Source: Eubacteriales bacterium
Lineage (GTDB): Bacteria; Bacillota; Clostridia; Oscillospirales; CAG-382
Direction: 5' to 3'
Length of the DNA: 64,000 nucleotides
NCBI GenBank assembly: GCA_045657425.1
Contig: JAZOTA010000045.1
Coordinates: 48,705 to 112,704 of the forward strand
Position 1 is the first letter of the stretch. Each line of letters begins with the position of its first letter. This document shows, piece after piece, positions 1 to 64,000 of the stretch. The translations under genes were made by a program, and so were the position numbers. The notes under the pieces are model-generated. The model had not been told where the DNA came from, ran no database searches, and saw only the letters and a list, made by a program, of their open reading frames with translations.

Positions 1-1
1 T

Positions 2-79
2 GGTGTATGGCTTTGGGTTATCATCGGCGCGGCTGTTGTTGCAGTCATCGTTGTTGTGATGGTTATTAAGAAAAAATAA
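2..79 (+). CDS. 3' end of an upstream CDS, cut by the window edge; C-terminal hydrophobic anchor (..GVWLWVIIGAAVVAVIVVVMVIKKK*)
   Basis: Frame is open from the window edge to TAA at 77-79. It encodes a hydrophobic helix plus a KKK tail and is followed by a terminator hairpin. Confidence 0.35.
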   Translation, partial: GVWLWVIIGAAVVAVIVVVMVIKKK

Positions 80-93
80 TTAAGCCTTAAAAC

Positions 94-128
94 AAAAAAT
101 CCCGACGTATGTCGGGATTTTCTTTTTT
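94..128. terminator. Bidirectional intrinsic terminator between the partial CDS (+) and lysS (-)
   Basis: Stem AAAATCCCGAC / GTCGGGATTTT with loop GTAT. An A-run lies upstream and a T-run downstream. Confidence 0.7.
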
Positions 129-132
129 AAAA

Positions 133-2058
133 TTAATGCAATTTCGCGCCTGCGGGGATGCGGTTGCTTACCATAATAAGGTTAAGCTTTTCTTCATCCT
201 CTTCGGTGTGGATTGCAGAAAGAAGCATACCGCAGGATTCGATGCCCATCATTGCTCTGGGAGGAAGGTTGGTGATTGCGATAAGAGTTTTGCCGACCAA
301 TTCCTCGGGCTCATAGAATGCGTGGATGCCGCTTAAAATCGTTCTGTCGGTGCCTGTGCCGTCGTCGAGAGTGAATTTAAGAAGCTTCTTCGACTTCGGT
401 ACTGCTTCACACGCTTTAACCTTAACGGCTCTGAAATCCGATTTAACGAAGGTTTCAAAGTCAACGTTTTCCTCGTAAAGCGGTTCGATAACTACCTTGG
501 AAAAATCGATAACCTCTTCAACGATTTCTTCCTTTTCGGTTGCTTTTGCTTCCTTCTTGCTTCCCGAATTGAGCGATTTAAGGGTGGGGAAGAGCAAAAC
601 GTCGCGGATTGCCTGCGAGTCGGTAAGGAGCATACACATTCTGTCGATGCCGTAGCCGATACCGCCTGTGGGAGGCATACCGATTTCAAGCGCGTTAAGG
701 AAGTCCTCGTCGGTGTGGTTTGCTTCCTCGTCGCCTTGAGCAAACTGTTCTTCCTGTGCGGCGAAGCGAGCGCGTTGGTCAATCGGGTCGTTAAGCTCGG
801 AATAAGCGTTTGCCATTTCCCAGCCGTTCATAAAGAACTCGAAGCGTTCAACGTAATCGGGATTTTCGGGCTTGCGCTTGGTAAGAGGCGAGATTTCAAC
901 GGGGTGGTCCATAACGAACGTCGGCTGAACAAGATGCTCTTCAACAAATTCTTCAAAGAAGAGGTTGAGGATATCGCCCTTCTTGTGGCGCGGTTCATAA
1001 TGAACGCCCTTTTCGTCTGCAATAGCGCGAGCTTCTTCGGTGGTGTTGATCTCGTTAAAGTCAACGCCCGAATATTTCTTGACCGCATCGACCATAGTAA
1101 TGCGTTCAAAGGGCTTGCCGGGGTCCATTTCGATGCCGTTATAAACGATTTTTGTCGAGCCGAGAACTTCGTTTGCAACGTGGCGGTACATATTCTCGGT
1201 AAGGTCCATCATACCGTAGTAATCGGTATATGCTTGATAAAGCTCCATAAGGGTGAATTCGGGGTTGTGACGGGTGTCAACGCCTTCGTTTCTGAAAACT
1301 CTGCCGATTTCATAAACCTTTTCCAAACCGCCTACGATAAGACGCTTTAAGTAAAGCTCAAGTGAAATACGAAGCTTGAGGTCCTCGTTAAGCGCGTTAA
1401 AATGGGTTTCAAAGGGTCTTGCAGCCGCGCCGCCCGCATTGGAAACGAGCATGGGGGTTTCAACCTCAAGGAATCCCTGCGCATCGAGGAAGCGGCGGAT
1501 AGAGCTGATTATCTTCGAGCGCTTTATCATGGTATCCTTGGTTTCGGAATTCATGATAAGGTCAACGTATCTTTGACGGTAACGAAGGTCGGTATTGGTA
1601 AGACCGTGATACTTTTCGGGAAGGATCTGCAAGCTCTTGGAAAGGAGGGTAACCTCGGTCGAGTGGATGCTGATTTCACCCGTCTTTGTGGTGAACACTT
1701 TACCCTTGATACCTACGATATCGCCGATATCAAACTTCTTAAAGCCTGAATATTCGTCCGTGCCTATATCGTCACGTGCAACGTAGCATTGAATAAGGCC
1801 CTGAAGGTCCTGCACGTGGCAGAAGGATGCTTTACCCATAACGCGCTTGGACATAAGACGGCCTGCAATGCAAACCTCCTTGCCTTCAAGCTCGGTATAG
1901 CTGTCCTTTACGTCTTGGCTGTGATGTGTAACGTCATACTTGGTGATTACGAAAGGGTCCTTGCCTTCTGCCTGAAGATCAGCCAGCTTTTGGCGGCGGA
2001 TCGCAAGAAGACTGTTAAGCTCCTCCGCATTCGCGTTGTTCTTAATTTCTTCACTCAT
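133..2058 (-). CDS. lysS: Lysine--tRNA ligase (class II) with an extra C-terminal tRNA-binding (Trbp111/CsaA/EMAP-like) domain
   Basis: 641 aa. The N-terminal OB fold and class II core are readable (..FRNEGVDTRHNPEFTLMELY.., ..GGIGYGIDRMCMLL..). The roughly 130-aa tail (..DFRAVKVKACEAVPKSKKLLKFTLDDGTG..GKTLIAITNLPPRAMMGIESCGMLLSA..) resembles the MetRS C-terminal / CsaA tRNA-binding fold. Confidence 0.93.
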   Translation of the reverse strand: MSEEIKNNANAEELNSLLAIRRQKLADLQAEGKDPFVITKYDVTHHSQDVKDSYTELEGKEVCIAGRLMSKRVMGKASFCHVQDLQGLIQCYVARDDIGTDEYSGFKKFDIGDIVGIKGKVFTTKTGEISIHSTEVTLLSKSLQILPEKYHGLTNTDLRYRQRYVDLIMNSETKDTMIKRSKIISSIRRFLDAQGFLEVETPMLVSNAGGAAARPFETHFNALNEDLKLRISLELYLKRLIVGGLEKVYEIGRVFRNEGVDTRHNPEFTLMELYQAYTDYYGMMDLTENMYRHVANEVLGSTKIVYNGIEMDPGKPFERITMVDAVKKYSGVDFNEINTTEEARAIADEKGVHYEPRHKKGDILNLFFEEFVEEHLVQPTFVMDHPVEISPLTKRKPENPDYVERFEFFMNGWEMANAYSELNDPIDQRARFAAQEEQFAQGDEEANHTDEDFLNALEIGMPPTGGIGYGIDRMCMLLTDSQAIRDVLLFPTLKSLNSGSKKEAKATEKEEIVEEVIDFSKVVIEPLYEENVDFETFVKSDFRAVKVKACEAVPKSKKLLKFTLDDGTGTDRTILSGIHAFYEPEELVGKTLIAITNLPPRAMMGIESCGMLLSAIHTEEDEEKLNLIMVSNRIPAGAKLH

Positions 2059-2082
2059 AATGATTTTTACTGCCTTTATATA

Positions 2083-2556
2083 TTACTTGGAAATGTCTGT
2101 AATGGTGTACTTAACGACACCCATAGGAGTTTCAACGTTAATGCTGTCGCCCTTGCGCTGACCGATAAGTGCCTTGCCCAAGGGGCTGTCATCGCTGATA
2201 AGACCCATAATGGGATCTGCTTCTGCGGTGGAAACGATCTTGTATTCCGATTCCTCGTCTGCATCGATATTGTGAACGGTAACCTTGTTACCGACGTTTA
2301 CCTTATCGGTACCGAGCTCGGCGTCATCAAGGACTATTGCGTTTTCAAGAGTAGCTTCGAGGTTGGCAATTTTGCCTTCGATTTCGGCTTGCTCGTTTTT
2401 AGCTTCGTCGTATTCGCTGTTTTCCGAAAGGTCGCCGTATGCTCTTGCTTTTTGGATAGCTTGAGCAACTTCCTTACGCTTTACTGTTTTAAGATGCTCC
2501 AATTCCTGCTGAAGCTTTTTGAGTCCCTCGTGGGAAACGATGATCTGCTTTGCCAT
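2083..2556 (-). CDS. greA: Transcription elongation factor GreA
   Basis: 157 aa. N-terminal coiled coil (..DLSENSEYDEAKNEQ..) plus a C-terminal FKBP-like domain. AGGAGA RBS. Confidence 0.93.
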   Translation of the reverse strand: MAKQIIVSHEGLKKLQQELEHLKTVKRKEVAQAIQKARAYGDLSENSEYDEAKNEQAEIEGKIANLEATLENAIVLDDAELGTDKVNVGNKVTVHNIDADEESEYKIVSTAEADPIMGLISDDSPLGKALIGQRKGDSINVETPMGVVKYTITDISK

Positions 2557-2596
2557 TTGTTTTTTCTCCTGATTATTTATGAAAATTATTTAATTC

Positions 2597-3844
2597 TTAC
2601 TTATTAAGCAATTCGATTGCCTTTTGAAGCTGAGTATCTTCTTCTATGGGCATTTTAAAGTAACGGTTTTCCCAATGCTCGGAAAGCTTTGTTTCGTAAT
2701 CGGGCTTAACGCCGATTTTATCGTAGCTTACGTTTGACGGCGGATTATAGAACGCAATCGAAAGCTTAATCGCGCTTCCGTCGGAAAGCATTCGTGTCGT
2801 TTGCATCGTGCCCTTGCCGAAAGTCGTTTCGCCAACGATATCGGCGAGCTTGTAATCGCGCAACGCCGCTGTGAAAAGCACTGCGGCAGATGCCGTGTTA
2901 CCGTTGCAAAGCACTGTCATTTTGCCTTGGATGCAGTTCGCATCGGATTTTTGGGTTTCGGTCTTGCCGTTTTTGTAAACGACGTTTATTATCGGACCTT
3001 CGGGAAGGATAACGTCTAAAACCTTAAGTATTTGATCAAGATAACCGCCCGAGTTGTTTCTGACGTCGAAAATGAACTTTTCGCACTTTTCGCTTTGTGC
3101 AAGTGCGATTTTTTGAACAAATTCATCCGAAACTCTTGTGTCGGCAAACGAAAGGATGCGGATATACGCGATATTGCCGTCGAGCTTTTGATAAAGAACG
3201 TTTTCGCTTGCAACCGCTTGGCGAGTGATAACGAAATCAATTTCTTCCTCACCGCGCAAAACGGTTACGTTGACCTTTGTTCCCGCTTCGCCGCGAATCG
3301 TATTAAGCACGTCGTAATAAGTACTTTCGCTTGCTTCGATTCCTTCGGCTTTAACGATTATATCGCCGTTTTCAAGACCTGCTTCTTCGGCAGGGGAGTT
3401 GGGAATAACGCCGAAAATATAAATTCCTTGCGAGTCGACGTCATAGGTAGCGTGAACGCCGATGCCGACGAAATCGCCGTCGCCCGAATCTATCAGTGCG
3501 TTATATTCCTCTGCGGTAAGGTAATAGGAATAGTCGTCGCCGAGCGATGCCGCCAGCGCGGTATAAATATTGTCCCAAACCGCGTCTTCCTCATAATCGT
3601 GAACGTAAGAGCTTTCAATCAGCGCAATCAGCGTCGAAAGCTTTTCATATCTGCTTTTATCGTTGCCGATAAGCTTGATAAGGTCTTGGTATTTGCTCAA
3701 TTCCGCCGATTCAAGCCGGTTGTCGTTGACTTCCTTTTTGTCGTCAACCGAGCTTATCGAAAGCGTTGCGACTACCGTCGTAATGCAAACGAGCATCGAA
3801 ACGACAACACAAGCAAATGGGGTTATTCTTTTCTTAAACATCAA
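2597..3844 (-). CDS. S41 family C-terminal processing peptidase (CtpA/CtpB-like) with a PDZ domain
   Basis: 415 aa with an N-terminal TM. PDZ (..GLENGDIIVKAEG..) and S41 core (..VLCNGNTASAAVLFTAALRD..GETTFGKGT..). Confidence 0.88.
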   Translation of the reverse strand: MMFKKRITPFACVVVSMLVCITTVVATLSISSVDDKKEVNDNRLESAELSKYQDLIKLIGNDKSRYEKLSTLIALIESSYVHDYEEDAVWDNIYTALAASLGDDYSYYLTAEEYNALIDSGDGDFVGIGVHATYDVDSQGIYIFGVIPNSPAEEAGLENGDIIVKAEGIEASESTYYDVLNTIRGEAGTKVNVTVLRGEEEIDFVITRQAVASENVLYQKLDGNIAYIRILSFADTRVSDEFVQKIALAQSEKCEKFIFDVRNNSGGYLDQILKVLDVILPEGPIINVVYKNGKTETQKSDANCIQGKMTVLCNGNTASAAVLFTAALRDYKLADIVGETTFGKGTMQTTRMLSDGSAIKLSIAFYNPPSNVSYDKIGVKPDYETKLSEHWENRYFKMPIEEDTQLQKAIELLNK

Positions 3845-3859
3845 ATGCCTTCTTAATAA

Positions 3860-5149
3860 TTATTTGCTGTTTTTCTTGGTGTAATATCCGTCGGGGAGAT
3901 ATTTGTTGGGGTTAACATAGTTACCGCCAAGATTTGTGTAGGTGTTGGTATCGATTACACCGAAGTGGAGGTGGTAGCCTGTCGAGCGTCCGGTTGTGCC
4001 GACGTAGCCGATAACCTGTCCGGCTTTGACTGCATCGCCTGCTTTTACGTGGTAAACGGGCTTGCCGTTTTGTCCCTTATAGGGCAAATTGCCGTTTTTA
4101 CCGCTGTTATCCAAGTGTGCGTAAAGCGAGGAAATGCCGTCGCCGTGGTAAACGATGATGCATTCGCCGTAGCCGCCGTTCCAGGATGCGCGTGTAACGA
4201 TGCCGTCCTTAACTGCAATTATGGGAGTACCGCGCGAGCAGGCAATGTCGATGCCCTTGTGGTATTCGGTTGTCGGCTTTCCGAAGGGGTCGCCTCTCCA
4301 ACCGTATTGGCTGGTTACTCGGTAGCTCGAGGTCTTGACGGGCCAAATGAATGCGGCAGTAGAGCTGTAATACTTTTTGCGCTCCTCTTCAAGCTTTTTA
4401 ATCTTTTCCTTGATCTCAACAAGCTTTGCGTTCTTTTCCTTGTATTGCTCGGAAAGCTCGCCGGAGTTCAAATTGAGCTCTGCCGCAATTGTTTCGAATT
4501 CCTTCTTTTTCTTGTTCATTTCGAGCTTTGCGCGGTTCAATTCAACAAGATAATCGTTGTATTTTTCCTGCGTTTCCGCAAGCTCGATTTCGTTTGCTTC
4601 AAGGTCGGAAATCGAAACCTCGATATCCTTCAAAAGCATATTTGCCGCGTTCATTATATCGTTATAATGGTCGCGTCTTGTGAGAAAGTCCGAAAAATTA
4701 TCCGAAGAAAAGAGAAGCTCGAACGAATTTACGTCGCTGTTTTCATATATGAACTGCATGAGCTTTTTATACATCGCCATGCGGTATTCATAATCCTCGC
4801 GGATAATTGCGATTTCGCTTATGACTTGGGCGCGCTTGAGGTCGTAGGATTCCATCGTGCCGTTGCGGAGAATTATCTCTGCTTCAAGCGCTTCAATCTC
4901 GGCTTGATATTGCACCAAAAGCTCCGCCGTCTGTCCCGATTTGCCTTCCAATTCGGCAATGTTTTTTGTTATAGCGGCAAGCTCTGCTTGGACGTTTGCG
5001 AGCTCGGATTTATATGCCTTGAGCTCGTTTTCGATATCGAAGATGGTTTTTGCCTCTGCGATTTCGGAGGGTTCGCTTACGGATAAAGCGCCAAGCACGA
5101 GAATCATGCAAAGAACTATCGCAAACGATCTCTTTAAAATTCTTGACAT
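3860..5149 (-). CDS. M23 (LytM) peptidase with a long N-terminal coiled coil (EnvC-like)
   Basis: 429 aa: signal/TM, about 250 aa of heptad-rich sequence, then an M23 core (..HKGIDIA..GYGECIIVYHG..SLYAHL..GRSTGYHLHFGV..). AAGGAG RBS. Confidence 0.88.
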   Translation of the reverse strand: MSRILKRSFAIVLCMILVLGALSVSEPSEIAEAKTIFDIENELKAYKSELANVQAELAAITKNIAELEGKSGQTAELLVQYQAEIEALEAEIILRNGTMESYDLKRAQVISEIAIIREDYEYRMAMYKKLMQFIYENSDVNSFELLFSSDNFSDFLTRRDHYNDIMNAANMLLKDIEVSISDLEANEIELAETQEKYNDYLVELNRAKLEMNKKKKEFETIAAELNLNSGELSEQYKEKNAKLVEIKEKIKKLEEERKKYYSSTAAFIWPVKTSSYRVTSQYGWRGDPFGKPTTEYHKGIDIACSRGTPIIAVKDGIVTRASWNGGYGECIIVYHGDGISSLYAHLDNSGKNGNLPYKGQNGKPVYHVKAGDAVKAGQVIGYVGTTGRSTGYHLHFGVIDTNTYTNLGGNYVNPNKYLPDGYYTKKNSK

Positions 5150-5190
5150 AAATGTTGCTCCTTAAAAAATTTTGGGGCTTATGTTTGAAA

Positions 5191-6258
5191 TTACGCTTTG
5201 AGATATTTCTTAAGCGAAATGCTGGAGGAAACGATACCTGCGAAAAGACCGATCGCAACGAAGCCGATGCCGACCACGAGTGCATAATCGCTCCAAAAAT
5301 CGCCTGCGGTTATCGCCGCAACACCGGTTGTACCTATCGAGGATTGAACGATGCCCTTGAGCAGATACTCGTAAAGATAATATTCGATGCCGAAGGAAAT
5401 CGCCGCAGATACGGTACCGATAATAACGCCTTCAACGATAAAGGGCATACGGATGAAGCTCTTTGTCGCACCGCAAAGACGCATAAAGGTAATTTCGTTT
5501 TTTCTTGCGAAAACACCCAACTTAATGGTGTTCATAATAACAAACAGAGAGATAATAAGGAAAATTGCCATAAGCCAAAGACCTGCAACGTAAAGCGCGT
5601 TTTTGATGCTCATTACGTTTTCGTAAAGCTCGGCATGGTCCTTGATATCCTCGGTCGAGATAGCATCGTGCTCGGTTCCGTTTGCGTCGACAAAGGTGAT
5701 CGAGTCGATACGGTTGCGAACCTTAACCACCTCGTCGAAGTTTGAAAGGTTGATAAAGGTAATACGGAAGCTTCCGCGGAGAGGGTTATCGGTCATCGAG
5801 CTTGTGATACCTGCGTGGGTACCCTCGTCGTGATCGTCCTCGTGCTTGTCGGTAAAAGCGTCAAACCAGGGTTGGTCTTCGTATTTATCCTCGAAATTTT
5901 CAAAATGCTCATCGGGCGAAACGTATTTAAAGTTTTCGTCCTTGGGGATGATGATATCATCGGTCCATTTGTCGCTTGTCCAATCGATAATAGGCGAATC
6001 GTTGCAAATTTTTGCCAATTTTTCGCCGATGTCGATAATTTCGGTTTCGCTGTAGTCCTTGTCCATCATCACTTCGATAACGTTAAGGTCGTCAATAGCG
6101 TTAAAGTTTCTGTCGATAGTGTCGATAACCACGAAAAACGTGCCGACAAGTATCATACAGGCGATAAGGACCAAAATCGAAGCGGTGGACATAACGCTGT
6201 TTCGGAAAACGCCCTTAAAGCCCTGACCTAAGTTGTAGAAAAATACGCTCGGCTTCAT
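5191..6258 (-). CDS. ftsX: Cell-division ABC transporter permease-like protein FtsX
   Basis: 355 aa with the FtsX N-terminus (..FRNSVMSTASILVLIA..), a large extracellular domain and a C-terminal 3-TM FtsX permease module. It overlaps ftsE by 4 nt. Confidence 0.88.
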   Translation of the reverse strand: MKPSVFFYNLGQGFKGVFRNSVMSTASILVLIACMILVGTFFVVIDTIDRNFNAIDDLNVIEVMMDKDYSETEIIDIGEKLAKICNDSPIIDWTSDKWTDDIIIPKDENFKYVSPDEHFENFEDKYEDQPWFDAFTDKHEDDHDEGTHAGITSSMTDNPLRGSFRITFINLSNFDEVVKVRNRIDSITFVDANGTEHDAISTEDIKDHAELYENVMSIKNALYVAGLWLMAIFLIISLFVIMNTIKLGVFARKNEITFMRLCGATKSFIRMPFIVEGVIIGTVSAAISFGIEYYLYEYLLKGIVQSSIGTTGVAAITAGDFWSDYALVVGIGFVAIGLFAGIVSSSISLKKYLKA

Positions 6259-6935
6259 TCTGTAAAATCGCCTCCGATCTTATCGGAAACAACACTGCCG
6301 CCTTCAATGCGGATAACGCGCTTTTTGTATTGCTCGATAATATTCATATCGTGGGTAACGACGATAACTGTTTTTCCTAATTTGTTGATCTTCACAAGAA
6401 GCTCCATAATGCCTTCGGTAAGGTCAACGTCGACGTTGCCCGTAGGCTCGTCGGCGATAATGGTATCGGGGTTGTTTACAAGCGCGCGTGCAAAGGCAAC
6501 GCGTTGCTTTTCACCGCCCGAAAGCTCGCTCGGGAAGGAATCGCCCTTGTGTCCCAATCCGACGATGTCAAGGAAAAAGGGAACGCGTTTTTTGATAAGC
6601 GAGGGCTTCGCACCGACCACACGCATTGCAAACGCCACGTTTTCATAAACGGTCATCTTTTCAAAAAGCTTAAAGTCCTGAAAGACGACGCCCATGGTTC
6701 TGCGAAGCTTGGAAATTTTCCAGGAACGGATTTTGTCCAAACGGAAGCCGTTTACCTCCAGTTTGCCCGAAGAAACGCGCTCTTCACAGATAAGCAGCTT
6801 TGTAAGCGTAGTTTTACCTGCGCCCGAATGGCCGACGATAAAAACAAATTCACCGTCGTCTATTTGCAACGAAACGTCGTTAAGCGCAGCCGTACCGTTG
6901 CTGTATTCCATCGAAACGTTTTCAAATTTAATCAT
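6255..6935 (-). CDS. ftsE: Cell-division ATP-binding protein FtsE
   Basis: 226 aa. Walker A GHSGAGKTT, signature LSGGEKQR, Walker B IIADEPTG. Confidence 0.93.
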   Translation of the reverse strand: MIKFENVSMEYSNGTAALNDVSLQIDDGEFVFIVGHSGAGKTTLTKLLICEERVSSGKLEVNGFRLDKIRSWKISKLRRTMGVVFQDFKLFEKMTVYENVAFAMRVVGAKPSLIKKRVPFFLDIVGLGHKGDSFPSELSGGEKQRVAFARALVNNPDTIIADEPTGNVDVDLTEGIMELLVKINKLGKTVIVVTHDMNIIEQYKKRVIRIEGGSVVSDKIGGDFTE

Positions 6936-6948
6936 ATATTACACCCGA

Positions 6949-8034
6949 TCAATAAATGGAGGGTTTGCTGATAAGATATTTCTTAACCATCAAAGCAACC
7001 TTGAAGGTGATAGCGTGCTCGAATTCACGAAGATCGAGTCCGGTAAGCTTCTTTATCTTTTCAAGACGGTAAACAAGGGTGTTACGGTGTACGAAAAGCT
7101 TTCTCGAGGTTTCGGAAACGTTAAGATTGTTGTCAAAGAATGCGTGGATGGTGGTAAGCGTTTCACGGTCAAGGCTTTCGAGCGAGCCGCGCTTGAAAAC
7201 CTCTTGAAGGAACATTTCGCAAAGGGTGGTGGGAAGCTGATAGATAAGACGGCCGATACCCAAGCTTTCGTAATTGATAACGTTCTTTTCGGTGTCGAAT
7301 ACCTTGCCGACCTCAAGCGCAACCTGTGCGTCCTTGTAAGAGCGTGCAAGCTCTTTTACGTTGGAAACGGTCGAGCCGATACCGATGTGCACCTTGAGAT
7401 AGAATTCCGACTGAACGGTATCCACAATGCTCTTTGCAACCGATTCCAATGCCTTGGTATCGTGCGCGGATTTAAGCTCCTTAACGAGAACAATATCCGA
7501 TTCGCCTACGTTGATGACGTAATCGTGAAGCTTGTCGGGGAACATATTTTGAATTACGTCGTAGGGAATAATATCGCCCGTGTTGTTGAAGCGGATAAGG
7601 ATAACGGCACGGTTGACCTCACTGTCAAAGCGAAGCTCTTTTGATTTGATATAAATATCGCCGGGAAGAATATTGTCAAGGATAATATTCTTGATAAAAT
7701 TGGTCTTGTCGTACTTTTCGTCGTAAAGGGTTTTAATATTCGAGAAGGAAACCGAAAGAAGCGCGGAAATGCTTTTTGCAATATCATCGTCGCCTTCAAC
7801 GAACACTATGTATTCGATTCTTGCGTGGGAGCCGATAGGACGGTAGGTATAATCGCCTATAACCAAGGTTTCATAATTATAGGAAAGCTCGTCAAGGATG
7901 TCCTTGTGCGCGCTTCCGATCTTGGAAAGCTGACTGCAGGCAATAACGACACCCTTGTCGTCGATTATGCCGATCTCGCGGTCAACCGCCTCTCTCATTT
8001 GATAGATCAAACCCTGAAACAATTTGTTGCTCAT
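6949..8034 (-). CDS. PucR/CdaR family transcriptional regulator
   Basis: C-terminal PucR HTH (..NVSETSRKLFVHRNTLVYRLEKIKKLTGLD..). The start is set at MSNKLF, preceded by AAAGGAGAAGG; the ORF track extends to 8085. Confidence 0.8.
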   Translation of the reverse strand: MSNKLFQGLIYQMREAVDREIGIIDDKGVVIACSQLSKIGSAHKDILDELSYNYETLVIGDYTYRPIGSHARIEYIVFVEGDDDIAKSISALLSVSFSNIKTLYDEKYDKTNFIKNIILDNILPGDIYIKSKELRFDSEVNRAVILIRFNNTGDIIPYDVIQNMFPDKLHDYVINVGESDIVLVKELKSAHDTKALESVAKSIVDTVQSEFYLKVHIGIGSTVSNVKELARSYKDAQVALEVGKVFDTEKNVINYESLGIGRLIYQLPTTLCEMFLQEVFKRGSLESLDRETLTTIHAFFDNNLNVSETSRKLFVHRNTLVYRLEKIKKLTGLDLREFEHAITFKVALMVKKYLISKPSIY

Positions 8035-8320
8035 TGTGCCTTCTCCTTTTATGTTAAACTTATTATTATCTGCAAAGATATACATAGTAATTTTATCTTA
8101 ATTTTCATCCAAATGCAAGAGCTTTTACAAAAATACAACAAAGAAAAACATCGATATTTGTATATTTTGCCGCCTAATTTGTTAAAAATGCCATTAAAAC
8201 CCAAAAATGTTAATGAATTGTTAACAACACTTTCGGCTGTTTTTATTTTTTTCACTTATTGACAGAATTCGATTTGTGGTATATATTATGAATATGACAA
8301 TAATGAAAAGGAGATATATT

Positions 8321-8695
8321 ATGAACAATCAGCAACCTAATTATCAACAACCCAACAATCAGCAACCCAACTACCAACAACCTAACTATCAACAGCCTAA
8401 CTATCAACAACCCAACTATCAGCAACCCTATGCGGCTCCCAAGAAGCAGGGCAATTTCCTCAACAGCATCGTTGATCTTGTTGTAAAATTCCTCCCCATT
8501 CTTACCTTTGTATTCCTTTGCATCGGTGCGGTTGCATTTGTTTATTACTTCATTATGGGTATCGCTAATTCTATCGGTCTTTTCTCGAGCTTCGGTAACT
8601 TCTTCAGCGGTATCGCAAACGGCATTTCGTCGCTCGCTCGCTATGCCTTCTATGCAGTAATCACAGCAGTTCTTACCAAAATCCTCAAGAAATAA
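8321..8695 (+). CDS. Small membrane protein with an N-terminal QQPNY pentapeptide repeat tract and two predicted TM helices
   Basis: The start is set at the ATG after AAAAGGAG (8321). Sequence is MNN(QQPNY)x~7, then hydrophobic segments. A promoter-like TTGACA / TATAT sits just upstream, so the longer ORF from 8276 is unlikely. Confidence 0.6.
   Translation: MNNQQPNYQQPNNQQPNYQQPNYQQPNYQQPNYQQPYAAPKKQGNFLNSIVDLVVKFLPILTFVFLCIGAVAFVYYFIMGIANSIGLFSSFGNFFSGIANGISSLARYAFYAVITAVLTKILKK
8330..8431 (+). repeat. About 6.8 tandem copies of a 15-bp coding repeat (CARCARCCYAAYTAY = QQPNY)
   Basis: Read directly. The copies differ almost only at synonymous third positions. Confidence 0.9.
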
Positions 8696-8713
8696 ATTAC
8701 ATATCCTTTAAAG

Positions 8714-8745
8714 GGCAGAGAATTTCGTTCTCTGTCTTTTTGTTT
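8714..8745 (+). terminator. Intrinsic terminator after the QQPNY-repeat gene
   Basis: Stem CAGAGAA / TTCTCTG with loop TTTCG, followed by a T-rich tail. Confidence 0.65.
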
Positions 8746-8750
8746 TCCTA

Positions 8751-8779
8751 TTGACAAAAGAAAAGGGGTATGATAAAAT
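8751..8779 (+). promoter_or_regulatory. Sigma-A type promoter of the sdpR/sdpI-like operon
   Basis: TTGACA (8751-8756), a 17-nt spacer, then extended -10 TGaTAAAAT (8771-8779). Confidence 0.6.
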
Positions 8780-8780
8780 A

Positions 8781-8802
8781 CATTTAACAATTAGGTTAAA
8801 TG
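8781..8802. promoter_or_regulatory. Perfect palindrome CATTTAAC-N6-GTTAAATG at the predicted transcription start; candidate ArsR/SdpR operator
   Basis: Read directly. The half-site GTTAAAT is repeated again at 8803-8809. Confidence 0.5.
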
Positions 8803-8826
8803 TTAAATGAAAGTGAGGAGAAGAGT

Positions 8827-9111
8827 ATGGCAATCCAGAAAACGATGCGCGCGCTTGCCGACCCGATAAGGCGCGAAATACTTAATATGTTAAAATTGGG
8901 ACGTATGTCGGCAGGCGATATTACCGAAAGGTTTGACGTTACGGGAGCTTCGGTCTCGCGCCATCTTTCGGTATTAAAGGATGCCGACCTTATCCGCGAT
9001 ACGCGAGAAGGGAAGTTTATTTATTACGAATTGAACGCATCGGTGCTTGAAGAAATTATGCTTTGGATAAGCGGCTTGAAGGGAGATAACGATAATGCTG
9101 AAGAAAAATAA
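8827..9111 (+). CDS. ArsR family transcriptional regulator (SdpR-like autorepressor)
   Basis: ..LADPIRREILNMLKLGRMSAGDITERFDVTGASVSRHLSVLKDADLI.. is a winged HTH of ArsR/SmtB type. The start is set at MAIQ, after GAGGAG. Confidence 0.85.
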   Translation: MAIQKTMRALADPIRREILNMLKLGRMSAGDITERFDVTGASVSRHLSVLKDADLIRDTREGKFIYYELNASVLEEIMLWISGLKGDNDNAEEK

Positions 9112-10177
9112 GATTCAAATAATCATCGCGTCGGCGGTAAACTTTTTGCCGACTCTGCTCGGCTTGATATTTTGGGATAAATTGCCCGAAGCCTTTCCCA
9201 CCCATTGGGGTGTCGACGGAACGGCAGACAGTTTTGGCGGCAGATTGTTCTTCGTTTTGGGTATGCCGTTAATACTTTATGCGCTTTTCTGGTTCTGCCT
9301 TATCTTTACTTCAAGGGATTCGGGCAACAAGGATCAGCACAATAAGGTTTTCAGTATGATGATCTGGATAATGCCCTTTATCTCGCTTTTCGTGTCTGCG
9401 ATATCCTATTTCGGCGCAACCGGCAACGGGCTCGATGCAATTATGTTTTTACCCGTGATTCTCGGTATTCTGTTTGCCGTAATGGGTAATTATATGCCTA
9501 AATGCAAGAAAAACCGTACCATAGGCGTTAAAATCAAATGGACTCTCGAAAACGAGGAAAACTGGAACGCAACCCACCGCTTTGCGGGTAAAGTAATGTT
9601 TTTCGGCGGACTTTTGATGATGCTTTGCTGCTTTCTGCCCGATTTTTGGGGCTTCGGCGTTGCATTGGCAATTGTTTTCGTAAGCTGTTTCTCGACCTTC
9701 CTTTACTCCTATGTATATTACAAAAAGCAGAAAAGGGCAGGCACTTACGTTGTAGATTCCAAGGTAAAGCCGATGAAAAAATCGGCAAAGATTGGAACCG
9801 CGGTCGCCGTTGTATTGATACTCGCTTGCGTTGCGGTTTTGATGTTTACGGGTGACGTTGAGGTTGTGATAAGTGATGAAACGCTGACGGTAGACAGTAT
9901 CTATCACAGCGAAACGTCGTTTGCGCTTGACGACATCGATACTATTCAGTACGTTAAAAGCTTCGAGGGCGGTCTTCGCAACGTCGGTTTTTCGAGTGCC
10001 AAATTGGCGCTTGGCGACTATACGAACGATAAATACAGCTATTTAAGCTACCGCTATGTGGGTACCGATTCCTGTGTGGTTCTTTTCACAAAGCACGGCA
10101 TAATCGCAATAAACCAAAGCACCGAAGAAGCAACAAAGGCGCTTTACGATGAATTGATGGCAAAAACCGTAAAATAA
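9095..10177 (+). CDS. SdpI/YhfL-family membrane protein (DUF1648 + SdpI-like TM region) with a C-terminal bacterial PH-like domain
   Basis: 360 aa. The N-terminal ..LPEAFPTHWGVDGTADSFG.. motif is typical of DUF1648/SdpI, with multiple TMs and a soluble tail of about 110 aa. It overlaps the ArsR gene by 17 nt. Confidence 0.7.
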   Translation: MLKKNKIQIIIASAVNFLPTLLGLIFWDKLPEAFPTHWGVDGTADSFGGRLFFVLGMPLILYALFWFCLIFTSRDSGNKDQHNKVFSMMIWIMPFISLFVSAISYFGATGNGLDAIMFLPVILGILFAVMGNYMPKCKKNRTIGVKIKWTLENEENWNATHRFAGKVMFFGGLLMMLCCFLPDFWGFGVALAIVFVSCFSTFLYSYVYYKKQKRAGTYVVDSKVKPMKKSAKIGTAVAVVLILACVAVLMFTGDVEVVISDETLTVDSIYHSETSFALDDIDTIQYVKSFEGGLRNVGFSSAKLALGDYTNDKYSYLSYRYVGTDSCVVLFTKHGIIAINQSTEEATKALYDELMAKTVK

Positions 10178-10214
10178 AAGAAAGCGCGGGGTGTAAAAAC
10201 CTCACGCTTTTTGT

Positions 10215-10952
10215 TTAATCTTCAAGCAAAACGCTGATTGCCGAAAGGACGTATCCGCTTGCGGTTTCGGTGCGGAGTATTCGCTTGCCGAGTCCTGCAA
10301 GGCCAATGCCGTTTTCCTTTGCAAGAGCTGTTTCCTTTTCTGAAAGTCCGCCCTCGGGACCGATAAGGAAGCCGATTGTTTCGGGTCTTTCCTTTAAAAG
10401 CTCACGCACGGGGAGAGTGCCGTCACCCTCATAGCAGACAAAGCCGATATCCTTGCTCTTGATTTCCTTTATCGCTTCGCTATAGCTGATAATTCCGCGT
10501 ATTTCGGGGATTATCGTTCTGCCGCATTGAGCCGATGCCGATTCGCTTATTTTTTTAAGACGCTCGATGCGCTTTGCAAACGCCTTCGCATCGGGACGGG
10601 CAACGCAACGCTCGCTCATAACGGCGACGATTTCATAAGCGCCCAATTCGACCGCCTTTTGTATTACGGTATCAAGCTTGTCGCCCTTGGGGAAGCATTG
10701 ATAGACCGAAACGCAAAACGGCATTTCGGTGTCGTTATGCTCGGGCTCGCCGAGAAGGGCAAAAAGACCGTCGCGGGTGATTTCGGTAATCGTTGCGTTA
10801 TAGGAATTACCGTGCATATCGCAAATATGAAGACTGTCGCCGACATTTTTGCGAAGCACACGGAGAATGTGGTTGGCATCGCTTCCGTCGATAAAAGCCG
10901 ATCCGTTATCGATTCGGTCGCTGCCAATATAGATTCGAGGTATAAAAGCCAT
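10215..10952 (-). CDS. rsmE: 16S rRNA (uracil1498-N3)-methyltransferase RsmE
   Basis: ..PRIYIGS..HILRVLR.. PUA-like N-terminus and C-terminal SPOUT motif ..FLIGPEGGLSEKE..LGKRILRTETA... The start is set at MAF, after TAGGAG. Confidence 0.88.
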   Translation of the reverse strand: MAFIPRIYIGSDRIDNGSAFIDGSDANHILRVLRKNVGDSLHICDMHGNSYNATITEITRDGLFALLGEPEHNDTEMPFCVSVYQCFPKGDKLDTVIQKAVELGAYEIVAVMSERCVARPDAKAFAKRIERLKKISESASAQCGRTIIPEIRGIISYSEAIKEIKSKDIGFVCYEGDGTLPVRELLKERPETIGFLIGPEGGLSEKETALAKENGIGLAGLGKRILRTETASGYVLSAISVLLED

Positions 10953-11123
10953 TAAAAGCAACTCCTATTTTAAACTGCGATTATTATATACCAAAAAGGA
11001 TAATAAGTCAATCTTTGTCGATGCGTGTCGGACGAAAGTTTAAAATGCTATTGACTTTTTTGGGGGTTGGTTGTAGAATATAAATGCAAATAATGCAAAT
11101 ACTTATTGTGCCGGAGGTTATTT

Positions 11124-11414
11124 ATGGCCGATAATTTTGACAGAGAAAATATCTTCACTCTCACCGATGAGGAAGGAAACGAAAGCGAATTCGAGCTTTT
11201 GGGCGAGCTTAATATTGACGATAATACATATTTAGCTCTCATTCCGCTTGACGGCGATGAAGATGAATACGTTATCCTTAAAGTAGAGGTCGACGAAAAC
11301 GGCGACGAGCTTTTGGTCACCATCGACGATGATGATGAATTCGATAAGGTTGCCGATGCTTTTGAAGATACCTTCATGGGCGAAATCGATCTTGACGGCT
11401 CTGTAGAAGAGTAA
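11124..11414 (+). CDS. DUF1292 family small acidic protein
   Basis: ..TLTDEEGNESEFELLGELNIDDNTYLALIP..DEYVILKV.. is typical of DUF1292. GGAGG RBS. TTGACT-N17-TAGAAT promoter at 11051-11079. Confidence 0.8.
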   Translation: MADNFDRENIFTLTDEEGNESEFELLGELNIDDNTYLALIPLDGDEDEYVILKVEVDENGDELLVTIDDDDEFDKVADAFEDTFMGEIDLDGSVEE

Positions 11415-11440
11415 TCGTAAAAAAACAGTATCTTTTTGAT

Positions 11441-11716
11441 ACTCCAACCTGCGGGGTACGTGCGTTACGGGTCTTTGACCCAATAACCGCTGCCTCGTGT
11501 AAAAACCCACAAGAAAGAAAGGGAGCTCATATTCCGCTGTGGTGAAGCAGGCCTCCCGCATGCATTCTGCGTGCGGACGTTGGAAGCACTAAAGCATCGG
11601 AGAGGGCACCCACCTGCACAAAGCAGGGTTTCATTCTCACGGGGGCACGGCCCATGCGGGGGATAAAAACGTATAATTTTTAAGAGAATCGGGCATACCG
11701 ATTCTTTTGACTTTTT
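11441..11716 (+). ncRNA. Unclassified structured RNA candidate (cis-regulatory leader of the M20 gene, or a stand-alone ncRNA; strand uncertain)
   Basis: The IGR is GC-rich and packed with helices (11469-81, 11556-76, 11613-27, 11643-53). A C-rich hub at 11552-62 has three alternative G-rich partners. It ends in an 11-bp terminator hairpin at 11682-11708 plus a U-tract. Three helices contain G-U pairs only when read on the + strand. Confidence 0.35.
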
Positions 11717-11724
11717 GGTGGATT

Positions 11725-12867
11725 ATGAAAAATATTTTTGAATTTATCGATAACAACGAGCAGAAGTTTCTTTCCTTTTGGGAGGATATTTGTAATTTAG
11801 AGGGCGTTGCCGAGGACAAGGCTTCGCTTGATAAGGTTGCCGATAAAATCCAAAATTTCGCAAGTGAGCTCGGTCTTTTTGTAAACCGCATTCCTTTTGA
11901 CAATTGCGGTGATTTTTTGGTTATCGATACAAAACAAAACGCAAACAAGGGCGTTTGCTTCCTTGCGCATATGGATACTGTACATAAAAACGGAGCTTTC
12001 GGATATCCGCCCGTTAAAAACGAGGGTGACCGATTGATAGGCCCCGGTGTTATCGACTGCAAGGGCGGTATTGCAATCGCTTTGCTTGCCATGAAGGCGC
12101 TTGAAATCAACGGATACGAAAATAACTGCCGTTTGCTTTTAACCTCCGACGAGGAAATAAGCAACCGTTTGGGCGGCGAAAAGGAAATGCAGATCATCCG
12201 CGATTCGGTTAAAGGCTACAAGGCGGCGTTTAATTGCGAGGTCGCGGGGGTTGACGAGGTCGTCGTTTCGCGCAAGGGTATATTGCGCTATAAGCTTGAA
12301 ATTTCGGGAATTGCATCCCACGCAGGCATCGATTATTTTTCGGGCGCAAGTGCGGTTCGCGAGGCGGCGTACAAGATACTCGCGCTTGAGTCACTCAGCA
12401 CCGACGGCGGCACTACCTTTAACTGCGGAATAATCAACGGCGGACAATTGACGAATATCGTCCCCGAAAAATGCGAGATATTTATCGACGTCCGCGTGAA
12501 GGATCGTGATGCTATGCAGGAAGCGATTAAAACGCTCGAAGCCGAAGCCGAAAAGGTATACGTTTCGGGCACGAAGACCAAGCTTTGCTTTATCAGCAAG
12601 CGCGAGCCGATGCTGCGTAACGAGGACACCGAAAAGCTGTTTTTGCATCTTAAAAATATTTCTGACAAATATTCGCTCGGCAATCTTATCCCCATCGAAA
12701 GCGGTGGCGGAAGCGATTCGGCATATACCCAGCTTGCGGGAGTTCCGAGCGTTTGCGCAGTCGGCGCGACCGGTGATTTTTGCCACACCACGCGCGAATA
12801 TGCAAATATTTCGTCGCTCACAACCCGTGCAAAGCTGCTTTCTGCCGCAACCGTCGAAATGGAATAG
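11725..12867 (+). CDS. M20 family metallopeptidase (carboxypeptidase G2 / glutamate carboxypeptidase-like)
   Basis: ..CFLAHMDTVH..GPGVIDCKGGIA..LLLTSDEEI.. and a C-terminal ..GGGSDSAY.. match M20 metal-binding motifs. The start is set at the ATG at 11725; the ORF track begins at a TTG at 11707 inside the terminator tail. Confidence 0.85.
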   Translation: MKNIFEFIDNNEQKFLSFWEDICNLEGVAEDKASLDKVADKIQNFASELGLFVNRIPFDNCGDFLVIDTKQNANKGVCFLAHMDTVHKNGAFGYPPVKNEGDRLIGPGVIDCKGGIAIALLAMKALEINGYENNCRLLLTSDEEISNRLGGEKEMQIIRDSVKGYKAAFNCEVAGVDEVVVSRKGILRYKLEISGIASHAGIDYFSGASAVREAAYKILALESLSTDGGTTFNCGIINGGQLTNIVPEKCEIFIDVRVKDRDAMQEAIKTLEAEAEKVYVSGTKTKLCFISKREPMLRNEDTEKLFLHLKNISDKYSLGNLIPIESGGGSDSAYTQLAGVPSVCAVGATGDFCHTTREYANISSLTTRAKLLSAATVEME

Positions 12868-12909
12868 AAAAGAAAATCAGGTGAGAATTTAATTCCCACC
12901 TGATTATTT

Positions 12910-14409
12910 TTATTCGCAAATAATATTGATGCGCTCGATATTAAGCTTGTTCGTGTCGATGAAAACGGTATAAACCTGGTCCTGCTTGCTTCCGAGCGAT
13001 TCGGGATCGAATTTCACGTCGACCTGCGAGCCGTTTACAATAATCGAGGAAACCTTTGGCAAAACGTCGCTGTCCGCTTCGATAACGACAAGGATAAGAC
13101 TGTTTTTTTCAAACCAAGGTCCGTCATAGCTTTCGAACATTTCGATAAACGACGGTACTTCGTAAGTGCCTTTGTCGGTAACGTAGACGTCGTTTGACAT
13201 AATATCGTTATAATATTTGACAAGCGCAATCGTGTCGGGTATGAAGTTCGCGTACGGATAAATTCCGTCTGTACGCTTTTTGTCGGTATAGGTTGCGGTT
13301 GCTTTGAAATAGGGAGTGCCTGTTTGTACGTTTTCGGCACGCTTAACCGAGCGCCAATATAAGAAGTTAAAATTGGGGAATTCTTGGGGAGTTATATATC
13401 CGAGCTTCAACGCATCGACCAAAAGCATTTCGCGGCCGTCACCCATAATAGCAAAGACATATTGGCTTTGAATGCATGGGAAGGAATAAACAAAGTTGTC
13501 GTCTTGCCAGAATGGCTCAAGTGCGGCATCCGCTGCCTCGGTTCTGTCTTCAATGGCAACAACTCGGTTCGCCTGCGAGCTTTCCATTTCGGCGGTGGGG
13601 AATACTGCCGAGCTTGTGCCGCACGAATAGTGTATCACACGGGTGTCCCCGTAATAGGATATATCGAAAATGCCTATTTTCTCGTAATCAACGATATTTC
13701 CGCAGATGAATCTTGCCAAGGTGCTGTAATCCTTAGTCGGCGCGTCCTTGGGAATGTAAAATATCGATTGAATATAAGTGCTTTTGAAATCCGAAAGCGA
13801 TCCGAAAGCCTGCAATGCCTCGTCTGCAAAAATAAACGCATCGGGAGATGAAAGTGCGGCGAGGCGGTAGACGATAAGCGCGTGGATGCTTTGACATACG
13901 TTAACGTAGTTTGTATCAATGGTTTGCATATCCAAAGGGAATCCGGTAAGTGTACCGTTCATTAAAGGATAGCGGACAATCAGTCTGCGGTGCATCGATT
14001 CAAGTGTCGGATTGGAAATAACCGTTAAGGAATCATATTCGGAGTAGATCCTTATCGAATCCTGAATGATATAAAGCACCTCTGCCGAGGTAAGCGCAGC
14101 TTGCTTGTTTTTGTTTTCCTGCCAGTAATTGTTGAGATAGTCTTCGGAAATGACCGTTATAGATCTGCCGTCCTCGCTTATTTCGGACATATCGGAAAAC
14201 TTTTTCTGCATGTCGTTATATGAGACTGGCGGGTCCTTCGTTATAACCTCGGGCGTGCTTTCGGCAACGGTTTGAGAAACGATATCCATATCGTAATCCT
14301 TCGGCTCGCTGTCGTTTTGGGATAATACTTGCATACAGCCTGCGAGAATGAGCATCGACACAATAAGTATCGATACTACCGTTGTTAAAAACTTAAATTC
14401 CTTTTTCAT
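12910..14409 (-). CDS. Lipoprotein of unknown function
   Basis: MKKEFKFLTTVVSILIVSMLILAGC has a lipobox (LAGC). No recognisable domain. Last gene of the two-component-system operon. Confidence 0.6.
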   Translation of the reverse strand: MKKEFKFLTTVVSILIVSMLILAGCMQVLSQNDSEPKDYDMDIVSQTVAESTPEVITKDPPVSYNDMQKKFSDMSEISEDGRSITVISEDYLNNYWQENKNKQAALTSAEVLYIIQDSIRIYSEYDSLTVISNPTLESMHRRLIVRYPLMNGTLTGFPLDMQTIDTNYVNVCQSIHALIVYRLAALSSPDAFIFADEALQAFGSLSDFKSTYIQSIFYIPKDAPTKDYSTLARFICGNIVDYEKIGIFDISYYGDTRVIHYSCGTSSAVFPTAEMESSQANRVVAIEDRTEAADAALEPFWQDDNFVYSFPCIQSQYVFAIMGDGREMLLVDALKLGYITPQEFPNFNFLYWRSVKRAENVQTGTPYFKATATYTDKKRTDGIYPYANFIPDTIALVKYYNDIMSNDVYVTDKGTYEVPSFIEMFESYDGPWFEKNSLILVVIEADSDVLPKVSSIIVNGSQVDVKFDPESLGSKQDQVYTVFIDTNKLNIERINIICE

Positions 14410-14478
14410 TGTTAACACCTTCCTTTCTAAGGTTACGTTTAAAGTATAAGGTGTGTTTGTCGCCGACTTTTATCCGAC

Positions 14479-15840
14479 TTATTGCCGAGTTGTAAAATTG
14501 ATTATAACCTTCGTGCCTTTACCCAAAGCCGATTCGAAATTTATGGAAGCGTTATGCGAGTCGGCTATTTGCTTGCAAAGCGCAAGCCCCAGCCCTGCGC
14601 CGCCTTCTGCGCGTGAGCGCGATTTGTCGGTACGGTAAAAGGGCTCGGTTATGTGAAGCAGCTGTTCCTCGGTCATGCCCTTGCCGTTGTCCTCGATAAC
14701 AGCTTTTTCGTCACGGCAGGACAAAACGATCCTTCCTCCGTTTGTGCAAGCCTTTATCGCATTTTCGGTAAGGTTGTAAAAGAGCATCGAAAGCAATATT
14801 TCGTTACCCAAAACAATAGTTTTTTCGGTGTCGAGAATGATTTCGGCGTCAAAATCCTTTGCCTTGAATTGCAGCTTTTCGGAAACGTCGGCAAGTATTT
14901 CCGAAATATCGACATCGGCTTTTTCCGATTCGTTTCCGCGGATATATGCACTGTCAAGCAGGATTTCGGAAATTTTTTGAAGCCTTTCGGATTCCGACAT
15001 AATATATTTAGCGGCGATGATGCGCTTTTCCTCGGTGGTTGCCGCCTTTTCCAAAAATTCGGCATAGCCGTGAATGCTCGTAAGCGGTGTGCGAAGCTCG
15101 TGCGCCATATTGTCAACAAGCATCTGCTTGCGCTTCGCGTCGGTTTCAAGCGTTTCGAACTGCTCGTTTATCTTGTCAAGCATCGCGTTGAAGCTTCTTG
15201 CGAGAAGCGTAAATTCATCGTTGCCTTGCTCGACTGCTCTTACCGAAAAATCGCCCGATTCAATGGTTTCGGTCGTCTTGCGGAGCCGCTCCAACGGGGT
15301 TGAAAGCTTTTTAAGAATGAAATAAAGGCAGACCGCCAGAATTATCGAAACCGCCAACGCCGTGATAACGTAGGTTATCATGAGCGATTTGAATTCGTTA
15401 TCGACCGACGAGACGTTTTTGCCGAAAACAAGCTCGTATTCGCCGTTGCATACCGAAGCGGAAATAATGATATGGCGGTCACCGTTTATTTCGGTGTGCA
15501 AAAGCGAATCGGTCGGCGATTCGATATTTTCGGTATAATTTTTATACAAGGTGCTTCCGTTTTTATTAAAGGAAAGCATTATACCCTTGCTTTTGTAATG
15601 CGAGCCGAAGGTCTGCATCAAAAGCGTAGGACTTGCATTTTCGTTCATTTCCATCAGGTCGCTGTAATCTCGCTCGAAGGACATCGCAACGTAATATTGC
15701 TCTGCCGAGGCGGTTGCTTCTGCCGCAGATACGTTTTTGCTGTGGGTATATACCGTCAGCGAAAGAATACCGATATTTATACAGAACAAAAACAGAATAA
15801 GCGTGAAGATATAGGTCTTCTGCCAAAATCTCATTTTCAT
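14479..15840 (-). CDS. Sensor histidine kinase (2 TM, HAMP, HisKA, HATPase_c)
   Basis: H-box ..MAHELRTPLTSI.., N-box ..LFYNLTENAIKA.., G-boxes ..DNGKGM.. and ..GGAGLGLAL... Confidence 0.9.
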   Translation of the reverse strand: MKMRFWQKTYIFTLILFLFCINIGILSLTVYTHSKNVSAAEATASAEQYYVAMSFERDYSDLMEMNENASPTLLMQTFGSHYKSKGIMLSFNKNGSTLYKNYTENIESPTDSLLHTEINGDRHIIISASVCNGEYELVFGKNVSSVDNEFKSLMITYVITALAVSIILAVCLYFILKKLSTPLERLRKTTETIESGDFSVRAVEQGNDEFTLLARSFNAMLDKINEQFETLETDAKRKQMLVDNMAHELRTPLTSIHGYAEFLEKAATTEEKRIIAAKYIMSESERLQKISEILLDSAYIRGNESEKADVDISEILADVSEKLQFKAKDFDAEIILDTEKTIVLGNEILLSMLFYNLTENAIKACTNGGRIVLSCRDEKAVIEDNGKGMTEEQLLHITEPFYRTDKSRSRAEGGAGLGLALCKQIADSHNASINFESALGKGTKVIINFTTRQ

Positions 15841-16484
15841 ATTTCAAGTCTGTAGCCGGTTTTGTAAACCGTTTGCAAGCGGTTCGAAATGCCTAATTTT
15901 TGGCGCAATCTCTGAACGTGCACGTCGACGGTACGGCTGTCTCCTTCATAATCGAATTCCCACACAAGATATAAAAGCTTTTCGCGTGTGAGCGCAAGAT
16001 TTCGGTTGTTTATAAATGCCTCCAAAAGGTCAAATTCCTTTGGTTTAAGCATTATCTCTTTGCCGTCTTTGAAAACACGGCGGTTGTCGAACATGACCTT
16101 TATACCGTCAAATTCAAAAACGGTCGCCTCTCCCTTTGTTCTGCGAAGCACTGCTTTGACTCGCTCGACAAGCTCGATAATGTCAAACGGCTTGGTTATG
16201 TAATCGTCTGCGCCCTTGCGAAGTCCTTTTATCTTGTCGTTTGCGGTTGCCTTTGCGGTGACGAAAATAACGGGTGTGCCCTTTATATAATCGATAATAT
16301 CAAAGCCCGAAAGCTCGGGAAGCATTACGTCGAGTATCAGCAGGTCGTATTTATTCGCCAACGCCTCGTCAAGACCGCTTTTTCCGTTGAATTGTTGAAA
16401 GCATTCGTGCCCGACAAGCTCAAGATTGAATTTTATAAGATCGCTTATTGCCTTTTCGTCTTCAACGATAAGTATCTTTGCCAT
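15837..16484 (-). CDS. OmpR-family response regulator
   Basis: Receiver domain (..ILIVEDE..DLLILDVMLP..) plus a winged-helix output (..VDVHVQRLRQKL..YRL..). It overlaps the kinase gene by 4 nt. Confidence 0.92.
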   Translation of the reverse strand: MAKILIVEDEKAISDLIKFNLELVGHECFQQFNGKSGLDEALANKYDLLILDVMLPELSGFDIIDYIKGTPVIFVTAKATANDKIKGLRKGADDYITKPFDIIELVERVKAVLRRTKGEATVFEFDGIKVMFDNRRVFKDGKEIMLKPKEFDLLEAFINNRNLALTREKLLYLVWEFDYEGDSRTVDVHVQRLRQKLGISNRLQTVYKTGYRLEI

Positions 16485-16580
16485 TTGTATGCATCCCCTT
16501 TCAATATTCTTATACTACCGAATTGTTGCCAAGTTGTATACAAAAACGACCGCCTTTGTTTAAAAACGGTCGTAGTGATT

Positions 16581-17159
16581 TTATTCGGGCATCATTTCGG
16601 TATAGTCGTAGATATAGTCAACGCAAAGCTCTGCAATTTTTTCCTTGTTCTCGGCATTTGCCTCATCGAAAATGCCAACAACGTCGTACCCAGCTTCTAC
16701 CGCTGTGATAAGGGCATAATAATTGTCCTCGAAAACCAAAACATCTTCCTTGGTGCAGCCGAGCTTTTCGGCCGCAAGGTCGTAAATTGCGGGCGAACGG
16801 CGTTTGGACGTGCCGACAGCGGTGCAATCGAGCATAAATTCAAAATAGTTCTCAAAATTGGGGAATCGCTCGAAAAAGTGCTTCGACAAAACGTTGGGAG
16901 TGTCGGTCGCAACGCACATTCTTATTCCGTTTTCCTTAAGATAGTCCAAAAAATCAATAGCGGTGGGCTTGAAATCGATAACGGTGGCATATTTTGCCGC
17001 CATATAATCGCCGTGGGTGGCATACTGCGACTTATCCTCGCCAGTAAGCGACCACCAATACTGCATCGAATCGACAAGCGTGCCGTCCATATCGAAGATG
17101 AATGCTTTTTTGTTTTTTATATATTCTTTGTTTTGGTTAAGAATTTCGTAAGGATTCAC
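16581..17159 (-). CDS. HAD-superfamily hydrolase (beta-phosphoglucomutase-like subfamily)
   Basis: Motif I FIFDMDGTLVDS, with ..VATDTP.. and ..VFEDN... The start is uncertain. GTG at 17159 follows AGAGG; the ORF track start at 17201 has no RBS. Confidence 0.75.
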   Translation of the reverse strand: MNPYEILNQNKEYIKNKKAFIFDMDGTLVDSMQYWWSLTGEDKSQYATHGDYMAAKYATVIDFKPTAIDFLDYLKENGIRMCVATDTPNVLSKHFFERFPNFENYFEFMLDCTAVGTSKRRSPAIYDLAAEKLGCTKEDVLVFEDNYYALITAVEAGYDVVGIFDEANAENKEKIAELCVDYIYDYTEMMPE

Positions 17160-17323
17160 TTTTTTACCTCTCGGTGCATTTAATATACCGTATAATATCA
17201 TATATGTGCAAAATATTCAATAATAAACGAAAAAATTAGAGGGAAAAATGCGAAATAATACTTGAAATGAGCAAAACGGGGTGATATAATAATAAGAACT
17301 AATTTTCGGAGGTATATCGACTT

Positions 17324-18730
17324 ATGGCGATAAAAGAAACCTTAACACGAGTTTGCGATATTTTTTCAAGTCCCGAACAGTTCGGCGGTAAGACTGTCCG
17401 TCTCGGCGGTTGGATAAAGACCATCCGCTCGTCCAATGCTTTTGGCTTTATTGAGCTTAACGACGGTACTTGCTTTAAGAATATCCAAATCGTTTTCGAA
17501 AGCGATATTATTGATAACTACAAGGAAATTTCCAAGCTTAATATACCTGCATCCATCATCGCAGAGGGCGTGCTTGAGCTTACCCCCGGTGCAAAGCAAC
17601 CCTTTGAGCTTAAGGCGAAGGCAATTGAGGTAACAGGCGAATCTACTCCCGATTATCCCATTCAGCCCAAGCGCCACTCCTTTGAATTCTTGCGTTCGGT
17701 TGCGCATCTCCGTCCGCGCGCAAACACCTTCAACGCGGTATTCCGTGTGCGCTCTGTTGCGGCTCAGGGTATTCACCGCTTCTTTGCGGATAAGGGCTTC
17801 GTTTATGTAAACACCCCCATTATCACCGCAAGCGACTGTGAGGGCGCAGGCGAAATGTTCAAGGTAACCACCTTGGATATGGATAATCCTCCCCGCAACG
17901 ATAAGGGCGAAATCGATTATTCCAAGGACTTCTTCGGCAAGGCGGCAAACCTTACCGTTTCGGGTCAGCTCGAGGCTGAATGCTTTGCGCTTGCTTATGC
18001 AAACGTTTACACCTTCGGCCCGACCTTCCGTGCAGAAAACTCCAACACCGCACGTCACGCGGCGGAATTCTGGATGATCGAGCCCGAAATCGCATTTGCC
18101 GACCTCGACGACTATATGACTCTTGCCGAGGAAATGACGAAGTACGTTATTCGCTACGTGCTTGAAAGATGCCCTGCGGAAATGGAATTCTTTAACAAAT
18201 TCATCGATAAGGGTCTTCTTGACCGCTTGAATGCGCTCGTTAACAGCGATTTTGTCCGTGTAAGCTATACCGAAGCGGTTGAAATTCTCAAGAACAGCGG
18301 CGTTAAATTCGATTATCCCGTTGAATGGGGCTGTGACCTTCAGACCGAGCACGAGCGTTATCTTACCGAAACCGTTTTCGGCAAGCCTACCTTCGTAACC
18401 GACTATCCCAAGGATATCAAAGCGTTCTATATGCGCCTTAACGACGACGGCAAGACCGTTGCGGCGGCGGATATGCTTGTTCCCGGTGTCGGTGAGCTTA
18501 TCGGCGGCTCGCAAAGAGAAGAACGTCTTGACCTTCTCGAAGCGCGTCTTGCAGAGCTCGGACTCAACAAGGAGGATTATTGGTGGTATCTCGACCTTCG
18601 CCGTTACGGCGGTGTAAAGCACGCCGGCTATGGCTTGGGCTTTGAACGTCTTATTATGTATATTACCGGTATCACCAACATCCGCGACGTTGAACCCTTC
18701 CACAGAACAACGGGCAGCGCAGAGTTTTAA
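17324..18730 (+). CDS. asnS: Asparagine--tRNA ligase
   Basis: 468 aa. ..[25 protein letters not shown].. and ..[12 protein letters not shown].. are class IIb AsnRS signatures. GGAGG RBS. Confidence 0.93.
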
Positions 18731-18777
18731 ACGCTTCGCTTTCGACACAAAACGCAAGCGTTTTGGTCGGTTCTAGT

Positions 18778-18896
18778 GAGATTTGTTCGCTCGCGCCACG
18801 CTCACCGCGTGCGAATCTCTAAGGTATAAAAATCCACGGGGTCCCCGAAAACGCTTGTCGTCTTTGGGGCAAAAGGCGCGTGTCCTCGATTTTTAT
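18778..18896. repeat. Hairpin-rich intergenic repeat element, copy A
   Basis: GAGATTTGTTCGCTCGCGCCA..GCGAATCTC hairpin, then AAGGTATA, then A/T-arm inverted repeat ATAAAAATC..GATTTTTAT. It shares the 14-mer GTTCGCTCGCGCCA and the same layout with 35977-36082. Confidence 0.55.
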
Positions 18897-18970
18897 GGAA
18901 ATTTTATTGAATATTTAAACTGCGGAGAAGCCGCATTATCGTAATAACCTTATAAAGAGGTATTCTTAAA

Positions 18971-20215
18971 ATGAACAAAAAACAACAGTTAATCGAACAA
19001 TTCGAAAAATATAAGGCGATGGGCCTTAAGCTCGATATGTCGCGCGGTAAGCCTTCGGCAGCGCAGGTTTCCACAATGGAACGTCTTCTTACTGCGGTAA
19101 AGACTAATGAAGAATGCTTCTCCGAAACGGGAAGCGACTGCCGTAACTATGGCGGTCTTGACGGCATTAACGAAATGAAGCGTCTGCTTGGTGAAATGCT
19201 CGGCGTCGGCTCCGACCATATTATCGTCGGCGGTAACTCGAGCTTGAACCTTATGTACGACACGGTTGCACGCTGTATGCTTCACCCCGTTGAGGACGGC
19301 TGCAAGCCTTGGTCGAAATATGAGCAGATCACCTTCCTTTGTCCCGTGCCCGGTTATGACAGACATTTTGCTATCTGCGAATTTTTCGGTATCAAAATGA
19401 TCAATATACCGCTTAACGAGGACGGCCCCGATATGGATATGGTCGAAAAGCTTGTTTCGACCGACGAAACCGTAAAGGGTATGTGGTGTGTGCCCAAGTA
19501 TTCCAACCCCTCGGGCTTTACATATTCCGCCGAAACCGTTCGCCGTATTGCTTCGATGAAGCCTGCGGCAAAGGATTTCCGCGTTTTCTGGGATAACGCT
19601 TACGTGCTTCACGACCTTACCGATTTGCCCGATGAGCTTGTTGAAATCTTCTCTGAAGCGGAAAAATACGGTAACGAGGATATGTTCTTCGAATTTGCAT
19701 CCACCTCGAAGATAACCTTCCCCGGCTCGGGTATCTCCTGCATCGCCGCAAGTCCGCGCAACATCAAGCGCATCCTTAACGCATTGAAGATTCAGACCAT
19801 CGGCCACGATAAGCTCAATCAGCTCCGTCACTCGCGCGTGTTCAAGTGCTATGACGATATCGTTGCGCAAATGAAGGTTCACATGAACATCATCCGCCCC
19901 AAGTTCCAAATCATTTACGAAGCATTTGAAAACGGCTTCGAGGGCTATGACAACGTCACCTGGACCATCCCCAACGGCGGTTACTTCTTCTGTCTTTCGC
20001 TCCCCAACGGCACTGCAAAACGCACCGTTGAGCTTTGTAACGAGGCAGGTCTTGTCGTTACTCCTGCAGGTGCGATGTTCCCCTACGGCATCGACCCCGA
20101 GGACAGCAAATTGCGTATCGCTCCCACCTTCCCGTCCTGCGATGAGCTTGCCGTCGCCGCCGACCTTTTAACCGTCTGCGCACGTCTTGCTATCGAAGAA
20201 AAATACGGTGAATAA
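18971..20215 (+). CDS. Class I/II PLP-dependent aminotransferase (aspartate-aminotransferase-like)
   Basis: 414 aa. ..MSRGKPS.. N-terminal motif, ..VPKYSNPSG.. and ..FASTSKITFPGSG.. (PLP lysine). Confidence 0.8.
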   Translation: MNKKQQLIEQFEKYKAMGLKLDMSRGKPSAAQVSTMERLLTAVKTNEECFSETGSDCRNYGGLDGINEMKRLLGEMLGVGSDHIIVGGNSSLNLMYDTVARCMLHPVEDGCKPWSKYEQITFLCPVPGYDRHFAICEFFGIKMINIPLNEDGPDMDMVEKLVSTDETVKGMWCVPKYSNPSGFTYSAETVRRIASMKPAAKDFRVFWDNAYVLHDLTDLPDELVEIFSEAEKYGNEDMFFEFASTSKITFPGSGISCIAASPRNIKRILNALKIQTIGHDKLNQLRHSRVFKCYDDIVAQMKVHMNIIRPKFQIIYEAFENGFEGYDNVTWTIPNGGYFFCLSLPNGTAKRTVELCNEAGLVVTPAGAMFPYGIDPEDSKLRIAPTFPSCDELAVAADLLTVCARLAIEEKYGE

Positions 20216-20230
20216 TTAAATATGCACAAT

Positions 20231-20266
20231 AAAAAGGCTCGCCCGATAAGGCAAGCCTTTTTTGTT
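20231..20266. terminator. Bidirectional intrinsic terminator
   Basis: AAAGGCT..AGCCTTT stem with an inner GCC/GGC pairing, flanked by A- and T-runs, between convergent genes. Confidence 0.6.
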
Positions 20267-20278
20267 GTTAATCGAAAA

Positions 20279-21253
20279 TCACGGCTCTGGTGTTATTGTG
20301 TATAAATGCAACGGCTCGCTTCCGTCTGCGCTGACGTTATATATATCGACATTGTTAAAAGCGTCTGCGACCGTTACGTATTCGATAACCTCGAAATCGC
20401 CGTCCATATCGACGTCGGCAATAAATATTTCCAAATTATCTTTCTTTATCGGTGTCCAATCGTAATTGTCGGATATCTCGACCGTTTTGCCGTCGATTAT
20501 CGCTTCGAGGGAATAGTAATAATAATTTCCCTCGTCCTCGCGATAGTCATCTGCTTTTGTAAACGACCAGGAGATAACCTCGTTATCGCCGTCGCAATCT
20601 AAATCAACGGTAAGCGAATTATCGCCGTGTTCCAATTTATCGGGGAATATATCAATACCGCTGTATGTACCGATAAAGCGTTTGCTTTCGGTCGGGACAT
20701 CCCCTTGTATTTCTGCGCAAACGTGAACCTCGCCGATAATCTGTTCGCCGTAGCAGCGGATGCTTCCCACGTCGACGTCAAACGTTTTTCCGTCTTTATC
20801 GCGAAGTGTAACGGTTTTTTCGGTGTCGATGATATTTGTATTTACCGTTACGCCCTGCTCGTCAATATGGTCAAGCAGGTGCTTTTCGTTATACCGAAAC
20901 TCGTGCGTGCTGTGGAAACCGTCTTCGTTGACCGCACAGATAATATACGCTTGGGTGTTGCGGTGGTCAGAAGTATCGAGAAAAAGTATTGGAATCGCTT
21001 CGATATCCTCGGTCGGGACAGAATTTTCGGGGTGGACCGAAGGCATATCATCGGAGCTTTCAACATCGAAAGAGCTTTCGACGGAAAAAGAGCTTTCTGC
21101 CTTTGAATCGCTGTCTTCAATTTTTGATGCTTCGCTTGATTCGAATGCGATATCGCTTTCAAACGCTTCGTTGAATTCGGTCGGTGCCCCATCAGCGCAA
21201 GCGCAAAGAATCAGCGAAAACGCAATCAAAAGTGTGCAAATCAGTTTTTTCAT
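20279..21253 (-). CDS. Lipoprotein of unknown function with FG-GAP/VCBS-like DxDGD motifs
   Basis: MKKLICTLLIAFSLILCAC lipobox, an acidic Ser-rich linker, then ..DLDCDGDNE.. and ..DVDMDGDFE... The start is set at MKKL, after AGGAGA. Confidence 0.6.
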   Translation of the reverse strand: MKKLICTLLIAFSLILCACADGAPTEFNEAFESDIAFESSEASKIEDSDSKAESSFSVESSFDVESSDDMPSVHPENSVPTEDIEAIPILFLDTSDHRNTQAYIICAVNEDGFHSTHEFRYNEKHLLDHIDEQGVTVNTNIIDTEKTVTLRDKDGKTFDVDVGSIRCYGEQIIGEVHVCAEIQGDVPTESKRFIGTYSGIDIFPDKLEHGDNSLTVDLDCDGDNEVISWSFTKADDYREDEGNYYYYSLEAIIDGKTVEISDNYDWTPIKKDNLEIFIADVDMDGDFEVIEYVTVADAFNNVDIYNVSADGSEPLHLYTITPEP

Positions 21254-21372
21254 AAGCGCTTCTCCTAATAAAAGTTTTTTTGCTTTCATATAACAAGACG
21301 AAAAACATACGTCTTTTGTCACATAAAACCAAAAAAGCCCCGATTTTTTTAATCGGGACTTTTTATCGATAA

Positions 21373-22995
21373 TTACTTATGAAACCACATGGGGTCGACA
21401 AATACTCCGTCGATAGAAACGGCATAATGAAGAACGGTTTTGCCGTTGGTAAAGCCGCTTTGTCCTGCGGTGCCGATAATTTCGCCGTCGGTGAGGGTAT
21501 AGCCGACACGGACGTTAAGGGCTTCGAGGTGGTAATAATAGGTATAGATGCCGTAGCCGTGATAAACGACAACCGTGTTGCCCGTGGGGGCAAGATTGCC
21601 GCTGAAAACGACCTCGCCTGCTTGTGCGGAGCGGACCGAGGTGCCCTCGGCAAGCTCGTAAACCACACCCTCGCAAACGCGCTCGCCCGTGTCGCCCGTA
21701 GTGTTGGCAGAGCCGAGGTTAACGGGTTGACCGTAGGTAAATGCAGGGGTATTGTTTTTATTTACAGGCAAATGCAATTCACTTTCGGCAAAATTGAAAT
21801 AATCGGTTTCGGGTCTTACTTCGGTCGCGCCCGAAAGAGAGGTTTTGAACATATCCATCTTCTCGGTGGAGAGCATTGAATAGTATTGTTCTTCGGTTAT
21901 TTCAATAGGAGTCCAATCGGCATTCTTGCGCTCGGTGATAACAACATCCTTCTTGATACTGCCGACACCGGTTGTTATTTCAAGCGAATGAATGCCAACG
22001 CCGTTGGCAAGACCGATAGGCAAAAGCGCAACACCCTTGCTGTTTTCGGTAATGCCGAATCCGATTTGGGGAATGCTCATCGAGGTCTTAAGACCTATCG
22101 TTTCGTCATTGTTAAGGTGAGTTGCATCGACAACGATGACCTCACCAAGCGAAAATTCGGTTTTTTGAAGCTCGACAATTGCAGGAATGTCGTAAAGGAT
22201 TTTGAACTTATATTTCGCCTTGCCCGATGCCTGTGCGCCGTTTAATTCGCTCCATTTAACCGTAAACGAAACGTTAAGAAGCGTATCAAACGAAAGATTA
22301 AGCTCGGAAATGTCGCTTATCGCATATTCGCTTCCGTTGTCGGCGATATATGAAATATCGGTCATTTCATAGGGGCGTACCTTGCCGTCGGGAGTGAAAT
22401 CGAGCTTGTTGTCAAGTCCTTTAAGGATTATAAAGGTTTCTTCACCCGTTGCAAGTGATTCGGGCGCATAGGTATATTCGTTTCCGTCGGTCTTGAAATA
22501 TTTCCATTCGCACTCGATGGGGTTGACGGCAAAGCGGTTTTCACCGCTTACCACCGAAAGCTCAGGAAGAAAATAATCGGCATAAAGATAATCGAATTCG
22601 CTTCTTAAAAGGAAATCCTTTGCCGTTTCGGTATCAAGCACGAAATATTTACCCTCGGGGTCGACAAGCAGACAACCCGAAAGGTTAAGCGAGGGATAAA
22701 AACGGTATTCCGAGGGCGAATCGCCCGAATAAAGGGTTATCAAAACCGGTATTTCCTTTGAAACGTCGCGCATCGCCGTCTTTATCGGAAGCGCATTCTT
22801 ACACATATCGACGAAAAAGTTAACTTCTTCCTCGGTAGTGAAGAAAATCTCGTCAGTCATAGGCGCATCGAATGTGACTCGGTCAACGCTGTCGAGCGAG
22901 GTATAGTATATCAAAAAGCATAGTATGACGGCAAGCGGCAGACAGAAAAACGCCACAAGCAAGCCGTTGCTTCTTTTTTTGCGGTTACGTGCCAT
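21373..22995 (-). CDS. Membrane-anchored M23 (LytM) family peptidase
   Basis: N-terminal TM after MARNRKKR. C-terminal ..GNTVVVYHGYGIYTYYYHL..GQSGFTNGKTVLHYAVS... GGAGG RBS. Confidence 0.8.
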   Translation of the reverse strand: MARNRKKRSNGLLVAFFCLPLAVILCFLIYYTSLDSVDRVTFDAPMTDEIFFTTEEEVNFFVDMCKNALPIKTAMRDVSKEIPVLITLYSGDSPSEYRFYPSLNLSGCLLVDPEGKYFVLDTETAKDFLLRSEFDYLYADYFLPELSVVSGENRFAVNPIECEWKYFKTDGNEYTYAPESLATGEETFIILKGLDNKLDFTPDGKVRPYEMTDISYIADNGSEYAISDISELNLSFDTLLNVSFTVKWSELNGAQASGKAKYKFKILYDIPAIVELQKTEFSLGEVIVVDATHLNNDETIGLKTSMSIPQIGFGITENSKGVALLPIGLANGVGIHSLEITTGVGSIKKDVVITERKNADWTPIEITEEQYYSMLSTEKMDMFKTSLSGATEVRPETDYFNFAESELHLPVNKNNTPAFTYGQPVNLGSANTTGDTGERVCEGVVYELAEGTSVRSAQAGEVVFSGNLAPTGNTVVVYHGYGIYTYYYHLEALNVRVGYTLTDGEIIGTAGQSGFTNGKTVLHYAVSIDGVFVDPMWFHK

Positions 22996-23136
22996 TAATA
23001 TTCCTCCAACGTCAAAAGCGACGTAAAAATACATATTATTACATCTTTATTTTATAACATACCAAAGCTTTAGTCAATAGTTTTTTTCTCGTTTAAAATT
23101 TCCGTTTTTTGGGAATAATTAACGCGAGGTGACGGT

Positions 23137-24540
23137 ATGAGCAATGCCTTTGACGATTTTAAAAATACAGTAGTTAATATTTTTTCGGATTGCGAGGATT
23201 TCGTTTGTCGTGAAAGCGGACCGGCGGGCGCAAGGTTTGCCTTGATGTTTATTAAAGGCATAACCGCGCGAGATTTCATTGCCGAGCGTCTGCTTCGCCC
23301 TTTACAGCTTGCCGATATGGATAATTTCAACGGCGATTTCGGCAGTATTATCGAAAGCCCGAATTTATCAAAGCCGAGCGATGCGAAAGCGGCGGCACAA
23401 TCGGTTGCGATTGGCGAGGTTATAATTATTGCCGAATGCAAAAACGGCTTTTTCGTAACGCTCGCAAATGCGCAATACACCCACGGCAGAAGCGTTGATG
23501 AGCCCGACAGCGACGTTACCGTACGCGGACCGAAGGCAGGCTTTGTTGAGGATGCCGAAACGAATATGGCGCTTATCCGCAAATATATCCGCACGCCCGA
23601 TTTGAAATTTATCCGCTTTACCGTCGGCAACGTTTCGCAAACAAAGGTTATCGTTTCTTTTGTTTCGGGCAGGGCTGCCGATGCGCTTATCGAGGATGTA
23701 AAGCAACGTATTTCAAACCTGAAAGCCACCGCAATAACCGACAGCGGAAACGTTGCGATGCTTCTTGACGGCAACAAAAACCGTTTTCTGCCCACCTACG
23801 GAAGCACCGAAAAGGTCGATAAGCTGGCATCGAAGCTTATGTCGGGCAGAGTGGCGATAATTGTTGACGGCAGTCCGTTTGTGCTGACTGTTCCGTTTGT
23901 TTTTGCCGAATGTCTGCAATCCGCCGACGATTATCTGCACACGCCTTATTATGCAACCTTTATCCGTGTTTTGCGACTTATTGCATTCGTTTCGGCAATC
24001 TTTGCACCTGCAATACTTTGCGCACTGGTAAGCTTCGATTACGCTCAGATGCCGCCCCGATTATACGGCATAATCGCCGATTCACGCAAGGATATTCCGC
24101 TTTCCTTCTTTTGGGAGGTCGTTGCGATATTACTGCTTTTCGAAATACTGCGAGAGGTTGGTGTGCGAATGCCACGCTCGGTCGGTGAGGCGGTGGGTAT
24201 AGTCGGCTCGATTATACTCGGAAACACTGCGGTCGAGGCAGGTATAGTTTCTTCGGTCGGTGTTATCACCGTCGCTTTTTCGGCGGTATGTGCCTTTATA
24301 ACGCCTGCATATATGTACGTTATAGTCATTGCGCGGATCGTTTCGCTTTTACTTGCCGAGCTTTTCGGCATTTACGGGCTTGGACTTGCCGCAACGGTTT
24401 TGTTGCTTATGCTTTGCGGAAAGAACAGCTTCGGCACGCCTTATTTGTTTCCGCTCTCTCCTTTTGACAAAAAGGGAATGCAGGATTTTATCTTTTCCTA
24501 TCCCAAAAAGACATTGGGCAGAAAGGAGCTTGACGAATGA
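23137..24540 (+). CDS. Spore germination protein, GerA family A subunit
   Basis: 467 aa. ..VDEPDSDVTVRGPKAGFVEDAETNMALIRKYIRTPDLKF.. followed by a C-terminal 4-5 TM region, typical of GerAA/GerKA. Confidence 0.88.
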   Translation: MSNAFDDFKNTVVNIFSDCEDFVCRESGPAGARFALMFIKGITARDFIAERLLRPLQLADMDNFNGDFGSIIESPNLSKPSDAKAAAQSVAIGEVIIIAECKNGFFVTLANAQYTHGRSVDEPDSDVTVRGPKAGFVEDAETNMALIRKYIRTPDLKFIRFTVGNVSQTKVIVSFVSGRAADALIEDVKQRISNLKATAITDSGNVAMLLDGNKNRFLPTYGSTEKVDKLASKLMSGRVAIIVDGSPFVLTVPFVFAECLQSADDYLHTPYYATFIRVLRLIAFVSAIFAPAILCALVSFDYAQMPPRLYGIIADSRKDIPLSFFWEVVAILLLFEILREVGVRMPRSVGEAVGIVGSIILGNTAVEAGIVSSVGVITVAFSAVCAFITPAYMYVIVIARIVSLLLAELFGIYGLGLAATVLLLMLCGKNSFGTPYLFPLSPFDKKGMQDFIFSYPKKTLGRKELDE

Positions 24541-25172
24541 ATGCCTTTTGTGCCTTACTGCCGCTTGCATCGGCATTCGTTTCGCTCTCCTTCGGCGGTG
24601 CAACCACACCCTTTGTTTTGTTGCAGAGCTTTGTGCTTTTGCCGTTGATTAAAGTGGTCGGAAGGTCGACTTCCCGTGTATTAACACCTTTGCTTTTGCT
24701 GTCGGTCGTTTTGCGCTTTGCATCGCTCATAACCGTTTCAAAGGGCGCTTTGACCATGCTCGGCGCGATTGTTTTTGCGGTTATCTGTCTTGCAATTTCC
24801 TGCGTTACGGCGGTCAGATCGGACACAGCTTTTAAGCTTGCGACACCCTTGTTTTTTGTTGCATCGCTTTTTGCGATTTTCGTATCCGTCGTTTCCTTTT
24901 CGACCTCCTTGCGTGCGCCGTTTGGCGATTCATCGATGGCAGAGATGATTTCGGCGTTCGTTTGCCCGATATCCTCCTGTGTTGCATTTTCCTGTTTTGC
25001 AAAAGTGAGCCCGATGAAACGCTTTTACGCTTCGGTCGTCGGAGTAATTCTTTGCGCCGTTTTCATCATTTTCGATGCCGCAGGTGCGGAATTTGCGTTT
25101 TTAAGCGTACCGCTTGCCGTTTTGGTTTCGTCGGTCGAAATAAAGGCGGTGATAAAAGGCATTAAAGGATAA
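24537..25172 (+). CDS. Polytopic membrane protein of unknown function, coupled to the gerA-family gene (not recognisably GerAB)
   Basis: 211 aa and strongly hydrophobic (about 6 TM). ATGA overlap with the upstream gene. Confidence 0.5.
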   Translation: MNAFCALLPLASAFVSLSFGGATTPFVLLQSFVLLPLIKVVGRSTSRVLTPLLLLSVVLRFASLITVSKGALTMLGAIVFAVICLAISCVTAVRSDTAFKLATPLFFVASLFAIFVSVVSFSTSLRAPFGDSSMAEMISAFVCPISSCVAFSCFAKVSPMKRFYASVVGVILCAVFIIFDAAGAEFAFLSVPLAVLVSSVEIKAVIKGIKG

Positions 25173-25205
25173 ATGCGTGAATAAAATATCTTCGGTGATG
25201 AAATT

Positions 25206-25790
25206 ATGCTTTTAACGAAAAAGAAAAGCTTTTGTATCGAAGAAGCGACGATTAAAAGAGAAGTGACGGACGGCGAAATTTGTCTTGTCAAAATAAATCT
25301 TCGCTATCCCGAGATCGTTTGCGGAAAAAAGGATTGTATGCAGCTTTTTGCAAAGGATTTTTACAAAAATATTGCCGAATCGCTTTCTAAATATGCTATT
25401 GATGAGATTGCGAAAAAGGCAAAAACGGTATACGATACAAGCCCCGAAAGCTTTAAACCCTTTTCGGTGTTAATGAAATACGAAATAACGCGGCTTGACG
25501 AAAAATTTCTGTCGGTAATTACAGACATTTCGGTCTGCGACGGAGTTAATCCGCCGAATACCGAGCGCAAAACGCAGGTCTGGGAAAGGGATTTCGGCAC
25601 GAAATGCAAGGCGCATTATTTTATGCCGAAAAAGGAGATGCTAAAAAAGCTGTCGGAGCTTTTGGAAAAAGACGAATTAAAGAAGATTGACCTTGAGCTT
25701 TTCGCTTTGCGCGAGGACTCTTTAGACTTTTTCTTGCGTGAAAACGGCAATTACAGGTCGGTTGCGCTTTCGTTGCAAAAAAACGTGTAA
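25206..25790 (+). CDS. Hypothetical protein (possibly DUF3298/DUF4163-like); no signal peptide or lipobox
   Basis: 194 aa with a GGTGA RBS. It occupies the position where gerAC would normally sit but lacks lipoprotein features. Confidence 0.45.
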   Translation: MLLTKKKSFCIEEATIKREVTDGEICLVKINLRYPEIVCGKKDCMQLFAKDFYKNIAESLSKYAIDEIAKKAKTVYDTSPESFKPFSVLMKYEITRLDEKFLSVITDISVCDGVNPPNTERKTQVWERDFGTKCKAHYFMPKKEMLKKLSELLEKDELKKIDLELFALREDSLDFFLRENGNYRSVALSLQKNV

Positions 25791-25873
25791 ATTTGCGATA
25801 TTTTTCTTTACTTTTCGGAAATAGTTTGATATTATTGTATTGTAAAAAACCTTCCGAAAAGGAGTTTTAAATT

Positions 25874-26929
25874 ATGGAACAGATTCGCATTGCTATACTC
25901 GGTCAGGGCAGAAGCGGCCGCGATATCCACGGCTTGCATCTTAAAAAGGACACCGAGCGCTTTAAGGTCGTTGCGGTCGTCGACCAAATGGAGATCCGCC
26001 GCGAAAGAGCCGCAAAGGAATACGGCTGTGACGTTTATGCCGATTATAAGGAAATTTTAAACCGCGACGATATCGACCTTGTCGTTAACTCGCTTCCCAG
26101 TAATTTCCACTTTGCGGTAACAAAGGATCTTTTAGAGCACGGCTTTAACGTTCTTTGCGAAAAGCCCTTCGTTCCCACCGTTGAAGAATATGATATTCTC
26201 GTTGCTCTTGCAGAAAGCAAGGGACTTAAGCTTCTCGTTTTCCAACAAAGCCGTTTCGCTAACTATTTCCTCAAGGTAAAGGAAGTTATCGCATCGGGCG
26301 AATTGGGAAGAATCGTTCACATCGGTATCCAGTTCAACAACTTCGCAAGACGTTGGGACTGGCAGTGCTGTCTTGATCTTAACGGCGGTAACCTTGCAAA
26401 CACAGGTCCTCATCCGCTTGACCAAGCGCTTAACCTTTTGGATTATTATGACGGAATGCCTACCGTATTCAGCCATATGGACCGTTGCAACACCTTCGGC
26501 GATGCAGAAGACTATTGCAAGCTTATCCTCAAAGCGCCCAACAGACCTATCATCGACCTCGATATTTCCTCGTGCGATGCTTACCCTGCTTACACTTATA
26601 AGGTAGAAGGCACACGCGGTACTCTTAAGGGCAATATGGCGCATATCGATTGGAAGTTCTTCAAGGAAGAAGAAGCACCCGAACAGCACCTTATCCGCGA
26701 ATCGCTTACCATGGGCGAGGAAAAGCTTCCTGCATACTGCGGCGAAACTCTTACCTGGTATGAAAAATCTTGGGACGGCGACCCCCAAGCACCCTTTATT
26801 GCCGCTGTTCAAACCTATTACGACCAAATCTATGCCCTCTTTACCGAAGGCAGAGAACACGATATCAAGCTTTATCAGGTTCGCCAACAGCTCGCAATCA
26901 TCCGCGAAGCACACAACCAGAATTTCTAA
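25874..26929 (+). CDS. Gfo/Idh/MocA family oxidoreductase
   Basis: N-terminal Rossmann ..IAILGQGRSGRDIH.. and ..VLCEKPF.. motif. AAAGGAG RBS. Confidence 0.88.
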   Translation: MEQIRIAILGQGRSGRDIHGLHLKKDTERFKVVAVVDQMEIRRERAAKEYGCDVYADYKEILNRDDIDLVVNSLPSNFHFAVTKDLLEHGFNVLCEKPFVPTVEEYDILVALAESKGLKLLVFQQSRFANYFLKVKEVIASGELGRIVHIGIQFNNFARRWDWQCCLDLNGGNLANTGPHPLDQALNLLDYYDGMPTVFSHMDRCNTFGDAEDYCKLILKAPNRPIIDLDISSCDAYPAYTYKVEGTRGTLKGNMAHIDWKFFKEEEAPEQHLIRESLTMGEEKLPAYCGETLTWYEKSWDGDPQAPFIAAVQTYYDQIYALFTEGREHDIKLYQVRQQLAIIREAHNQNF

Positions 26930-26939
26930 AAAAACATAA

Positions 26940-26970
26940 AAAGCAGGACGGTTTTGCCGTCCTGTTTTTG
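26940..26970 (+). terminator. Intrinsic terminator
   Basis: CAGGACGG / CCGTCCTG stem with loop TTTTG, then TTTTT. Confidence 0.75.
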
Positions 26971-27092
26971 CGTTTATTCGTATACTGTATAAAACGGCTC
27001 GCCATAATCGAAGCTAAAAAAATAAACCGTTCTCTTTTCTTTTGCATAAAATGGTTACAAGGTAGGTCATTATATATACGGAGTGATGCTTT

Positions 27093-28124
27093 ATGGAATA
27101 TTTTGCGGCAAGTAATACGCGCAACGGCTTTAAATCGCTTTTTGATGAATGCTTTAAAAAATGCGAAAGACTTTTTATACTTAAGGGCTCGAGCGGCTGC
27201 GGAAAATCGACATTTATGCGACGTATCGCAGGGAAAGCCGAGCAGTTGGGCTATACGACCGATATTATACGCTGTTCAAGCGACCCCGATTCGCTCGACG
27301 GCGTAATCGTTCACGAGATGGGCATCGCAGTCGCCGACGGTACTTCTCCGCACGTTATGGACGTTAAATATCCGTGTGTGCGCGAAAGCATAATAAATCT
27401 CGGCGAGTTTTGGGACGAACAAAAAATACTGCCGCATAAGGATGAGATAATTTCGCTTACCGATAAAAAAAGCGAGCATTTCAAAAACGCCTACCGCTGT
27501 CTTTCGGCAATGGGTAATATTGAGGATATCAAGCGGCAAATCGTTCAAAAGTCGGTGATAACCGACAGATCCGACGAAACTGTTTTTTCGATAGCCGAAA
27601 ATGCGTTTGACGGTAGGGGAGAAGAACAAAAGCTTTTTACCTCGGCGTTTGCTTCAAACGGAATCAAGGTTATTCATACCTTCGGCAGGGTGAAAAGGCT
27701 TTACCGCATAAGCGGCTATGCCTCGTTTTACCTTTTAAATTCGCTTTACGGAATCGCGCGTGAACGAGGAGTTGAGATGATTGTTTCACTTGCAACACCC
27801 GATTCGTCAATGCCCGATTCGCTTTATTTTCCCTCAACGGGTACGCTTGTCACTCTGCTTCAAAATCCCCCGTGCGATTCGTTTGACGAGGAAAAAAGTG
27901 TTTCCTGCTCAAAATTCACAAACACAGATATACTCTCAAGCTGCCGTGTGCGGTTGAAGGGACTCGACCGAATTATCAACGAGCTTTCGCTTGAAGCGAA
28001 AAACGAGCTTTCCCACGCAAAGGAAACGCACAACCGTATAGAAAGTATTTATATCGGCGCAATGAATTTCAATCTTCTGGACGAATACACGTTAACCTTT
28101 ATAAAAAAGCTTTTTGGGGTATAA
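27093..28124 (+). CDS. P-loop ATPase of unknown function
   Basis: 343 aa with Walker A GSSGCGKST. The family is conserved in endospore formers by my recollection. No further assignment. Confidence 0.6.
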   Translation: MEYFAASNTRNGFKSLFDECFKKCERLFILKGSSGCGKSTFMRRIAGKAEQLGYTTDIIRCSSDPDSLDGVIVHEMGIAVADGTSPHVMDVKYPCVRESIINLGEFWDEQKILPHKDEIISLTDKKSEHFKNAYRCLSAMGNIEDIKRQIVQKSVITDRSDETVFSIAENAFDGRGEEQKLFTSAFASNGIKVIHTFGRVKRLYRISGYASFYLLNSLYGIARERGVEMIVSLATPDSSMPDSLYFPSTGTLVTLLQNPPCDSFDEEKSVSCSKFTNTDILSSCRVRLKGLDRIINELSLEAKNELSHAKETHNRIESIYIGAMNFNLLDEYTLTFIKKLFGV

Positions 28125-28170
28125 AAGGGGAACAAATGACATATATATCAACCGAGAGGAATGATATTAT

Positions 28171-28614
28171 ATGGAACGAACAAAAAGAACGAACCCGATG
28201 AACGAAAGCGAAAACGGCTTTCTTTTTCCGTCTGTTATCGGCGGACTTATCGGCATGGGTGTAACGGTCGCGCTTTTGCTTGTTTTGCCCTTTGCTGTTT
28301 TGGGGTTTGAGGACCCCGACTCATTCGTTTTGCCGTCGGTCTGCCTTTGCGTGCTTGTCGGCACTGCCGTCGGCGGATTTTTGGCGGTTTCAAAATGCAG
28401 GGATAATGCTCTTGTTTCGGCGCTGACATCCTTTGCAACCGTGGTTCTGCCGATAATTTTAATTTCGATTTTCGTTTCGGGCGAGGTCAGTATTGCATCG
28501 GTCATCGGGGTTGTGCTGTCTGCATTGGCGGGTAACGGTCTTGTCGCCTTGGCGGTAACGAGGTTTTCAAAAAGCAAAAAACGCAAGATGAAAAACGTTA
28601 TGAAAAGACGTTAA
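28171..28614 (+). CDS. Small integral membrane protein (4 TM), unknown function
   Basis: 147 aa with hydrophobic segments and a basic C-terminus. GAGAGGAA RBS. Confidence 0.55.
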   Translation: MERTKRTNPMNESENGFLFPSVIGGLIGMGVTVALLLVLPFAVLGFEDPDSFVLPSVCLCVLVGTAVGGFLAVSKCRDNALVSALTSFATVVLPIILISIFVSGEVSIASVIGVVLSALAGNGLVALAVTRFSKSKKRKMKNVMKRR

Positions 28615-28681
28615 CAAATAATCCATTGATTTTCGTTTTTCCTTATGTTATCATATATAAAAATGAAGTAAGGGGAAAGCG

Positions 28682-29041
28682 ATGAAGCTATTGGAATCGG
28701 GCGAAATGTATCTCGAAACGGTATACGTTTTGTCAAAGGAACTTACAACGGTCCGTGCGATCGATATATGCGACTATCGCGGTGTTTCAAAGCCGAGCGT
28801 TTCGCGCGCGGTCGGGCTTTTAAAAGAGGGCGGTTATCTTAACGTCGGTGCTGACGGCGGATTAACTCTTACCGAAATCGGTATTGCCGTTGCCGAAAAG
28901 ATATACGAGCGGCACACCGTACTTACGAAATATCTTGTTTCGCTTGGTGTTTCGGAGGAGATTGCGTCTGAGGATGCCTGCAAGATCGAGCACGTTATCA
29001 GCGACGAAACCTTTAAAGCGATAAAAAATAAATTAAAATAA
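28682..29041 (+). CDS. DtxR/MntR family metal-dependent transcriptional regulator (short form)
   Basis: ..MYLETVYVL.. HTH ..GVSKPSVSRAV..L..GY.. and metal-site region ..ERH..L..FL..DAC.IEH..S... Confidence 0.82.
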   Translation: MKLLESGEMYLETVYVLSKELTTVRAIDICDYRGVSKPSVSRAVGLLKEGGYLNVGADGGLTLTEIGIAVAEKIYERHTVLTKYLVSLGVSEEIASEDACKIEHVISDETFKAIKNKLK

Positions 29042-29110
29042 AAAACAGCCTCGTTTCTCGCGGTCTGTAAATTGATGCATCGACGTTTTCGTCGGTGCAT
29101 TTTTTTCCTT

Positions 29111-29139
29111 GCATACATGAATATCTTTTGCGCAAATTA
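29111..29139 (+). promoter_or_regulatory. Possible forespore (sigma-F/G type) promoter of spoIVB
   Basis: GCATA (29111-15), a 17-nt spacer, then CAAATTA (29133-39). This resembles the GHATR-N17/18-CATxxTA consensus. B. subtilis spoIVB is known to be sigma-F/G dependent. Confidence 0.3.
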
Positions 29140-29177
29140 AACTTGATGAAAATCAAAAACAAGACAAGAGGTATTCA

Positions 29178-30227
29178 ATGAACGGTAAATTCAACAAGAG
29201 ATTTTTTGCGTTGTTGGCTGCTTTTCTGCTCGTTTTTACTCTTTCGGCTTCGGCTGCGGCGAAGACCGATTCTTACGAGCTTATACCGGGCGGTATGGCT
29301 TTCGGAGTCAAATTTTTTACCGACGGCTGTGTCGTTATCGGCACAACGGGAGTTGAATCGGCATCGGGGCTTTTCTCGCCTGCAAAGGATGCAGGGCTCG
29401 AATCGGGCGATATAATAATCCGTGCCGGCGGCAGAGAATTTAAAACGGCAGAGGAGCTTGTTGACCTTATCGCAGGATGCGGCGGCAAGGCAATAACCAT
29501 CGCTTATATACGCGACGGAAAGGAAAACACGGTTAACATTACGCCCGTGCGCGATAACGAAAACGGCAAGTACCGAATCGGCGTGCTTGTGCGCGATTCG
29601 ACTGCAGGCATCGGCACCGTTACCTTTATCGACCCGAAAACCAACGATTTCGGCGGCTTGGGACACGGTGTTTACGATTCCGAAAGTGCTGTCCTGCTTC
29701 CGCTTGCGCGCGGTGCTGTTGTAAACGTGAATATTAACGAGGTTATCAAAAGCTATCCCAATGCTCCCGGTGAGCTCCGCGGAAGCTTCGATAACGTGGC
29801 GATCGGCGAGCTTTGGGACAATTGCGAGCAGGGTGTTTTCGGGAACTTTTCGCAAGTCCCCAAAACCGACAGAGCGCCAATTCCTGTGGCAAGCAGAGAT
29901 GAGGTAACCGAGGGCAAGGCGACTATTCTTACAACCCTTTCAAGCGGTGCGATAGGGGAATACGGAATAGAAATTGAGAAGATTTATAAAAGCTCGGGCG
30001 ATACGAAAAATTTTCTCATCCGCGTAACCGATAAAAGCCTTATCGACCAAACGGGCGGAATCGTGCAGGGTATGTCGGGTAGTCCGATTATCCAAAACGG
30101 CAAGCTCGTCGGAGCGGTAACACACGTGATAGTTAACGATCCCACGTGCGGATACGGTATATTTATCGAAAATATGCTCAATTCGGCATACGGCGCAAAT
30201 ATTTACAAAATGCAATTCGCGGCATAA
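29178..30227 (+). CDS. spoIVB: SpoIVB peptidase (S55) with a PDZ domain
   Basis: Signal anchor, PDZ (..GLESGDIIIRAGG..) and catalytic region ..GIVQGMSGSPIIQNGKLVGAVTHV... Confidence 0.92.
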   Translation: MNGKFNKRFFALLAAFLLVFTLSASAAAKTDSYELIPGGMAFGVKFFTDGCVVIGTTGVESASGLFSPAKDAGLESGDIIIRAGGREFKTAEELVDLIAGCGGKAITIAYIRDGKENTVNITPVRDNENGKYRIGVLVRDSTAGIGTVTFIDPKTNDFGGLGHGVYDSESAVLLPLARGAVVNVNINEVIKSYPNAPGELRGSFDNVAIGELWDNCEQGVFGNFSQVPKTDRAPIPVASRDEVTEGKATILTTLSSGAIGEYGIEIEKIYKSSGDTKNFLIRVTDKSLIDQTGGIVQGMSGSPIIQNGKLVGAVTHVIVNDPTCGYGIFIENMLNSAYGANIYKMQFAA

Positions 30228-30228
30228 C

Positions 30229-30262
30229 AAAAAGACGGTGCTTTTCGCGCCGTCTTTTTTGA
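30229..30262 (+). terminator. Intrinsic terminator after spoIVB
   Basis: AAAGACGG..CCGTCTTT stem followed by a T-run. Confidence 0.75.
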
Positions 30263-30363
30263 TTTGATTATTGCTTTTAAGTTATGAAAAAATTTTCTTC
30301 AAAGCTATCTGCACCTTTAAGAAGAATGGATTTGCAATAAATCAAGTTGCAAGATATTAGTAT

Positions 30364-30738
30364 TTACTCGTTTTCGATTATCCAATCGAGCAAATCGTCA
30401 TATTTCATTTCGCCGGATGCTACGGCAAGTCCGACGCGTGCGACATCTTCGTTGCTGGGACGGATTTTAATGCCGTTTGTTTCGAGGAAAGTCAACAGCA
30501 CATACATTCCTATGCGTTTGTTTCCGTCAACAAACGCGTGGTTTGAGATAAGCGCATAGCCCAATCTTGCACCTTTTTCTTGCTTGGTGGGATACAATTC
30601 CTTTCCGTCGAACGTGGCAAAAGCCGATTCGAGAGCGCTGTTAAGCAGTGAGGTATCACGTATATTCGGGTCGCCGCCTGTTTCTTCGGTTATAAGCTTG
30701 TGAAGCAGCATAACCTTTTCCTGACTGAATTTGATCAT
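30364..30738 (-). CDS. doc: Type II toxin Doc (Fic-fold, death-on-curing family)
   Basis: 124 aa with the Fic/Doc motif HAFVDGNKRIG. Confidence 0.9.
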   Translation of the reverse strand: MIKFSQEKVMLLHKLITEETGGDPNIRDTSLLNSALESAFATFDGKELYPTKQEKGARLGYALISNHAFVDGNKRIGMYVLLTFLETNGIKIRPSNEDVARVGLAVASGEMKYDDLLDWIIENE

Positions 30739-30977
30739 TTCGCAAGCTCCTCAAAAGCAGGTCTGTATAGCTTTAAAATGCGTGCCGCCACAAAATCGAT
30801 CTTTTCATCGTCAGTCATTTCGATGGTTGTGTCGTTTTCAATTTCAATCAGCTTATATTTTGGTTTGTTATTTTTGAAAATATAAAGCTCACCGTGCTTG
30901 TCAGCCAATCTTGCCACACGGGAAAAATTCTGATTAGCTTCGGATATCGAAACGATTTGATTAGTGTTCAAATTCAT
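30735..30977 (-). CDS. phd: Type II antitoxin, Phd/YefM family
   Basis: 80 aa. ..VSISEANQNFSRVARLADKHGELYIFKNNKP... 4-nt overlap with doc. Confidence 0.85.
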   Translation of the reverse strand: MNLNTNQIVSISEANQNFSRVARLADKHGELYIFKNNKPKYKLIEIENDTTIEMTDDEKIDFVAARILKLYRPAFEELAK

Positions 30978-31075
30978 TTTGAATCCCCCTTTTTAATATT
31001 ACAACAATATTATACGCAAATTTTAGGATATTGTCAACCTAAATGATTGAATTGAATGCCTTTTTAATAAAAATC

Positions 31076-32233
31076 CTACTTGATATTTCCGTAATACCAA
31101 CCGACGATTCCGTTTTTCTTTGCGAGGATTCCGCGGTTAGTTTTTCTTATTACCGATAATTCATCGCCTGCGTTTACTTCCAAGCGGTGATCCGTGCAGG
31201 ATGACGCTTCTGCGATTTCTCCGACAGAAAGTTTATTTTGATCCCATATGTAATCAACAGGCAACCAAAATACTCTTCCGCTTTCGATATGTTCAATCTC
31301 AACGGCGGTTTCTTCAATGCAGAGTATACGCACGTCGTTATCGCCCCAGCAAATATTAACGCTCGTTTCCGAAGCCGACTGTGAGTCGAGAGCGATGCAG
31401 GTATCAAGCCCGTCGTAATAGATATGGTCTATTTCGTTAACGTCGCAATTGATATTCGGCATTATCAGCAGATTTAGCTGTCCGTCGCGGTTGGTTCCGC
31501 AACCGCCGTCGATAGATATTACGTTTATATCCCTGTCAAAATGCGGATTCATATTTCGTATTTCGCGGCTGTTGTTGACAACCGGCCAATGACCGACAAC
31601 GACGTTTCTTTTGAATTTCAAGCCGTTTTCACGGACGAAATCCGAAAAACGGTCAAATTTAAGACATTTGTGACGGTCTTTTTTGCAGTCGGGGATTTCC
31701 AAAAAATCCGATTCCGATTCATAAATTCCGCCGTGTATGAAAATATATTTGTCCGAAACGAGCATGGTCGGAAGCTCGCGCATAAAATCAAGCTCTGCTT
31801 TGAAGTGTGTCTTTACTTTGCTTAGCAACTCCAAAACCGCTTCTGCGGTCTGAGGGACTTGGCCAAGCTCTTTTGCCATCTCGTCGAAAAGCGACGTGCC
31901 CAACCAATCGCGCATATATATCAGATAATCCAAAAACGATTTTGCCGAATCGATATCGGCAATGTTATCTAACTGCCACAAGAAACGATAGTCGACGTTT
32001 CCCGTTAAAACTGCCGCACGCTTTTCTTTGCATAGCTTCATAAGATAACGTATCACGTTAATACTGTCGGGTCCTTTTTCTTCCATATCGCCGATAACAA
32101 TCAAAAAATCGTCTCCGTCGAAGTTGGCTTTTTCAAGAGCTCCCAACAGATATTCATAATGACCGTGTATATCGCTTGTGACCAACACACGGCCTGCCGA
32201 GGATTTAATATATAATGTTTTGAAAATTTCCAT
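31076..32233 (-). CDS. Calcineurin-like metallophosphoesterase (PPP/ApaH-PrpE-like) with a C-terminal SH3-like domain
   Basis: Motifs ..VTSDIHGH.., ..VIGDMEEKG.., ..TGNVD.. (His of the canonical GNHD/E replaced by Val), ..FIHGG.. and ..VVGHWP... The roughly 100-aa tail is beta-rich. Confidence 0.78.
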   Translation of the reverse strand: MEIFKTLYIKSSAGRVLVTSDIHGHYEYLLGALEKANFDGDDFLIVIGDMEEKGPDSINVIRYLMKLCKEKRAAVLTGNVDYRFLWQLDNIADIDSAKSFLDYLIYMRDWLGTSLFDEMAKELGQVPQTAEAVLELLSKVKTHFKAELDFMRELPTMLVSDKYIFIHGGIYESESDFLEIPDCKKDRHKCLKFDRFSDFVRENGLKFKRNVVVGHWPVVNNSREIRNMNPHFDRDINVISIDGGCGTNRDGQLNLLIMPNINCDVNEIDHIYYDGLDTCIALDSQSASETSVNICWGDNDVRILCIEETAVEIEHIESGRVFWLPVDYIWDQNKLSVGEIAEASSCTDHRLEVNAGDELSVIRKTNRGILAKKNGIVGWYYGNIK

Positions 32234-32358
32234 ATTGATTTACTTTCGCTTTCTTGGTGCGCAAGGGATAGCCTTGGAAGCCATTGCCGTTGTTTTTAAA
32301 AATCATACCACACGTTGGGAAGAAATTCAACCTTTATCGTTTAGTGCGATTTAACTCA

Positions 32359-32486
32359 ATCGACAAAAAACGCTTTATTTTACCAAACAGTGCATTTTTG
32401 ATGATAATTTCGACAAACGACAAGTTTCGACAAAATGCGACAAGAATTTTGTCGAAAAGCTTAAATTTAGCGAAAAAATTGTCGAA
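32359..32486. promoter_or_regulatory. Cluster of Spo0A-binding 0A boxes (TGTCGAA / TTCGACA) upstream of spo0A
   Basis: Perfect 7-mers at 32409-15, 32426-32 (TTCGACA) and at 32450-56, 32480-86 (TGTCGAA). Weaker matches (5-6 of 7 positions) at 32359-65, 32416-22, 32436-42 and 32468-74. Confidence 0.7.
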
Positions 32487-32556
32487 AAAACAAAATATAA
32501 CTCTTGTTTTGTTGTACGAAAGTTAAACGAGAATGCGACTTTTTGGGAAAAATCTA

Positions 32557-32586
32557 TTGCTTATATCGGTTTTTGTGTGTTAAAAT
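32557..32586 (+). promoter_or_regulatory. Candidate sigma-A promoter of spo0A
   Basis: TTGCTT (32557-62), a 17/18-nt spacer, then TGtTAAAAT (32578-86). Confidence 0.45.
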
Positions 32587-32625
32587 ACATTCACGGAAAA
32601 TAAAAATACAAGGAGCAACAAGTTT

Positions 32626-33402
32626 ATGGAAAAACCGAGGGTGTTAGTGGCTGATTCTAACAGCGATTTCAGAAATCAGTGTGTGCAAAGTCTTAAACGG
32701 CTGGATATAGAGGTTGTGGCAGAGGCGGCAGACGGTCAGGAAGCATTTGCAAAGATAGCGAGAACCAAACCGAACGTGGTCGTGTCCGACCTTTATCTCG
32801 GCAAAATCGACGGCGTTGGTATTATCCGCAGTGCGAAAAAGCAAATGCCGGACGATTTTCCCGCCTTCATAATGCTCGCATCGTTTACAAGCCAGAATCT
32901 GTTCGAGGAATGCTGTGAGGCAGGTGCGGCATACTGTATGCTCAAGCCGATCGATTTTAATGCGCTTGCCGACAGAATAAAGCGTCTTGCCGACAAAACA
33001 CGCCGCCGTGGAAACGCAAAGGTTCCGGGCAGAGAAAACGGTGATCTTGAGGCACAGGTGACGAAAATAATACATCAAATAGGTGTGCCTGCGCACATAA
33101 AGGGATACCAATACTTACGAACGGCGATAATAATGGCGATAAACGATACCGAGGTCATCAATTCGGTAACAAAGGTGCTTTATCCCACCGTTGCAAAGCA
33201 ATACGGAACGACAAGCTCGCGCGTTGAACGAGCTATACGCCATGCAATTGAGGTTGCTTGGGACAGAGGCGACCTTGACGTGCTTAATTCCTTCTTCGGC
33301 TATACCGTTCAGAATTCACGCGGCAAGCCCACCAATTCGGAATTTATTGCGATGATCGCCGACAATTTGCGTCTTAAAAACAAAGCGTTTGCAACGGTTT
33401 AA
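32626..33402 (+). CDS. spo0A: Sporulation master regulator Spo0A
   Basis: Receiver domain plus the diagnostic Spo0A C-terminal domain (..[56 protein letters not shown]..). Confidence 0.96.
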
Positions 33403-33499
33403 TAGCTTAAAACAAAGGAGCAAGGCAGGGCTGCGTTGCTCCTCTTTCCTTATATAAATAATATGTTATAAAATATTGAAAAAATTCGGCGAAAACTAT

Positions 33500-33619
33500 T
33501 GACTTATTAAGTTATTTGTGTTAAACTCTCATTTGCCGCATGTATGGGGTTTTTGAAGTTGCGTGCAGAACGCACACCCTCTAAGCAGCGAGTCTTATGA
33601 AAGGAATTGGTGCTTACAA
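33500..33619 (+). promoter_or_regulatory. rplU promoter plus 5' leader (possible L21-leader type autoregulatory element)
   Basis: TTGACT (33500-05) with TAAACT about 17 nt downstream. The roughly 90-nt leader has short helices (GGGGU/ACCCU, GUGC/GCAC). L21 leaders are described in Firmicutes; a match is not verified. Confidence 0.35.
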
Positions 33620-33928
33620 ATGTTTGCAATCGTGGAAACAGGCGGAAAGCAGTACAAGGTTAGCGAAGGCGATATCATCTTTGTTGAAAAGCTTGGTCTC
33701 GAAGAAGGCGCTACCTACACCTTTGAAAAGGTTCTTGCTCTCTCCGATGAAAACGGCTTTGTTGCAGGTGCTCCTACCGTAGCAGCTACCGTTACCGCAA
33801 GTGTCGTTAAGAACGGCAAGGGCAAAAAGATTCACGTAATCAAGTACAAGCCCAAGAAGGATTCCAAGAAGCACATCGGCCACAGACAGCCCTATACCAA
33901 GCTTCAGATCCTCAGCATCTCCAAATAA
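33620..33928 (+). CDS. rplU: 50S ribosomal protein L21
   Basis: [18 protein letters not shown]... The start is set at the conserved MFAIVE; the ORF track begins 57 nt upstream. Confidence 0.95.
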
Positions 33929-33931
33929 GAG

Positions 33932-34246
33932 ATGACAACCGCTTCGTTTTTTAAGTCGAACGGAAAATTTTTGAAATTTCGCATAAGCGGTCATTCGGGT
34001 TATGCAGAAGAAGGAAGCGATATTGTTTGTGCCGCCGTCAGTTCGATGGCGATGCTTACGGTAAACAATATTACCGAATCGTTTTCCATTCCCGCAACCG
34101 TCGTTGCCGATGAGAACGGCCCGACGATCGATTTCGCTTTGGAATCTATTGATGAACGCGGATGCGCACTTATTGAAGGGCTATGGCGTGAATTAGCCGC
34201 CCTCGCAAACGATTACCCGAAGTTTGTTCGTGTAACCGTTAAATAA
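33932..34246 (+). CDS. prp: Ribosomal-processing cysteine protease Prp
   Basis: 104 aa between rplU and rpmA. ..ISGHSGYAEEGSDIVCAAVS.. contains the catalytic His/Cys. Confidence 0.9.
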   Translation: MTTASFFKSNGKFLKFRISGHSGYAEEGSDIVCAAVSSMAMLTVNNITESFSIPATVVADENGPTIDFALESIDERGCALIEGLWRELAALANDYPKFVRVTVK

Positions 34247-34270
34247 TTTTATCGAAAGGAGCTATAAACC

Positions 34271-34558
34271 ATGCTCAGATTGTCTATTCAGTTCTTTGCA
34301 CATAAAAAAGGTGTCGGTTCTACCAAGAACGGTCGTGACAGTGAGTCCAAGCGTCTTGGCGTTAAGAGACAGGACGGTCAGTTTGTAACTGCCGGCAACA
34401 TTCTTCTTCGTCAGAGAGGCACCAAGATCCATCCCGGCAACAACGTCGGCCGTGGCTCCGATGACACCCTTTTCGCACTTATCGACGGTAAGGTTAAGTT
34501 CGAACCGATGGTAGGCGGAAGAAAGAAAGTCAGCGTTTACGCTGTTAATGCAGACTAA
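34271..34558 (+). CDS. rpmA: 50S ribosomal protein L27 with an N-terminal propeptide
   Basis: MLRLSIQFF|[15 protein letters not shown]... The 9-aa extension ends in FF-A, the known Prp cleavage context. Confidence 0.95.
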
Positions 34559-34668
34559 ATGCCTATTGAAAAGAGCAGTCGGGGTTTTCATCCTGACTAC
34601 TCTTTTTCTTTTTGTTTTATTAAAATACGAAAACAAATAACGAAAAACTCTATAAGGAGGTTTTCAGT

Positions 34669-35931
34669 ATGTTTATAGATAAGGTTACAATTTATATCAA
34701 AGCCGGCGACGGAGGAAACGGTTGCGTTTCGTTCCGCCGCGAAAAGTACGTTGCCAAGGGCGGTCCCGACGGCGGCGACGGCGGCAGAGGCGGTAACGTT
34801 GTTTTTGTCATCGATGAGGGCGAAAACACGCTTCTTAACTTTAAATACCGCCGCAAATTCGTTGCCGCAAACGGCGGTGACGGTATGTCGAAGAAGTTTT
34901 ACGGCAAAAGCGCCGAGGACCTTGTTATTCCCGTTCCTCCCGGAACAGTGCTTCGCGATCCCGACAGCGGACTTGTTATCCACGATATGTCGGACGGCTT
35001 GCCTTATATTGCCGCAAAGGGCGGCAGAGGCGGTTGGGGTAACACCCATTTCGCAACTCCTACCCGTCAGGTGCCCCGTTTTGCAAAAAGCGGTACAAAG
35101 GGTGCAGAGCGCAATATAACGCTTGAGCTTAAAATGCTCGCAGACGTCGGCTTGGTTGGATTCCCCAACGTCGGTAAATCGACACTTCTTTCCGAGGTTA
35201 CAGCGGCAAGACCGAAGATCGCAAACTACCATTTCACAACACTTGCGCCCAATCTGGGCGTTGTTACGGTTTACGGCAAAAGCTTCGTAATGGCGGATAT
35301 CCCCGGTCTTATCGAGGGCGCTTCCGACGGCTTGGGCTTGGGACACGATTTCCTGCGCCATATCGACAGATGCCGTCTTATCCTTCACGTTTTCGATATT
35401 TCGGCAAGCGAACGTGAAAATCCGCTTGAGGATATTATTAAAATCAATCAAGAGCTTGAAAAGTACAGCGCAGAGCTTGCTTCGCGTCCTCAAATATTGG
35501 TCGCAAACAAGATTGACCTCGGTTATTCCGAGGAGCATCTTGAAGAGGTCAAGCGCTATGCCGAGGAAAACGGCTGTGAGCTCTTCCTTATTTCGGGCGG
35601 CCTTTCGGAAGGCGTTCCCGAATTGATGAAGGCGGTTTCCGCAAAGCTCCAAACATTGCCTCCGATGACATATTACGAGCAAGAATATGTCGAGCTTCCC
35701 AAGGAAACCGATATGTCGGTTCATGTCGAGGTTGTTGACGGCGTTTACGTCGTTACGGGCGAATGGCTTATCCGCTTGTGCAACGATATCAACTTCGACG
35801 ATTACGAATCGCTTCAGTTCTTCCAACGCGTTCTTCGTGACAAGGGCGTTATTCAAGCGCTCGAGGATGCAGGCGTACAGGAGGGCGACACCGTTTCGAT
35901 TTACGATATCGAATTCGACTTTATGTATTAA
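34669..35931 (+). CDS. obg: GTPase Obg/CgtA
   Basis: Glycine-rich Obg fold (..GGDGGRGGNV..), G1 GFPNVGKST, and a C-terminal OCT (TGS-like) domain. Confidence 0.95.
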   Translation: MFIDKVTIYIKAGDGGNGCVSFRREKYVAKGGPDGGDGGRGGNVVFVIDEGENTLLNFKYRRKFVAANGGDGMSKKFYGKSAEDLVIPVPPGTVLRDPDSGLVIHDMSDGLPYIAAKGGRGGWGNTHFATPTRQVPRFAKSGTKGAERNITLELKMLADVGLVGFPNVGKSTLLSEVTAARPKIANYHFTTLAPNLGVVTVYGKSFVMADIPGLIEGASDGLGLGHDFLRHIDRCRLILHVFDISASERENPLEDIIKINQELEKYSAELASRPQILVANKIDLGYSEEHLEEVKRYAEENGCELFLISGGLSEGVPELMKAVSAKLQTLPPMTYYEQEYVELPKETDMSVHVEVVDGVYVVTGEWLIRLCNDINFDDYESLQFFQRVLRDKGVIQALEDAGVQEGDTVSIYDIEFDFMY

Positions 35932-35943
35932 AGCTATCGCTTT

Positions 35944-35977
35944 CCATTGAAATCACAAGGATTTCAATGGGATTTTG
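35944..35977 (+). terminator. Intrinsic terminator after obg
   Basis: CCATTGAAATC / GATTTCAATGG stem with loop ACAAG, then GATTTTGG. Confidence 0.6.
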
Positions 35978-36082
35978 GATGTCCGTTCGCTCGCGCCAAC
36001 CTTGTGCGCCTCGCTTCGCTCGTTGTCCAAGGTTGCGAACATCATAGGTATATTTTTCGACGCACATGTCGCCGAAAAATAT
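35977..36082. repeat. Hairpin-rich intergenic repeat element, copy B
   Basis: GGATGTCCGTTCGCTCGCGCCA..GCGAACATC with internal CAACCTTG/CAAGGTTG, then ATAGGTATA, then A/T-arm inverted repeat ATATTTTTCG..CGAAAAATAT. GAGATTTG follows at 36084. Confidence 0.55.
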
Positions 36083-36199
36083 GAGATTTGATGTAAAAAT
36101 ACTTCGTATTTAAATTAATTTATATTTTATATTATATTGAAAAGTTTTGAAGGGTATGGGAAACTTTTTCAAAAGTTTCCCGAACGTTCTCCTTGCCGT

Positions 36200-37132
36200 T
36201 TACCCTTCAAATACACTTTCGATAAGCTTGTCGCAGCAGTCGGGCGAATATTGCCAACGGTCGATATGGTCGATTTCGGGATATTCGTAATCGGGGATTG
36301 AGCTTTCTCGGTCAATACAATCGATTATCGCCAATTTCACCTTCATTCTGTCGGGTATAATGTTTTTAATAAAAACGGCGGCGCTTTGACCGACCTGAAC
36401 GTCGGGGCGCACCTCGGCAAGACCTGCAAGGTTGGGCGCAAGCTCGACAAAAACACCGTAATCTTCAATCGAGCGCACGATACCTGCGGCAGTCTGACCG
36501 GATGTGAATCTCGAAGCATTTTCTTCCCAAGTGCCCAAAAGCTCACGGTGAGTAAGGGTTATGCGCCCGAATTCGTCGTCGGTGCTTTTGACGACTGCTT
36601 TGATTACCTGACCGTTTCTGAATCTGTCACGAGGGTGTGAAATACGCGAAACCGACATACAGTCGATGGGAAGAAGGGAAATAATACCGCATCCGATATC
36701 GCAAAACGCTCCGAACGGGTCGAGCCGTGTGATTTTCGCTTCTATAACGTCACCCTTGGATAACTCGCTTATCTTTTCACGCATACAGTCGCGTTGCGCT
36801 TCGCGGCGCGAACATATTGCAACCGTTTCGCCGCTTTCGTTTTTATCGATTCCTATAACCTTAAAGCAAACCGGCTTGCCAACGCGCGAAATTATTGCAA
36901 TATCCTTTTCGGGAAGCCCTTTTGCCGTGTAAACACATTCGTTACGCGGAATAATGCCCTCGATATCGCCAATCTTCACGTGCAAATGGCGGTCGTGGTC
37001 GCAAAGGTAACCGATGCCCTCAAGTATCAATCCGCCGTTCATTGCCGAGGATAGCGTGTCGGCGTTTTGTGTGAAATATCGGTTCTTTTCGGTTTTCAGC
37101 AATTTTCCCTCGTAGCTGTATTCCTGCTTCAT
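36200..37132 (-). CDS. S1 RNA-binding domain protein (three S1-like repeats)
   Basis: 310 aa. ..GDVIEAKITRLDPFGAFCDIG.. and ..AAGIVRSIEDYGVFVELAP.. are S1 motifs. Confidence 0.75.
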   Translation of the reverse strand: MKQEYSYEGKLLKTEKNRYFTQNADTLSSAMNGGLILEGIGYLCDHDRHLHVKIGDIEGIIPRNECVYTAKGLPEKDIAIISRVGKPVCFKVIGIDKNESGETVAICSRREAQRDCMREKISELSKGDVIEAKITRLDPFGAFCDIGCGIISLLPIDCMSVSRISHPRDRFRNGQVIKAVVKSTDDEFGRITLTHRELLGTWEENASRFTSGQTAAGIVRSIEDYGVFVELAPNLAGLAEVRPDVQVGQSAAVFIKNIIPDRMKVKLAIIDCIDRESSIPDYEYPEIDHIDRWQYSPDCCDKLIESVFEG

Positions 37133-37196
37133 AAAAAATAATTCTCTCCTTAAACTTTAATTCCTTGTTTGATTATATAAAACAGGAGGTCAAACT

Positions 37197-38267
37197 ATGC
37201 TTGATAAACTTTCGCAAATCGAAAAAAGATACCAAGAAATCGAAGAAAAGCTTTCATCCCCCGAGGTTATGAACGACCTTGAGGGATATAAGAAGTTTAT
37301 GAAGGAATATAAAAACCTCGTTCCTATCGTTGAAAAGTACCGCGAATACAATGCGGCGCTTACCGATATTTCGGATGCCGAGGAAATTCTTTCCATCGAG
37401 GACGATGCCGAATTGCGTGCTCTTGCCGAGGAACAAAAGGATGAAGCGCGCGCAAAGCTTGAACCGCTTATGGACGAGCTTCGCATTCTGCTTTTGCCCA
37501 AGGACCCCAACGACGACAAGAACGTTATTATCGAAATCCGCGGCGGCGCAGGCGGCGAGGAAGCATCGCTTTTTGCGGCTGTTCTTTACAGAATGTATAC
37601 GATGTATGCCGAATCGTCGGGCTTTAAGACCGAGCTTTTGAGTGCAAACGAAACCGAGCTTGGCGGCTTTAAGGAAGTATCCTTTATGATCGAGGGCGAG
37701 GGCGCATATTCCCGTTTTAAGTTTGAAAGCGGTGTTCACCGTGTTCAGCGCGTGCCTGAAACCGAGGCGCAGGGAAGAATTCAGACCTCTACCGCTACCG
37801 TTGCGGTATTGCCCGAGGTTGAGGACGTCGATTTCGAACTTAATATGGACGAGCTTGAAATTACCCGTCACCGTTCCGCAGGTGCAGGCGGTCAGCACGT
37901 AAACAAGACCGAATCTGCGGTAAGAATCATTCACATTCCCACGGGTATAACCGTCGACTGTCAGGACGAGCGTTCGCAGATAAAGAACAAGGACAAGGCG
38001 CTTAAAATAATGAAAAGCCGTCTTGCCGATATGTATAACCGCGAAAAGGAACAAGCTGTCGCAAGTGAACGCCGTGCGCAGGTAGGAACGGGCGACCGAA
38101 GTGAAAGAATCCGTACCTACAACTATCCGCAGGGCAGAATAACCGACCACAGAATCGGCTTTACCATCCACTCGCTTGAAAACTTCTTGAACGGCAAAAT
38201 GGACGATATGGTCGATGCACTTATACAAGCAGACCGCGCCGAAAAGCTTAAAGCAGGTCTTGAATAA
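37197..38267 (+). CDS. prfA: Peptide chain release factor 1
   Basis: PxT-type region, GGQ motif (..SAGAGGQHVNKTESAVRI..) and RF-1 N-terminus MLDKL..IE.RY.E. Confidence 0.95.
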   Translation: MLDKLSQIEKRYQEIEEKLSSPEVMNDLEGYKKFMKEYKNLVPIVEKYREYNAALTDISDAEEILSIEDDAELRALAEEQKDEARAKLEPLMDELRILLLPKDPNDDKNVIIEIRGGAGGEEASLFAAVLYRMYTMYAESSGFKTELLSANETELGGFKEVSFMIEGEGAYSRFKFESGVHRVQRVPETEAQGRIQTSTATVAVLPEVEDVDFELNMDELEITRHRSAGAGGQHVNKTESAVRIIHIPTGITVDCQDERSQIKNKDKALKIMKSRLADMYNREKEQAVASERRAQVGTGDRSERIRTYNYPQGRITDHRIGFTIHSLENFLNGKMDDMVDALIQADRAEKLKAGLE

Positions 38268-38377
38268 AAAGCAACTTAAGAGCATTTCTACAACGGTGAG
38301 ATGCTCTTTTTCTTTTTGTTGACATAATTCGCCTTTTGTGGTAAGATTAGAATGTCATACTTTTACGAAAGGGGCTT

Positions 38378-41029
38378 TTGCCTTTGAAACGTTCAAGGAT
38401 CTTATCGTTGCTTCTCGTTGCGGCAATGCTTTTTGCGGCTTTTATCGTGCCGTTTTCGGTTTCTGCGTCTATCGATTTGTCAAGCACAAATTTAAATACC
38501 GTGCAAAAATATTACGCCCGTCTTATGGGCTCGCTTGCAAGGGCGGATTATTATCAGACCGACGTTTTGGCGTCGGTTACCGTGTCGCAGGCAATATATG
38601 AGGGCGGTTGGGGAAGATATTCGCTTCCCGTAGGAGGAAATAACCTTTTCGGCATCAAGGCGTACAGTAGTTGGGACGGAATGGTTTACGACCAGACGAC
38701 CTCTATACTTTACAACTCTTACGAGGATTACGTGCTTTCTGTCGGTCAGTCGCACGTCAACACCGTTTCGGTTTGGCGCGCGCACAGAAATTGGGCGGAA
38801 AGCGTTGCAGTACACAGCAACCTTTTCGTAACCGAAAGCAGATATGCAAAGGTTGTGGGAGAAAAGGATTACAAGGTTGCCGCAAAGGAAATAGTAAAGG
38901 CGGGCTATTGCGATGACGATGGCTATGACGAAACCGTTATCAAGCTTATCGAGCAATACGGCCTTACCGAATACGATGATCTTACACCCGATGACGACGG
39001 CGTTGTTGCAATTACAGTCACCCCCGAGCGTAAATATCTGGCGATAGGCGAAGCATATAACGTGCCGCTTACATATTACCCTGCTGATGCGACCGCATCG
39101 TCGATCGTTTGGGCAAGCGACAACGAAAGCGTTGCGACGGTTGACGAAAACGGTACTGTTACCGCCCTTTCTCACGGTATGACTCTTATCACCGCAACGC
39201 TTGCAAACGGCAGGGAAGCGTGTCTTATCGTTTACGTCGATTGCAATGCTACAATTATCGAAAAGGATGCCGATATCTATCAAAGTCCGTCGACCGATTC
39301 GGCTTCAAACGGAAAAATATACCGCGGTACTGCAATGAAGGTGACCGACAAAACGATTTATTCCGATTTAAACGGCAATCGGTTTTATAAGGTCGAGGGC
39401 ATTAACAGCAAGGGTGTTTACGTAAGCGGTTACGCCTTGGTGGAATATGTTTACATTGCAAAGTACTATATTGAGGATATCGCTATCGTTAAGGACAATA
39501 TAACCATAAAGCCGGGCGACAGTTATACTGTGAAAACGGCAATTTCACCTGCCGATGCGGTCGATACCTCGCTTACATGGACAAGCAGCGATGAATCGGT
39601 TGCAACCGTCAGCGAAGACGGTGTTATAAGTGCGGTTTCTTACGGCGAAACGGTTGTTAAAGTAAGTGCGTTAGGCGGAATAGAACGTGAAATTGCGGTT
39701 ACCGTCGCACCGTTTTACAGAGAATATAAGGGTATAGCAACCTCATACGAAACACTTGTAATACGTGCCGAGCCGAACTCCTCATCCTCAAGAGTCGGAA
39801 CGGTTGAATTCCTGAATGAGGTAACCGTTATCGGCGAGCCGAACGGTATTTGGTATAAGGTAAGCGGTAAAAATTCAAAGGGTAACACCATAACCGGATA
39901 TTCAAATTCTGCATATATTCGCCTGGTGTCCGATAATTACGAGGTAACCTACGGGACCGCAGGCGATTCGGTTCGCGTCTACAAGGATTGCGATTTGACC
40001 TCGACGAGCTACGGTGTTCTGGCAGAGGGCACAAAATATGCCATAATTGCCGATGCAGAGGATAATTGGAACTATATCGTCGGTCTTAAGGGCTCGAGCA
40101 GCTTAACTGCAATACACGGCTATGCCGACCTTACGGCGTTGCCGATAATACCTAATAATCCTACCGTCCCCACCGAGGGCTACTACGCCATAACGCAAAG
40201 CGATTTGAACGTGCGCTCTGGTGCGGGAACCGGATATGATGCAATAGGTAAGTTTGCCAATCAAACCAAGATTGTCGTTATCGGTGAAAAACAAAACGGC
40301 TGGTACCATGTTTACGGCAAGAGTACAGACGGTAAGGACATAAGCGGATATTCGTCTGCCGATTATATAACCTTGCTGTATTACGGCAAGGTCGATGCAA
40401 CGAAGCTTAACGTAAGAAGCGAGCCGAGCACAGACGGCGAGGTTGTAGGTCAGTTCCTGAATAACGAGGAAGTCATACTTATCGGCGAAGCTGTTGATGG
40501 ATGGTATTCGGTCGAAAGCAAGGACGGAACGGTAAAGGGCTATTGCTCTGCCGATTATATCGTAAAGGTTGGCAACGTAAGTACAACCGTCGACCTGCCG
40601 ACGGACGAAAAATTTGCAATCGTTGATAAAAAGCTTTCAATCACATCGGGCGTACTTAACGGCGTGACCTTTAAAACCACCGCGAAGGAATTGATTGGCG
40701 GCTTTAAGGGTAACGTAAGCATCGTCAGTGCTTCGGGTAAGCTGCTTGGCGACACTGATTTTGTCGGTACGGGCTGTAAGGTCCTCGTAACCGAAAATGG
40801 AAGCACATACACGGTTGCAACCGTGCTTATTCTCGGTGACGTTGACGGCGACGGTAATATCGGCACCTACGACTATCTTTACGTAAAACGCTACTTTATG
40901 GGAACATTCAAGCTCGAGGGTATTTATTTGAAGGCGGCGCTTTTAAGCGGACACGATAAGGTAACGGTTGCCGATTACGTGCTCATAAAGCGTCTTTGCT
41001 TCGGTACCTACAAGCTTCCAACCGCATAA
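38378..41029 (+). CDS. Secreted multidomain peptidoglycan hydrolase: GH73 N-acetylglucosaminidase + 2 Big_2 Ig-like + multiple SH3b domains + C-terminal dockerin-like module
   Basis: Signal peptide. ..YEGGWGRYS..GGNNLFGIKA.. (GH73). ..SSIVWASDNESVATVDENGTVTALSHG.. and ..LTWTSSDESVATVSEDGVISAVSYG.. (Big_2). Repeated ..WYKV/WYHV/WYSV.. SH3b units. ..GDVDGDGNIGTYDYLYVKRYFMG.. (dockerin repeat 1) plus a degenerate second repeat. The start is TTG at 38378 or TTG at 38384. Confidence 0.82.
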   Translation: MPLKRSRILSLLLVAAMLFAAFIVPFSVSASIDLSSTNLNTVQKYYARLMGSLARADYYQTDVLASVTVSQAIYEGGWGRYSLPVGGNNLFGIKAYSSWDGMVYDQTTSILYNSYEDYVLSVGQSHVNTVSVWRAHRNWAESVAVHSNLFVTESRYAKVVGEKDYKVAAKEIVKAGYCDDDGYDETVIKLIEQYGLTEYDDLTPDDDGVVAITVTPERKYLAIGEAYNVPLTYYPADATASSIVWASDNESVATVDENGTVTALSHGMTLITATLANGREACLIVYVDCNATIIEKDADIYQSPSTDSASNGKIYRGTAMKVTDKTIYSDLNGNRFYKVEGINSKGVYVSGYALVEYVYIAKYYIEDIAIVKDNITIKPGDSYTVKTAISPADAVDTSLTWTSSDESVATVSEDGVISAVSYGETVVKVSALGGIEREIAVTVAPFYREYKGIATSYETLVIRAEPNSSSSRVGTVEFLNEVTVIGEPNGIWYKVSGKNSKGNTITGYSNSAYIRLVSDNYEVTYGTAGDSVRVYKDCDLTSTSYGVLAEGTKYAIIADAEDNWNYIVGLKGSSSLTAIHGYADLTALPIIPNNPTVPTEGYYAITQSDLNVRSGAGTGYDAIGKFANQTKIVVIGEKQNGWYHVYGKSTDGKDISGYSSADYITLLYYGKVDATKLNVRSEPSTDGEVVGQFLNNEEVILIGEAVDGWYSVESKDGTVKGYCSADYIVKVGNVSTTVDLPTDEKFAIVDKKLSITSGVLNGVTFKTTAKELIGGFKGNVSIVSASGKLLGDTDFVGTGCKVLVTENGSTYTVATVLILGDVDGDGNIGTYDYLYVKRYFMGTFKLEGIYLKAALLSGHDKVTVADYVLIKRLCFGTYKLPTA

Positions 41030-41152
41030 AAGCTTAAAATAAGAAGAAAAAACTGCTTTTATTTGCAAAATAATATTGACTTTTTGTGATAAAAAAGCTA
41101 AACTAACTATGCATGAAATTAATATGTAATTAATATTAAAGGAGATTTCAAA

Positions 41153-42088
41153 ATGCCTCTCGTATCAACAAAAGAAATGTTTGAAAAAGCTTATAAGGAA
41201 GGTTATGCTATCGGTGCTTTCAATGTTAACAACATGGAAATCATCCAAGGTATTACCGAAGCTGCAAAGGAAGAAAACGCACCCCTTATTCTTCAGGTTT
41301 CCTCCGGCGCAAGAAAATATGCTAACCACACCTATCTCGTAAAGCTCGTTGAAGCTGCAATTCAGGAAACCGGTCTTCCCATCGCACTTCACCTTGACCA
41401 CGGCGACACCTTCGAGCTTTGTAAGTCTTGTATCGACGGCGGCTTCACCTCCGTTATGATCGACGGTTCTCACCACTCCTTCGAAGACAACATCGCTCTT
41501 ACCAAGCAGGTTGTTGAATATGCACACGCTCACGGCGTATCTGTTGAAGGCGAGCTTGGCCGTCTTGCAGGTATCGAAGATGCAGTTAACGTTTCCGAAA
41601 AGGACGCTTCCTACACCGATCCCGATCAGGTACAGGAATTCGTTGAAAAGACCGGCGTTGACTCCTTGGCAATCGCAATCGGTACTTCTCACGGCGCATA
41701 CAAGTTCAAGCCCGGTCAAAAGCCCCAGCTCCGCTTCGACATCCTCGAAGAAGTTGAAAAGAGACTTCCCGGCTTCCCGATCGTTCTTCACGGCGCTTCT
41801 TCCGTAATTCCCGAATACGTTAACATCATCAACGCTAACGGCGGTAGAATGCCCGACGCAATCGGTATTCCCGAAGATATGCTCCGCAAGGCAGCTTCCA
41901 TGGCAGTTTGTAAGATCAACATCGACTCTGACCTTCGTCTTGCAATGACCGCGGCTATCCGCGAACACTTCGCTCAAAGCCCTGAACACTTCGACCCCAG
42001 ACAATACCTCAGCCCTGCTCGTGCTAACATCAAGTCTCTCGTTAAGCACAAGCTCGTTAATGTTCTCGGCTGCAACAACAAGGCATAA
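41153..42088 (+). CDS. fba: Class II fructose-1,6-bisphosphate aldolase
   Basis: ..ALHLDHG.., ..EGELG.. and ..AIGTSHGAYKF..VLHGASS.. are class II FBA motifs. Confidence 0.94.
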   Translation: MPLVSTKEMFEKAYKEGYAIGAFNVNNMEIIQGITEAAKEENAPLILQVSSGARKYANHTYLVKLVEAAIQETGLPIALHLDHGDTFELCKSCIDGGFTSVMIDGSHHSFEDNIALTKQVVEYAHAHGVSVEGELGRLAGIEDAVNVSEKDASYTDPDQVQEFVEKTGVDSLAIAIGTSHGAYKFKPGQKPQLRFDILEEVEKRLPGFPIVLHGASSVIPEYVNIINANGGRMPDAIGIPEDMLRKAASMAVCKINIDSDLRLAMTAAIREHFAQSPEHFDPRQYLSPARANIKSLVKHKLVNVLGCNNKA

Positions 42089-42103
42089 TTTTGCTTATTT
42101 TCG

Positions 42104-42138
42104 ACCTGCGGGGAGTTGTTTCTCCGCAGGTTATTTTT
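42104..42138 (+). terminator. Intrinsic terminator after fba
   Basis: ACCTGCGGGGA / TCTCCGCAGGT stem, then TATTTTT. Confidence 0.75.
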
Positions 42139-42149
42139 AACGGTGACGT

Positions 42150-43271
42150 ATGAATGAAAATCAAAACCAAAACGGTTTTATAGAACCTAATTTTGAGGAA
42201 TATTTAAAAAAGAAAAAAAGCAAAAGAGTCAGAGCGTATATTGCACTTGTGCTAACGGTTGCTTTGCTTATTGTTTCGGTTACGGTTGCGCTTTTCCGTG
42301 CGACCGATGACGGGGAAGAATCTGTCGACACGTCGTTCGTTTCTTCAAGCGCCGAGGAATCGGTTGAAAAAAGCGAGGCTGAATCCTCATTAGACGAATC
42401 GTCGGAAGAGCCGTCGGATGCAGAATCGTCCGAGGTCGAGGAATATTTTCCCGTCATCAACGTCGTTACTCCCGAAAACGTTACTGCCGCAGGTATTTTT
42501 GAGCTTGAATCGCTTCATTGCGTTTATTCCGAAAATGCCGATGAAAGGTTAAGCATTGCGAGTATAACAAAGCTTATCACCGCGTCTGTTGCGATAAAAT
42601 ACCTTCCGCTTGATACGGTGATTACCGTGGGAAGCGAGCTGACTCTTGTTAAATATGATTCAAGCGTTTGCGGTCTGAAGCAGGGATATAAATTAACGCT
42701 CGAGCAGCTTCTTTACGGACTGCTTATGTCATCGGGCAACGATGCGGCTTATACCGTCGCTGTAAACGTCGCGCGGTATGTTACCGAGGACGCGGAAATG
42801 AGCGACATGGATGCAGTTGATTATTTTTGCGGTCTTATGAACGGCCTTGCCGATGAGATTGGCGCAAAAAACAGCTCGTTTGCCAACCCCGAGGGCTGGG
42901 ACGATGAAAACAATTATTCAACCGTGTCAGACCTCGTTATTATTTCAAAATATGCTACGAGCCAAGAGCTTATCAAAAAAATCGCTTCGACTGCAAGCTA
43001 CACCGTCAAGATCGTTTCGGGGCAGGAAATGAAGTTCCGCAATTCAAACTATATGCTTCATTCCGAAAGCCGTTTTTACGACCCCAACGTTACGGGCTTA
43101 AAAACAGGAAGCACCGATAATGCAGGTAAATGCCTTGTCGCAACGGTCAACATCGACGGAAACGAATATATCGCTGTCGTTATGGGATGTCCCGACGAAG
43201 AAACACGATACACCTCGATGACTTCGCTTATAGAATACATAGAAGAATACAATAATTTAAAAATAGCATAA
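42150..43271 (+). CDS. Serine-type D-Ala-D-Ala carboxypeptidase (S11, DacB-like), membrane anchored
   Basis: SxxK (SITK), SxN (SGND) and KTG (KTGST) motifs. N-terminal TM plus an acidic Ser/Glu linker. Confidence 0.85.
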   Translation: MNENQNQNGFIEPNFEEYLKKKKSKRVRAYIALVLTVALLIVSVTVALFRATDDGEESVDTSFVSSSAEESVEKSEAESSLDESSEEPSDAESSEVEEYFPVINVVTPENVTAAGIFELESLHCVYSENADERLSIASITKLITASVAIKYLPLDTVITVGSELTLVKYDSSVCGLKQGYKLTLEQLLYGLLMSSGNDAAYTVAVNVARYVTEDAEMSDMDAVDYFCGLMNGLADEIGAKNSSFANPEGWDDENNYSTVSDLVIISKYATSQELIKKIASTASYTVKIVSGQEMKFRNSNYMLHSESRFYDPNVTGLKTGSTDNAGKCLVATVNIDGNEYIAVVMGCPDEETRYTSMTSLIEYIEEYNNLKIA

Positions 43272-43336
43272 GGATTTTTCGCTTTTCGGTTGTATAATAG
43301 GTAGGGCACCTAATTTACCGCAGAAAGGAAAACGCT

Positions 43337-44128
43337 ATGAACGGAAAGAACCGATGCAGGATATTAAAGGATATCCGCAAAAAGATCGCCGAAGAAAACG
43401 ATATTGAATATATCACCACCGAATGTAAATACCAAGGCGACTGCCCGGGTACCTGTCCGAAATGTGAATCGGAGGTCAGATACTTGGAGCGTGAGCTTGA
43501 ACGCAAAAGAGGACTCGGTAAAAGAATTGCTATTGCAGGCATCGCAGTCGGCGTGACCGCAACGGCTACGGGATGTACTCCGGACATTTTTTCGATTTTC
43601 AAGGACGATACGCTTCAGGGCGAGCCCATGCCCGATATCAATGGAGATATGGTTGCCGAGTATTCGCAAAACGAAAACAGCATTGCGAACGAAAGCGGTG
43701 TTTCCGAGGTAGTTACGCAAGGCGATATTGTAATGGTAGACGGCCAAATGCCCGAAATATCGGAAGAAGAAACAGCGACTGCGGGTATTTTACCGCCTGA
43801 AGATTCTCTGCCCGAAATTACAAATCCTTATGCAGGAGTGAAAGGCATATTTGAAGCATTTCCGCTTTCTGTAAACGAGGCGGTAGAAAAGAATGCCGCA
43901 GATGTCAAGGCGTCGCTTGTCGATTGGAAACGCGAATATATCGATTACGAATGGCGCGAAAATATTCAATACCGCTACCAAGGTTCCACGCTATTTATGA
44001 CCGATGACGGCAGATATATCGAGGTATTCTTTGACGAAGACGGCTTTTGTAAAAGCGTTAATGTTTTCGAGGAAGAGTTAATGGGCGAGCCGAGTATTGA
44101 GGAACCGCTTATGGGTGATATGCCGTAA
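43337..44128 (+). CDS. Single-pass membrane protein with an N-terminal Cys-rich (putative Zn-ribbon) domain; unknown function
   Basis: C7, then C30-x5-C36-x3-C40-x2-C43 (..TECKYQGDCPGTCPKCESE..), a TM at about 64-80, and an acidic extracytoplasmic domain of about 180 aa. AAAGGAA RBS. Confidence 0.6.
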   Translation: MNGKNRCRILKDIRKKIAEENDIEYITTECKYQGDCPGTCPKCESEVRYLERELERKRGLGKRIAIAGIAVGVTATATGCTPDIFSIFKDDTLQGEPMPDINGDMVAEYSQNENSIANESGVSEVVTQGDIVMVDGQMPEISEEETATAGILPPEDSLPEITNPYAGVKGIFEAFPLSVNEAVEKNAADVKASLVDWKREYIDYEWRENIQYRYQGSTLFMTDDGRYIEVFFDEDGFCKSVNVFEEELMGEPSIEEPLMGDMP

Positions 44129-44751
44129 TGACAATGAATCAAGCACCGTTTATTGCAATATCGCGTCACAGAATACAAACCGACGGAGAAGGGGTAACCA
44201 CGCTTTGCGGCTTTTACGGATGCCCGTTAAGATGTAAATACTGCATCAACCCCCAATCCTTCCGTGATAATACGAAAAAAATTCTTCACACGCCCGAATC
44301 ACTTTATAATGCGGTGAAGCTTGACGATATTTATTTTCTTGCCACAAACGGCGGAGTTACGTTCGGCGGAGGCGAGCCGCTTCTTTATGCCGATTTTATC
44401 AAGGAATTTCGCGCGCTTTGCGGTGAAAAATGGCATCTTTGCGCCGAAACGAGCCTTAACGTAAACAGCGAAGCGGTCGAGCTTGCTTCTTCGGTCATCG
44501 ATTATTTTTACGTCGATATAAAGGATATGAACCGAGAAATTTACGAAAATTACACCGGCAAAAGCAATGAAAGGGTTATCGAAAACCTTAAATTGCTGTT
44601 ATCCTTGACCTCAAGCGAACGAATAACCGTCCGTGTTCCGCTTATCAAGGACTTCAACACCGATTCCGATAGAGAAAAAAGCGTTAATATCCTTAAAGAA
44701 ATGGGATTTACCAAATTTGACCTTTTCAATTACGTAATCAAGAGGAAATAA
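44128..44751 (+). CDS. Radical SAM enzyme of the glycyl-radical-enzyme activase type (PflA/NrdG-like), short form
   Basis: 207 aa. ..DGEGVTTLCGFYGCPLRCKYCINPQ.. (CxxxCxxC) and ..GGVTFGGGEPLL... Its start overlaps the upstream stop (TAATG). Confidence 0.75.
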   Translation: MTMNQAPFIAISRHRIQTDGEGVTTLCGFYGCPLRCKYCINPQSFRDNTKKILHTPESLYNAVKLDDIYFLATNGGVTFGGGEPLLYADFIKEFRALCGEKWHLCAETSLNVNSEAVELASSVIDYFYVDIKDMNREIYENYTGKSNERVIENLKLLLSLTSSERITVRVPLIKDFNTDSDREKSVNILKEMGFTKFDLFNYVIKRK

Positions 44752-45392
44752 TGTATAAGTATATTTTGTTTGACCTTGACGGTACGCTTACCGACCCTGC
44801 GCGCGGCATTACAAATTCGGTAGTGTTTGCGCTTAACAAGTTCGGTATCGACGTTGCCGATAAAACCGAGCTTTATAAATTCATCGGCCCTCCCTTGACC
44901 GATTCGTTCGAAAAATATTACGGCTTTTCGAGTGACGATGCGCTTAAAGCCGTCGAATATTATCGCGAATATTTTAAGCCAAAGGGAATTTACGAAAACG
45001 AGATATATCAAGGCGTTGAAGAATTGCTTAAACACCTTAAGGAAAACGGCAAAACCGTTATTCTTGCCACAAGCAAGCCCGAGGTTTTTGCAATCGAAAT
45101 ACTTAAATATTTTAAGCTTGACATTTATTTCGATTTCGTCGCAGGAGCAACGCTCGACAAAACGCGCAACAAAAAAAGCGACGTTATCGCCTATGCGCTT
45201 AACAGCTGTAATATCACCGACAAGTCGAAATGCCTTATGGTCGGCGACAGAGAGCAGGATATCAACGGTGCAAAGGCAAACGGAATCGATTCGCTCGGCG
45301 TGCTTTATGGCTATGGCGATATTGACGAGCTATCAAACGCAGGCGCAACCTATATCGCAAAATCGGTTGAGGATATAATTAAATACGTGTAA
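44751..45392 (+). CDS. HAD-superfamily phosphatase (phosphoglycolate phosphatase / PGP-like)
   Basis: Motif I ILFDLDGTLTD, ..ATSKP.. and ..MVGDREQDINGA... Its start overlaps the upstream stop (TAATG). Confidence 0.82.
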   Translation: MYKYILFDLDGTLTDPARGITNSVVFALNKFGIDVADKTELYKFIGPPLTDSFEKYYGFSSDDALKAVEYYREYFKPKGIYENEIYQGVEELLKHLKENGKTVILATSKPEVFAIEILKYFKLDIYFDFVAGATLDKTRNKKSDVIAYALNSCNITDKSKCLMVGDREQDINGAKANGIDSLGVLYGYGDIDELSNAGATYIAKSVEDIIKYV

Positions 45393-45395
45393 AAA

Positions 45396-45429
45396 TAAAA
45401 GATATGCCCTAAAAAGCATATCTTTTTTC
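45396..45429. terminator. Bidirectional intrinsic terminator between convergent operons
   Basis: AAAGATATGC / GCATATCTTT stem with A-run and T-run flanks. Confidence 0.75.
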
Positions 45430-45434
45430 GTTAT

Positions 45435-46544
45435 TTATATTGTTTTACAAAAGCTTTCAACCGTTTCGGCAATATAATCAACCTCGGCTTCGGTATTCTC
45501 GTGGGAGAGGGAGAAGCGTATGGATGATAATGCGTCTTCGTCGCTGATGTCCAAGGCTTTTAAAACACGGCTTGGTGTTTTGTCGTTTGAATTACAAGCC
45601 GCGCCCGTTGAAGCGCAAATGCCTTTTCCGTCAAGGTGCAAAAGCATCGCTTCGGCGCTTATTCCCTTGAACGTGAAATTGATTATGGCATCACTTCGGT
45701 TACCGCCGTTAAGCGTTGCGCCGTCAAGCTTTAAAATGCGGCTTGACAGACGTTTTGAAAGCTTGGATATATATTCCGCTCTTTCTTCAAGATGCGTACA
45801 AGCGTCTTTTAACGCGGCAGAGAGGGAAGCGATGCCGATTAAATTCTCGGTCCCTGCGCGGAGCTTGTTTTCCTGCGCACCGCCGAAAATCATCGGTCTT
45901 GCATTTATATCTCCGCGGACATAAAGCGCGCCAACACCCTGCATACCGCCGAATTTATGTGCCGAAAGCGAAAGCATACCGACGTTCATTTCATTAACGT
46001 CGATATTTAAATGCCCGACTGCCGCAACCGCATCGGTATGGAAAACAACGCCCTTTTCCTTGCAAAGCGCGCCGATTTCCTTAATCGGCTGAATCGTGCC
46101 GATTTCGTTGTTGACCGCCATAATGCTCACGATTGCGGTGTCGCTATTAATAAGCGATTTCAGCTCGTCAAGGTTAATAACCCCGTTTTTGTCAACACCG
46201 ACGGTTTTAATTTCAAAGCCGTGCTTTTCCAATTCAAGCGCGGTATTGAAAACCGAGCTATGCTCGATGCTTGAAATTATTATCCGTTTCTTGCCCGAAA
46301 GCGATGCAATATGAAGCGCCTGATTGTTTGCCTCGCTACCGCCCGACGTGAAAATCAAATTATCGTTTTCGTTTGCACCGAGCAGAACTTTAACAGTTTT
46401 GCGCGAATTTTTGATTATTTGCGATGCGGTAATACCAAGTTGGTGTGAGCTTGAAGCATTGCCGCAAAAATCAAGCAGGTCGGTAATTTCTTTCTTTGCC
46501 GCCTGACAAATTTTTGTTGTTGCGGCATTGTCAACGTAAATCAT
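45435..46544 (-). CDS. Cysteine desulfurase (class V aminotransferase, NifS/IscS-like)
   Basis: ..LSLSAHKFGGMQGVGALYVR.. (PLP lysine) and ..ASTGAACNS.. (catalytic Cys loop). Confidence 0.88.
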   Translation of the reverse strand: MIYVDNAATTKICQAAKKEITDLLDFCGNASSSHQLGITASQIIKNSRKTVKVLLGANENDNLIFTSGGSEANNQALHIASLSGKKRIIISSIEHSSVFNTALELEKHGFEIKTVGVDKNGVINLDELKSLINSDTAIVSIMAVNNEIGTIQPIKEIGALCKEKGVVFHTDAVAAVGHLNIDVNEMNVGMLSLSAHKFGGMQGVGALYVRGDINARPMIFGGAQENKLRAGTENLIGIASLSAALKDACTHLEERAEYISKLSKRLSSRILKLDGATLNGGNRSDAIINFTFKGISAEAMLLHLDGKGICASTGAACNSNDKTPSRVLKALDISDEDALSSIRFSLSHENTEAEVDYIAETVESFCKTI

Positions 46545-47380
46545 TATTTGTTAAGCAATTCGATAAGATAGGGAATCGCGGTTTCAAACTTTGCGCCGTA
46601 TTTATGGTTTTCATCGCCAATCGAGTTTTCGATGCAACGCAAGGTGTAATCTGCGGCAATGCGTGCGGATTCATATTCATCGTTACCACGAAGAAGCGCA
46701 CCCGAAAAAGCACTTGCAAAAATATCGCCGGTGCCGTGTGTGCCTTGCTTGAAGCGGCGGTGAGTGTAGTATTCGATTTTATCGCCTATCTTAATTACAA
46801 CGCCCGTGGTTTCGTCGTCATATCCGATGCCCGTAAGCACGATATTCTTCATACCGTCCTTTTCAAGCGCATCGAGAATGTTCATAACGTAAGCTTCGTC
46901 GTATTTTTCCTTATATTCAACGCCCGTGATAAAGCACGCTTCGGTTATGTTGGGGATAACGATATCGGCATTGCGGCAAAGACGCGCCATTTCACTTGCA
47001 TAAACCTCGTCAAAGCCGTAATAAAGCTTGCCGTTATCAGCCATTGCAGGGTCGACTATTTTAACGCACTTCTTTTTCGCAGAGAATGCGTTGAAAATAT
47101 CGGTCACCATATCGATTTGCTTAACAGAACCGAGATAACCCGTGTAGATAGCATCGAAATCAATGCCTTCCTTTTGCCAGTGCTCGGAAATTTTGGGAAT
47201 ATCGTCCGAAAGGTCGCGGAAGGTAAAGTCGGTAAATCCGCCCGTGTGGGTGGAAAGCACCGCTGAGGGGAGAATGACTGTTTCAACACCGCAAGCCGAA
47301 AGAATGGGCAATGCTACGGTAAGCGAGCATTGACCGAAGCAGGAAATGTCCTGAATCGTTAAAATTCTTTTATAGTCCAT
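46544..47380 (-). CDS. pdxK: Pyridoxal/pyridoxamine kinase
   Basis: ..ILTIQDISCFGQCSLTVALPILSACG.. and ..DPAMADNGKLY..GTGDIFAS.. are ribokinase-fold PdxK motifs. Confidence 0.85.
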   Translation of the reverse strand: MDYKRILTIQDISCFGQCSLTVALPILSACGVETVILPSAVLSTHTGGFTDFTFRDLSDDIPKISEHWQKEGIDFDAIYTGYLGSVKQIDMVTDIFNAFSAKKKCVKIVDPAMADNGKLYYGFDEVYASEMARLCRNADIVIPNITEACFITGVEYKEKYDEAYVMNILDALEKDGMKNIVLTGIGYDDETTGVVIKIGDKIEYYTHRRFKQGTHGTGDIFASAFSGALLRGNDEYESARIAADYTLRCIENSIGDENHKYGAKFETAIPYLIELLNK

Positions 47381-47392
47381 ATTTTAAACCTC

Positions 47393-48322
47393 TCATTCAA
47401 ACAAAGGCGTTGAAAGATATCTGTCGCCTCTATCGGGTAATAATACAACGACGGTTTTGCCTTTGTTTTCATCGCGCTTGGCAACTTCAATAGCCGCGTG
47501 AAGCGCCGCGCCCGAGGAGATACCTGCAAGTATTCCTTCCTTTTTTGCAAGCATTCGAGCCGCATTATAGGATTCTTCCTCGGTAACGCAAATTATTTCG
47601 TCGATAACGCTCAAATCAAGCACACTCGGTACAAAGCCTGCGCCGATGCCCTGAATACCGTGCGCGCCTGCTTTTCCGCCCGAAAGGATGGGAGAATTGC
47701 TCGGCTCGACGGCAATAATCTGCACGTTTTCGTTTTGCTCCTTTAAATATCTGCCGACGCCCGTGATAGTTCCGCCCGTACCGACACCGGCAACGAAAAT
47801 ATCAACGCTTTCGTCGCAATCGCGGTAAAGCTCGGGCGCGGTCGTTTCGTAATGCGCAAGAGCGTTCGCTTTATTGTTGAACTGGTCGGGGATATAGCTG
47901 TTTTCGATTTGCGCTTTAAGCTCGTTTGCCTTTTCGATGCATCCCGACATACCCAATTTTCCGTCGGTAAGCACCAATTCGGCGCCATATGCCGTCATAA
48001 GCTTTTTGCGCTCCTCCGACATATTATCGGGCATAACGATAATAACTCTGTACCCTCTCGGTACTGCAATCGCCGCCAAGGCGATACCCGTGTTGCCGCT
48101 TGTCGGCTCGATTAACGTTGCGCCTTTTTTTATAAGACCGTTCTTTTCCGCGTACTCGATCATATAAAGTGCGGCGCGGTCCTTTGCAGAGCCTGCAGGG
48201 TTTGCGCCCTCGACCTTTGCGATAAGACGGGCGGAAAGCGAAAATTCGTTTTCGATATTTTTAAGCTCAATCGACGGAGTTTCGCCGACCGTTTCGGTTG
48301 AATTGTTAAAGGTAAGTATCAT
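47393..48322 (-). CDS. cysK: Cysteine synthase A (O-acetylserine sulfhydrylase)
   Basis: ..NPAGSAKDRAA.. (PLP lysine), ..EPTSGNTGIALA.. and ..GVGTGGTITG... Confidence 0.93.
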   Translation of the reverse strand: MILTFNNSTETVGETPSIELKNIENEFSLSARLIAKVEGANPAGSAKDRAALYMIEYAEKNGLIKKGATLIEPTSGNTGIALAAIAVPRGYRVIIVMPDNMSEERKKLMTAYGAELVLTDGKLGMSGCIEKANELKAQIENSYIPDQFNNKANALAHYETTAPELYRDCDESVDIFVAGVGTGGTITGVGRYLKEQNENVQIIAVEPSNSPILSGGKAGAHGIQGIGAGFVPSVLDLSVIDEIICVTEEESYNAARMLAKKEGILAGISSGAALHAAIEVAKRDENKGKTVVVLLPDRGDRYLSTPLFE

Positions 48323-48328
48323 TTTTAA

Positions 48329-49333
48329 TTAAAGCAGATGAATTTCGTTTTCTCTGCAGATCTCCATATCCTTTTCTTCCCAACGGGAGGATTGAACCTC
48401 ACCGATGTGCGCCTTGCGGAGGAAGAACATACACATTCTCGACTGACCGATACCGCCGCCCATTGTAAGCGGAAGCTTATTTTCAAGCAATGCCTTGTGG
48501 AAGGGGAGCGAAGCGCGATCGGTACAACCCGAAATTTCAAGCTGTGCTTTAAGTGTTTCGGAGTCAACACGGATACCCATCGAGGAAAGCTCAAGCGCAA
48601 TGTCGAGCACGGGGTAATAAACGAGAATGTCGCCGTTTAACGACCAATCGTCATAGTCGGGCGCGCGTCCGTCGTGCTTGTTGCCCGATTTAAGCTTGCC
48701 GCCTATCTGCATAAGGAAAACGGCGCCGTGCTTTTTAGCGGCTTCGTATTCGCGTTGCTTGGGTGTGAGGTCGGGATATTCGTCCTCAAGCTCCTGCGCG
48801 GTGATAAAGGCGATTTTTTCGGGGAGTAATCTGCCCAAAAACGGATAATCGTATGCGATATATATTTCGGTGTGGATAAGTGCGGTGTATATCTGTTTAA
48901 CGGCGCGCTTCAAGGTATCGAAGCAGCGTTGCTCGGGGGTAATCACCTTTTCCCAGTCCCATTGGTCAACGTAAACCGAATGGATATTGTCGGTATCCTC
49001 ATCGCGGCGTATCGCGCTCATATCGGTGTAAAGTCCCTCGCCCGGCTCAAAGCCGTAAGCGTCAAGCGCCATTCTCTTCCATTTCGCAAGCGACTGAACG
49101 ATTTCGTTGTTGCCGTTCATTCCCTTGATGTCGAATGCAACGGGACGCTCAACACCGTTGAGGTTATCGTTAAGACCGCTGTCCGCATCAACGAAAAGGG
49201 GTGCGGAAACACGGGTGAGGTTAAGCTGAATTGCAAGGTCGCGCTCGAAAAAGTCTTTTACCTTTTTAATCGCAACCTCGGTCTGACGGATATTTAAAGC
49301 GGGCTTGTAGCCCTTCGGCACTGTAACAGACAT
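48329..49333 (-). CDS. asnA: Aspartate--ammonia ligase (asparagine synthetase A)
   Basis: ..SLAKWKRMAL.. and ..HSVYVDQWDWEKVI..GGGIGQSRMCMF.. are AsnA signatures. Confidence 0.93.
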   Translation of the reverse strand: MSVTVPKGYKPALNIRQTEVAIKKVKDFFERDLAIQLNLTRVSAPLFVDADSGLNDNLNGVERPVAFDIKGMNGNNEIVQSLAKWKRMALDAYGFEPGEGLYTDMSAIRRDEDTDNIHSVYVDQWDWEKVITPEQRCFDTLKRAVKQIYTALIHTEIYIAYDYPFLGRLLPEKIAFITAQELEDEYPDLTPKQREYEAAKKHGAVFLMQIGGKLKSGNKHDGRAPDYDDWSLNGDILVYYPVLDIALELSSMGIRVDSETLKAQLEISGCTDRASLPFHKALLENKLPLTMGGGIGQSRMCMFFLRKAHIGEVQSSRWEEKDMEICRENEIHLL

Positions 49334-49339
49334 AATTTA

Positions 49340-50149
49340 TTATCCCTTTGTTTTTTGTGATTTGTGTTTTTCGCTTCTGCTTTTAAGCTTTTCGAGTATC
49401 TTTTTGTAAAGCAACAAGCCGATGACCGAAACCGTGCCCGTAATGGCAAAAAGCAGTATCGCGCCGAGATAGTTTTTATTAACCAGAAATTCACCGCCGA
49501 TCGTTGACGTTACAATCGACGGGATTCTTGCAAGAGTTGAAATAACGACGAAATTGGAAATTTTGATTTTTGTAAGTCCAAAGAAGAATATAAGCGGATC
49601 CTTGGGCGTGCCGGGGATAAGATAAAGCAGGAAAACGAAGGTCGAGAGCTTTTTTTCGTTGTTGATGAACTTAAGCTCGTTTATCTTTTCCAACGGTACG
49701 AAAAGCTCAACCGCGCGAACACCGAGCTTTTTAACAAACAGCATTATCAATGCCGCCGCCAGAGCGCCGCCGAGCAGACACAAAACCGTGCCGCCGAGCC
49801 AGCCGAAGCAAAGTCCCATTCCGACCTCGACAAATTCGCCCGGTATCGGAGAAACGACGACCTGAAGAACCTGAATGCCGAATGCAACCGCCCAACCCCA
49901 GCTTCCGTAGCTTTGAATAAGTGCTTTGAAGTTCTTGGCAGTGTCTTCAATTCCGCCGTCGCTTTCAAGCGATTGGAATATTACTTTTGTAAGATATATC
50001 GCCAACCAAACGAACAAAGCAACCGCAATCAGCACCGAAACAAGCGCGATTATCCTTTTGCGCTTTTCAAGCCGTGACTTATGATTTTTTAACTCCGAAG
50101 CGCTTGCCTCGGTAATTCCCGTTTTTTCCGGTTCTATGTTTTTATTCAT
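49340..50149 (-). CDS. TVP38/TMEM64 (DedA-related, SNARE-associated) family membrane protein
   Basis: ..VVSPIPGEFV.. motif and 5-6 TMs. The start is set at MNKNIEP, after AGAGGA. Confidence 0.75.
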   Translation of the reverse strand: MNKNIEPEKTGITEASASELKNHKSRLEKRKRIIALVSVLIAVALFVWLAIYLTKVIFQSLESDGGIEDTAKNFKALIQSYGSWGWAVAFGIQVLQVVVSPIPGEFVEVGMGLCFGWLGGTVLCLLGGALAAALIMLFVKKLGVRAVELFVPLEKINELKFINNEKKLSTFVFLLYLIPGTPKDPLIFFFGLTKIKISNFVVISTLARIPSIVTSTIGGEFLVNKNYLGAILLFAITGTVSVIGLLLYKKILEKLKSRSEKHKSQKTKG

Positions 50150-50186
50150 TAAGTCCTCTTGGAAGTACAAATTTATACATTATAAG

Positions 50187-50215
50187 ATTATACTCTTGCT
50201 TTAATGACTTGTCAA
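50187..50215 (-). promoter_or_regulatory. Perfect-consensus sigma-A promoter driving TVP38-asnA-cysK-pdxK-desulfurase
   Basis: On the minus strand: TTGACA (50215-50210), a 17-nt spacer, then TATAAT (50192-50187). Confidence 0.7.
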
Positions 50216-50240
50216 TAAAAAAGCATACAAAATAACGTGT

Positions 50241-52598
50241 TCAGCGCTTATTTTTGCAATTTTTGGCAAGCTTTGTTCTCGTTTCGATATCGGGCAGTCC
50301 CGTCGGCTCAAGTCCTTGATCTAATTGCCACGCCGCAAGCGCTTTGCGTGTTTTCAAGCCGAACATCGGTCCGTTGCCGACGTTTATTCCGTTTTGCTTC
50401 ATAATTTGCTTAAGCTCGCCCACTTTGACGTGCTCGTCGTGTGTGCTTTGCAATTGAACCGATGCCGTTACCGATGAAGGATTTGCCCCTTGCAGACAGC
50501 CGTTTTCGACTGCGGCATAAATATAGTTTACAAGCAGCCAGGTGCTTTCATTGACCGTTCCCGTTTCGGTCAGACCGAAAACCCTCTGCAGTGCAGAAAC
50601 ACTTGCTTTGGTTGCCGAGCCGTAAAGACCGTCTACAGTAAGCTGACCGATATAGGGAATTGCCGTGTAAATGCGGTTGATTCGCTCTTGGATATATCTG
50701 ACGTTTTCACCGTTGCTTCCAACCGTAAGCGTCGTACCTGCAAAATCACGCACGTTTTCGCTGTTAGCGGTTGCAAAAATACAGTTTCGCACTACGGTAA
50801 GGTAAATTTCGTTAATTTTGTTCCAAAGCGCGTTGTCGATACCGCCGCTTGCGTTATATCCGAAAAGGGTGGCAAATTCGGTCACAGCGTTCTGCGTTTC
50901 TGTACCGTAAATGCCGTCGGTAACAAGCTCGGGTATGGTTAAAAATACGTTGTTTATCACGTTTAAGGTTTCTTGGATATATTTTACGTATTCGCCTTGC
51001 GCGCCTGCCGAAACAATAAATCCGGGGTAGGGTATGGTATTAAGTGAACTTTCGGGCTCCTGCACGTTATCGAGCGTGCCGTTATAAACCGAAACGATTG
51101 ACGTCCAAGTCCGTTCGTCAACGGTTCCCGTCGGCTCAAGCCCGTATGCGTTTTGGAAGGAGATGACCGCGCGTTGCGTATCGCCGCCGAAAATACCGTC
51201 GAGTGTGGGGCTTTGAACCACTGAATTAAATCGGCTTATCCTTTGCAGATAAAATTGAATTTCCTGAACCTCCGAGCCACGTGAATAAAGCTTTAGCGGA
51301 CTTCCCGGGTATAGCTGTTGATTGTAGGCGGCGCGCTGTCCCTCGCTTGTCAATTCACCCAAACGCTTCACCGAGGCGTAAATTTGCGAGATTCGATACC
51401 AAGTCGCGCGGTCGACGCTTCCGCTTATCGGAAGTATGAAAAGCCGTTGGAAGGCTTCGACCGTTTCTTGAGTTCGGGCATCGTAAATGCCGTTTACTGT
51501 AATTAACGGCAATTGCGGAAAATTGATTGCGATTCGGTTCAATTGCTCCTGAAGTATCCTCACGTCCTCGCTTTGTGTACCAAGAGTAAGCGGTGTGCCG
51601 GGGTAGGATTCCTCGGGCGTGCGGATATCGTTGGTTTCGGCAATATTGATATCGCCGTAGTAAAAGCCGAGTATATCCTCGCTTGTTTGTCCGTCATTTG
51701 CCAAGGCGACCGTTCCCCATTGCGAAAGCCCTGCACAGGTGGTTGTCGTGCCGTTGCAATAGGAGGCAAAAAGAGGAGAAACGGTATTAGGGCGTACGAT
51801 GTACTGATTGAAAATTTCGTCAGCCACCTCGCTTGTTTCGTCGAAAATGTTTCTTCCGTAAACAAATGCTTGGTCGAATGCGGTTGAGCTTGTTATATCG
51901 AAATCATAGCCTCGGCTTCTGTACCATTCGGTATATATTCGGTTAAGTGCAAGAGATATCTGCGCGGTTATATTTGCCTTTAACGACTGACGGGGCCAAG
52001 TGGGATAAATTTCACTGCTCGCCACGTTCTTTATGTAGTCGATGAAGGGCAGTGTGACGTTTTGCGCGGGCTCGTCGGGCGCTCCGAGGTGTACCGTTAT
52101 CGTTTCGGGGATAAAAACGCCTTCTCCGATAATTATTGCCGGAATCGCGTTTTGCTTGATTATTTGCGATACCGTCGGCGCAACACCCGAGGAGGGGCCG
52201 TCGGTGCGTAAAATATGCTCGGGAATTTGTATAACAATCGTTCTTTCGTCATCGGGATTCGTAACCCCTTCGGGAAGCGGAATCAACTGTATCGGCAGAT
52301 GCGTGTCGCTCCCCTCAAACAGCTGTACTCCATCGATTTCGGTTTTAAAACTGCCCTCGGCACGGATAATTACGTTGTAAAGTGAATAGGGAAGCGGCGT
52401 TGCGATATCGCTGTCGAGTGAAAGGCTTTTAGGCGGAGCTTCAAGCGTAGCAGTGCGTGAAACACCGCTGTTTGCAGATGTGAGAAATTCATAAAAAACC
52501 GTTTCGTTTCGTTGATTGGTTACGGTTATCGAACCGCTGTTGATGGGCAACGCGCCCGTCGCAGTGCGTAAAACAACAATAAGATTACCTGTCGGCAT
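50241..52598 (-). CDS. SleC-like putative spore cortex-lytic enzyme with five tandem PG_binding_1 repeats
   Basis: 785 aa with no signal peptide. The core ..DYIKNVASSEIYPTWPRQSLKANITAQISLALNRIYTEWYRSRGYDFDITSSTAFDQ.. matches my recollection of the clostridial SleC catalytic region. It is followed by five repeats of about 70 aa of the type ..G..V..IQ..LN.I......L..DGI.G..T..AV..FQ...GL...G.VD..TW... Confidence 0.6.
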   Translation of the reverse strand: MPTGNLIVVLRTATGALPINSGSITVTNQRNETVFYEFLTSANSGVSRTATLEAPPKSLSLDSDIATPLPYSLYNVIIRAEGSFKTEIDGVQLFEGSDTHLPIQLIPLPEGVTNPDDERTIVIQIPEHILRTDGPSSGVAPTVSQIIKQNAIPAIIIGEGVFIPETITVHLGAPDEPAQNVTLPFIDYIKNVASSEIYPTWPRQSLKANITAQISLALNRIYTEWYRSRGYDFDITSSTAFDQAFVYGRNIFDETSEVADEIFNQYIVRPNTVSPLFASYCNGTTTTCAGLSQWGTVALANDGQTSEDILGFYYGDINIAETNDIRTPEESYPGTPLTLGTQSEDVRILQEQLNRIAINFPQLPLITVNGIYDARTQETVEAFQRLFILPISGSVDRATWYRISQIYASVKRLGELTSEGQRAAYNQQLYPGSPLKLYSRGSEVQEIQFYLQRISRFNSVVQSPTLDGIFGGDTQRAVISFQNAYGLEPTGTVDERTWTSIVSVYNGTLDNVQEPESSLNTIPYPGFIVSAGAQGEYVKYIQETLNVINNVFLTIPELVTDGIYGTETQNAVTEFATLFGYNASGGIDNALWNKINEIYLTVVRNCIFATANSENVRDFAGTTLTVGSNGENVRYIQERINRIYTAIPYIGQLTVDGLYGSATKASVSALQRVFGLTETGTVNESTWLLVNYIYAAVENGCLQGANPSSVTASVQLQSTHDEHVKVGELKQIMKQNGINVGNGPMFGLKTRKALAAWQLDQGLEPTGLPDIETRTKLAKNCKNKR

Positions 52599-52700
52599 AA
52601 AACATCACCCTTTGTAAGTACTCTTTGACAGTATATGCAAACGGGCAGAGTATAAGTAAAAAAGGACTGCGAAATGAGGGAACGAATATAAATAATTTGT

Positions 52701-52721
52701 TTTAACCTATTTTAGGTTAAA
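52701..52721. promoter_or_regulatory. Perfect 9-bp inverted repeat TTTAACCTA-TTT-TAGGTTAAA in a divergent intergenic region (candidate operator)
   Basis: Read directly. It lies between the SleC-like gene (-) and the 88-aa ORF (+). Confidence 0.35.
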
Positions 52722-52786
52722 TGTCACTATCCGTTAATCAATAAGTTATAATATTTAAAAATGTCATATAACACACGGAGCTTCTT

Positions 52787-53053
52787 ATGAAAAAAACAAT
52801 AATGAATTTATGGAACGGAGACGTTATTCCCGTTGAACACAGCGGAGAGGATAACGAAATAATAAAAAGCGAAGTCGGCAAGATCGAAAAGACGGTAAAC
52901 AGTATTGAAAAGCTTCTTAATCAGGAGCAATTAACCTTGTTGCACGATTTGATCGATCATTACGAGAACTATATGTCGATGGTAGCAGAGCAGGCGTTTT
53001 GCGACGGCTTTTGTTATGCATACAGGTTGTCTGCAGAGGCATTGACGGACTAA
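52787..53053 (+). CDS. Small hypothetical protein (88 aa)
   Basis: GGAG RBS. Helical and acidic, with a C-terminal ..FCDGFCYAYRL... No assignable function. Confidence 0.5.
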   Translation: MKKTIMNLWNGDVIPVEHSGEDNEIIKSEVGKIEKTVNSIEKLLNQEQLTLLHDLIDHYENYMSMVAEQAFCDGFCYAYRLSAEALTD

Positions 53054-53054
53054 T

Positions 53055-53090
53055 AAAAAAGAAGACTTCGCTACGAAGTCTTCTTCTGTT
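53055..53090. terminator. Bidirectional intrinsic terminator
   Basis: AAGAAGACTTCG / CGAAGTCTTCTT stem with loop CTA, an A-run upstream and T-rich sequence downstream. Confidence 0.75.
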
Positions 53091-53091
53091 A

Positions 53092-54975
53092 TTATTTCGA
53101 AAGCAACGCTTTGTCCTGTTGGAGCTTATAAAGCTCGTAATATCTGCCTTGCTTTTCCAAAAGCTCTTGGTGGCTTCCGCTTTCGATGATTTCGCCGTGG
53201 GAGAGATAGATTATTCTGTCGGCATTGCGAATGGTCGAAAGTCGGTGGGCAACTATCAAAAGCGTGCCGATATTCATCAATTTTTCAAGCGAATCCTGAA
53301 TAAGAATTTCGGTTTCGGTGTCGATATTTGCCGTTGCCTCGTCAAGAATCATAATTTCGGGCTTGTGGATTATTGTTCTCGCAAAGGAAATAAGCTGTCG
53401 CTGACCTGCCGAGAAGTTTGCACCGCGCTCCATAACCTCCTCGTCAAGCCCCTTGGGAAGCTTTTCGATAAGCTTGTCGGCATTGACGTATTTACACGCC
53501 TCGTTTACCTCGTCGTCGCAAACATTTTCCTTGCGAAGCAGGATATTCGAGCGTATCGTACCCGAAAACAGAAATACGTCTTGGAGCATCTGACCGAAAT
53601 GCTTGCGTAAGGAAGCGATTTTTATTTTGCGGATATCGATTCCGTCGATAAGAATTTCGCCCTTTTGTATGTCGTAATTTCGGCAGATAAGCGAAAGAAT
53701 CGTTGTTTTGCCCGAGCCCGTCGAGCCGCAGAAGGCAACCGTTTCGCCTGCTTTTACCTTAAACGAAACGTCCTTAAGCACCCATTCCTCGCCCTCGTAT
53801 GCAAACCACACGTTGCGGAATTCGATATTGCCCTCAACCGTTTCCAATTCGATTGCATCGTCGGCATCAACGATTTCGGGCTTGATATCCATGACCGTAA
53901 ATATCTTTTCCGCCGATGCGAAAGCCGATTGCAGCCAGTTGAATTGCTCGGCAAGTGATTGAATCGGGTTGAAGAATTTCGTGATATACATATAAAACGA
54001 AACAAGCACACCGCTTGAAATGGTTTGACCCAAAAATTCGATGTTCTTAATATATCCGCGGCCGCCCAAATACAAAAGGCACAAAACCGAGGTGATATAA
54101 AGCATATAAATTATGGGACGGAAAATGCCGAAAACGAAAATCTGGCGGTGCTTTGCAGATTTGAGCTTGTTGTTTTTGGCGTTGAATTCCGCCATTTTGC
54201 GGTCTTCGCGGTTGAATATCTGGATTATTTTCATTCCCGAAAGGTTTTCGGAAAGGAAGGTGTTGATATCGGTCGTGCCGTCCTTTACCTCGCGGTATGC
54301 CTTGCGCGAGAATTTGCGGAAAATGACCGTAAACAGCGCAATAAACGGGGCGAAGCAAAGCACCATAAGCGTCAATCCGTAATTGAGCAGAAGCATCGCG
54401 CCGATAACGCCGAAGATGACGAAAACGTTCTTTAAAAGGTTGACAAGAATGTTGGTAAACAGCATCGATATCGCGTTCGTATCGTTTGTAACGCGTGTTA
54501 CAAGCTTGCCGACGGGAATTGTGTTAAGCTGACCGTGTGAAAGCGATTCGATATGGATAAAAAGATCCTCGCGCAGTGCCGAAAGAATTTTTTGTCCCGT
54601 TTTTTGCAAAATTATCGCTTGCAAATAGGTAGAAACAAGCGAAACGATAAGGATACCTGCGTAAACGATAACGTAGCTTATAAGCTCGCTCGGCATAAAA
54701 TCGCCCTTTATCTTTTCCTCGATATTACCCACAAGAGTAGGGGAGATGATATCGTAGGAAATCGAAAAAAGCATTATTAAAAACACGGCGACAAAGCTTT
54801 TCGCGTGGGGCTTGGCATAAACGAACAGGCGCTTGATAAGCTCGGAATCCTTCATGTTTCGGTCGAAGCCGATTGCTTCCTTGCGGTCCTTTATCGAACA
54901 GAACGCAATAATGAATATTGCCGACATCAAGCCGATAACACCGCCGACGACTAACAAGGGATAAAATTCATACAT
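53092..54975 (-). CDS. ABC transporter, fused permease/ATPase (type I exporter half-transporter)
   Basis: 6-TM domain plus NBD: GSTGSGKTT, LSAGQRQL and ILDEATA. Confidence 0.9.
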   Translation of the reverse strand: MYEFYPLLVVGGVIGLMSAIFIIAFCSIKDRKEAIGFDRNMKDSELIKRLFVYAKPHAKSFVAVFLIMLFSISYDIISPTLVGNIEEKIKGDFMPSELISYVIVYAGILIVSLVSTYLQAIILQKTGQKILSALREDLFIHIESLSHGQLNTIPVGKLVTRVTNDTNAISMLFTNILVNLLKNVFVIFGVIGAMLLLNYGLTLMVLCFAPFIALFTVIFRKFSRKAYREVKDGTTDINTFLSENLSGMKIIQIFNREDRKMAEFNAKNNKLKSAKHRQIFVFGIFRPIIYMLYITSVLCLLYLGGRGYIKNIEFLGQTISSGVLVSFYMYITKFFNPIQSLAEQFNWLQSAFASAEKIFTVMDIKPEIVDADDAIELETVEGNIEFRNVWFAYEGEEWVLKDVSFKVKAGETVAFCGSTGSGKTTILSLICRNYDIQKGEILIDGIDIRKIKIASLRKHFGQMLQDVFLFSGTIRSNILLRKENVCDDEVNEACKYVNADKLIEKLPKGLDEEVMERGANFSAGQRQLISFARTIIHKPEIMILDEATANIDTETEILIQDSLEKLMNIGTLLIVAHRLSTIRNADRIIYLSHGEIIESGSHQELLEKQGRYYELYKLQQDKALLSK

Positions 54976-54990
54976 ATTCGTTTACCCCCT

Positions 54991-56766
54991 TTACATTCCC
55001 GACTCGAGGTCGTTAAGACGTTGAAGCTCAACCATATTGCGGTATTCTTTGCAACGCGTAATAAGCTCTGCGTGCGGTCCGACGTCGATAATTTTGCCGT
55101 CGTCGATAAAAATTATCTTGTCCATACCCTCGATGGTTGTTATTCTGTGGGCAATAAGTATCGTCGTTTTGCCCTTGCGTGTTTCTTTTAGGTTTTGAAG
55201 AATGACCTTTTCGGTTTTAACGTCGACTGCCGAAACCGAATCGTCAAGAATAAGTATTTCGGCATTTTTCATCAACGCTCTCGCAATTGAAATACGTTGC
55301 TTCTGTCCGCCCGAAACTGTAACGCCGCGCTCACCCAAAACGGTTTGGTACTTTTCGGGGAATTCCGCAATATTACCGTGCACGTCGGCAAGCTTTGCCG
55401 ATGCTTCTATCGCTTCCGCATCGTTGTTGTCTGACGCAAAGGCGATGTTTTCGGCAATAGTGTCGCTGAAAAGGAAATTATCCTGCGGTACGTATGCCGC
55501 GTGGTCGCGAACCGATTTTATCGGAATGGTGTTGATATCGTGTCCGTCGATAAAAACACTTCCGTCGGGCACGTTGTAGGTGCGTAGGATCAAATCGGCA
55601 ATGGTGGTTTTGCCCGAACCGGTACGACCGACAATGCCCACGTTTTCACCCGAATTTATTTTAAAAGAAACACCGTTAAGCACGTCGTATTCGCCCGAGG
55701 GGTAACGGAAGGTAAGGTTTTTAAATTCAATGTCGCCCTTTATCGTTTCGGGCGCAACAACACCCTCTCGGTCTGCAATTTCGGGTACCGCATCAAGCAA
55801 TTCGCCGATACGGTTAAGCGATGCCTTACCGCGTGAATTCATTTCGATAAGCTGTGAAACCGCCATAATCGGCCAAACGATTGCGCTGAAATAGCCGATA
55901 AATTCAACCAGCATACCTGCATCGAAATCGCCCGTGTAAACCAAATATCCGCCGTAGCCGAGAATTACGCAAACGACCGATTCGACAAGCAAAGTAACGC
56001 AAACCGTGAGCTTTACCGAAAGCTTGGTGTATTCGATGTTGGCATCCTCGTTTTGCTTGTTCAGCTTGCGGAATGCGAGTAATTCCTTTGCTTCCTTAAC
56101 AAACGCCTTTATAACGGCGATGCCTGCAAAGCTTTCCTGAGAAAAATCGGAAAGTGCCGAAAATGCTTCTTGACGTTTTTTCCATTTCAAGGTCATATAA
56201 CGGCTTAATATCAAGCCGCCGACAAGCATTATTGCCATCGGTATCATCGCAAGTCCCGTAAGGACGGGGTCCATTCCAAACATTTTGATGATCGCAAGCA
56301 CACCCAAAAGCACGCCGTCGAAGAACATCATAATGCCCATACCGAAGCAGTCCTGAACGGTTTCCAAATCGTTGGTAAACAGCGACATAAGGTTGCCGAC
56401 CTTGTTGTGCTGATAATAATCCTGACCAAGCTGGCGGCAACGGTCGAACATTCTGTTACGAAGATCGGTTTCGATTCTTATACCGCTTCCGAAAAAGCAG
56501 ATTCTCCACAAAAATCTGCCGATTATCATCGCAACAATAACGAACAAAAGCGGTCGGCATATCTCGTCAAGCAGAAATGTCATATCAAAGGCAACGGTAA
56601 CGCCGTCCTTGATAACGACGCCCTCGTTAATACCGTTGATGACCGTGCGGTAAAGCTCGGGAATGACAAGCTGCATATAGTCGACAAGAACGAGCGAAAG
56701 TATGCCGAGCAAAAGCAGGGGAGAGTATTTAAGATAATATTTGTTTATGTGCCTGCCGAAAAGCAT
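54991..56766 (-). CDS. ABC transporter, fused permease/ATPase (partner half-transporter)
   Basis: 6-TM domain plus NBD: GRTGSGKTT, VSGGQKQR and ILDDSVSA. Adjacent to the paralog, so a heterodimeric exporter is likely. Confidence 0.9.
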   Translation of the reverse strand: MLFGRHINKYYLKYSPLLLLGILSLVLVDYMQLVIPELYRTVINGINEGVVIKDGVTVAFDMTFLLDEICRPLLFVIVAMIIGRFLWRICFFGSGIRIETDLRNRMFDRCRQLGQDYYQHNKVGNLMSLFTNDLETVQDCFGMGIMMFFDGVLLGVLAIIKMFGMDPVLTGLAMIPMAIMLVGGLILSRYMTLKWKKRQEAFSALSDFSQESFAGIAVIKAFVKEAKELLAFRKLNKQNEDANIEYTKLSVKLTVCVTLLVESVVCVILGYGGYLVYTGDFDAGMLVEFIGYFSAIVWPIMAVSQLIEMNSRGKASLNRIGELLDAVPEIADREGVVAPETIKGDIEFKNLTFRYPSGEYDVLNGVSFKINSGENVGIVGRTGSGKTTIADLILRTYNVPDGSVFIDGHDINTIPIKSVRDHAAYVPQDNFLFSDTIAENIAFASDNNDAEAIEASAKLADVHGNIAEFPEKYQTVLGERGVTVSGGQKQRISIARALMKNAEILILDDSVSAVDVKTEKVILQNLKETRKGKTTILIAHRITTIEGMDKIIFIDDGKIIDVGPHAELITRCKEYRNMVELQRLNDLESGM

Positions 56767-56767
56767 A

Positions 56768-57259
56768 TTATTCTCCTATTTTCTCGAAAGCGATCCTTTC
56801 ATCGCCCGATTCAAGATAAATTATTCCGCATTTTTGAAATCCGTATTTCAAAAGTGCGCGTTGCATCGGAATATTGTCCCTGTGGGTGTCGATGCGAAGG
56901 TGGTTGTTTTTGGACATCCCGAAATAAAAGCATTTTTGCGCAATACCCTTGCCGTGTGTTTTCATCGCAATACGGTGGATGACGTAATAATCGGAGTCTG
57001 TTATCCAATTGCCGTTATCAATCCTGCCGTAGGTGATATCCGGTCCTTCAAAAAGACAAAAAACACCCAATATTTCGTTATCTTCCTCGTAAACAAAGCA
57101 ATTGCCGTTGTTTATATCGCGCAAAATCAAATCGACCGACGGATAATCGCCCGTCCATTGATGCATATTTCCGCTTGCGCGCATAAAAAGCTTTGCACTT
57201 TCGTAAATATCCTTGATAACAAGGACCTCTTGCGGTTTTGCGTTTCTTATCGTCATCAA
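56768..57259 (-). CDS. GNAT family N-acetyltransferase
   Basis: 163 aa. ..IHRIAMKTHGKGIAQK.. is an acetyl-CoA binding motif (R/Q-x-x-G-x-G/A). Confidence 0.8.
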   Translation of the reverse strand: MMTIRNAKPQEVLVIKDIYESAKLFMRASGNMHQWTGDYPSVDLILRDINNGNCFVYEEDNEILGVFCLFEGPDITYGRIDNGNWITDSDYYVIHRIAMKTHGKGIAQKCFYFGMSKNNHLRIDTHRDNIPMQRALLKYGFQKCGIIYLESGDERIAFEKIGE

Positions 57260-57371
57260 ATCACCCCATTATATTGTAAAACCCGTTGGCTTTTTTGTCA
57301 AGTAAGTCTTGAAAATAAAACAAAATAATGATATACTGAATTAACAATTTTTAATTGTGCAGGTGATAATT

Positions 57372-57920
57372 ATGGCAAAAGGAAAAAACGTTGCTTTGGC
57401 ACGGCTTTTATATTCCTCAATGTTTCTTGCGCTCGGCTTGCTGCTGCCGTTTCTTACGATGCAAATACCGACGATAGGCGCATCGCTTTGTCCGATGCAT
57501 TTTGCGGTTTTGCTTTGCGGATTCATTTGCGGTCCGATGTGGGGAATGACTGTCGGCTTTGTGACCCCGATTTTAAGGTCAATGCTTTTCGGCGCACCCG
57601 TGGCTATTATTCCAAATGCGCTCGCAATGGCGTTTGAGCTTGCAACCTATGCATTCGTTGCGGGTATCCTTTACAAAAAGATGAATAAAAATATTTTCTA
57701 TACCTTTATCGCCCTTATCACCGCAATGGTGGCAGGAAGACTTGTTTGGGGCGCGGTCATGTTTGCGCTTATACTTGCAAATAAAGCCGCAGGCGAAATC
57801 GGTTTTTCGCTTATCTGGACCTCAACGGTGCTTCAAAGCACCCCCGGAATCATCCTTCAAATAGTTGCAATACCGCCTATTATCACGATTTTACGCAAAA
57901 ACCGTTTAATGCTTAACTAA
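57372..57920 (+). CDS. ECF-transporter S-component-like membrane protein
   Basis: About 182 aa with 5-6 TMs. ..MHFAVLLCGFICGPMWG..PILRSMLFG.. resembles substrate-capture S components. The start is set at MAKGKN, after AGGTGA. Confidence 0.6.
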   Translation: MAKGKNVALARLLYSSMFLALGLLLPFLTMQIPTIGASLCPMHFAVLLCGFICGPMWGMTVGFVTPILRSMLFGAPVAIIPNALAMAFELATYAFVAGILYKKMNKNIFYTFIALITAMVAGRLVWGAVMFALILANKAAGEIGFSLIWTSTVLQSTPGIILQIVAIPPIITILRKNRLMLN

Positions 57921-57930
57921 CGAGGTAAAG

Positions 57931-59481
57931 ATGATGAAAAAACGTGTTCTTTCGCTTTTCCTGGCACTTGTTCTTGTTTCCCTTTGTCTTGCTGTTTCGG
58001 GCTGTGAGGATTCGTCAGACGCAAATCCTTCAACGGCTAGTCAGGAAGCTTCGACCGAGGTTTCAAAGGAAGGCAGATTCTTCGGCCTTGAAATCCCCGA
58101 GGATATTGATTTCGGCGGAAAAACCGTGCGTGTGCTTACAACCGGCACCGCGGCAAGCCCTACGACTCACCAGATACAACCCAACAATAACGAGCAATAT
58201 TCCTCCGAAACGACAACGGCTGTGCTTACCGCATGCGAGGAATGTACCCGTCTGGTCGAGCAGGAGCTTGGCATAACGGTTGAGGAGGAAATGGTTTATA
58301 CCTGGTCGCGCTACGGCGGCGATATGTACAAGCGTATCCAAACCGATGCGATGAGCTATAACGGCGATTACGTTTTCGCAATGCCCTGCTCGATCGAAGC
58401 AAGCATGCTTTCTATCGACGGCTTGCTATACGACCTCAACGACGTGCCGCATATCGACCTCTCGCGTGAGTGGTGGTGCCACGAGTTTAACGAGGGCGTA
58501 ACGGTTGACGGCAGTACCTATTTTGCAATAAGTGATATCGGTACCGTCAGCAAGCAGGCAACTCTTTTCGTTGCGTTCAACAAGAAAATGGCAGAAACGA
58601 ATAAGATTACCGAAAAATACGGCTATTCCTCGCTTTACGAAATGGTCGATAAAAAGGCGTGGACACAGGACGTTATGTTCGAAATGGCAAAATCGGTCTA
58701 TCAGGACGTAAACGGTAACAACAAATGCGACCTCGGTGACGTAAACGGACTTGCAGGTCAGGACGGTGCGGTTTATAATTTCCTTACCGCCGCAGGAGAA
58801 CAGATTATCTCTATTGAAAACGGATTCCCCAAGCTTACCGTTTACAACGAAAGAGCAATTAATATAATCGCAAACGCGCAGGAATATTTGCAGGATCCGA
58901 GAGGCGGCTTTATTTCGGCAAACGATTATTTCGATAAGAGCCAAGTGCCCGTACGCGACGCAATAGTGCCCGAATTTAAAGCGGACAGATTGCTGTTCTT
59001 TATGGATGCAATAATGAACCTTGACCTTATCCGCGATATGGAAAGCGATTTTGGTGTTCTTCCCACTCCATTGTACGACGAGCATCAGGACGGCTATTCC
59101 TCGCAGATCGGCTGTTGGTCGACAAACTGTATCGTCGTTCCTACCTTTGTTGAGGGCGAAAATCTTGAAATTGCGGGCTATTTGATCGAAGCACTTTCTG
59201 CGGTTTCGCACAAAAAGCTCAACCCCGTTTATTACGAGCAAACCCTTCAATATCAGATCTCACGCGATGAAGATTCGATGAGAATGCTCGACATCATTTT
59301 TGATACCCGCACCTGCGAGCTTGCCGAAATTTATCACCTTGGCATTTACGATACCGTTTGCGGTATGCTTAAAAAGCCGATCGGCACCTTTGCCTCGGAG
59401 TACGATGCAATCGACGATAAGACCAACGACGCAATTGATGAAATTATTGCATCATATAAAAAGCAAAAAGAAAGTAAATAG
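57931..59481 (+). CDS. Extracellular solute-binding lipoprotein (ABC family-1 SBP, LipO/YtcQ-like size)
   Basis: Lipobox LAVSGC. 516 aa with no adjacent permease genes. Confidence 0.7.
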   Translation: MMKKRVLSLFLALVLVSLCLAVSGCEDSSDANPSTASQEASTEVSKEGRFFGLEIPEDIDFGGKTVRVLTTGTAASPTTHQIQPNNNEQYSSETTTAVLTACEECTRLVEQELGITVEEEMVYTWSRYGGDMYKRIQTDAMSYNGDYVFAMPCSIEASMLSIDGLLYDLNDVPHIDLSREWWCHEFNEGVTVDGSTYFAISDIGTVSKQATLFVAFNKKMAETNKITEKYGYSSLYEMVDKKAWTQDVMFEMAKSVYQDVNGNNKCDLGDVNGLAGQDGAVYNFLTAAGEQIISIENGFPKLTVYNERAINIIANAQEYLQDPRGGFISANDYFDKSQVPVRDAIVPEFKADRLLFFMDAIMNLDLIRDMESDFGVLPTPLYDEHQDGYSSQIGCWSTNCIVVPTFVEGENLEIAGYLIEALSAVSHKKLNPVYYEQTLQYQISRDEDSMRMLDIIFDTRTCELAEIYHLGIYDTVCGMLKKPIGTFASEYDAIDDKTNDAIDEIIASYKKQKESK

Positions 59482-59487
59482 GCATAT

Positions 59488-59522
59488 AAAAAATCAGGTT
59501 CAAAACGAACCTGATTTTTGTT
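59488..59522. terminator. Bidirectional intrinsic terminator
   Basis: AAAATCAGGTTC / GAACCTGATTTT stem with loop AAAAC. Confidence 0.8.
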
Positions 59523-59534
59523 TTATATCGTCGT

Positions 59535-60398
59535 TTAAATCTCAATAAGTTCGTATTCCTTACTGCCTATGCCGAGCTTTGCGGCGGCATCGACCGTAAG
59601 AACACCGTTGCGCGATTCGATACGCTCGATAAGATGCGCTTTTCCTGCATCGTCGCTTGCATAAACAAGGTCAAGACAAGCCATATCGATAGCAACAGGG
59701 TCGGTAGAAGCAAGCATGCCGATGTCGGCAATGCAGGGGTCTTCGGCAACCGCACAGCAGTCGCAATCGACCGACATATTTTTCATAACGTTGATATAAA
59801 CGATTTTGTTTTTGAAGTAATCAACGACCGATTTCGCCGCGTCTGCCATCGATTCAAGGAAAGAATCGTGGTCTGCAGTCCAAATCTTTTCGGGCTCGCC
59901 CGCACCGTGAATATATGCCTTGCCGAAGGACGATGCAACGCCGATCGAAAGCTGCTTCAACGCTCCGCCGTAGCCGCCCATCGGGTGTCCCTTGAAGTGC
60001 GAAAGCACAAGCATCGAATCGTAATTTACAATATTTTTGCCAACGTAGTTTTTGTTAATGCGTTTGCCCTCGGGTATATCAAGCACAAGGTCGGGACCTT
60101 CGGCATCGAGCAGATCAAAATCGAAATACTTGCTCCAGCCGTGGTCGGCAAGTGTTTTGATATGCTTTTCGGTTGTGTTTCGAGTTCCCTCATAAGCGGT
60201 GTTGCATTCAACCGCAGTGCCGCCAACCTTTTTAATGATCGGCTCCCAAAAATCGGGGCCTAAAAAGTTTTGGTTACCCGGCTCGCCCGAGTGAAGCTTT
60301 ATCGCAACTCTGCCCTTAAGCTCTTTTTCGACGAGGTCGTAAAGCTCGATAACCTTGTTAGGGTCAAGACTGCGTGTGAAAAATACCTTGGATTTCAT
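59535..60398 (-). CDS. DUF362 domain protein
   Basis: ..VAIKLHSGEPGN..VECNTAY.. is typical of DUF362. The start is set at MKSKVFF; the ORF track extends to 60440. Confidence 0.7.
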   Translation of the reverse strand: MKSKVFFTRSLDPNKVIELYDLVEKELKGRVAIKLHSGEPGNQNFLGPDFWEPIIKKVGGTAVECNTAYEGTRNTTEKHIKTLADHGWSKYFDFDLLDAEGPDLVLDIPEGKRINKNYVGKNIVNYDSMLVLSHFKGHPMGGYGGALKQLSIGVASSFGKAYIHGAGEPEKIWTADHDSFLESMADAAKSVVDYFKNKIVYINVMKNMSVDCDCCAVAEDPCIADIGMLASTDPVAIDMACLDLVYASDDAGKAHLIERIESRNGVLTVDAAAKLGIGSKEYELIEI

Positions 60399-60497
60399 AA
60401 AACGACCATCCTTATCATTATTTTCGTTAATATTATACATTACCCGACTTTTTCTGTCAACCGATTGAAAAAATTAATCGGAATTTTAAAAATAGTA

Positions 60498-60526
60498 TTG
60501 ACATCAAACTTGGTTTATGATAATAT
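60498..60526 (+). promoter_or_regulatory. Sigma-A promoter of the tRNA pair
   Basis: TTGACA (60498-503), a 17-nt spacer, then TGaTAATAT (60518-26). Confidence 0.65.
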
Positions 60527-60552
60527 AGTCAAGCGGGTTACGCATCGGTTAT

Positions 60553-60641
60553 GCCGGAGTGGCGGAATTGGCAGACGCCCTGGACTTAAAATCCAGTGAG
60601 GTTTACCCCTCGTACCGGTTCGAGCCCGGTTTCCGGCACCA
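60553..60641 (+). tRNA. tRNA-Leu (anticodon UAA), class II with a long variable arm; CCA encoded
   Basis: Folded by hand. Acceptor GCCGGAG/TTCCGGC, D arm GCG..CGC, anticodon stem CTGGA/TCCAG with loop CTTAAAA, variable arm GAGG..CCTC, T arm ACCGG-TTCGAGC-CCGGT. Confidence 0.92.
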
Positions 60642-60676
60642 TTTATGTAATCAATCAAATTTAATAAATTCAATAT

Positions 60677-60752
<76 letters not shown>

Positions 60753-60754
60753 AA

Positions 60755-60995
60755 AAGAAAACCACCCAATCGGGTGGTTTTTCTTTTTGTTTTTGACGCA
60801 AGGCGTTGCAATGCGTCTTTTTGGGTTATGAGACCGACGAGCGGAGCTCGTTGGGAAAGCACTCCGAGCGCATTCGGGGAATGAGAAAGCGAGGAAGTGC
60901 TTTCCGCAGCGGTCGAAAAAATCAAGTGAGCCACGCGAACGTTAGATTTTTTCGGGTTACCGCAAGGCGGCTTTTTAAGGCGAAGCCATAAAAAG
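60755..60995. other. 241-bp non-coding insert bounded by the 44-bp tRNA-derived direct repeats; contains hairpin-repeat copy C
   Basis: It holds nested inverted repeats: GACGCA..TGCGTC, GGAAAGCACT..AGTGCTTTCC, and A/T-arm CGAAAAAATC..GATTTTTTCG (60914-54) around ..GCCACGCGAACG... No credible ORF. Confidence 0.5.
60758..60788 (+). terminator. Intrinsic terminator after the tRNA pair
   Basis: AAAACCACCC / GGGTGGTTTT stem with loop AATC, then a T-run. Confidence 0.8.
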
Positions 60996-61039
60996 ATAAC
61001 CCGGAGGTCGCAGGTTCAAGTCCTGTCTCCGCAACCAAA
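60996..61039 (+). repeat. Perfect 44-bp direct repeat of tRNA-fMet positions 60711-60754 (anticodon loop through 3' end +3 nt); att-like displaced tRNA 3' half
   Basis: ATAACCCGGAGGTCGCAGGTTCAAGTCCTGTCTCCGCAACCAAA occurs identically at both places. The second copy has no 5' half and is embedded in a long hairpin (61031-61078). Confidence 0.9.
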
Positions 61040-61141
61040 GCAAGGGACACCATTGGGTGTCCCTTTTGCTTTGGTTGCGCGGTAGGCTCTTACTCTGCGA
61101 CCGAAGGGCGAATAACTGTAATATTGTTTACAGCATATTCC

Positions 61142-61169
61142 TTGACTTTTTTTGCTGTTGTTGTATAAT
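61142..61169 (+). promoter_or_regulatory. Sigma-A promoter of the GH43 gene
   Basis: TTGACT (61142-47), a 16-nt spacer, then TATAAT (61164-69). Confidence 0.6.
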
Positions 61170-61190
61170 CTATTTAAAGGAAGTGAACTT

Positions 61191-62108
61191 ATGAAATTAA
61201 TATTCAATGAAACACAATCCACTCAACCCGATCCGTTTATATTTGAGGATAACGGAACCTTTTACCTTTATGTAACTGCGTATGCAGGAGTTGAAGCATA
61301 CGAAAGCAAAGCTCTTACAGGAACATGGATTTATAAAGGAACTGTAACCGCGTTTGCAGATGCACACGATTTTTGGGCGCCTTCGGTTATAAAGCTCGAA
61401 GACAAATATTACATGTATGTATCCTGTGTCGCAAATAATAATTTTCAATATATGCATGTAGCCTGTGCTGATTCACCTTTAGGCCCATTCAAAAATGAAA
61501 AGTGCCTTTATGACCAATTCTCTATTGACTCACATATGGTAAAGACAAATGTCGGTCTTTTTCTTTGGTATGCTAAAAACAATCTTGAACACGATCTTGT
61601 GGGCACAAGAATTTATGTAGATAGATTTATAGACCCATATACCCCCGAAAACAACCCCAAGGAAGTGCTTTTGCCCGAATTTGATGAAGAAAAATTCACT
61701 CCTCAATGCACAGAGGAAAGAGATTGGTACACCTTAGAGGGACCATTCTGGTTTAAAGAGGGTGATTGGCAATATCTTATGTATAGTGCAGGATGTTATC
61801 AAGATAACACATATCACATTGGTTATGCCATTGCAAAAACAGATGAACAAGACCTTAAAAAAGTAGACTTTATAAAGGTTAAAAACGGCAACAAATTTTC
61901 ACCCGTAATCATTAAAAACTCCTTTGAGGAGGGCACCGGTCATCATAGTGTAATAAAGGTTGATAACGAATACTACGCCATCTACCACGCCAGAGATTAC
62001 CAAGGCACAACCTCAACCGAGTATGTTGAAAGAAGAACAGCACGAATTTGCCGTCTTTCGGTAAATGACGGTGTTATTACAGCCGAACGCTTTGAAAATC
62101 ATATATAA
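61191..62108 (+). CDS. Glycoside hydrolase family 43 (beta-xylosidase / alpha-L-arabinofuranosidase-like)
   Basis: 305 aa. ..DPFIFEDNGTFYLY.., ..FWAPSVIKLEDKYYMYVS.. and ..SIDSHM..EGPFWFKEGDWQYLMYS.. match the GH43 catalytic Asp/Asp/Glu contexts. The start is set at MKLIF. Confidence 0.85.
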   Translation: MKLIFNETQSTQPDPFIFEDNGTFYLYVTAYAGVEAYESKALTGTWIYKGTVTAFADAHDFWAPSVIKLEDKYYMYVSCVANNNFQYMHVACADSPLGPFKNEKCLYDQFSIDSHMVKTNVGLFLWYAKNNLEHDLVGTRIYVDRFIDPYTPENNPKEVLLPEFDEEKFTPQCTEERDWYTLEGPFWFKEGDWQYLMYSAGCYQDNTYHIGYAIAKTDEQDLKKVDFIKVKNGNKFSPVIIKNSFEEGTGHHSVIKVDNEYYAIYHARDYQGTTSTEYVERRTARICRLSVNDGVITAERFENHI

Positions 62109-62140
62109 TAAAAGTGATATCTAAATCGGTGCGACGTGCC

Positions 62141-62177
62141 AAAAAATCAAGCAACTAACGGTTGCTTGATTTTTTTA
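62141..62177. terminator. Strong bidirectional intrinsic terminator after GH43
   Basis: 15-bp stem AAAAAATCAAGCAAC / GTTGCTTGATTTTTT with loop TAACG. Confidence 0.85.
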
Positions 62178-62179
62178 TC

Positions 62180-62347
62180 CATTGCGAAAGCAATGTTATA
62201 TCATCGCCGTTAGGCGTATATCATCACGCGTAGCGTGTATATCATCAGCCGTGGGCTGTAGCTTTCGCAATGATGATATACAACACTCCGTGTTGATGAT
62301 ATGCAATTTCTTCGAAATTGATGATATACAACGGCTTTGCCGTTGAT
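62180..62347. repeat. Array of six 9-bp repeats (3x TATATCATC direct, then 3x GATGATATA/G inverted), each followed by a different mini-hairpin
   Basis: TATATCATC at 62197, 62217 and 62238. The reverse complement is at 62272, 62295 (GATGATATG) and 62320. Hairpins: CATTGC-GAAA-GCAATG, GCC-GTTA-GGC, ACGC-GTA-GCGT, AGCC-GTG-GGCT, AACAC-TCC-GTGTT, CAATTTC-TTC-GAAATTG, AACGGC-TTT-GCCGTT. Confidence 0.85.
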
Positions 62348-62460
62348 TCGGTCTGAAACCTTTTTGTCTTGTGGCAAGCTTTTCCTCTGCTTCATCAAGG
62401 CAAAAGCGGCGGATTTCGTATCGTTCAAGGAATAATTTTACAAAATAACGTTGTTTTTTT

Positions 62461-62691
62461 GTTATAATTATGATATAATAATTGCAAGTAAATAGCGACT
62501 TAAGCTTTGCCGTAAGGCAAATGGGAAACATACTGCAAAACTGACAGACTTGCGGTATCTTCCGGCACGATGCACTTTTGGTCGCAGACTCGTCAAACGA
62601 TGGGATAGTTGTCATCTTTTTTGGCGTCTGCGCTTGTGTGCAGATGCTTTTTTTGTCCTTTTTGCTAATATTTGAAAAGGGGGAAACCTAT
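62461..62691 (+). promoter_or_regulatory. Extended -10 promoter plus a roughly 215-nt leader with two tandem intrinsic terminators upstream of the MATE gene (candidate riboswitch/attenuator)
   Basis: TGTTATAAT at 62460-68. GNRA hairpin TTGCC-GTAA-GGCAA at about 62504-62518. Terminator 1 at 62599-62622 (5-bp stem + T6). Terminator 2 at 62624-62655 (GCGTCTGC/GCAGATGC + T7). The RBS AAGGGGG and ATG at 62692 follow. Confidence 0.45.
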
Positions 62692-64000
62692 ATGTTTTCC
62701 AAAATCAAACTGTCACTCAGCCGTATCAATTACAAGCTTTTCGCAGCGCTTCTCGTCCTTGGACTTGCACCGACTGTCTACACCACGGTTCGTGTATTCT
62801 TCCTCGGTCAATTACCGGGAGAATGGTCATTCTCCATCGCCGGGCAGCTCTCGTGGGTGAACCTGCTCTATGAGATCATGAACGAGGCAATTATTCTGCC
62901 GTTGTTCTATTTTATCGGCAAGGTCAAAGATGACAAAAACAAGTTTTCAAACCGTGTGCGGACGGGTATGCTTATCTCCCTTTGCGTGTATGCTCTTCTT
63001 TCTGCCGTTGTTATTATTTTTGCAGAGCCAATGCTTTCGCTGATGGCAACCGACACAAGCATTATCGAGGCATCTGCGTCCTACATCAGAATTGAGAGTA
63101 TAGCAAATACATTCTCCATACTTACACAGTTTGCCCTTGTTGCTCTTGTCACCGTAAACAAGAGTAAATACTTATATGCACTCACAGGTGCAAGACTTGT
63201 GCTTTGTCTTGTGTCGGATACCTTCCTTGTTTCCTCTATGCCCGTATCGGCAAACCTCGGAGTCAATGGAATCGGATATTCCAACATCATTGTAAACGCC
63301 ATTCTGCTTGCCGTTTCTCTTATCTTTCTTGCCAAGGAAGAAATCAAGGTGTTTGCCAAGGCAAGACTTGATTTTGTTTGGACGAAGGAATTTATCAAGG
63401 TTGGTGGTGTTTCCGGTATTGAATCACTTGTTCGCAACGTTGCCTATATGGTTATGATTGCCCGTATGGTAAACGTTGTGGGTGAGCAAGGCACTTACTG
63501 GGTAGCAAATAATTTCATTTGGGGATGGCTCCTTTTGCCAGTGCTTCAATTGGGTGAGTTGATTAAGCAGGAGGTGGCTGCCGATAGGGAAAACATTCGT
63601 CGTAACTCCCTCGGCTATTTTGGTATCACGGCAATTATTTCTGCACTCTGGCTTATAAGCATTCCCGTGTGGAAGCCGTTTATGACAAACGTGCTTGGTT
63701 TCACCGACGTAGATAAGCTCTTCGGACTTGTAATGCTCCTTGTAGGCTTCTATGTACTGTACGCCGTGCAGAATGTGTTTGATTCCACCTTTTACGGACT
63801 CGGCAAAACAAACTATATGCTCTTTGAGTCGGTTGTGACGAACACGATTTATTACGGCATCGCATTCATTCTTTACATAACAAATATATGGACTCCTACG
63901 CTCACGGGAATCGCACTGCTTTTCGGTATCGGAAATGCCTTTGACAGTATAGTTTCTCTTGTGGCGTATGCATTCCTGCTGAAAAAAGAGAAAATCAATA
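62692..64000 (+). CDS. MATE family efflux transporter (3' end beyond the window)
   Basis: Not in the ORF track because no stop codon is reached. My own translation from ATG 62692 stays open to the window end: MFSKIKLSLSRINYKLFAALLVLGLAPTVYTTVRVFFLGQL..IESLVRNVAYMVMIARMVN... It is polytopic, with bipartite MATE-like repeats. Confidence 0.75.
   Translation, partial: MFSKIKLSLSRINYKLFAALLVLGLAPTVYTTVRVFFLGQLPGEWSFSIAGQLSWVNLLYEIMNEAIILPLFYFIGKVKDDKNKFSNRVRTGMLISLCVYALLSAVVIIFAEPMLSLMATDTSIIEASASYIRIESIANTFSILTQFALVALVTVNKSKYLYALTGARLVLCLVSDTFLVSSMPVSANLGVNGIGYSNIIVNAILLAVSLIFLAKEEIKVFAKARLDFVWTKEFIKVGGVSGIESLVRNVAYMVMIARMVNVVGEQGTYWVANNFIWGWLLLPVLQLGELIKQEVAADRENIRRNSLGYFGITAIISALWLISIPVWKPFMTNVLGFTDVDKLFGLVMLLVGFYVLYAVQNVFDSTFYGLGKTNYMLFESVVTNTIYYGIAFILYITNIWTPTLTGIALLFGIGNAFDSIVSLVAYAFLLKKEKIN

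Follow-up and report, generated by a model that had tools for sequence, protein, structure and literature searches.

A probable 6S RNA gene, scoring below the Rfam gathering threshold, follows a DUF1292 gene in Clostridia

The spacer between a DUF1292 gene and an M20-family peptidase gene, in a 64-kb stretch of clostridial DNA (hereafter the window), very probably encodes 6S RNA (SsrS). We give this reading, for positions 11443-11664 of the + strand, a probability of about 0.93. Note that these positions are the bounds of an alignment to Rfam rather than mapped transcript ends. 6S RNA is a rod-shaped molecule, of approximately 200 nucleotides, that mimics an open promoter and so sequesters RNA polymerase. 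The RNA described here is a new copy within this known family and nothing about it contradicts current knowledge of 6S RNA. Judged by sequence comparison, it is an ordinary gene hidden by a score threshold, and not an unclassified RNA.

Results

The spacer matches the 6S RNA model from end to end

Using cmscan, the Rfam model RF00013 (6S/SsrS RNA) aligned with 11443-11664 across all of its positions (1-187 of 187), with no truncation and a score of 43.4 bits. The E-value was 1.4e-7 for a search of 451 nucleotides. Across all 64 kb of the window it was 2e-5, and the match ranks third there, behind two tRNAs. It was found on the + strand only. Note that the Rfam gathering score for RF00013 is 46.4 bits. 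The window copy, on its own sequence, is thus 3 bits below the curated cut-off. A scan of the whole window at gathering thresholds reports nothing in the spacer, and the 6S match emerges only when an E-value threshold is used. No further RF00013 match was found in the 64-kb window at E up to 0.05. Between 11350 and 11800, no Rfam riboswitch or leader family matched at E up to 10, leaving 6S as the sole significant match. An earlier note on this DNA had seen no match to 6S, treated the region as unclassified and remarked on a faint resemblance to ydaO; the scans support none of these statements. By that note's own account, a known Rfam family would count against its candidate. cmscan, the check that it proposed, found 6S and the candidate fails.

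The alignment also indicates where the score was lost. There is a 23-nucleotide insertion in the window copy, at 11474-96, and the apical loop has 21 nucleotides compared with 5 in the model. The copy lies under the gathering score because a small extra hairpin is inserted in a variable region. We compared 15 related loci (L001-L009, L011 and L022-L026). In 11 of these, RF00013 matches above the gathering score, with 47.5-65.1 bits, and always at the same position after DUF1292. The scores are 51.6-65.1 bits for L003-L007, L009 and L011, and 47.5-57.3 bits for L022-L025. The other four loci (L001, L002, L008 and L026) score 42.1-43.4 bits, below the gathering score. L003 and L004 correspond to the window sequence mainly without the 11469-81 hairpin, and score 55.4 bits each. 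All related copies align with the window RNA along its whole length and the core is invariant. This includes GUGUAAAAACCCACAA (in 13 sequences) and CACCCACCUGCACA, which cover the bubble and its flanks.

The window copy and those of the three nearest relatives score below threshold, which is also what might be expected of a 6S-derived or 6S-like element in the 3'-UTR of the DUF1292 mRNA, no longer acting on polymerase, with the functional 6S RNA encoded elsewhere. An mRNA-stabilising structure, or a degenerate 6S, would be examples. Such an element would suit an RNA that abuts the DUF1292 stop codon, and the search for 6S covered 64 kb of the genome. However, the score deficit is accounted for by the insertion in the variable region, and more distant copies, at the same position, exceed the gathering score. 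Furthermore, the bubble, the flanking helices and the predicted template for product RNA (pRNA) are invariant in genomes where the neighbouring M20 protein is only 52-75% identical. An invariant core amid such divergence argues for strong purifying selection on the functional core of 6S. We consider a 3'-UTR element that no longer acts on polymerase very unlikely.

The + strand alone has an excess of structure

The spacer extends from the DUF1292 stop codon (11412-14) to the M20 ATG (11725-27). Its GC content is 0.497 (11415-11724), rising to 0.577 within 11443-11664, compared with 0.456 in the window overall. No other long gap, in a crude list of gaps between greedily chosen ORFs, is as GC-rich. 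For the + strand of 11443-11664, the folding energy is -91 kcal/mol (z -3.25) and none of 200 shuffled sequences folded as well. For the - strand, z was -0.29 and 70 of 200 shuffles were as good. Hence, the GC-rich, helix-dense spacer that had been described earlier, and the structured + strand RNA deduced from it, are both borne out. All of the sequence strings quoted in that description are present, at the positions it gave (Table 1).

A transcript in the opposite orientation had also been suggested, namely a stand-alone RNA of the minus strand, ending at the hairpin AGUAUC-AAAAA-GAUACU plus U7 (11443 down to 11419). Although a hairpin followed by U7 does exist on the - strand, folding of this strand is no better than that of shuffled DNA. 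RF00013 matches the + strand only, and the - strand of 11443-11664 has no convincing match in Rfam. In an RNA of the - strand, A-C mismatches would replace several conserved G-U pairs. The hairpin itself is weak, having six A/U-rich pairs (-5.6 kcal/mol). It is absent from L005-L011 and, among the loci compared, occurs only in the window and L001-L004. No minus-strand gene ends at it. We regard an antisense-oriented RNA as barely credible. The notion of a stand-alone non-coding RNA was closer to the truth than that of a leader, but the orientation is that of the + strand.

A mechanical list of ORFs does place short reading frames across the region, for example one of 42 codons on the minus strand at 11527-11655. 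The chance that a small protein is encoded is negligible. Homologues differ by indels that break the frame, including apical-loop insertions of 13 nucleotides (L005-L007 and L011) and 22 nucleotides (L024 and L025), and substitutions take the form of paired, compensatory changes in helices.

Table 1. Features of the probable 6S RNA gene and its surroundings, in window coordinates
Feature	Position	Strand	Sequence or properties
Sigma-A-type promoter-like site, upstream of DUF1292	11051-79	+	TTGACT-17-TAGAAT; 10 of 12
DUF1292 gene, 96 aa	11124-11414	+	Pfam PF06949, E 6.5e-19
Weak A/U-rich hairpin between DUF1292 stop and 6S 5' end	11427-43	either	AGUAUC-UUUUU-GAUACU; -5.6 kcal/mol
Closing helix of the earlier note	11443-48 with 11579-84		UCCAAC / GUUGGA; present
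Closing stem (helix 1)	11448-63 with 11645-60	+	92% of cells paired; 3 compensatory pairs
Lineage-variable insertion, 5' strand, between closing and middle stems	11464-92	+	Holds GGGUC-UUU-GACCC (11469-81)
Helix string of the earlier note	11469-81		GGGUCUUUGACCC; present
Middle ('downstream', P2-like) stem	11493-99 with 11638-44; 11503-08 with 11626-31	+	CCUCGUG with CACGGGG; AAACCC with GGGUUU; RNAalifold consensus
Central bubble, 5' side	11509-20	+	ACAAGAAAGAAA; purine-rich; unpaired in Rfam threading and RNAalifold
Predicted pRNA start	opposite C11510	antisense to 5' bubble strand	GUGGGUUUUU
Apical (internal) arm (helix 3)	11521-11611	+	88% of cells paired; 6 compensatory pairs
C-rich segment of the earlier note	11552-62		CCUCCCGCAUG; present, as are its three G-rich partners
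Helix string of the earlier note	11556-76		CCGCAUGCAUUCUGCGUGCGG; present
Apical hairpin	11556-76	+	CCGCAUGC-AUUCU-GCGUGCGG; 97% paired; 20 compensatory cells; 0/500 shuffles as high
Central bubble, 3' side (11612-25), with small hairpin	11612-27	+	CCUGC-ACAAA-GCAGG; predicted folds
Helix string of the earlier note	11613-27		CCUGCACAAAGCAGG; present
Helix string of the earlier note	11643-53		GGGCACGGCCC; present
Intrinsic terminator of the 6S transcript	11680-11716	+	13-pair hairpin then CUUUUU; -16.7 kcal/mol
Hairpin of the earlier note	11682-11708		Followed by GACUUUUU; present
M20-family peptidase gene (neighbour, not regulated target)	11725-12867	+	Pfam PF01546, PF07687

Homologues preserve the 6S secondary structure

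The Rfam consensus structure was derived independently of the sequences studied here. When this structure was threaded on the window, 43 of the 49 model pairs were standard. We also applied it to an alignment of 13 distinct homologues; note that these are close relatives and many pairs never vary. Across this set, 84.1% of cells pair, compared with 38-51% when the partners are slid, and compensatory changes affect 9 pairs, compared with 0-3 in the slid controls. On four of five measures, none of 500 shuffles reached the observed value, though shuffling exaggerates significance when sequences are related. A rod with a closing stem, a central bubble and an apical arm is seen alike in the MFE fold, the RNAalifold consensus and the Rfam threading (Table 1).

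Individual elements differ in how far they vary. In the closing stem, for instance, G-C is replaced by A-U at 11455/11652. Most lineages have a different small hairpin at the site of the 11464-92 insertion; this variable extra hairpin, on the 5' strand between the closing and middle stems, is a minor point for 6S specialists. Pairs of the middle stem are standard in all but one or two sequences, and there are several one-sided changes between C-G and U-G. The helix adjoining the bubble has no compensatory change among the 13 homologues. Two outer pairs of the 3'-bubble hairpin compete with the middle stem. The stem of this hairpin is invariant, with a single loop base varying, and hence yields no evidence from covariation. 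More generally, the central bubble, the stem of the 3'-bubble hairpin and much of the middle stem do not change, so covariation is silent there. A candidate collapse helix, pairing 11512-20 with 11629-37, shows compensation at a single pair and is disrupted in L009.

The RNA is linked to DUF1292 and followed by a terminator

The local gene order is rsmE, DUF1292 and 6S. DUF1292 is immediately upstream of the RNA in 15 of 15 related loci (tblastn) and, in L005-L007, just a few nucleotides separate the DUF1292 stop codon from the 6S 5' end. All 15 loci also have a promoter-like sequence, TTGAC[A/T]-17-TA[A/G/T]AAT with 10-12 matches of 12, an equal distance upstream of DUF1292. In the window, no + strand promoter-like site with at least 9 of 12 matches was found between 11080 and 11706. 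Two sequences were considered as a promoter for the RNA itself and rejected. The first, TTGACG at 11392-97, has no usable -10 element and is not conserved. The second, TATAAT at 11672-77, has no -35 element, lies upstream of the terminator and is present only in the window, L001, L003, L004 and L026.

In the window, a scan for terminators picked out 11680-11710 with its T-run. A hairpin and T-run follow the RNA in each of the 14 related loci for which downstream sequence was read. The terminator differs in sequence in L008, L009, L022, L023 and L024, is weak in L008, and is kept even where the next gene is convergent. Three of the 15 related loci (L022, L023 and L024) have no M20 gene downstream of the RNA. 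The ORF that follows lies on the opposite strand in both L023 and L024, the one in L023 being a convergent gene.

Since neither a promoter nor a terminator could be recognised between 6S and DUF1292, the two are probably co-transcribed, from the 11051-79 site. The conserved order of promoter, DUF1292, 6S and terminator suggests that the RNA is made as the 3' part of an mRNA. The transcript would then be trimmed at its 5' end, and ended by the terminator at 11680-11716. Trimming of 6S precursors at the 5' end has been described (PMC10578484). Expression of M20 would mostly need read-through of this terminator.

The RNA is unlikely to be a riboswitch

The earlier note favoured a leader RNA that regulates M20 in cis, in the manner of a riboswitch, and in which a ligand-dependent choice of pairing partner for CCUCCCGCAUG controls the terminator at 11682-11716. 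A structured + strand RNA does lie directly upstream of M20, with a terminator just before the RBS, and alternative pairings of CCUCCCGCAUG do exist in the window sequence. Nevertheless, the whole element fits the 6S model from end to end. The genomic linkage also differs from that expected of an M20 leader. DUF1292 is constant, whereas there is no M20 gene downstream in L022 or L024, and the next gene in L023 is convergent. There is also no promoter-like site between DUF1292 and the RNA, and the spacer in L005-L007 is just a few nucleotides long.

The proposed conformational switch fares no better. Of the pairing between 11553-62 and 11653-62, an invariant CCCGC/GCGGG core is all that survives among the 13 homologues; the outer pairs break, and compensatory counts are not above those of shuffles. 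The alternative pairing with 11450-56 depends on the CCCGC/GCGGG core too. Where C becomes U at 11557, most sequences have a compensating change in the apical hairpin partner, but the alternative partner stays G. The UCCAAC/GUUGGA closing helix has no covariation and is broken in most homologues, with its fourth pair lost in 8 of 12. We found no segment of the RNA that competes with the terminator stem. The 11682-11708 hairpin was correctly recognised as belonging to an intrinsic terminator, but the transcript that it ends is 6S, and it does not serve as the expression platform of a riboswitch. We conclude that a ligand-responsive M20 leader is highly improbable. The likeness to terminator-type riboswitches and leader RNAs, including ydaO, is one of layout: a gene is preceded by a structured RNA and then an intrinsic terminator. 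The 6S RNA differs from these in having neither linkage to a downstream gene nor a conserved alternative pairing.

Discussion

By analogy with known 6S RNAs, the RNA would bind RNA polymerase (the sigma-A holoenzyme) where promoter DNA otherwise binds, and so sequester it. Upon nutrient upshift, the 5' strand of the bubble would template a short pRNA, predicted to be 5'-GUGGGUUUUUACAC and to start opposite C11510. Synthesis of this product would unwind the middle stem and free GGGUUU. In turn, this would permit the 3'-bubble hairpin, CCUGC/GCAGG, to close fully. The central bubble collapse helix (11512-20 with 11629-37) may also form. In the final step, polymerase would be released. We infer the pRNA start from two hallmarks (PMC8414754): the start site has an A immediately on its 3' side, and the pRNA carries GG at positions 4/5. 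Both are present for the predicted pRNA, which is identical in 13 of 13 sequences, its template being invariant.

The closest known type is the Firmicutes 6S-1 (BsrA) of Bacillus subtilis. RNAs of the 6S-1 type combine a rod shape with a central bubble, a 3'-bubble hairpin and a collapse helix; for B. subtilis 6S-1, and others of this type, the free RNA already carries the hairpin on the 3' side of the central bubble (PMC8876501). Like 6S-1, the window RNA folds as a rod that comprises a closing stem, a central bubble and an apical arm. It also shares the open, purine-rich 5' bubble strand and small pre-formed 3'-bubble hairpin (PMC8876501), and a collapse of the central bubble may be possible. 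There are differences too. The RNA is longer (about 222 nucleotides, compared with about 190-200), has the lineage-variable extra hairpin on its 5' strand and a longer apical hairpin. In addition, it has no recognisable promoter of its own and abuts the DUF1292 stop codon. As in the window, 6S RNA of C. acetobutylicum is followed by an intrinsic terminator (PMC3879012). The gene order of rsmE, DUF1292 and 6S is unlike the rarA-6S-uspA arrangement of lactic acid bacteria (PMC8414754).

There is also a likeness to ssrS-ygfA of E. coli. In both, 6S is co-oriented with, and directly upstream of, a protein-coding gene whose expression passes the signal at the 6S 3' end. However, that signal is an intrinsic terminator here and Rho-dependent in E. 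coli. Here, furthermore, a protein gene (DUF1292) is upstream within the putative transcript, and the downstream gene is an M20 peptidase that is not conserved in the clade. The 3'-bubble hairpin of E. coli 6S arises only after pRNA synthesis, unlike the pre-formed hairpin predicted here.

A more speculative reading concerns the clade as a whole, a group of uncultured gut Clostridia that is Oscillospiraceae-like. Here, 6S might not be a stand-alone transcript but arise by maturation of the DUF1292 mRNA at its 3' end, under the control of one conserved, near-consensus promoter. The pairing of DUF1292 with 6S could then reflect a functional tie between a small acidic protein and either 6S RNA or RNA polymerase. 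Such a tie might concern processing, stability or release, and the variable third hairpin could be an added handle. We think this combination unlikely. A literature search for a tie between DUF1292/yrzB and 6S RNA gave one paper, in which '6S RNA' and 'yrzB' each occur once.

For annotation, the consequence is mostly a correction. An Rfam pass at the gathering threshold assigns no 6S RNA to this region, either in the window or in the three closest relatives, and a region left unannotated in this way could be taken for a new riboswitch. Synteny combined with a relaxed threshold, a strategy also applied to 6S RNAs of lactic acid bacteria (PMC8414754), recovers the gene.

A sub-threshold 6S RNA between the DUF1292 and M20 genes

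The spacer between the DUF1292 stop codon and the M20 peptidase ATG had been described, in an earlier note, as GC-rich, helix-dense and home to an unclassified riboswitch-like leader or ncRNA. All sequence strings quoted in that description are present at the positions assigned to them. The window as a whole has a GC content of 0.456; the spacer reaches 0.497, and 11443-11664 reaches 0.577. Among the long gaps in a crude listing of intervals between long ORFs, none has a higher GC content than the spacer. On the + strand, 11443-11664 folds at -91 kcal/mol (z = -3.25), a value equalled by none of 200 shuffles. The - strand gives z = -0.29. Structure in the spacer exceeds chance on the + strand only.

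A scan of the whole window, at Rfam gathering thresholds, returned no match in the spacer. With an E-value threshold, scanning 11350-11800 gave a single significant match, to the 6S/SsrS RNA family RF00013 (43.4 bits, E = 1.4e-7). In the equivalent scan of all 64 kb this match ranks third, after two tRNAs (E = 2e-5), and no second 6S match was found. Note that the gathering score is 46.4 bits; the window copy, judged on its own score, is 3 bits under. The score is lost at two sites of the alignment: a 23-nt insertion in the 5' strand, which includes the hairpin GGGUC-UUU-GACCC, and an enlarged apical loop (21 nt, compared to 5 in the model).

Ten loci with the same gene order (L001-L009 and L011) were retrieved via the M20 protein, from metagenome-assembled genomes of uncultured Eubacteriales, Clostridia and Oscillospiraceae; where a source is named, it is the gut of water buffalo. 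Seven have a 6S RNA match over the Rfam gathering score in the corresponding position, directly 5' of M20 (51.6-65.1 bits). The remaining three match RF00013 at 42.1-43.4 bits. Five further metagenome loci (L022-L026), found using a two-block pattern from the invariant core, all match RF00013 (43.4-57.3 bits), four of them over the gathering score. L003 and L004, which differ from the window mainly by having no 11469-81 hairpin, both score 55.4 bits. Hence, the sub-threshold score in the window is an effect of the insertion and does not indicate a different RNA. We set the shortfall aside because the match is significant and full length, the lost bits trace to an insertion where the RNA varies between lineages, and relatives have copies in the same position that do pass. 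We conclude, with a probability of about 0.93, that 11443-11664 is a member of RF00013 and an ordinary 6S RNA; the full-length match is incompatible with an unclassified RNA. A degenerate copy, or a 3'-UTR element that does not act on polymerase, is very unlikely. Either is hard to reconcile with a functional core that is invariant while the M20 protein is just 52-75% identical.

Features of the 6S locus and tRNA genes (window coordinates)
Feature	Position	Strand	Details
Promoter-like site, near-consensus sigma-A type	11051-79	+	CTATTGAC[A/T]-17-TA[A/G/T]AAT, with 10-12/12 matches, across 16 sequences
DUF1292 gene	11124-11414	+	Pfam PF06949, E 6.5e-19
6S RNA (RF00013)	11443-11664	+	model positions 1-187 of 187
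Closing stem	11448-63 with 11645-60	+	two more pairs, 11444-45 with 11661-62
Variable insertion	11464-92	+	bulges from otherwise continuous 3' strand
Middle stem, part 1	11493-99 with 11638-44	+	CCUCGUG with CACGGGG
Middle stem, part 2	11503-08 with 11626-31	+	AAACCC with GGGUUU
5' bubble strand	11509-20	+	ACAAGAAAGAAA
Apical arm	11521-11611	+	
3' bubble strand	11612-25	+	holds hairpin CCUGC-ACAAA-GCAGG (11613-27)
Intrinsic terminator, hairpin and T-run	11680-11716	+	terminator scan; -16.7 kcal/mol
M20 peptidase gene	ATG 11725-27	+	PF01546 and PF07687
Two tRNA genes	60553-60638 and 60677-60749	+	sole Rfam matches above gathering thresholds in window

The RNA folds as a 6S rod with a conserved bubble

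The Rfam consensus structure is independent of these sequences. Threaded on the window, it forms 43 of 49 standard pairs. With 13 distinct homologues aligned, pairing holds in 84.1% of cells; after sliding the 3' partners by 1-3 columns, the figure drops to 38-51%. Both-sided changes affect 9 pairs, compared to 0-3 after sliding. For four of five measures, none of 500 shuffles of the alignment reaches the observed value; with sequences this closely related, this is a control and not a probability. The RNAalifold consensus is the same rod. The best-supported helix is the apical hairpin (11556-63 with 11569-76), where 97% of cells are paired, five of eight pairs show compensatory change and 20 cells are compensatory. 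The bubble, and much of the adjacent helices, carry no covariation signal because they are invariant.

Five helices had been picked out previously. Four are 6S elements, namely the side hairpin, the apical hairpin, the 3'-bubble hairpin (whose two outer pairs compete with the middle stem) and part of the 3' strand of the closing stem. The fifth, a supposed closing helix UCCAAC/GUUGGA, is without covariation and has its fourth pair broken in 8 of 12 homologues. The small hairpin at the insertion site, and at homologous positions, has a different stem sequence in most lineages: GGGUC/GACCC in the window, GGGCA/UGCCC in L002, GCC-UUCG-GGC, with a UUCG tetraloop, in L005-L007, L022 and L023, AGAGC/GCUCU in L009, and CUGCCG/CGGCAG in L024 and L025. 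Note that this site is too indel-rich for alignment-based pair counts. Relative to the usual 6S rod, the hairpin is an extra element specific to this clade.

6S RNAs, particularly those of the Firmicutes 6S-1 type, combine a rod with a 5' bubble strand that is open and a 3' bubble strand in which a small hairpin has already formed (PMC8876501). All three are present in 11443-11664, and its bubble architecture is of this type. Differences from textbook 6S RNA are minor: the extra side hairpin, the length of ~222 nt, and linkage to DUF1292 without a recognisable promoter of its own.

Mutually exclusive pairings had been taken to indicate a conformational switch. In the pairing of 11553-62 with 11653-62, in the 3' closing strand, only an invariant CCCGC/GCGGG core holds. 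The outer pairs are broken in many homologues and compensatory counts are not above shuffles. At position 11557, C is replaced by U in five sequences; the partner in the apical hairpin has a compensating G to A change in four, and the alternative partner is G in all five. Counted on homologues, the pairings of the proposed switch are not conserved. 6S RNAs do have mutually exclusive pairings, but these are tied to release driven by a short product RNA (pRNA), not to ligand sensing.

The RNA is linked to DUF1292 rather than M20

In each of the 15 related loci a DUF1292 gene lies 5' of the RNA, and RsmE adjoins DUF1292, on the opposite strand, wherever that flank is present. Conversely, M20 is downstream of the RNA in only part of the clade. 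L022 has no M20 downstream, L023 has a convergent gene next, and the ORF that follows in L024 is encoded on the opposite strand. Hence, the RNA belongs with DUF1292, not M20. The hairpin and T-run reported before M20 were recovered by the terminator scan. We regard a riboswitch or leader of M20 as highly improbable, since conserved linkage to M20, conserved alternative pairing and a match to such a family are all missing. Small ORFs in the spacer were also considered, and are ruled out by frame-breaking indels.

Between DUF1292 and the RNA, no promoter-like site, or hairpin with T-run, was found on the + strand; in L005-L007 this interval is only a few nucleotides. The promoter-like site upstream of DUF1292 has a fixed position in 16 of 16 sequences. 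Just upstream of its -35 element, in the divergent rsmE/DUF1292 spacer, is a semi-conserved block, TGTCG...ACGAAAGTT[T/G]AAAA, which could be an UP element or regulator site. A terminator hairpin and T-run lie 3' of the RNA in all 14 related loci with downstream sequence read, and their sequence is unrelated in L008, L009, L022, L023 and L024. From this arrangement, we infer that promoter, DUF1292, 6S RNA and terminator probably form one transcription unit, giving a transcript, from which the 6S RNA would be trimmed. M20 would then depend largely on terminator read-through, reminiscent of ssrS-ygfA in E. coli. Trimming of 6S RNA precursors is known from B. subtilis, where RNase J1 carries it out, and from E. 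coli, where RNases E and G do so (PMC10578484).

An A/U-rich hairpin, AGUAUC-UUUUU-GAUACU, is found at 11427-43, in the interval that separates the DUF1292 stop from the 6S 5' end, with an A7 flank on the + strand (U7 on the - strand). It might be a processing site or a weak antisense terminator. Were it the latter, the spacer could encode a minus-strand ncRNA. This is more improbable still; the hairpin is weak (-5.6 kcal/mol) and, among the loci compared, limited to the window and its closest relatives (L001-L004), while folding and the strand of the model match are both against it.

Other elements in the window and related loci

A sub-threshold match to L21_leader (RF00559; 33.8 bits where 36 is the gathering score, E 0.0054) occurs at 33527-33605 on the + strand. 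From translations read by eye, we take the ORF directly downstream to encode ribosomal protein L21, and the following two a Prp-type processing protease and L27. Probably, this too is a genuine RNA element that the gathering threshold excluded. The C-terminal sequence of ORF 32626-33402 (+), likewise read by eye, is presumably that of the sporulation regulator Spo0A. This would suggest an endospore-forming Firmicute, which fits the Clostridia and Oscillospiraceae labels of the related genomes. In L011, a Gut-1 RNA (RF01706, 65.9 bits) is located at 5520-5590 (-), a few hundred bases downstream of M20; neither the gathering-threshold nor the E-value Rfam scans matched Gut-1 in the window.

Predicted pRNA synthesis and release of RNA polymerase

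RNAs of the 6S family occupy the sigma-A holoenzyme as open-promoter mimics. Release occurs when the polymerase uses the 5' bubble strand as template for a short pRNA and reads on into the middle stem. By analogy, the 6S RNA in the window would hold sigma-A holoenzyme and be released in the same way. Two hallmarks of pRNAs have been described: the base immediately 3' of the start site is A, and pRNA positions 4/5 are GG (PMC8414754). On this basis, the pRNA is predicted to start opposite C11510, with the sequence 5'-GUGGGUUUUUACAC...; the predicted template is identical in 13 of 13 sequences. Displacement of 11497-11510 would free GGGUUUCAUUCU. This would let CCUGC/GCAGG close fully and would also allow a collapse helix, pairing 11512-20 with 11629-37. 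Eight of the nine pairs in this candidate helix can form in the window, and 83% of cells pair across the alignment (33-53% when slid). One A-U pair is swapped to U-A in L005, L022 and L023, and the helix is broken in L009; such evidence is suggestive only. A possible new riboswitch turns out, very probably, to be an ordinary 6S RNA that threshold-based annotation overlooked.

Follow-up and report, generated by a model that had tools for sequence, protein, structure and literature searches.

The closest described relative of the array reported here is the Gut-1 RNA motif (Rfam RF01706), which was described by Weinberg et al. in 2010 and classed as likely RNA (PMC2864571). Like the array, Gut-1 is built of short GC hairpins in tandem whose sequence is free, with a fixed spacer between them that is approximately 8–10 nt long and ends in AUAC (GUGAAAUAC in Gut-1, GAUGAUAUAC here), and both derive from gut Clostridia-type DNA. 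The Rfam scan suggested in the preliminary description placed no family on the array at the gathering threshold or at E ≤ 10; the best weak Rfam match of the array is to Gut-1, at 62193–62266 on the minus strand, with 23.1 bits and E = 0.047 (threshold 50). In one related locus, L121, a genuine Gut-1 match (53.9 bits, threshold 50) lies approximately 90 nt from a ATATCATC array, and Gut-1 is therefore regarded as a sister family.

The array represents one member of a family of unannotated intergenic repeats, which are dispersed and occur in more than 100 species of gut Clostridia. The explanation that we favour, though with modest confidence, is that it works in cis as a boundary element whose single strands are read from either side and probably bound by protein. 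Literature searches for the 9-mer repeat, Gut-1 or tandem hairpins found nothing relevant.

The array in the window

The window, meaning the whole 64-kb stretch of DNA that was analysed, contains a single array of this kind, with no second one found elsewhere along its length. On the plus strand, positions 62177–62348 read as ATCC, an opening hairpin, three spacer-hairpin units, a centre, three further units and TTGATT, with a tRNA relic and a terminator directly before them:

62117–62140, plus strand: tRNA 3′-end-like relic of approximately 24 nt, GATATCTAAATCGGTGCGACGTGCC, which ends in CCA when the A at 62141 is counted
62141–62176, both strands: two-way intrinsic terminator with A-run, 15-bp stem, 5-nt loop and T-run; its arms (62141–62155 and 62161–62175) are 100% complementary
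62177–62195, plus strand: element start ATCC and end hairpin X′ (CATTGC-GAAA-GCAATG), at a position conserved in the family
62196–62258, structured strand plus: terminator-side half-array, three times (T/G)TATATCATC and a mini-hairpin, from the sequence and family mispairs
62197, 62217 and 62238, plus strand: repeat TATATCATC, from a sequence scan
62258–62272, plus strand: centre, GTAGCTTTCGCAATG, in which 62261–62272 (GCTTTCGCAATG) complements the 5′ arm and loop of X′
62272–62345, structured strand minus: promoter-side half-array, three times GATGATAT(A/G)C and a mini-hairpin, the mirror of the first half, from the sequence and family mispairs
62272 and 62320, read on the plus strand: inverted repeat GATGATATA, from a sequence scan
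62295, read on the plus strand: inverted repeat variant GATGATATG, from a sequence scan
62343–62348, plus strand: element end TTGATT, −35-like by the spacing of −10 boxes in the family

The three direct and three inverted 9-mers of the preliminary description are present and lie far beyond chance expectation: the exact 9-mer has five copies on the two strands of the window, every one of them inside the array, compared with a mean of 0.30 in dinucleotide-preserving shuffles, none of which (0/100) reached five. Its six spacer hairpins also read as first given; written out by half, they are CGCC-GTTA-GGCG, CACGC-GTA-GCGTG and CAGCC-GTG-GGCTG on the terminator side and CAACAC-TCC-GTGTTG, CAATTTC-TTC-GAAATTG and CAACGGC-TTT-GCCGTTG on the promoter side. 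The X′ hairpin proper occupies 62180–62195, and the observation that this opening hairpin recurs inverted at the centre holds for its first 12 nt, which are exactly complementary to 62261–62272. Positions 62176–62350 folded much more stably than shuffles on either strand, with z-scores of −8.5 (plus) and −7.0 (minus) for RNA, and of −7.4 (plus) and −8.2 (minus) for single-strand DNA.

The hairpin at 62141–62175, missed by a simple terminator scan probably because the A- and T-runs lengthen its stem, had been assigned to the GH43 gene as its terminator. It is a terminator but not only that, being two-way and a constant companion of the array. Three mechanically called ORFs cross the array (62196–62615 and 62210–62428 on the minus strand, 62182–62346 on the plus strand). 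Since unit spacing (19–25 nt) and unit number vary freely in the family, these are judged not to be coding, as had already been concluded from the single copy, and ORFs across such arrays should not be annotated.

In three distant MATE orthologue loci (L275, L279 and L301), tRNA-Leu(taa) and tRNA-Met lie approximately 110 nt upstream of the MATE gene, and because the tRNA-to-MATE gap is so short there, positions 60753–62470 of the window represent extra DNA relative to these loci. This extra 1.7 kb, made up of a scar, GH43, the tRNA relic, the terminator and the array, would sit at a tRNA hotspot (60553–62692). The 3′ end of tRNA-Met is directly repeated without mismatch over 44 nt (60711–60754 and 60996–61039, separated by 241 nt), and this repeat resembles an att scar left by an integrative element that has since decayed. 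A specific link of the array to GH43 was rejected, as GH43 homologues elsewhere have other neighbours, and a link to MATE was rejected as the element is missing from 80 MATE orthologue loci. The MATE gene is also preceded by a conserved structured leader of approximately 185 nt (62478–62662) with its own terminator (62623–62648). This leader is common to L250, L253, L254 and L255, shows compensatory changes in 13 of 41 predicted pairs and had no Rfam match at E ≤ 10, making it a riboswitch-like candidate.

A family between terminators and promoters

Scanning one genome per species with the pattern ATATCATC-N9-17-ATATCATC-N9-17-ATATCATC gave at least 120 matches, and the hosts among the matches listed are nearly all MAGs of gut or rumen Clostridia (Acutalibacteraceae, Oscillospiraceae, Ruminococcus and Christensenellaceae). 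The members share a common plan, in which an intrinsic terminator with A-run and T-run is followed by ATCC, the end hairpin, several units in which GYATATCATC precedes a GC mini-hairpin, a centre whose sequence complements the end hairpin, several units in which a mini-hairpin precedes GATGATATRC, TTGATT and the next promoter. The convergent layout of three plus three units (+++---) recurs among family members as a conserved design, in agreement with the emphasis first placed on it, and is the commonest arrangement; 3+5, 4+2, 3+6, 12+4 and arrays running in one direction only also occur. Several loci carry two or three copies within 8 kb, so that the dispersed copies which the preliminary description had associated with a REP- or MITE-type repeat have largely been found.

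Related DNA was also sought among mobile elements. Blastn searches with the array gave three 35-nt chance matches in Vibrio plasmids and nothing related in the plasmid collection, and no match in the phage collection. In viral contigs the three-copy pattern gave matches (at least the number listed) that are mostly coding tandem repeats, and the two-copy 9-mer pattern gave only chance or coding repeats. Three IMG/VR contigs among the matches listed (L356, L389 and L452) carry the same one-direction array of 5–6 units, which lies between genes in a regulatory region of phage-like character and has no tRNA close by.

The position of the arrays is specific. Almost all family members have a terminator hairpin with an A-run and a T-run beside the array, and directly before this terminator lie tRNA genes (Gln, Tyr, Leu, Pro, Arg, Asn, Thr, Ala or Gly) or tmRNA, as identified by ARAGORN and Rfam, on the strand equivalent to the plus strand of the window; one copy follows 5S rRNA and a tRNA. 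CCA and an A-run precede the terminator in 31 of 40 oriented copies. In the window, the array follows GH43 and the tRNA 3′-end relic instead of an intact tRNA. The genes beyond the promoter-side end are usually co-directional and mutually unrelated, and for the latter reason a regulon or operator role was set aside. A −10 box stands exactly 17 nt 3′ of TTGATT in 6 of the 40 copies, compared with at most two at any other spacing, and more copies have a −10 box if a spacing of 16 nt or a weaker box is accepted; the window has none at the 17-nt spacing. As this flanking −10 motif is the promoter of the downstream gene, the element fills the gap between the terminator and the next promoter.

Hairpins, spacers and centre

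Each hairpin was counted on the strand where its spacer reads G-YATATCAT-C, giving 208 distinct hairpins across the family. Their stems contain 1183 Watson-Crick pairs, 22 G·T pairs and 2 A·C pairs, with G·T wobble below 2%; the stems vary and covary, and the spacers are fixed. The pair counts come from anchored scripts, and a MAFFT alignment of 20 elements leaves the hairpin arms unaligned. These counts bear out the earlier proposal that selection acts on the hairpin structure and the 9-mer, not on the hairpin sequence. The pair closing the loop is C-G in 163 of 197 hairpins, and the loops are strongly biased, with 69 GNA against 2 TNC triloops and 33 GNNA against 1 TNNC tetraloops.

The two halves of the element differ in a regular way. 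In 26 elements of the 3+3 layout, with mispairs counted by half in hairpins S1, S2 and A1–A3 (X′ and S3 left out), the terminator-side half on the plus strand has 9 G·T and 1 A·C mispairs and GAA, GTA or GCA loops, compared with no G·T and 4 A·C mispairs and TTC, TGC or TAC loops for the promoter-side half on the same strand. The T..C loops and A·C mispairs of the promoter-side half on the plus strand correspond to G..A loops and G·T mispairs on the minus strand. That the loops and the mispairs (G·T against A·C) are mirrored between the halves argues that their hairpins form on opposite strands. These substitution patterns show that selection maintains the hairpins as structures of single strands, on one DNA strand in the first half and on the other in the second. 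The G..A loop bias is not seen in the one-direction arrays.

C(GNA)G triloops are classic extra-stable DNA mini-hairpins, and RNA favours GNRA and UNCG tetraloops. This triloop preference, together with the rarity of wobble pairs, points rather to DNA, or to nascent strands formed from both sides, and argues against a single mature RNA.

The preliminary description had also envisaged one RNA in which the 9-mers fold into A/U-rich 9-bp helices, and this form of the structure is not supported. Where a spacer departs from consensus, its nested partner pairs with it in 23 of 75 cases (31%), compared with 54 of 160 (34%) for non-partners, and a frequent spacer variant, GTATCTCATC, is never compensated in the other half; spacer-spacer pairing between the halves was dropped for this lack of compensation. 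The numbers of hairpin units are moreover often unequal between the halves, which counts against a single RNA folded through its 9-mers. As far as this comparison can tell, the spacers are shown to be selected as sequence, not as pairing partners.

Three spacer classes are found, with cores ATC, GTA and GGA in a shared GTAT...ATC frame (as in GTAT-GTA-ATC and GTAT-GGA-ATC), and in composite ATC and GTA elements both halves of one element use one class. Arrays of three spacer classes (Gut-1, ATC and GGA) stand in succession in L121. Palindromes of the GTAGGG...CCCTAC type, with a REP-like GTAG head, flank arrays at approximately 4850–4900 and 4990–5030 in L121 and at approximately 6060–6090 in L167.

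The centre has a partner of its own. Within an element, it is exactly complementary to the terminator-side end hairpin (5′ arm and loop) over a median of 11 nt, compared with a median of 5 nt for the other end hairpin and 5 nt for end hairpins of other elements, and the complementarity occurs as at least six covarying sequence types. The resulting 11–13-bp pairing between centre and X′ would bracket the terminator-side half only, and it competes with the stem of X′ itself.

A putative boundary element and its relatives

A design in which the spacers are fixed, the hairpin sequences free and the halves structured on opposite strands points to a process by which single strands are read as they enter an intergenic gap from either side. 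In the proposed boundary element, the array would act in cis between an intrinsic terminator, normally that of a tRNA, tmRNA or rRNA operon, and the next promoter. Each of its units consists of a GC-rich mini-hairpin whose sequence is free, with a C-G closing pair and a G..A loop, followed by the fixed spacer GUAU-AUC-AUC, and each half has this form on the strand that runs 5′ to 3′ into the element. The single strands, whether DNA or nascent RNA, may be exposed by polymerases entering from either side, and the spacers held between the hairpins would then be putative binding sites for a factor supplied in trans. An element of this kind could set a stable-RNA gene under very strong transcription apart from its neighbour, as a polar boundary that works on both sides, with the TTGATT end probably doubling as the −35 box of the downstream gene in approximately one fifth of copies.

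Several observations fit this proposal poorly. A canonical terminator already adjoins the array, so that a back-up barrier seems redundant, and the spacer is not a U-tract. The pairing of centre and X′ in one half is left unexplained by a symmetric model, and the G..A loop bias is missing from the one-direction arrays.

The best candidate for the trans factor would be a four-helix-bundle protein of the PF05635 family, of the subfamily that matches the spacer class. When 455 ORFs within 2.5 kb of arrays at approximately 107 loci were clustered, the sole recurrent close neighbour was a protein of approximately 115 aa belonging to PF05635/TIGR02436 ('23S rRNA intervening-sequence protein', a four-helix bundle). 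Its gene is found in 10–12 loci (approximately 10% of copies), directly downstream of the promoter-side end of the array, and its promoter, as read from the sequence, uses the TTGATT of the array. The subfamilies sort with the type of array upstream:

MxKNYLLIYSEQLA...: ATC spacer arrays, at least nine loci (L129, L138, L143, L173, L175, L176, L234, L237 and L329)
MK(N/D)NPxMKY...: GTA spacer arrays, seven loci (L126, L221, L339/L341, L343, L345/L347 and L348 among them), five of the seven fetched independently via the protein alone
Third subfamily: inverted arrays of tandem heptamers TTCATTA/TTCACTA, with no hairpin-spacer units, in L182 and L196

The heptamer arrays (L182, approximately 3850–4080; L196, upstream of 2822) also stand just after tRNA terminators. 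Both main subfamilies show 82–96% identity across more than 100 cluster representatives. PADLOC gave no meaningful match for the four-helix-bundle protein, and the only homologue in the PDB is the uncharacterised 2RLD; Avd, an accessory protein of retroelements, is presumably related to the family as well. The class-matched linkage is a lead that the PF05635 protein may be the partner of the arrays; plain co-inheritance could give the same pattern, and the 64-kb window has no PF05635 gene.

A broader proposal, which we offer as speculation and regard as rather doubtful, is that PF05635 subfamilies bind hairpin-spacer arrays sequence-specifically, each recognising its own 3-nt core (ATC, GTA or others) on single-stranded DNA or RNA. 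Protein and arrays would then constitute an unrecognised system by which gut Clostridia mark their tRNA, tmRNA and rRNA genes at the downstream end, with Gut-1 as another member. PF05635, a large family, would gain a candidate nucleic-acid partner, and Gut-1, an orphan motif since 2010, would gain a genomic context along with the related arrays in more than 100 gut and rumen Clostridia species.

It is rather unlikely, though worth weighing, that the terminator and array, with or without the PF05635 gene, form a selfish non-autonomous repeat of the MITE or REP kind that lodges at the CCA ends of stable-RNA genes. That the mirrored halves are then subterminal recognition sites for an enzyme acting in trans, with the terminator and outward-facing −35 box making the insertion harmless, is judged no more probable. 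Signs of mobility are plentiful. Identical terminator-plus-array sequence adjoins different tRNAs in different species, and the strain pairs L329/L336 and L345/L347 share an identical unit with different DNA upstream, the break falling exactly at the CCA/A-run. A tandem duplication of the terminator-plus-array unit in L339 is missing from L341, and in some loci arrays and genes take turns (array, gene, array, gene). In the window, the relic, terminator and array are homologous to those of L241, where they lie upstream of the GH43 homologue instead of downstream. Unit number, centre/X′ type and terminator sequence differ at orthologous sites (the window and L241; L129 and L232), indicating fast turnover of units. 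The loci with several copies and the absence from 80 MATE orthologue loci point the same way, as do the many very short PF05635 contigs, which assembly-breaking repeats would give; contig breaks are to be expected at arrays in assemblies generally. Against such a repeat, no transposase or integrase recurs among the 455 neighbouring ORFs of the approximately 107 loci. Neither a target duplication nor terminal TG..CA was seen, the ATC...GAT(T) ends having no visible duplication although the halves are mirrored. Arrays also persist beside one and the same tRNA, as they do at tRNA-Leu(gag) in five species, and mobility leaves the upkeep of strand-defined hairpins unexplained.

An independent small RNA is unlikely. 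It would be transcribed from the minus strand, starting at approximately 62350–62400 and ending at the terminator (62175–62141), and, in an equally improbable elaboration, its hairpins would present the GAUGAUAU/AUAUCAUC spacers to a protein or RNA partner, with the centre/X′ helix as a conformational switch. The terminator has its T-run on the minus strand in nearly all copies, the centre/X′ complementarity covaries and is asymmetric as one functional strand predicts, and near-symmetric −10 boxes in the neighbouring promoter, of the sort known from bidirectional bacterial promoters, could drive divergent transcription into the array. Gut-1, moreover, was deemed likely RNA by its authors (PMC2864571). 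The family flanks, however, hold no consistent promoter for a dedicated transcript and are heterogeneous on the 5′ side, some copies have another terminator directly upstream, and the window shows no promoter-like site at 62350–62470 on the minus strand. A minus-strand RNA with its own −10 box was rejected, as the 'ATTATA' of the flank proved, when read on the opposite strand, to be part of the downstream gene's extended −10 box (TGnTATAAT), whose −35 box lies inside the array end. On one transcript, half of the hairpins would acquire A·C mispairs and UNC loops, and wobble pairs are very few.

An array of double-stranded sites, whether plasmid or phage iterons, a parC-type centromere or operators for a neighbouring regulator, as the preliminary description had favoured from the convergent direct and inverted 9-mers approximately two helical turns apart, is very improbable: in some family members promoters directly adjoin the promoter-side end, so that an operator-like action on the downstream gene is conceivable, but the locus is chromosomal, no rep, par or regulator gene is linked, the downstream genes are mutually unrelated, the plasmid and phage collections hold no similar DNA, the viral one-direction arrays amount to three contigs among the matches listed, and double-stranded sites need no strand-specific hairpin in every spacer. 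The iteron and centromere readings are largely refuted.

Returning to the boundary element, its features can be set beside those of described systems. An iteron unit of approximately 17–22 bp is kept as a double-stranded site, whereas the array keeps only 8–10 nt and the remainder of its unit is a free-sequence, strand-specific hairpin. Integron attC sites resemble the arrays in their variable sequence, conserved single-strand hairpins, short boundary words and strand specificity; they differ in being one long imperfect hairpin, where the array has many hairpins and uses both strands, and the arrays have no integrase or gene cassettes. The 23S rRNA intervening sequences that carry a PF05635 ORF are likewise small, associated with stable RNA, provided with inverted repeats and linked to the same protein family. 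The arrays, however, follow the terminator of a tRNA, tmRNA or 5S gene instead of lying inside an rRNA helix, the ORF is outside the inverted arrays, and most copies, including that of the window, have no ORF.

MITE-type repeats such as Correia, BOX and RUP share with the arrays a length of approximately 100–200 bp, an intergenic location, mirror-image ends and a modular unit number, as well as an outward-facing promoter element and terminator activity, which for the array are predicted from its sequence. The arrays differ in that no target duplication, strict terminal inverted repeat or cognate IS was found with them, and in their specific context at the CCA end of stable-RNA genes. The REP and BIME elements of enterobacteria are also short, dispersed, extragenic palindromes that form clusters with conserved linkers at operon ends and are thought to act on single strands or supercoiled DNA. 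Neighbour clustering revealed no RAYT-type transposase near the arrays, and where REP units alternate, those of the array are direct within each half. In REP the palindrome is conserved and has a GTAG head, whereas in the arrays the palindromes are free, with 208 distinct hairpins, and the linker is conserved. Gut-1 differs in its spacer word and in its UUCG-type loops, where triloops are found here, and its model is without mirrored halves, centre/X′ complementarity or coupling to terminators and tRNA genes, all of which are features of the array. The design is unusual in that the spacer is kept and the hairpin sequences are free, and in that each half has its structure on a different strand, beside the most heavily transcribed genes.
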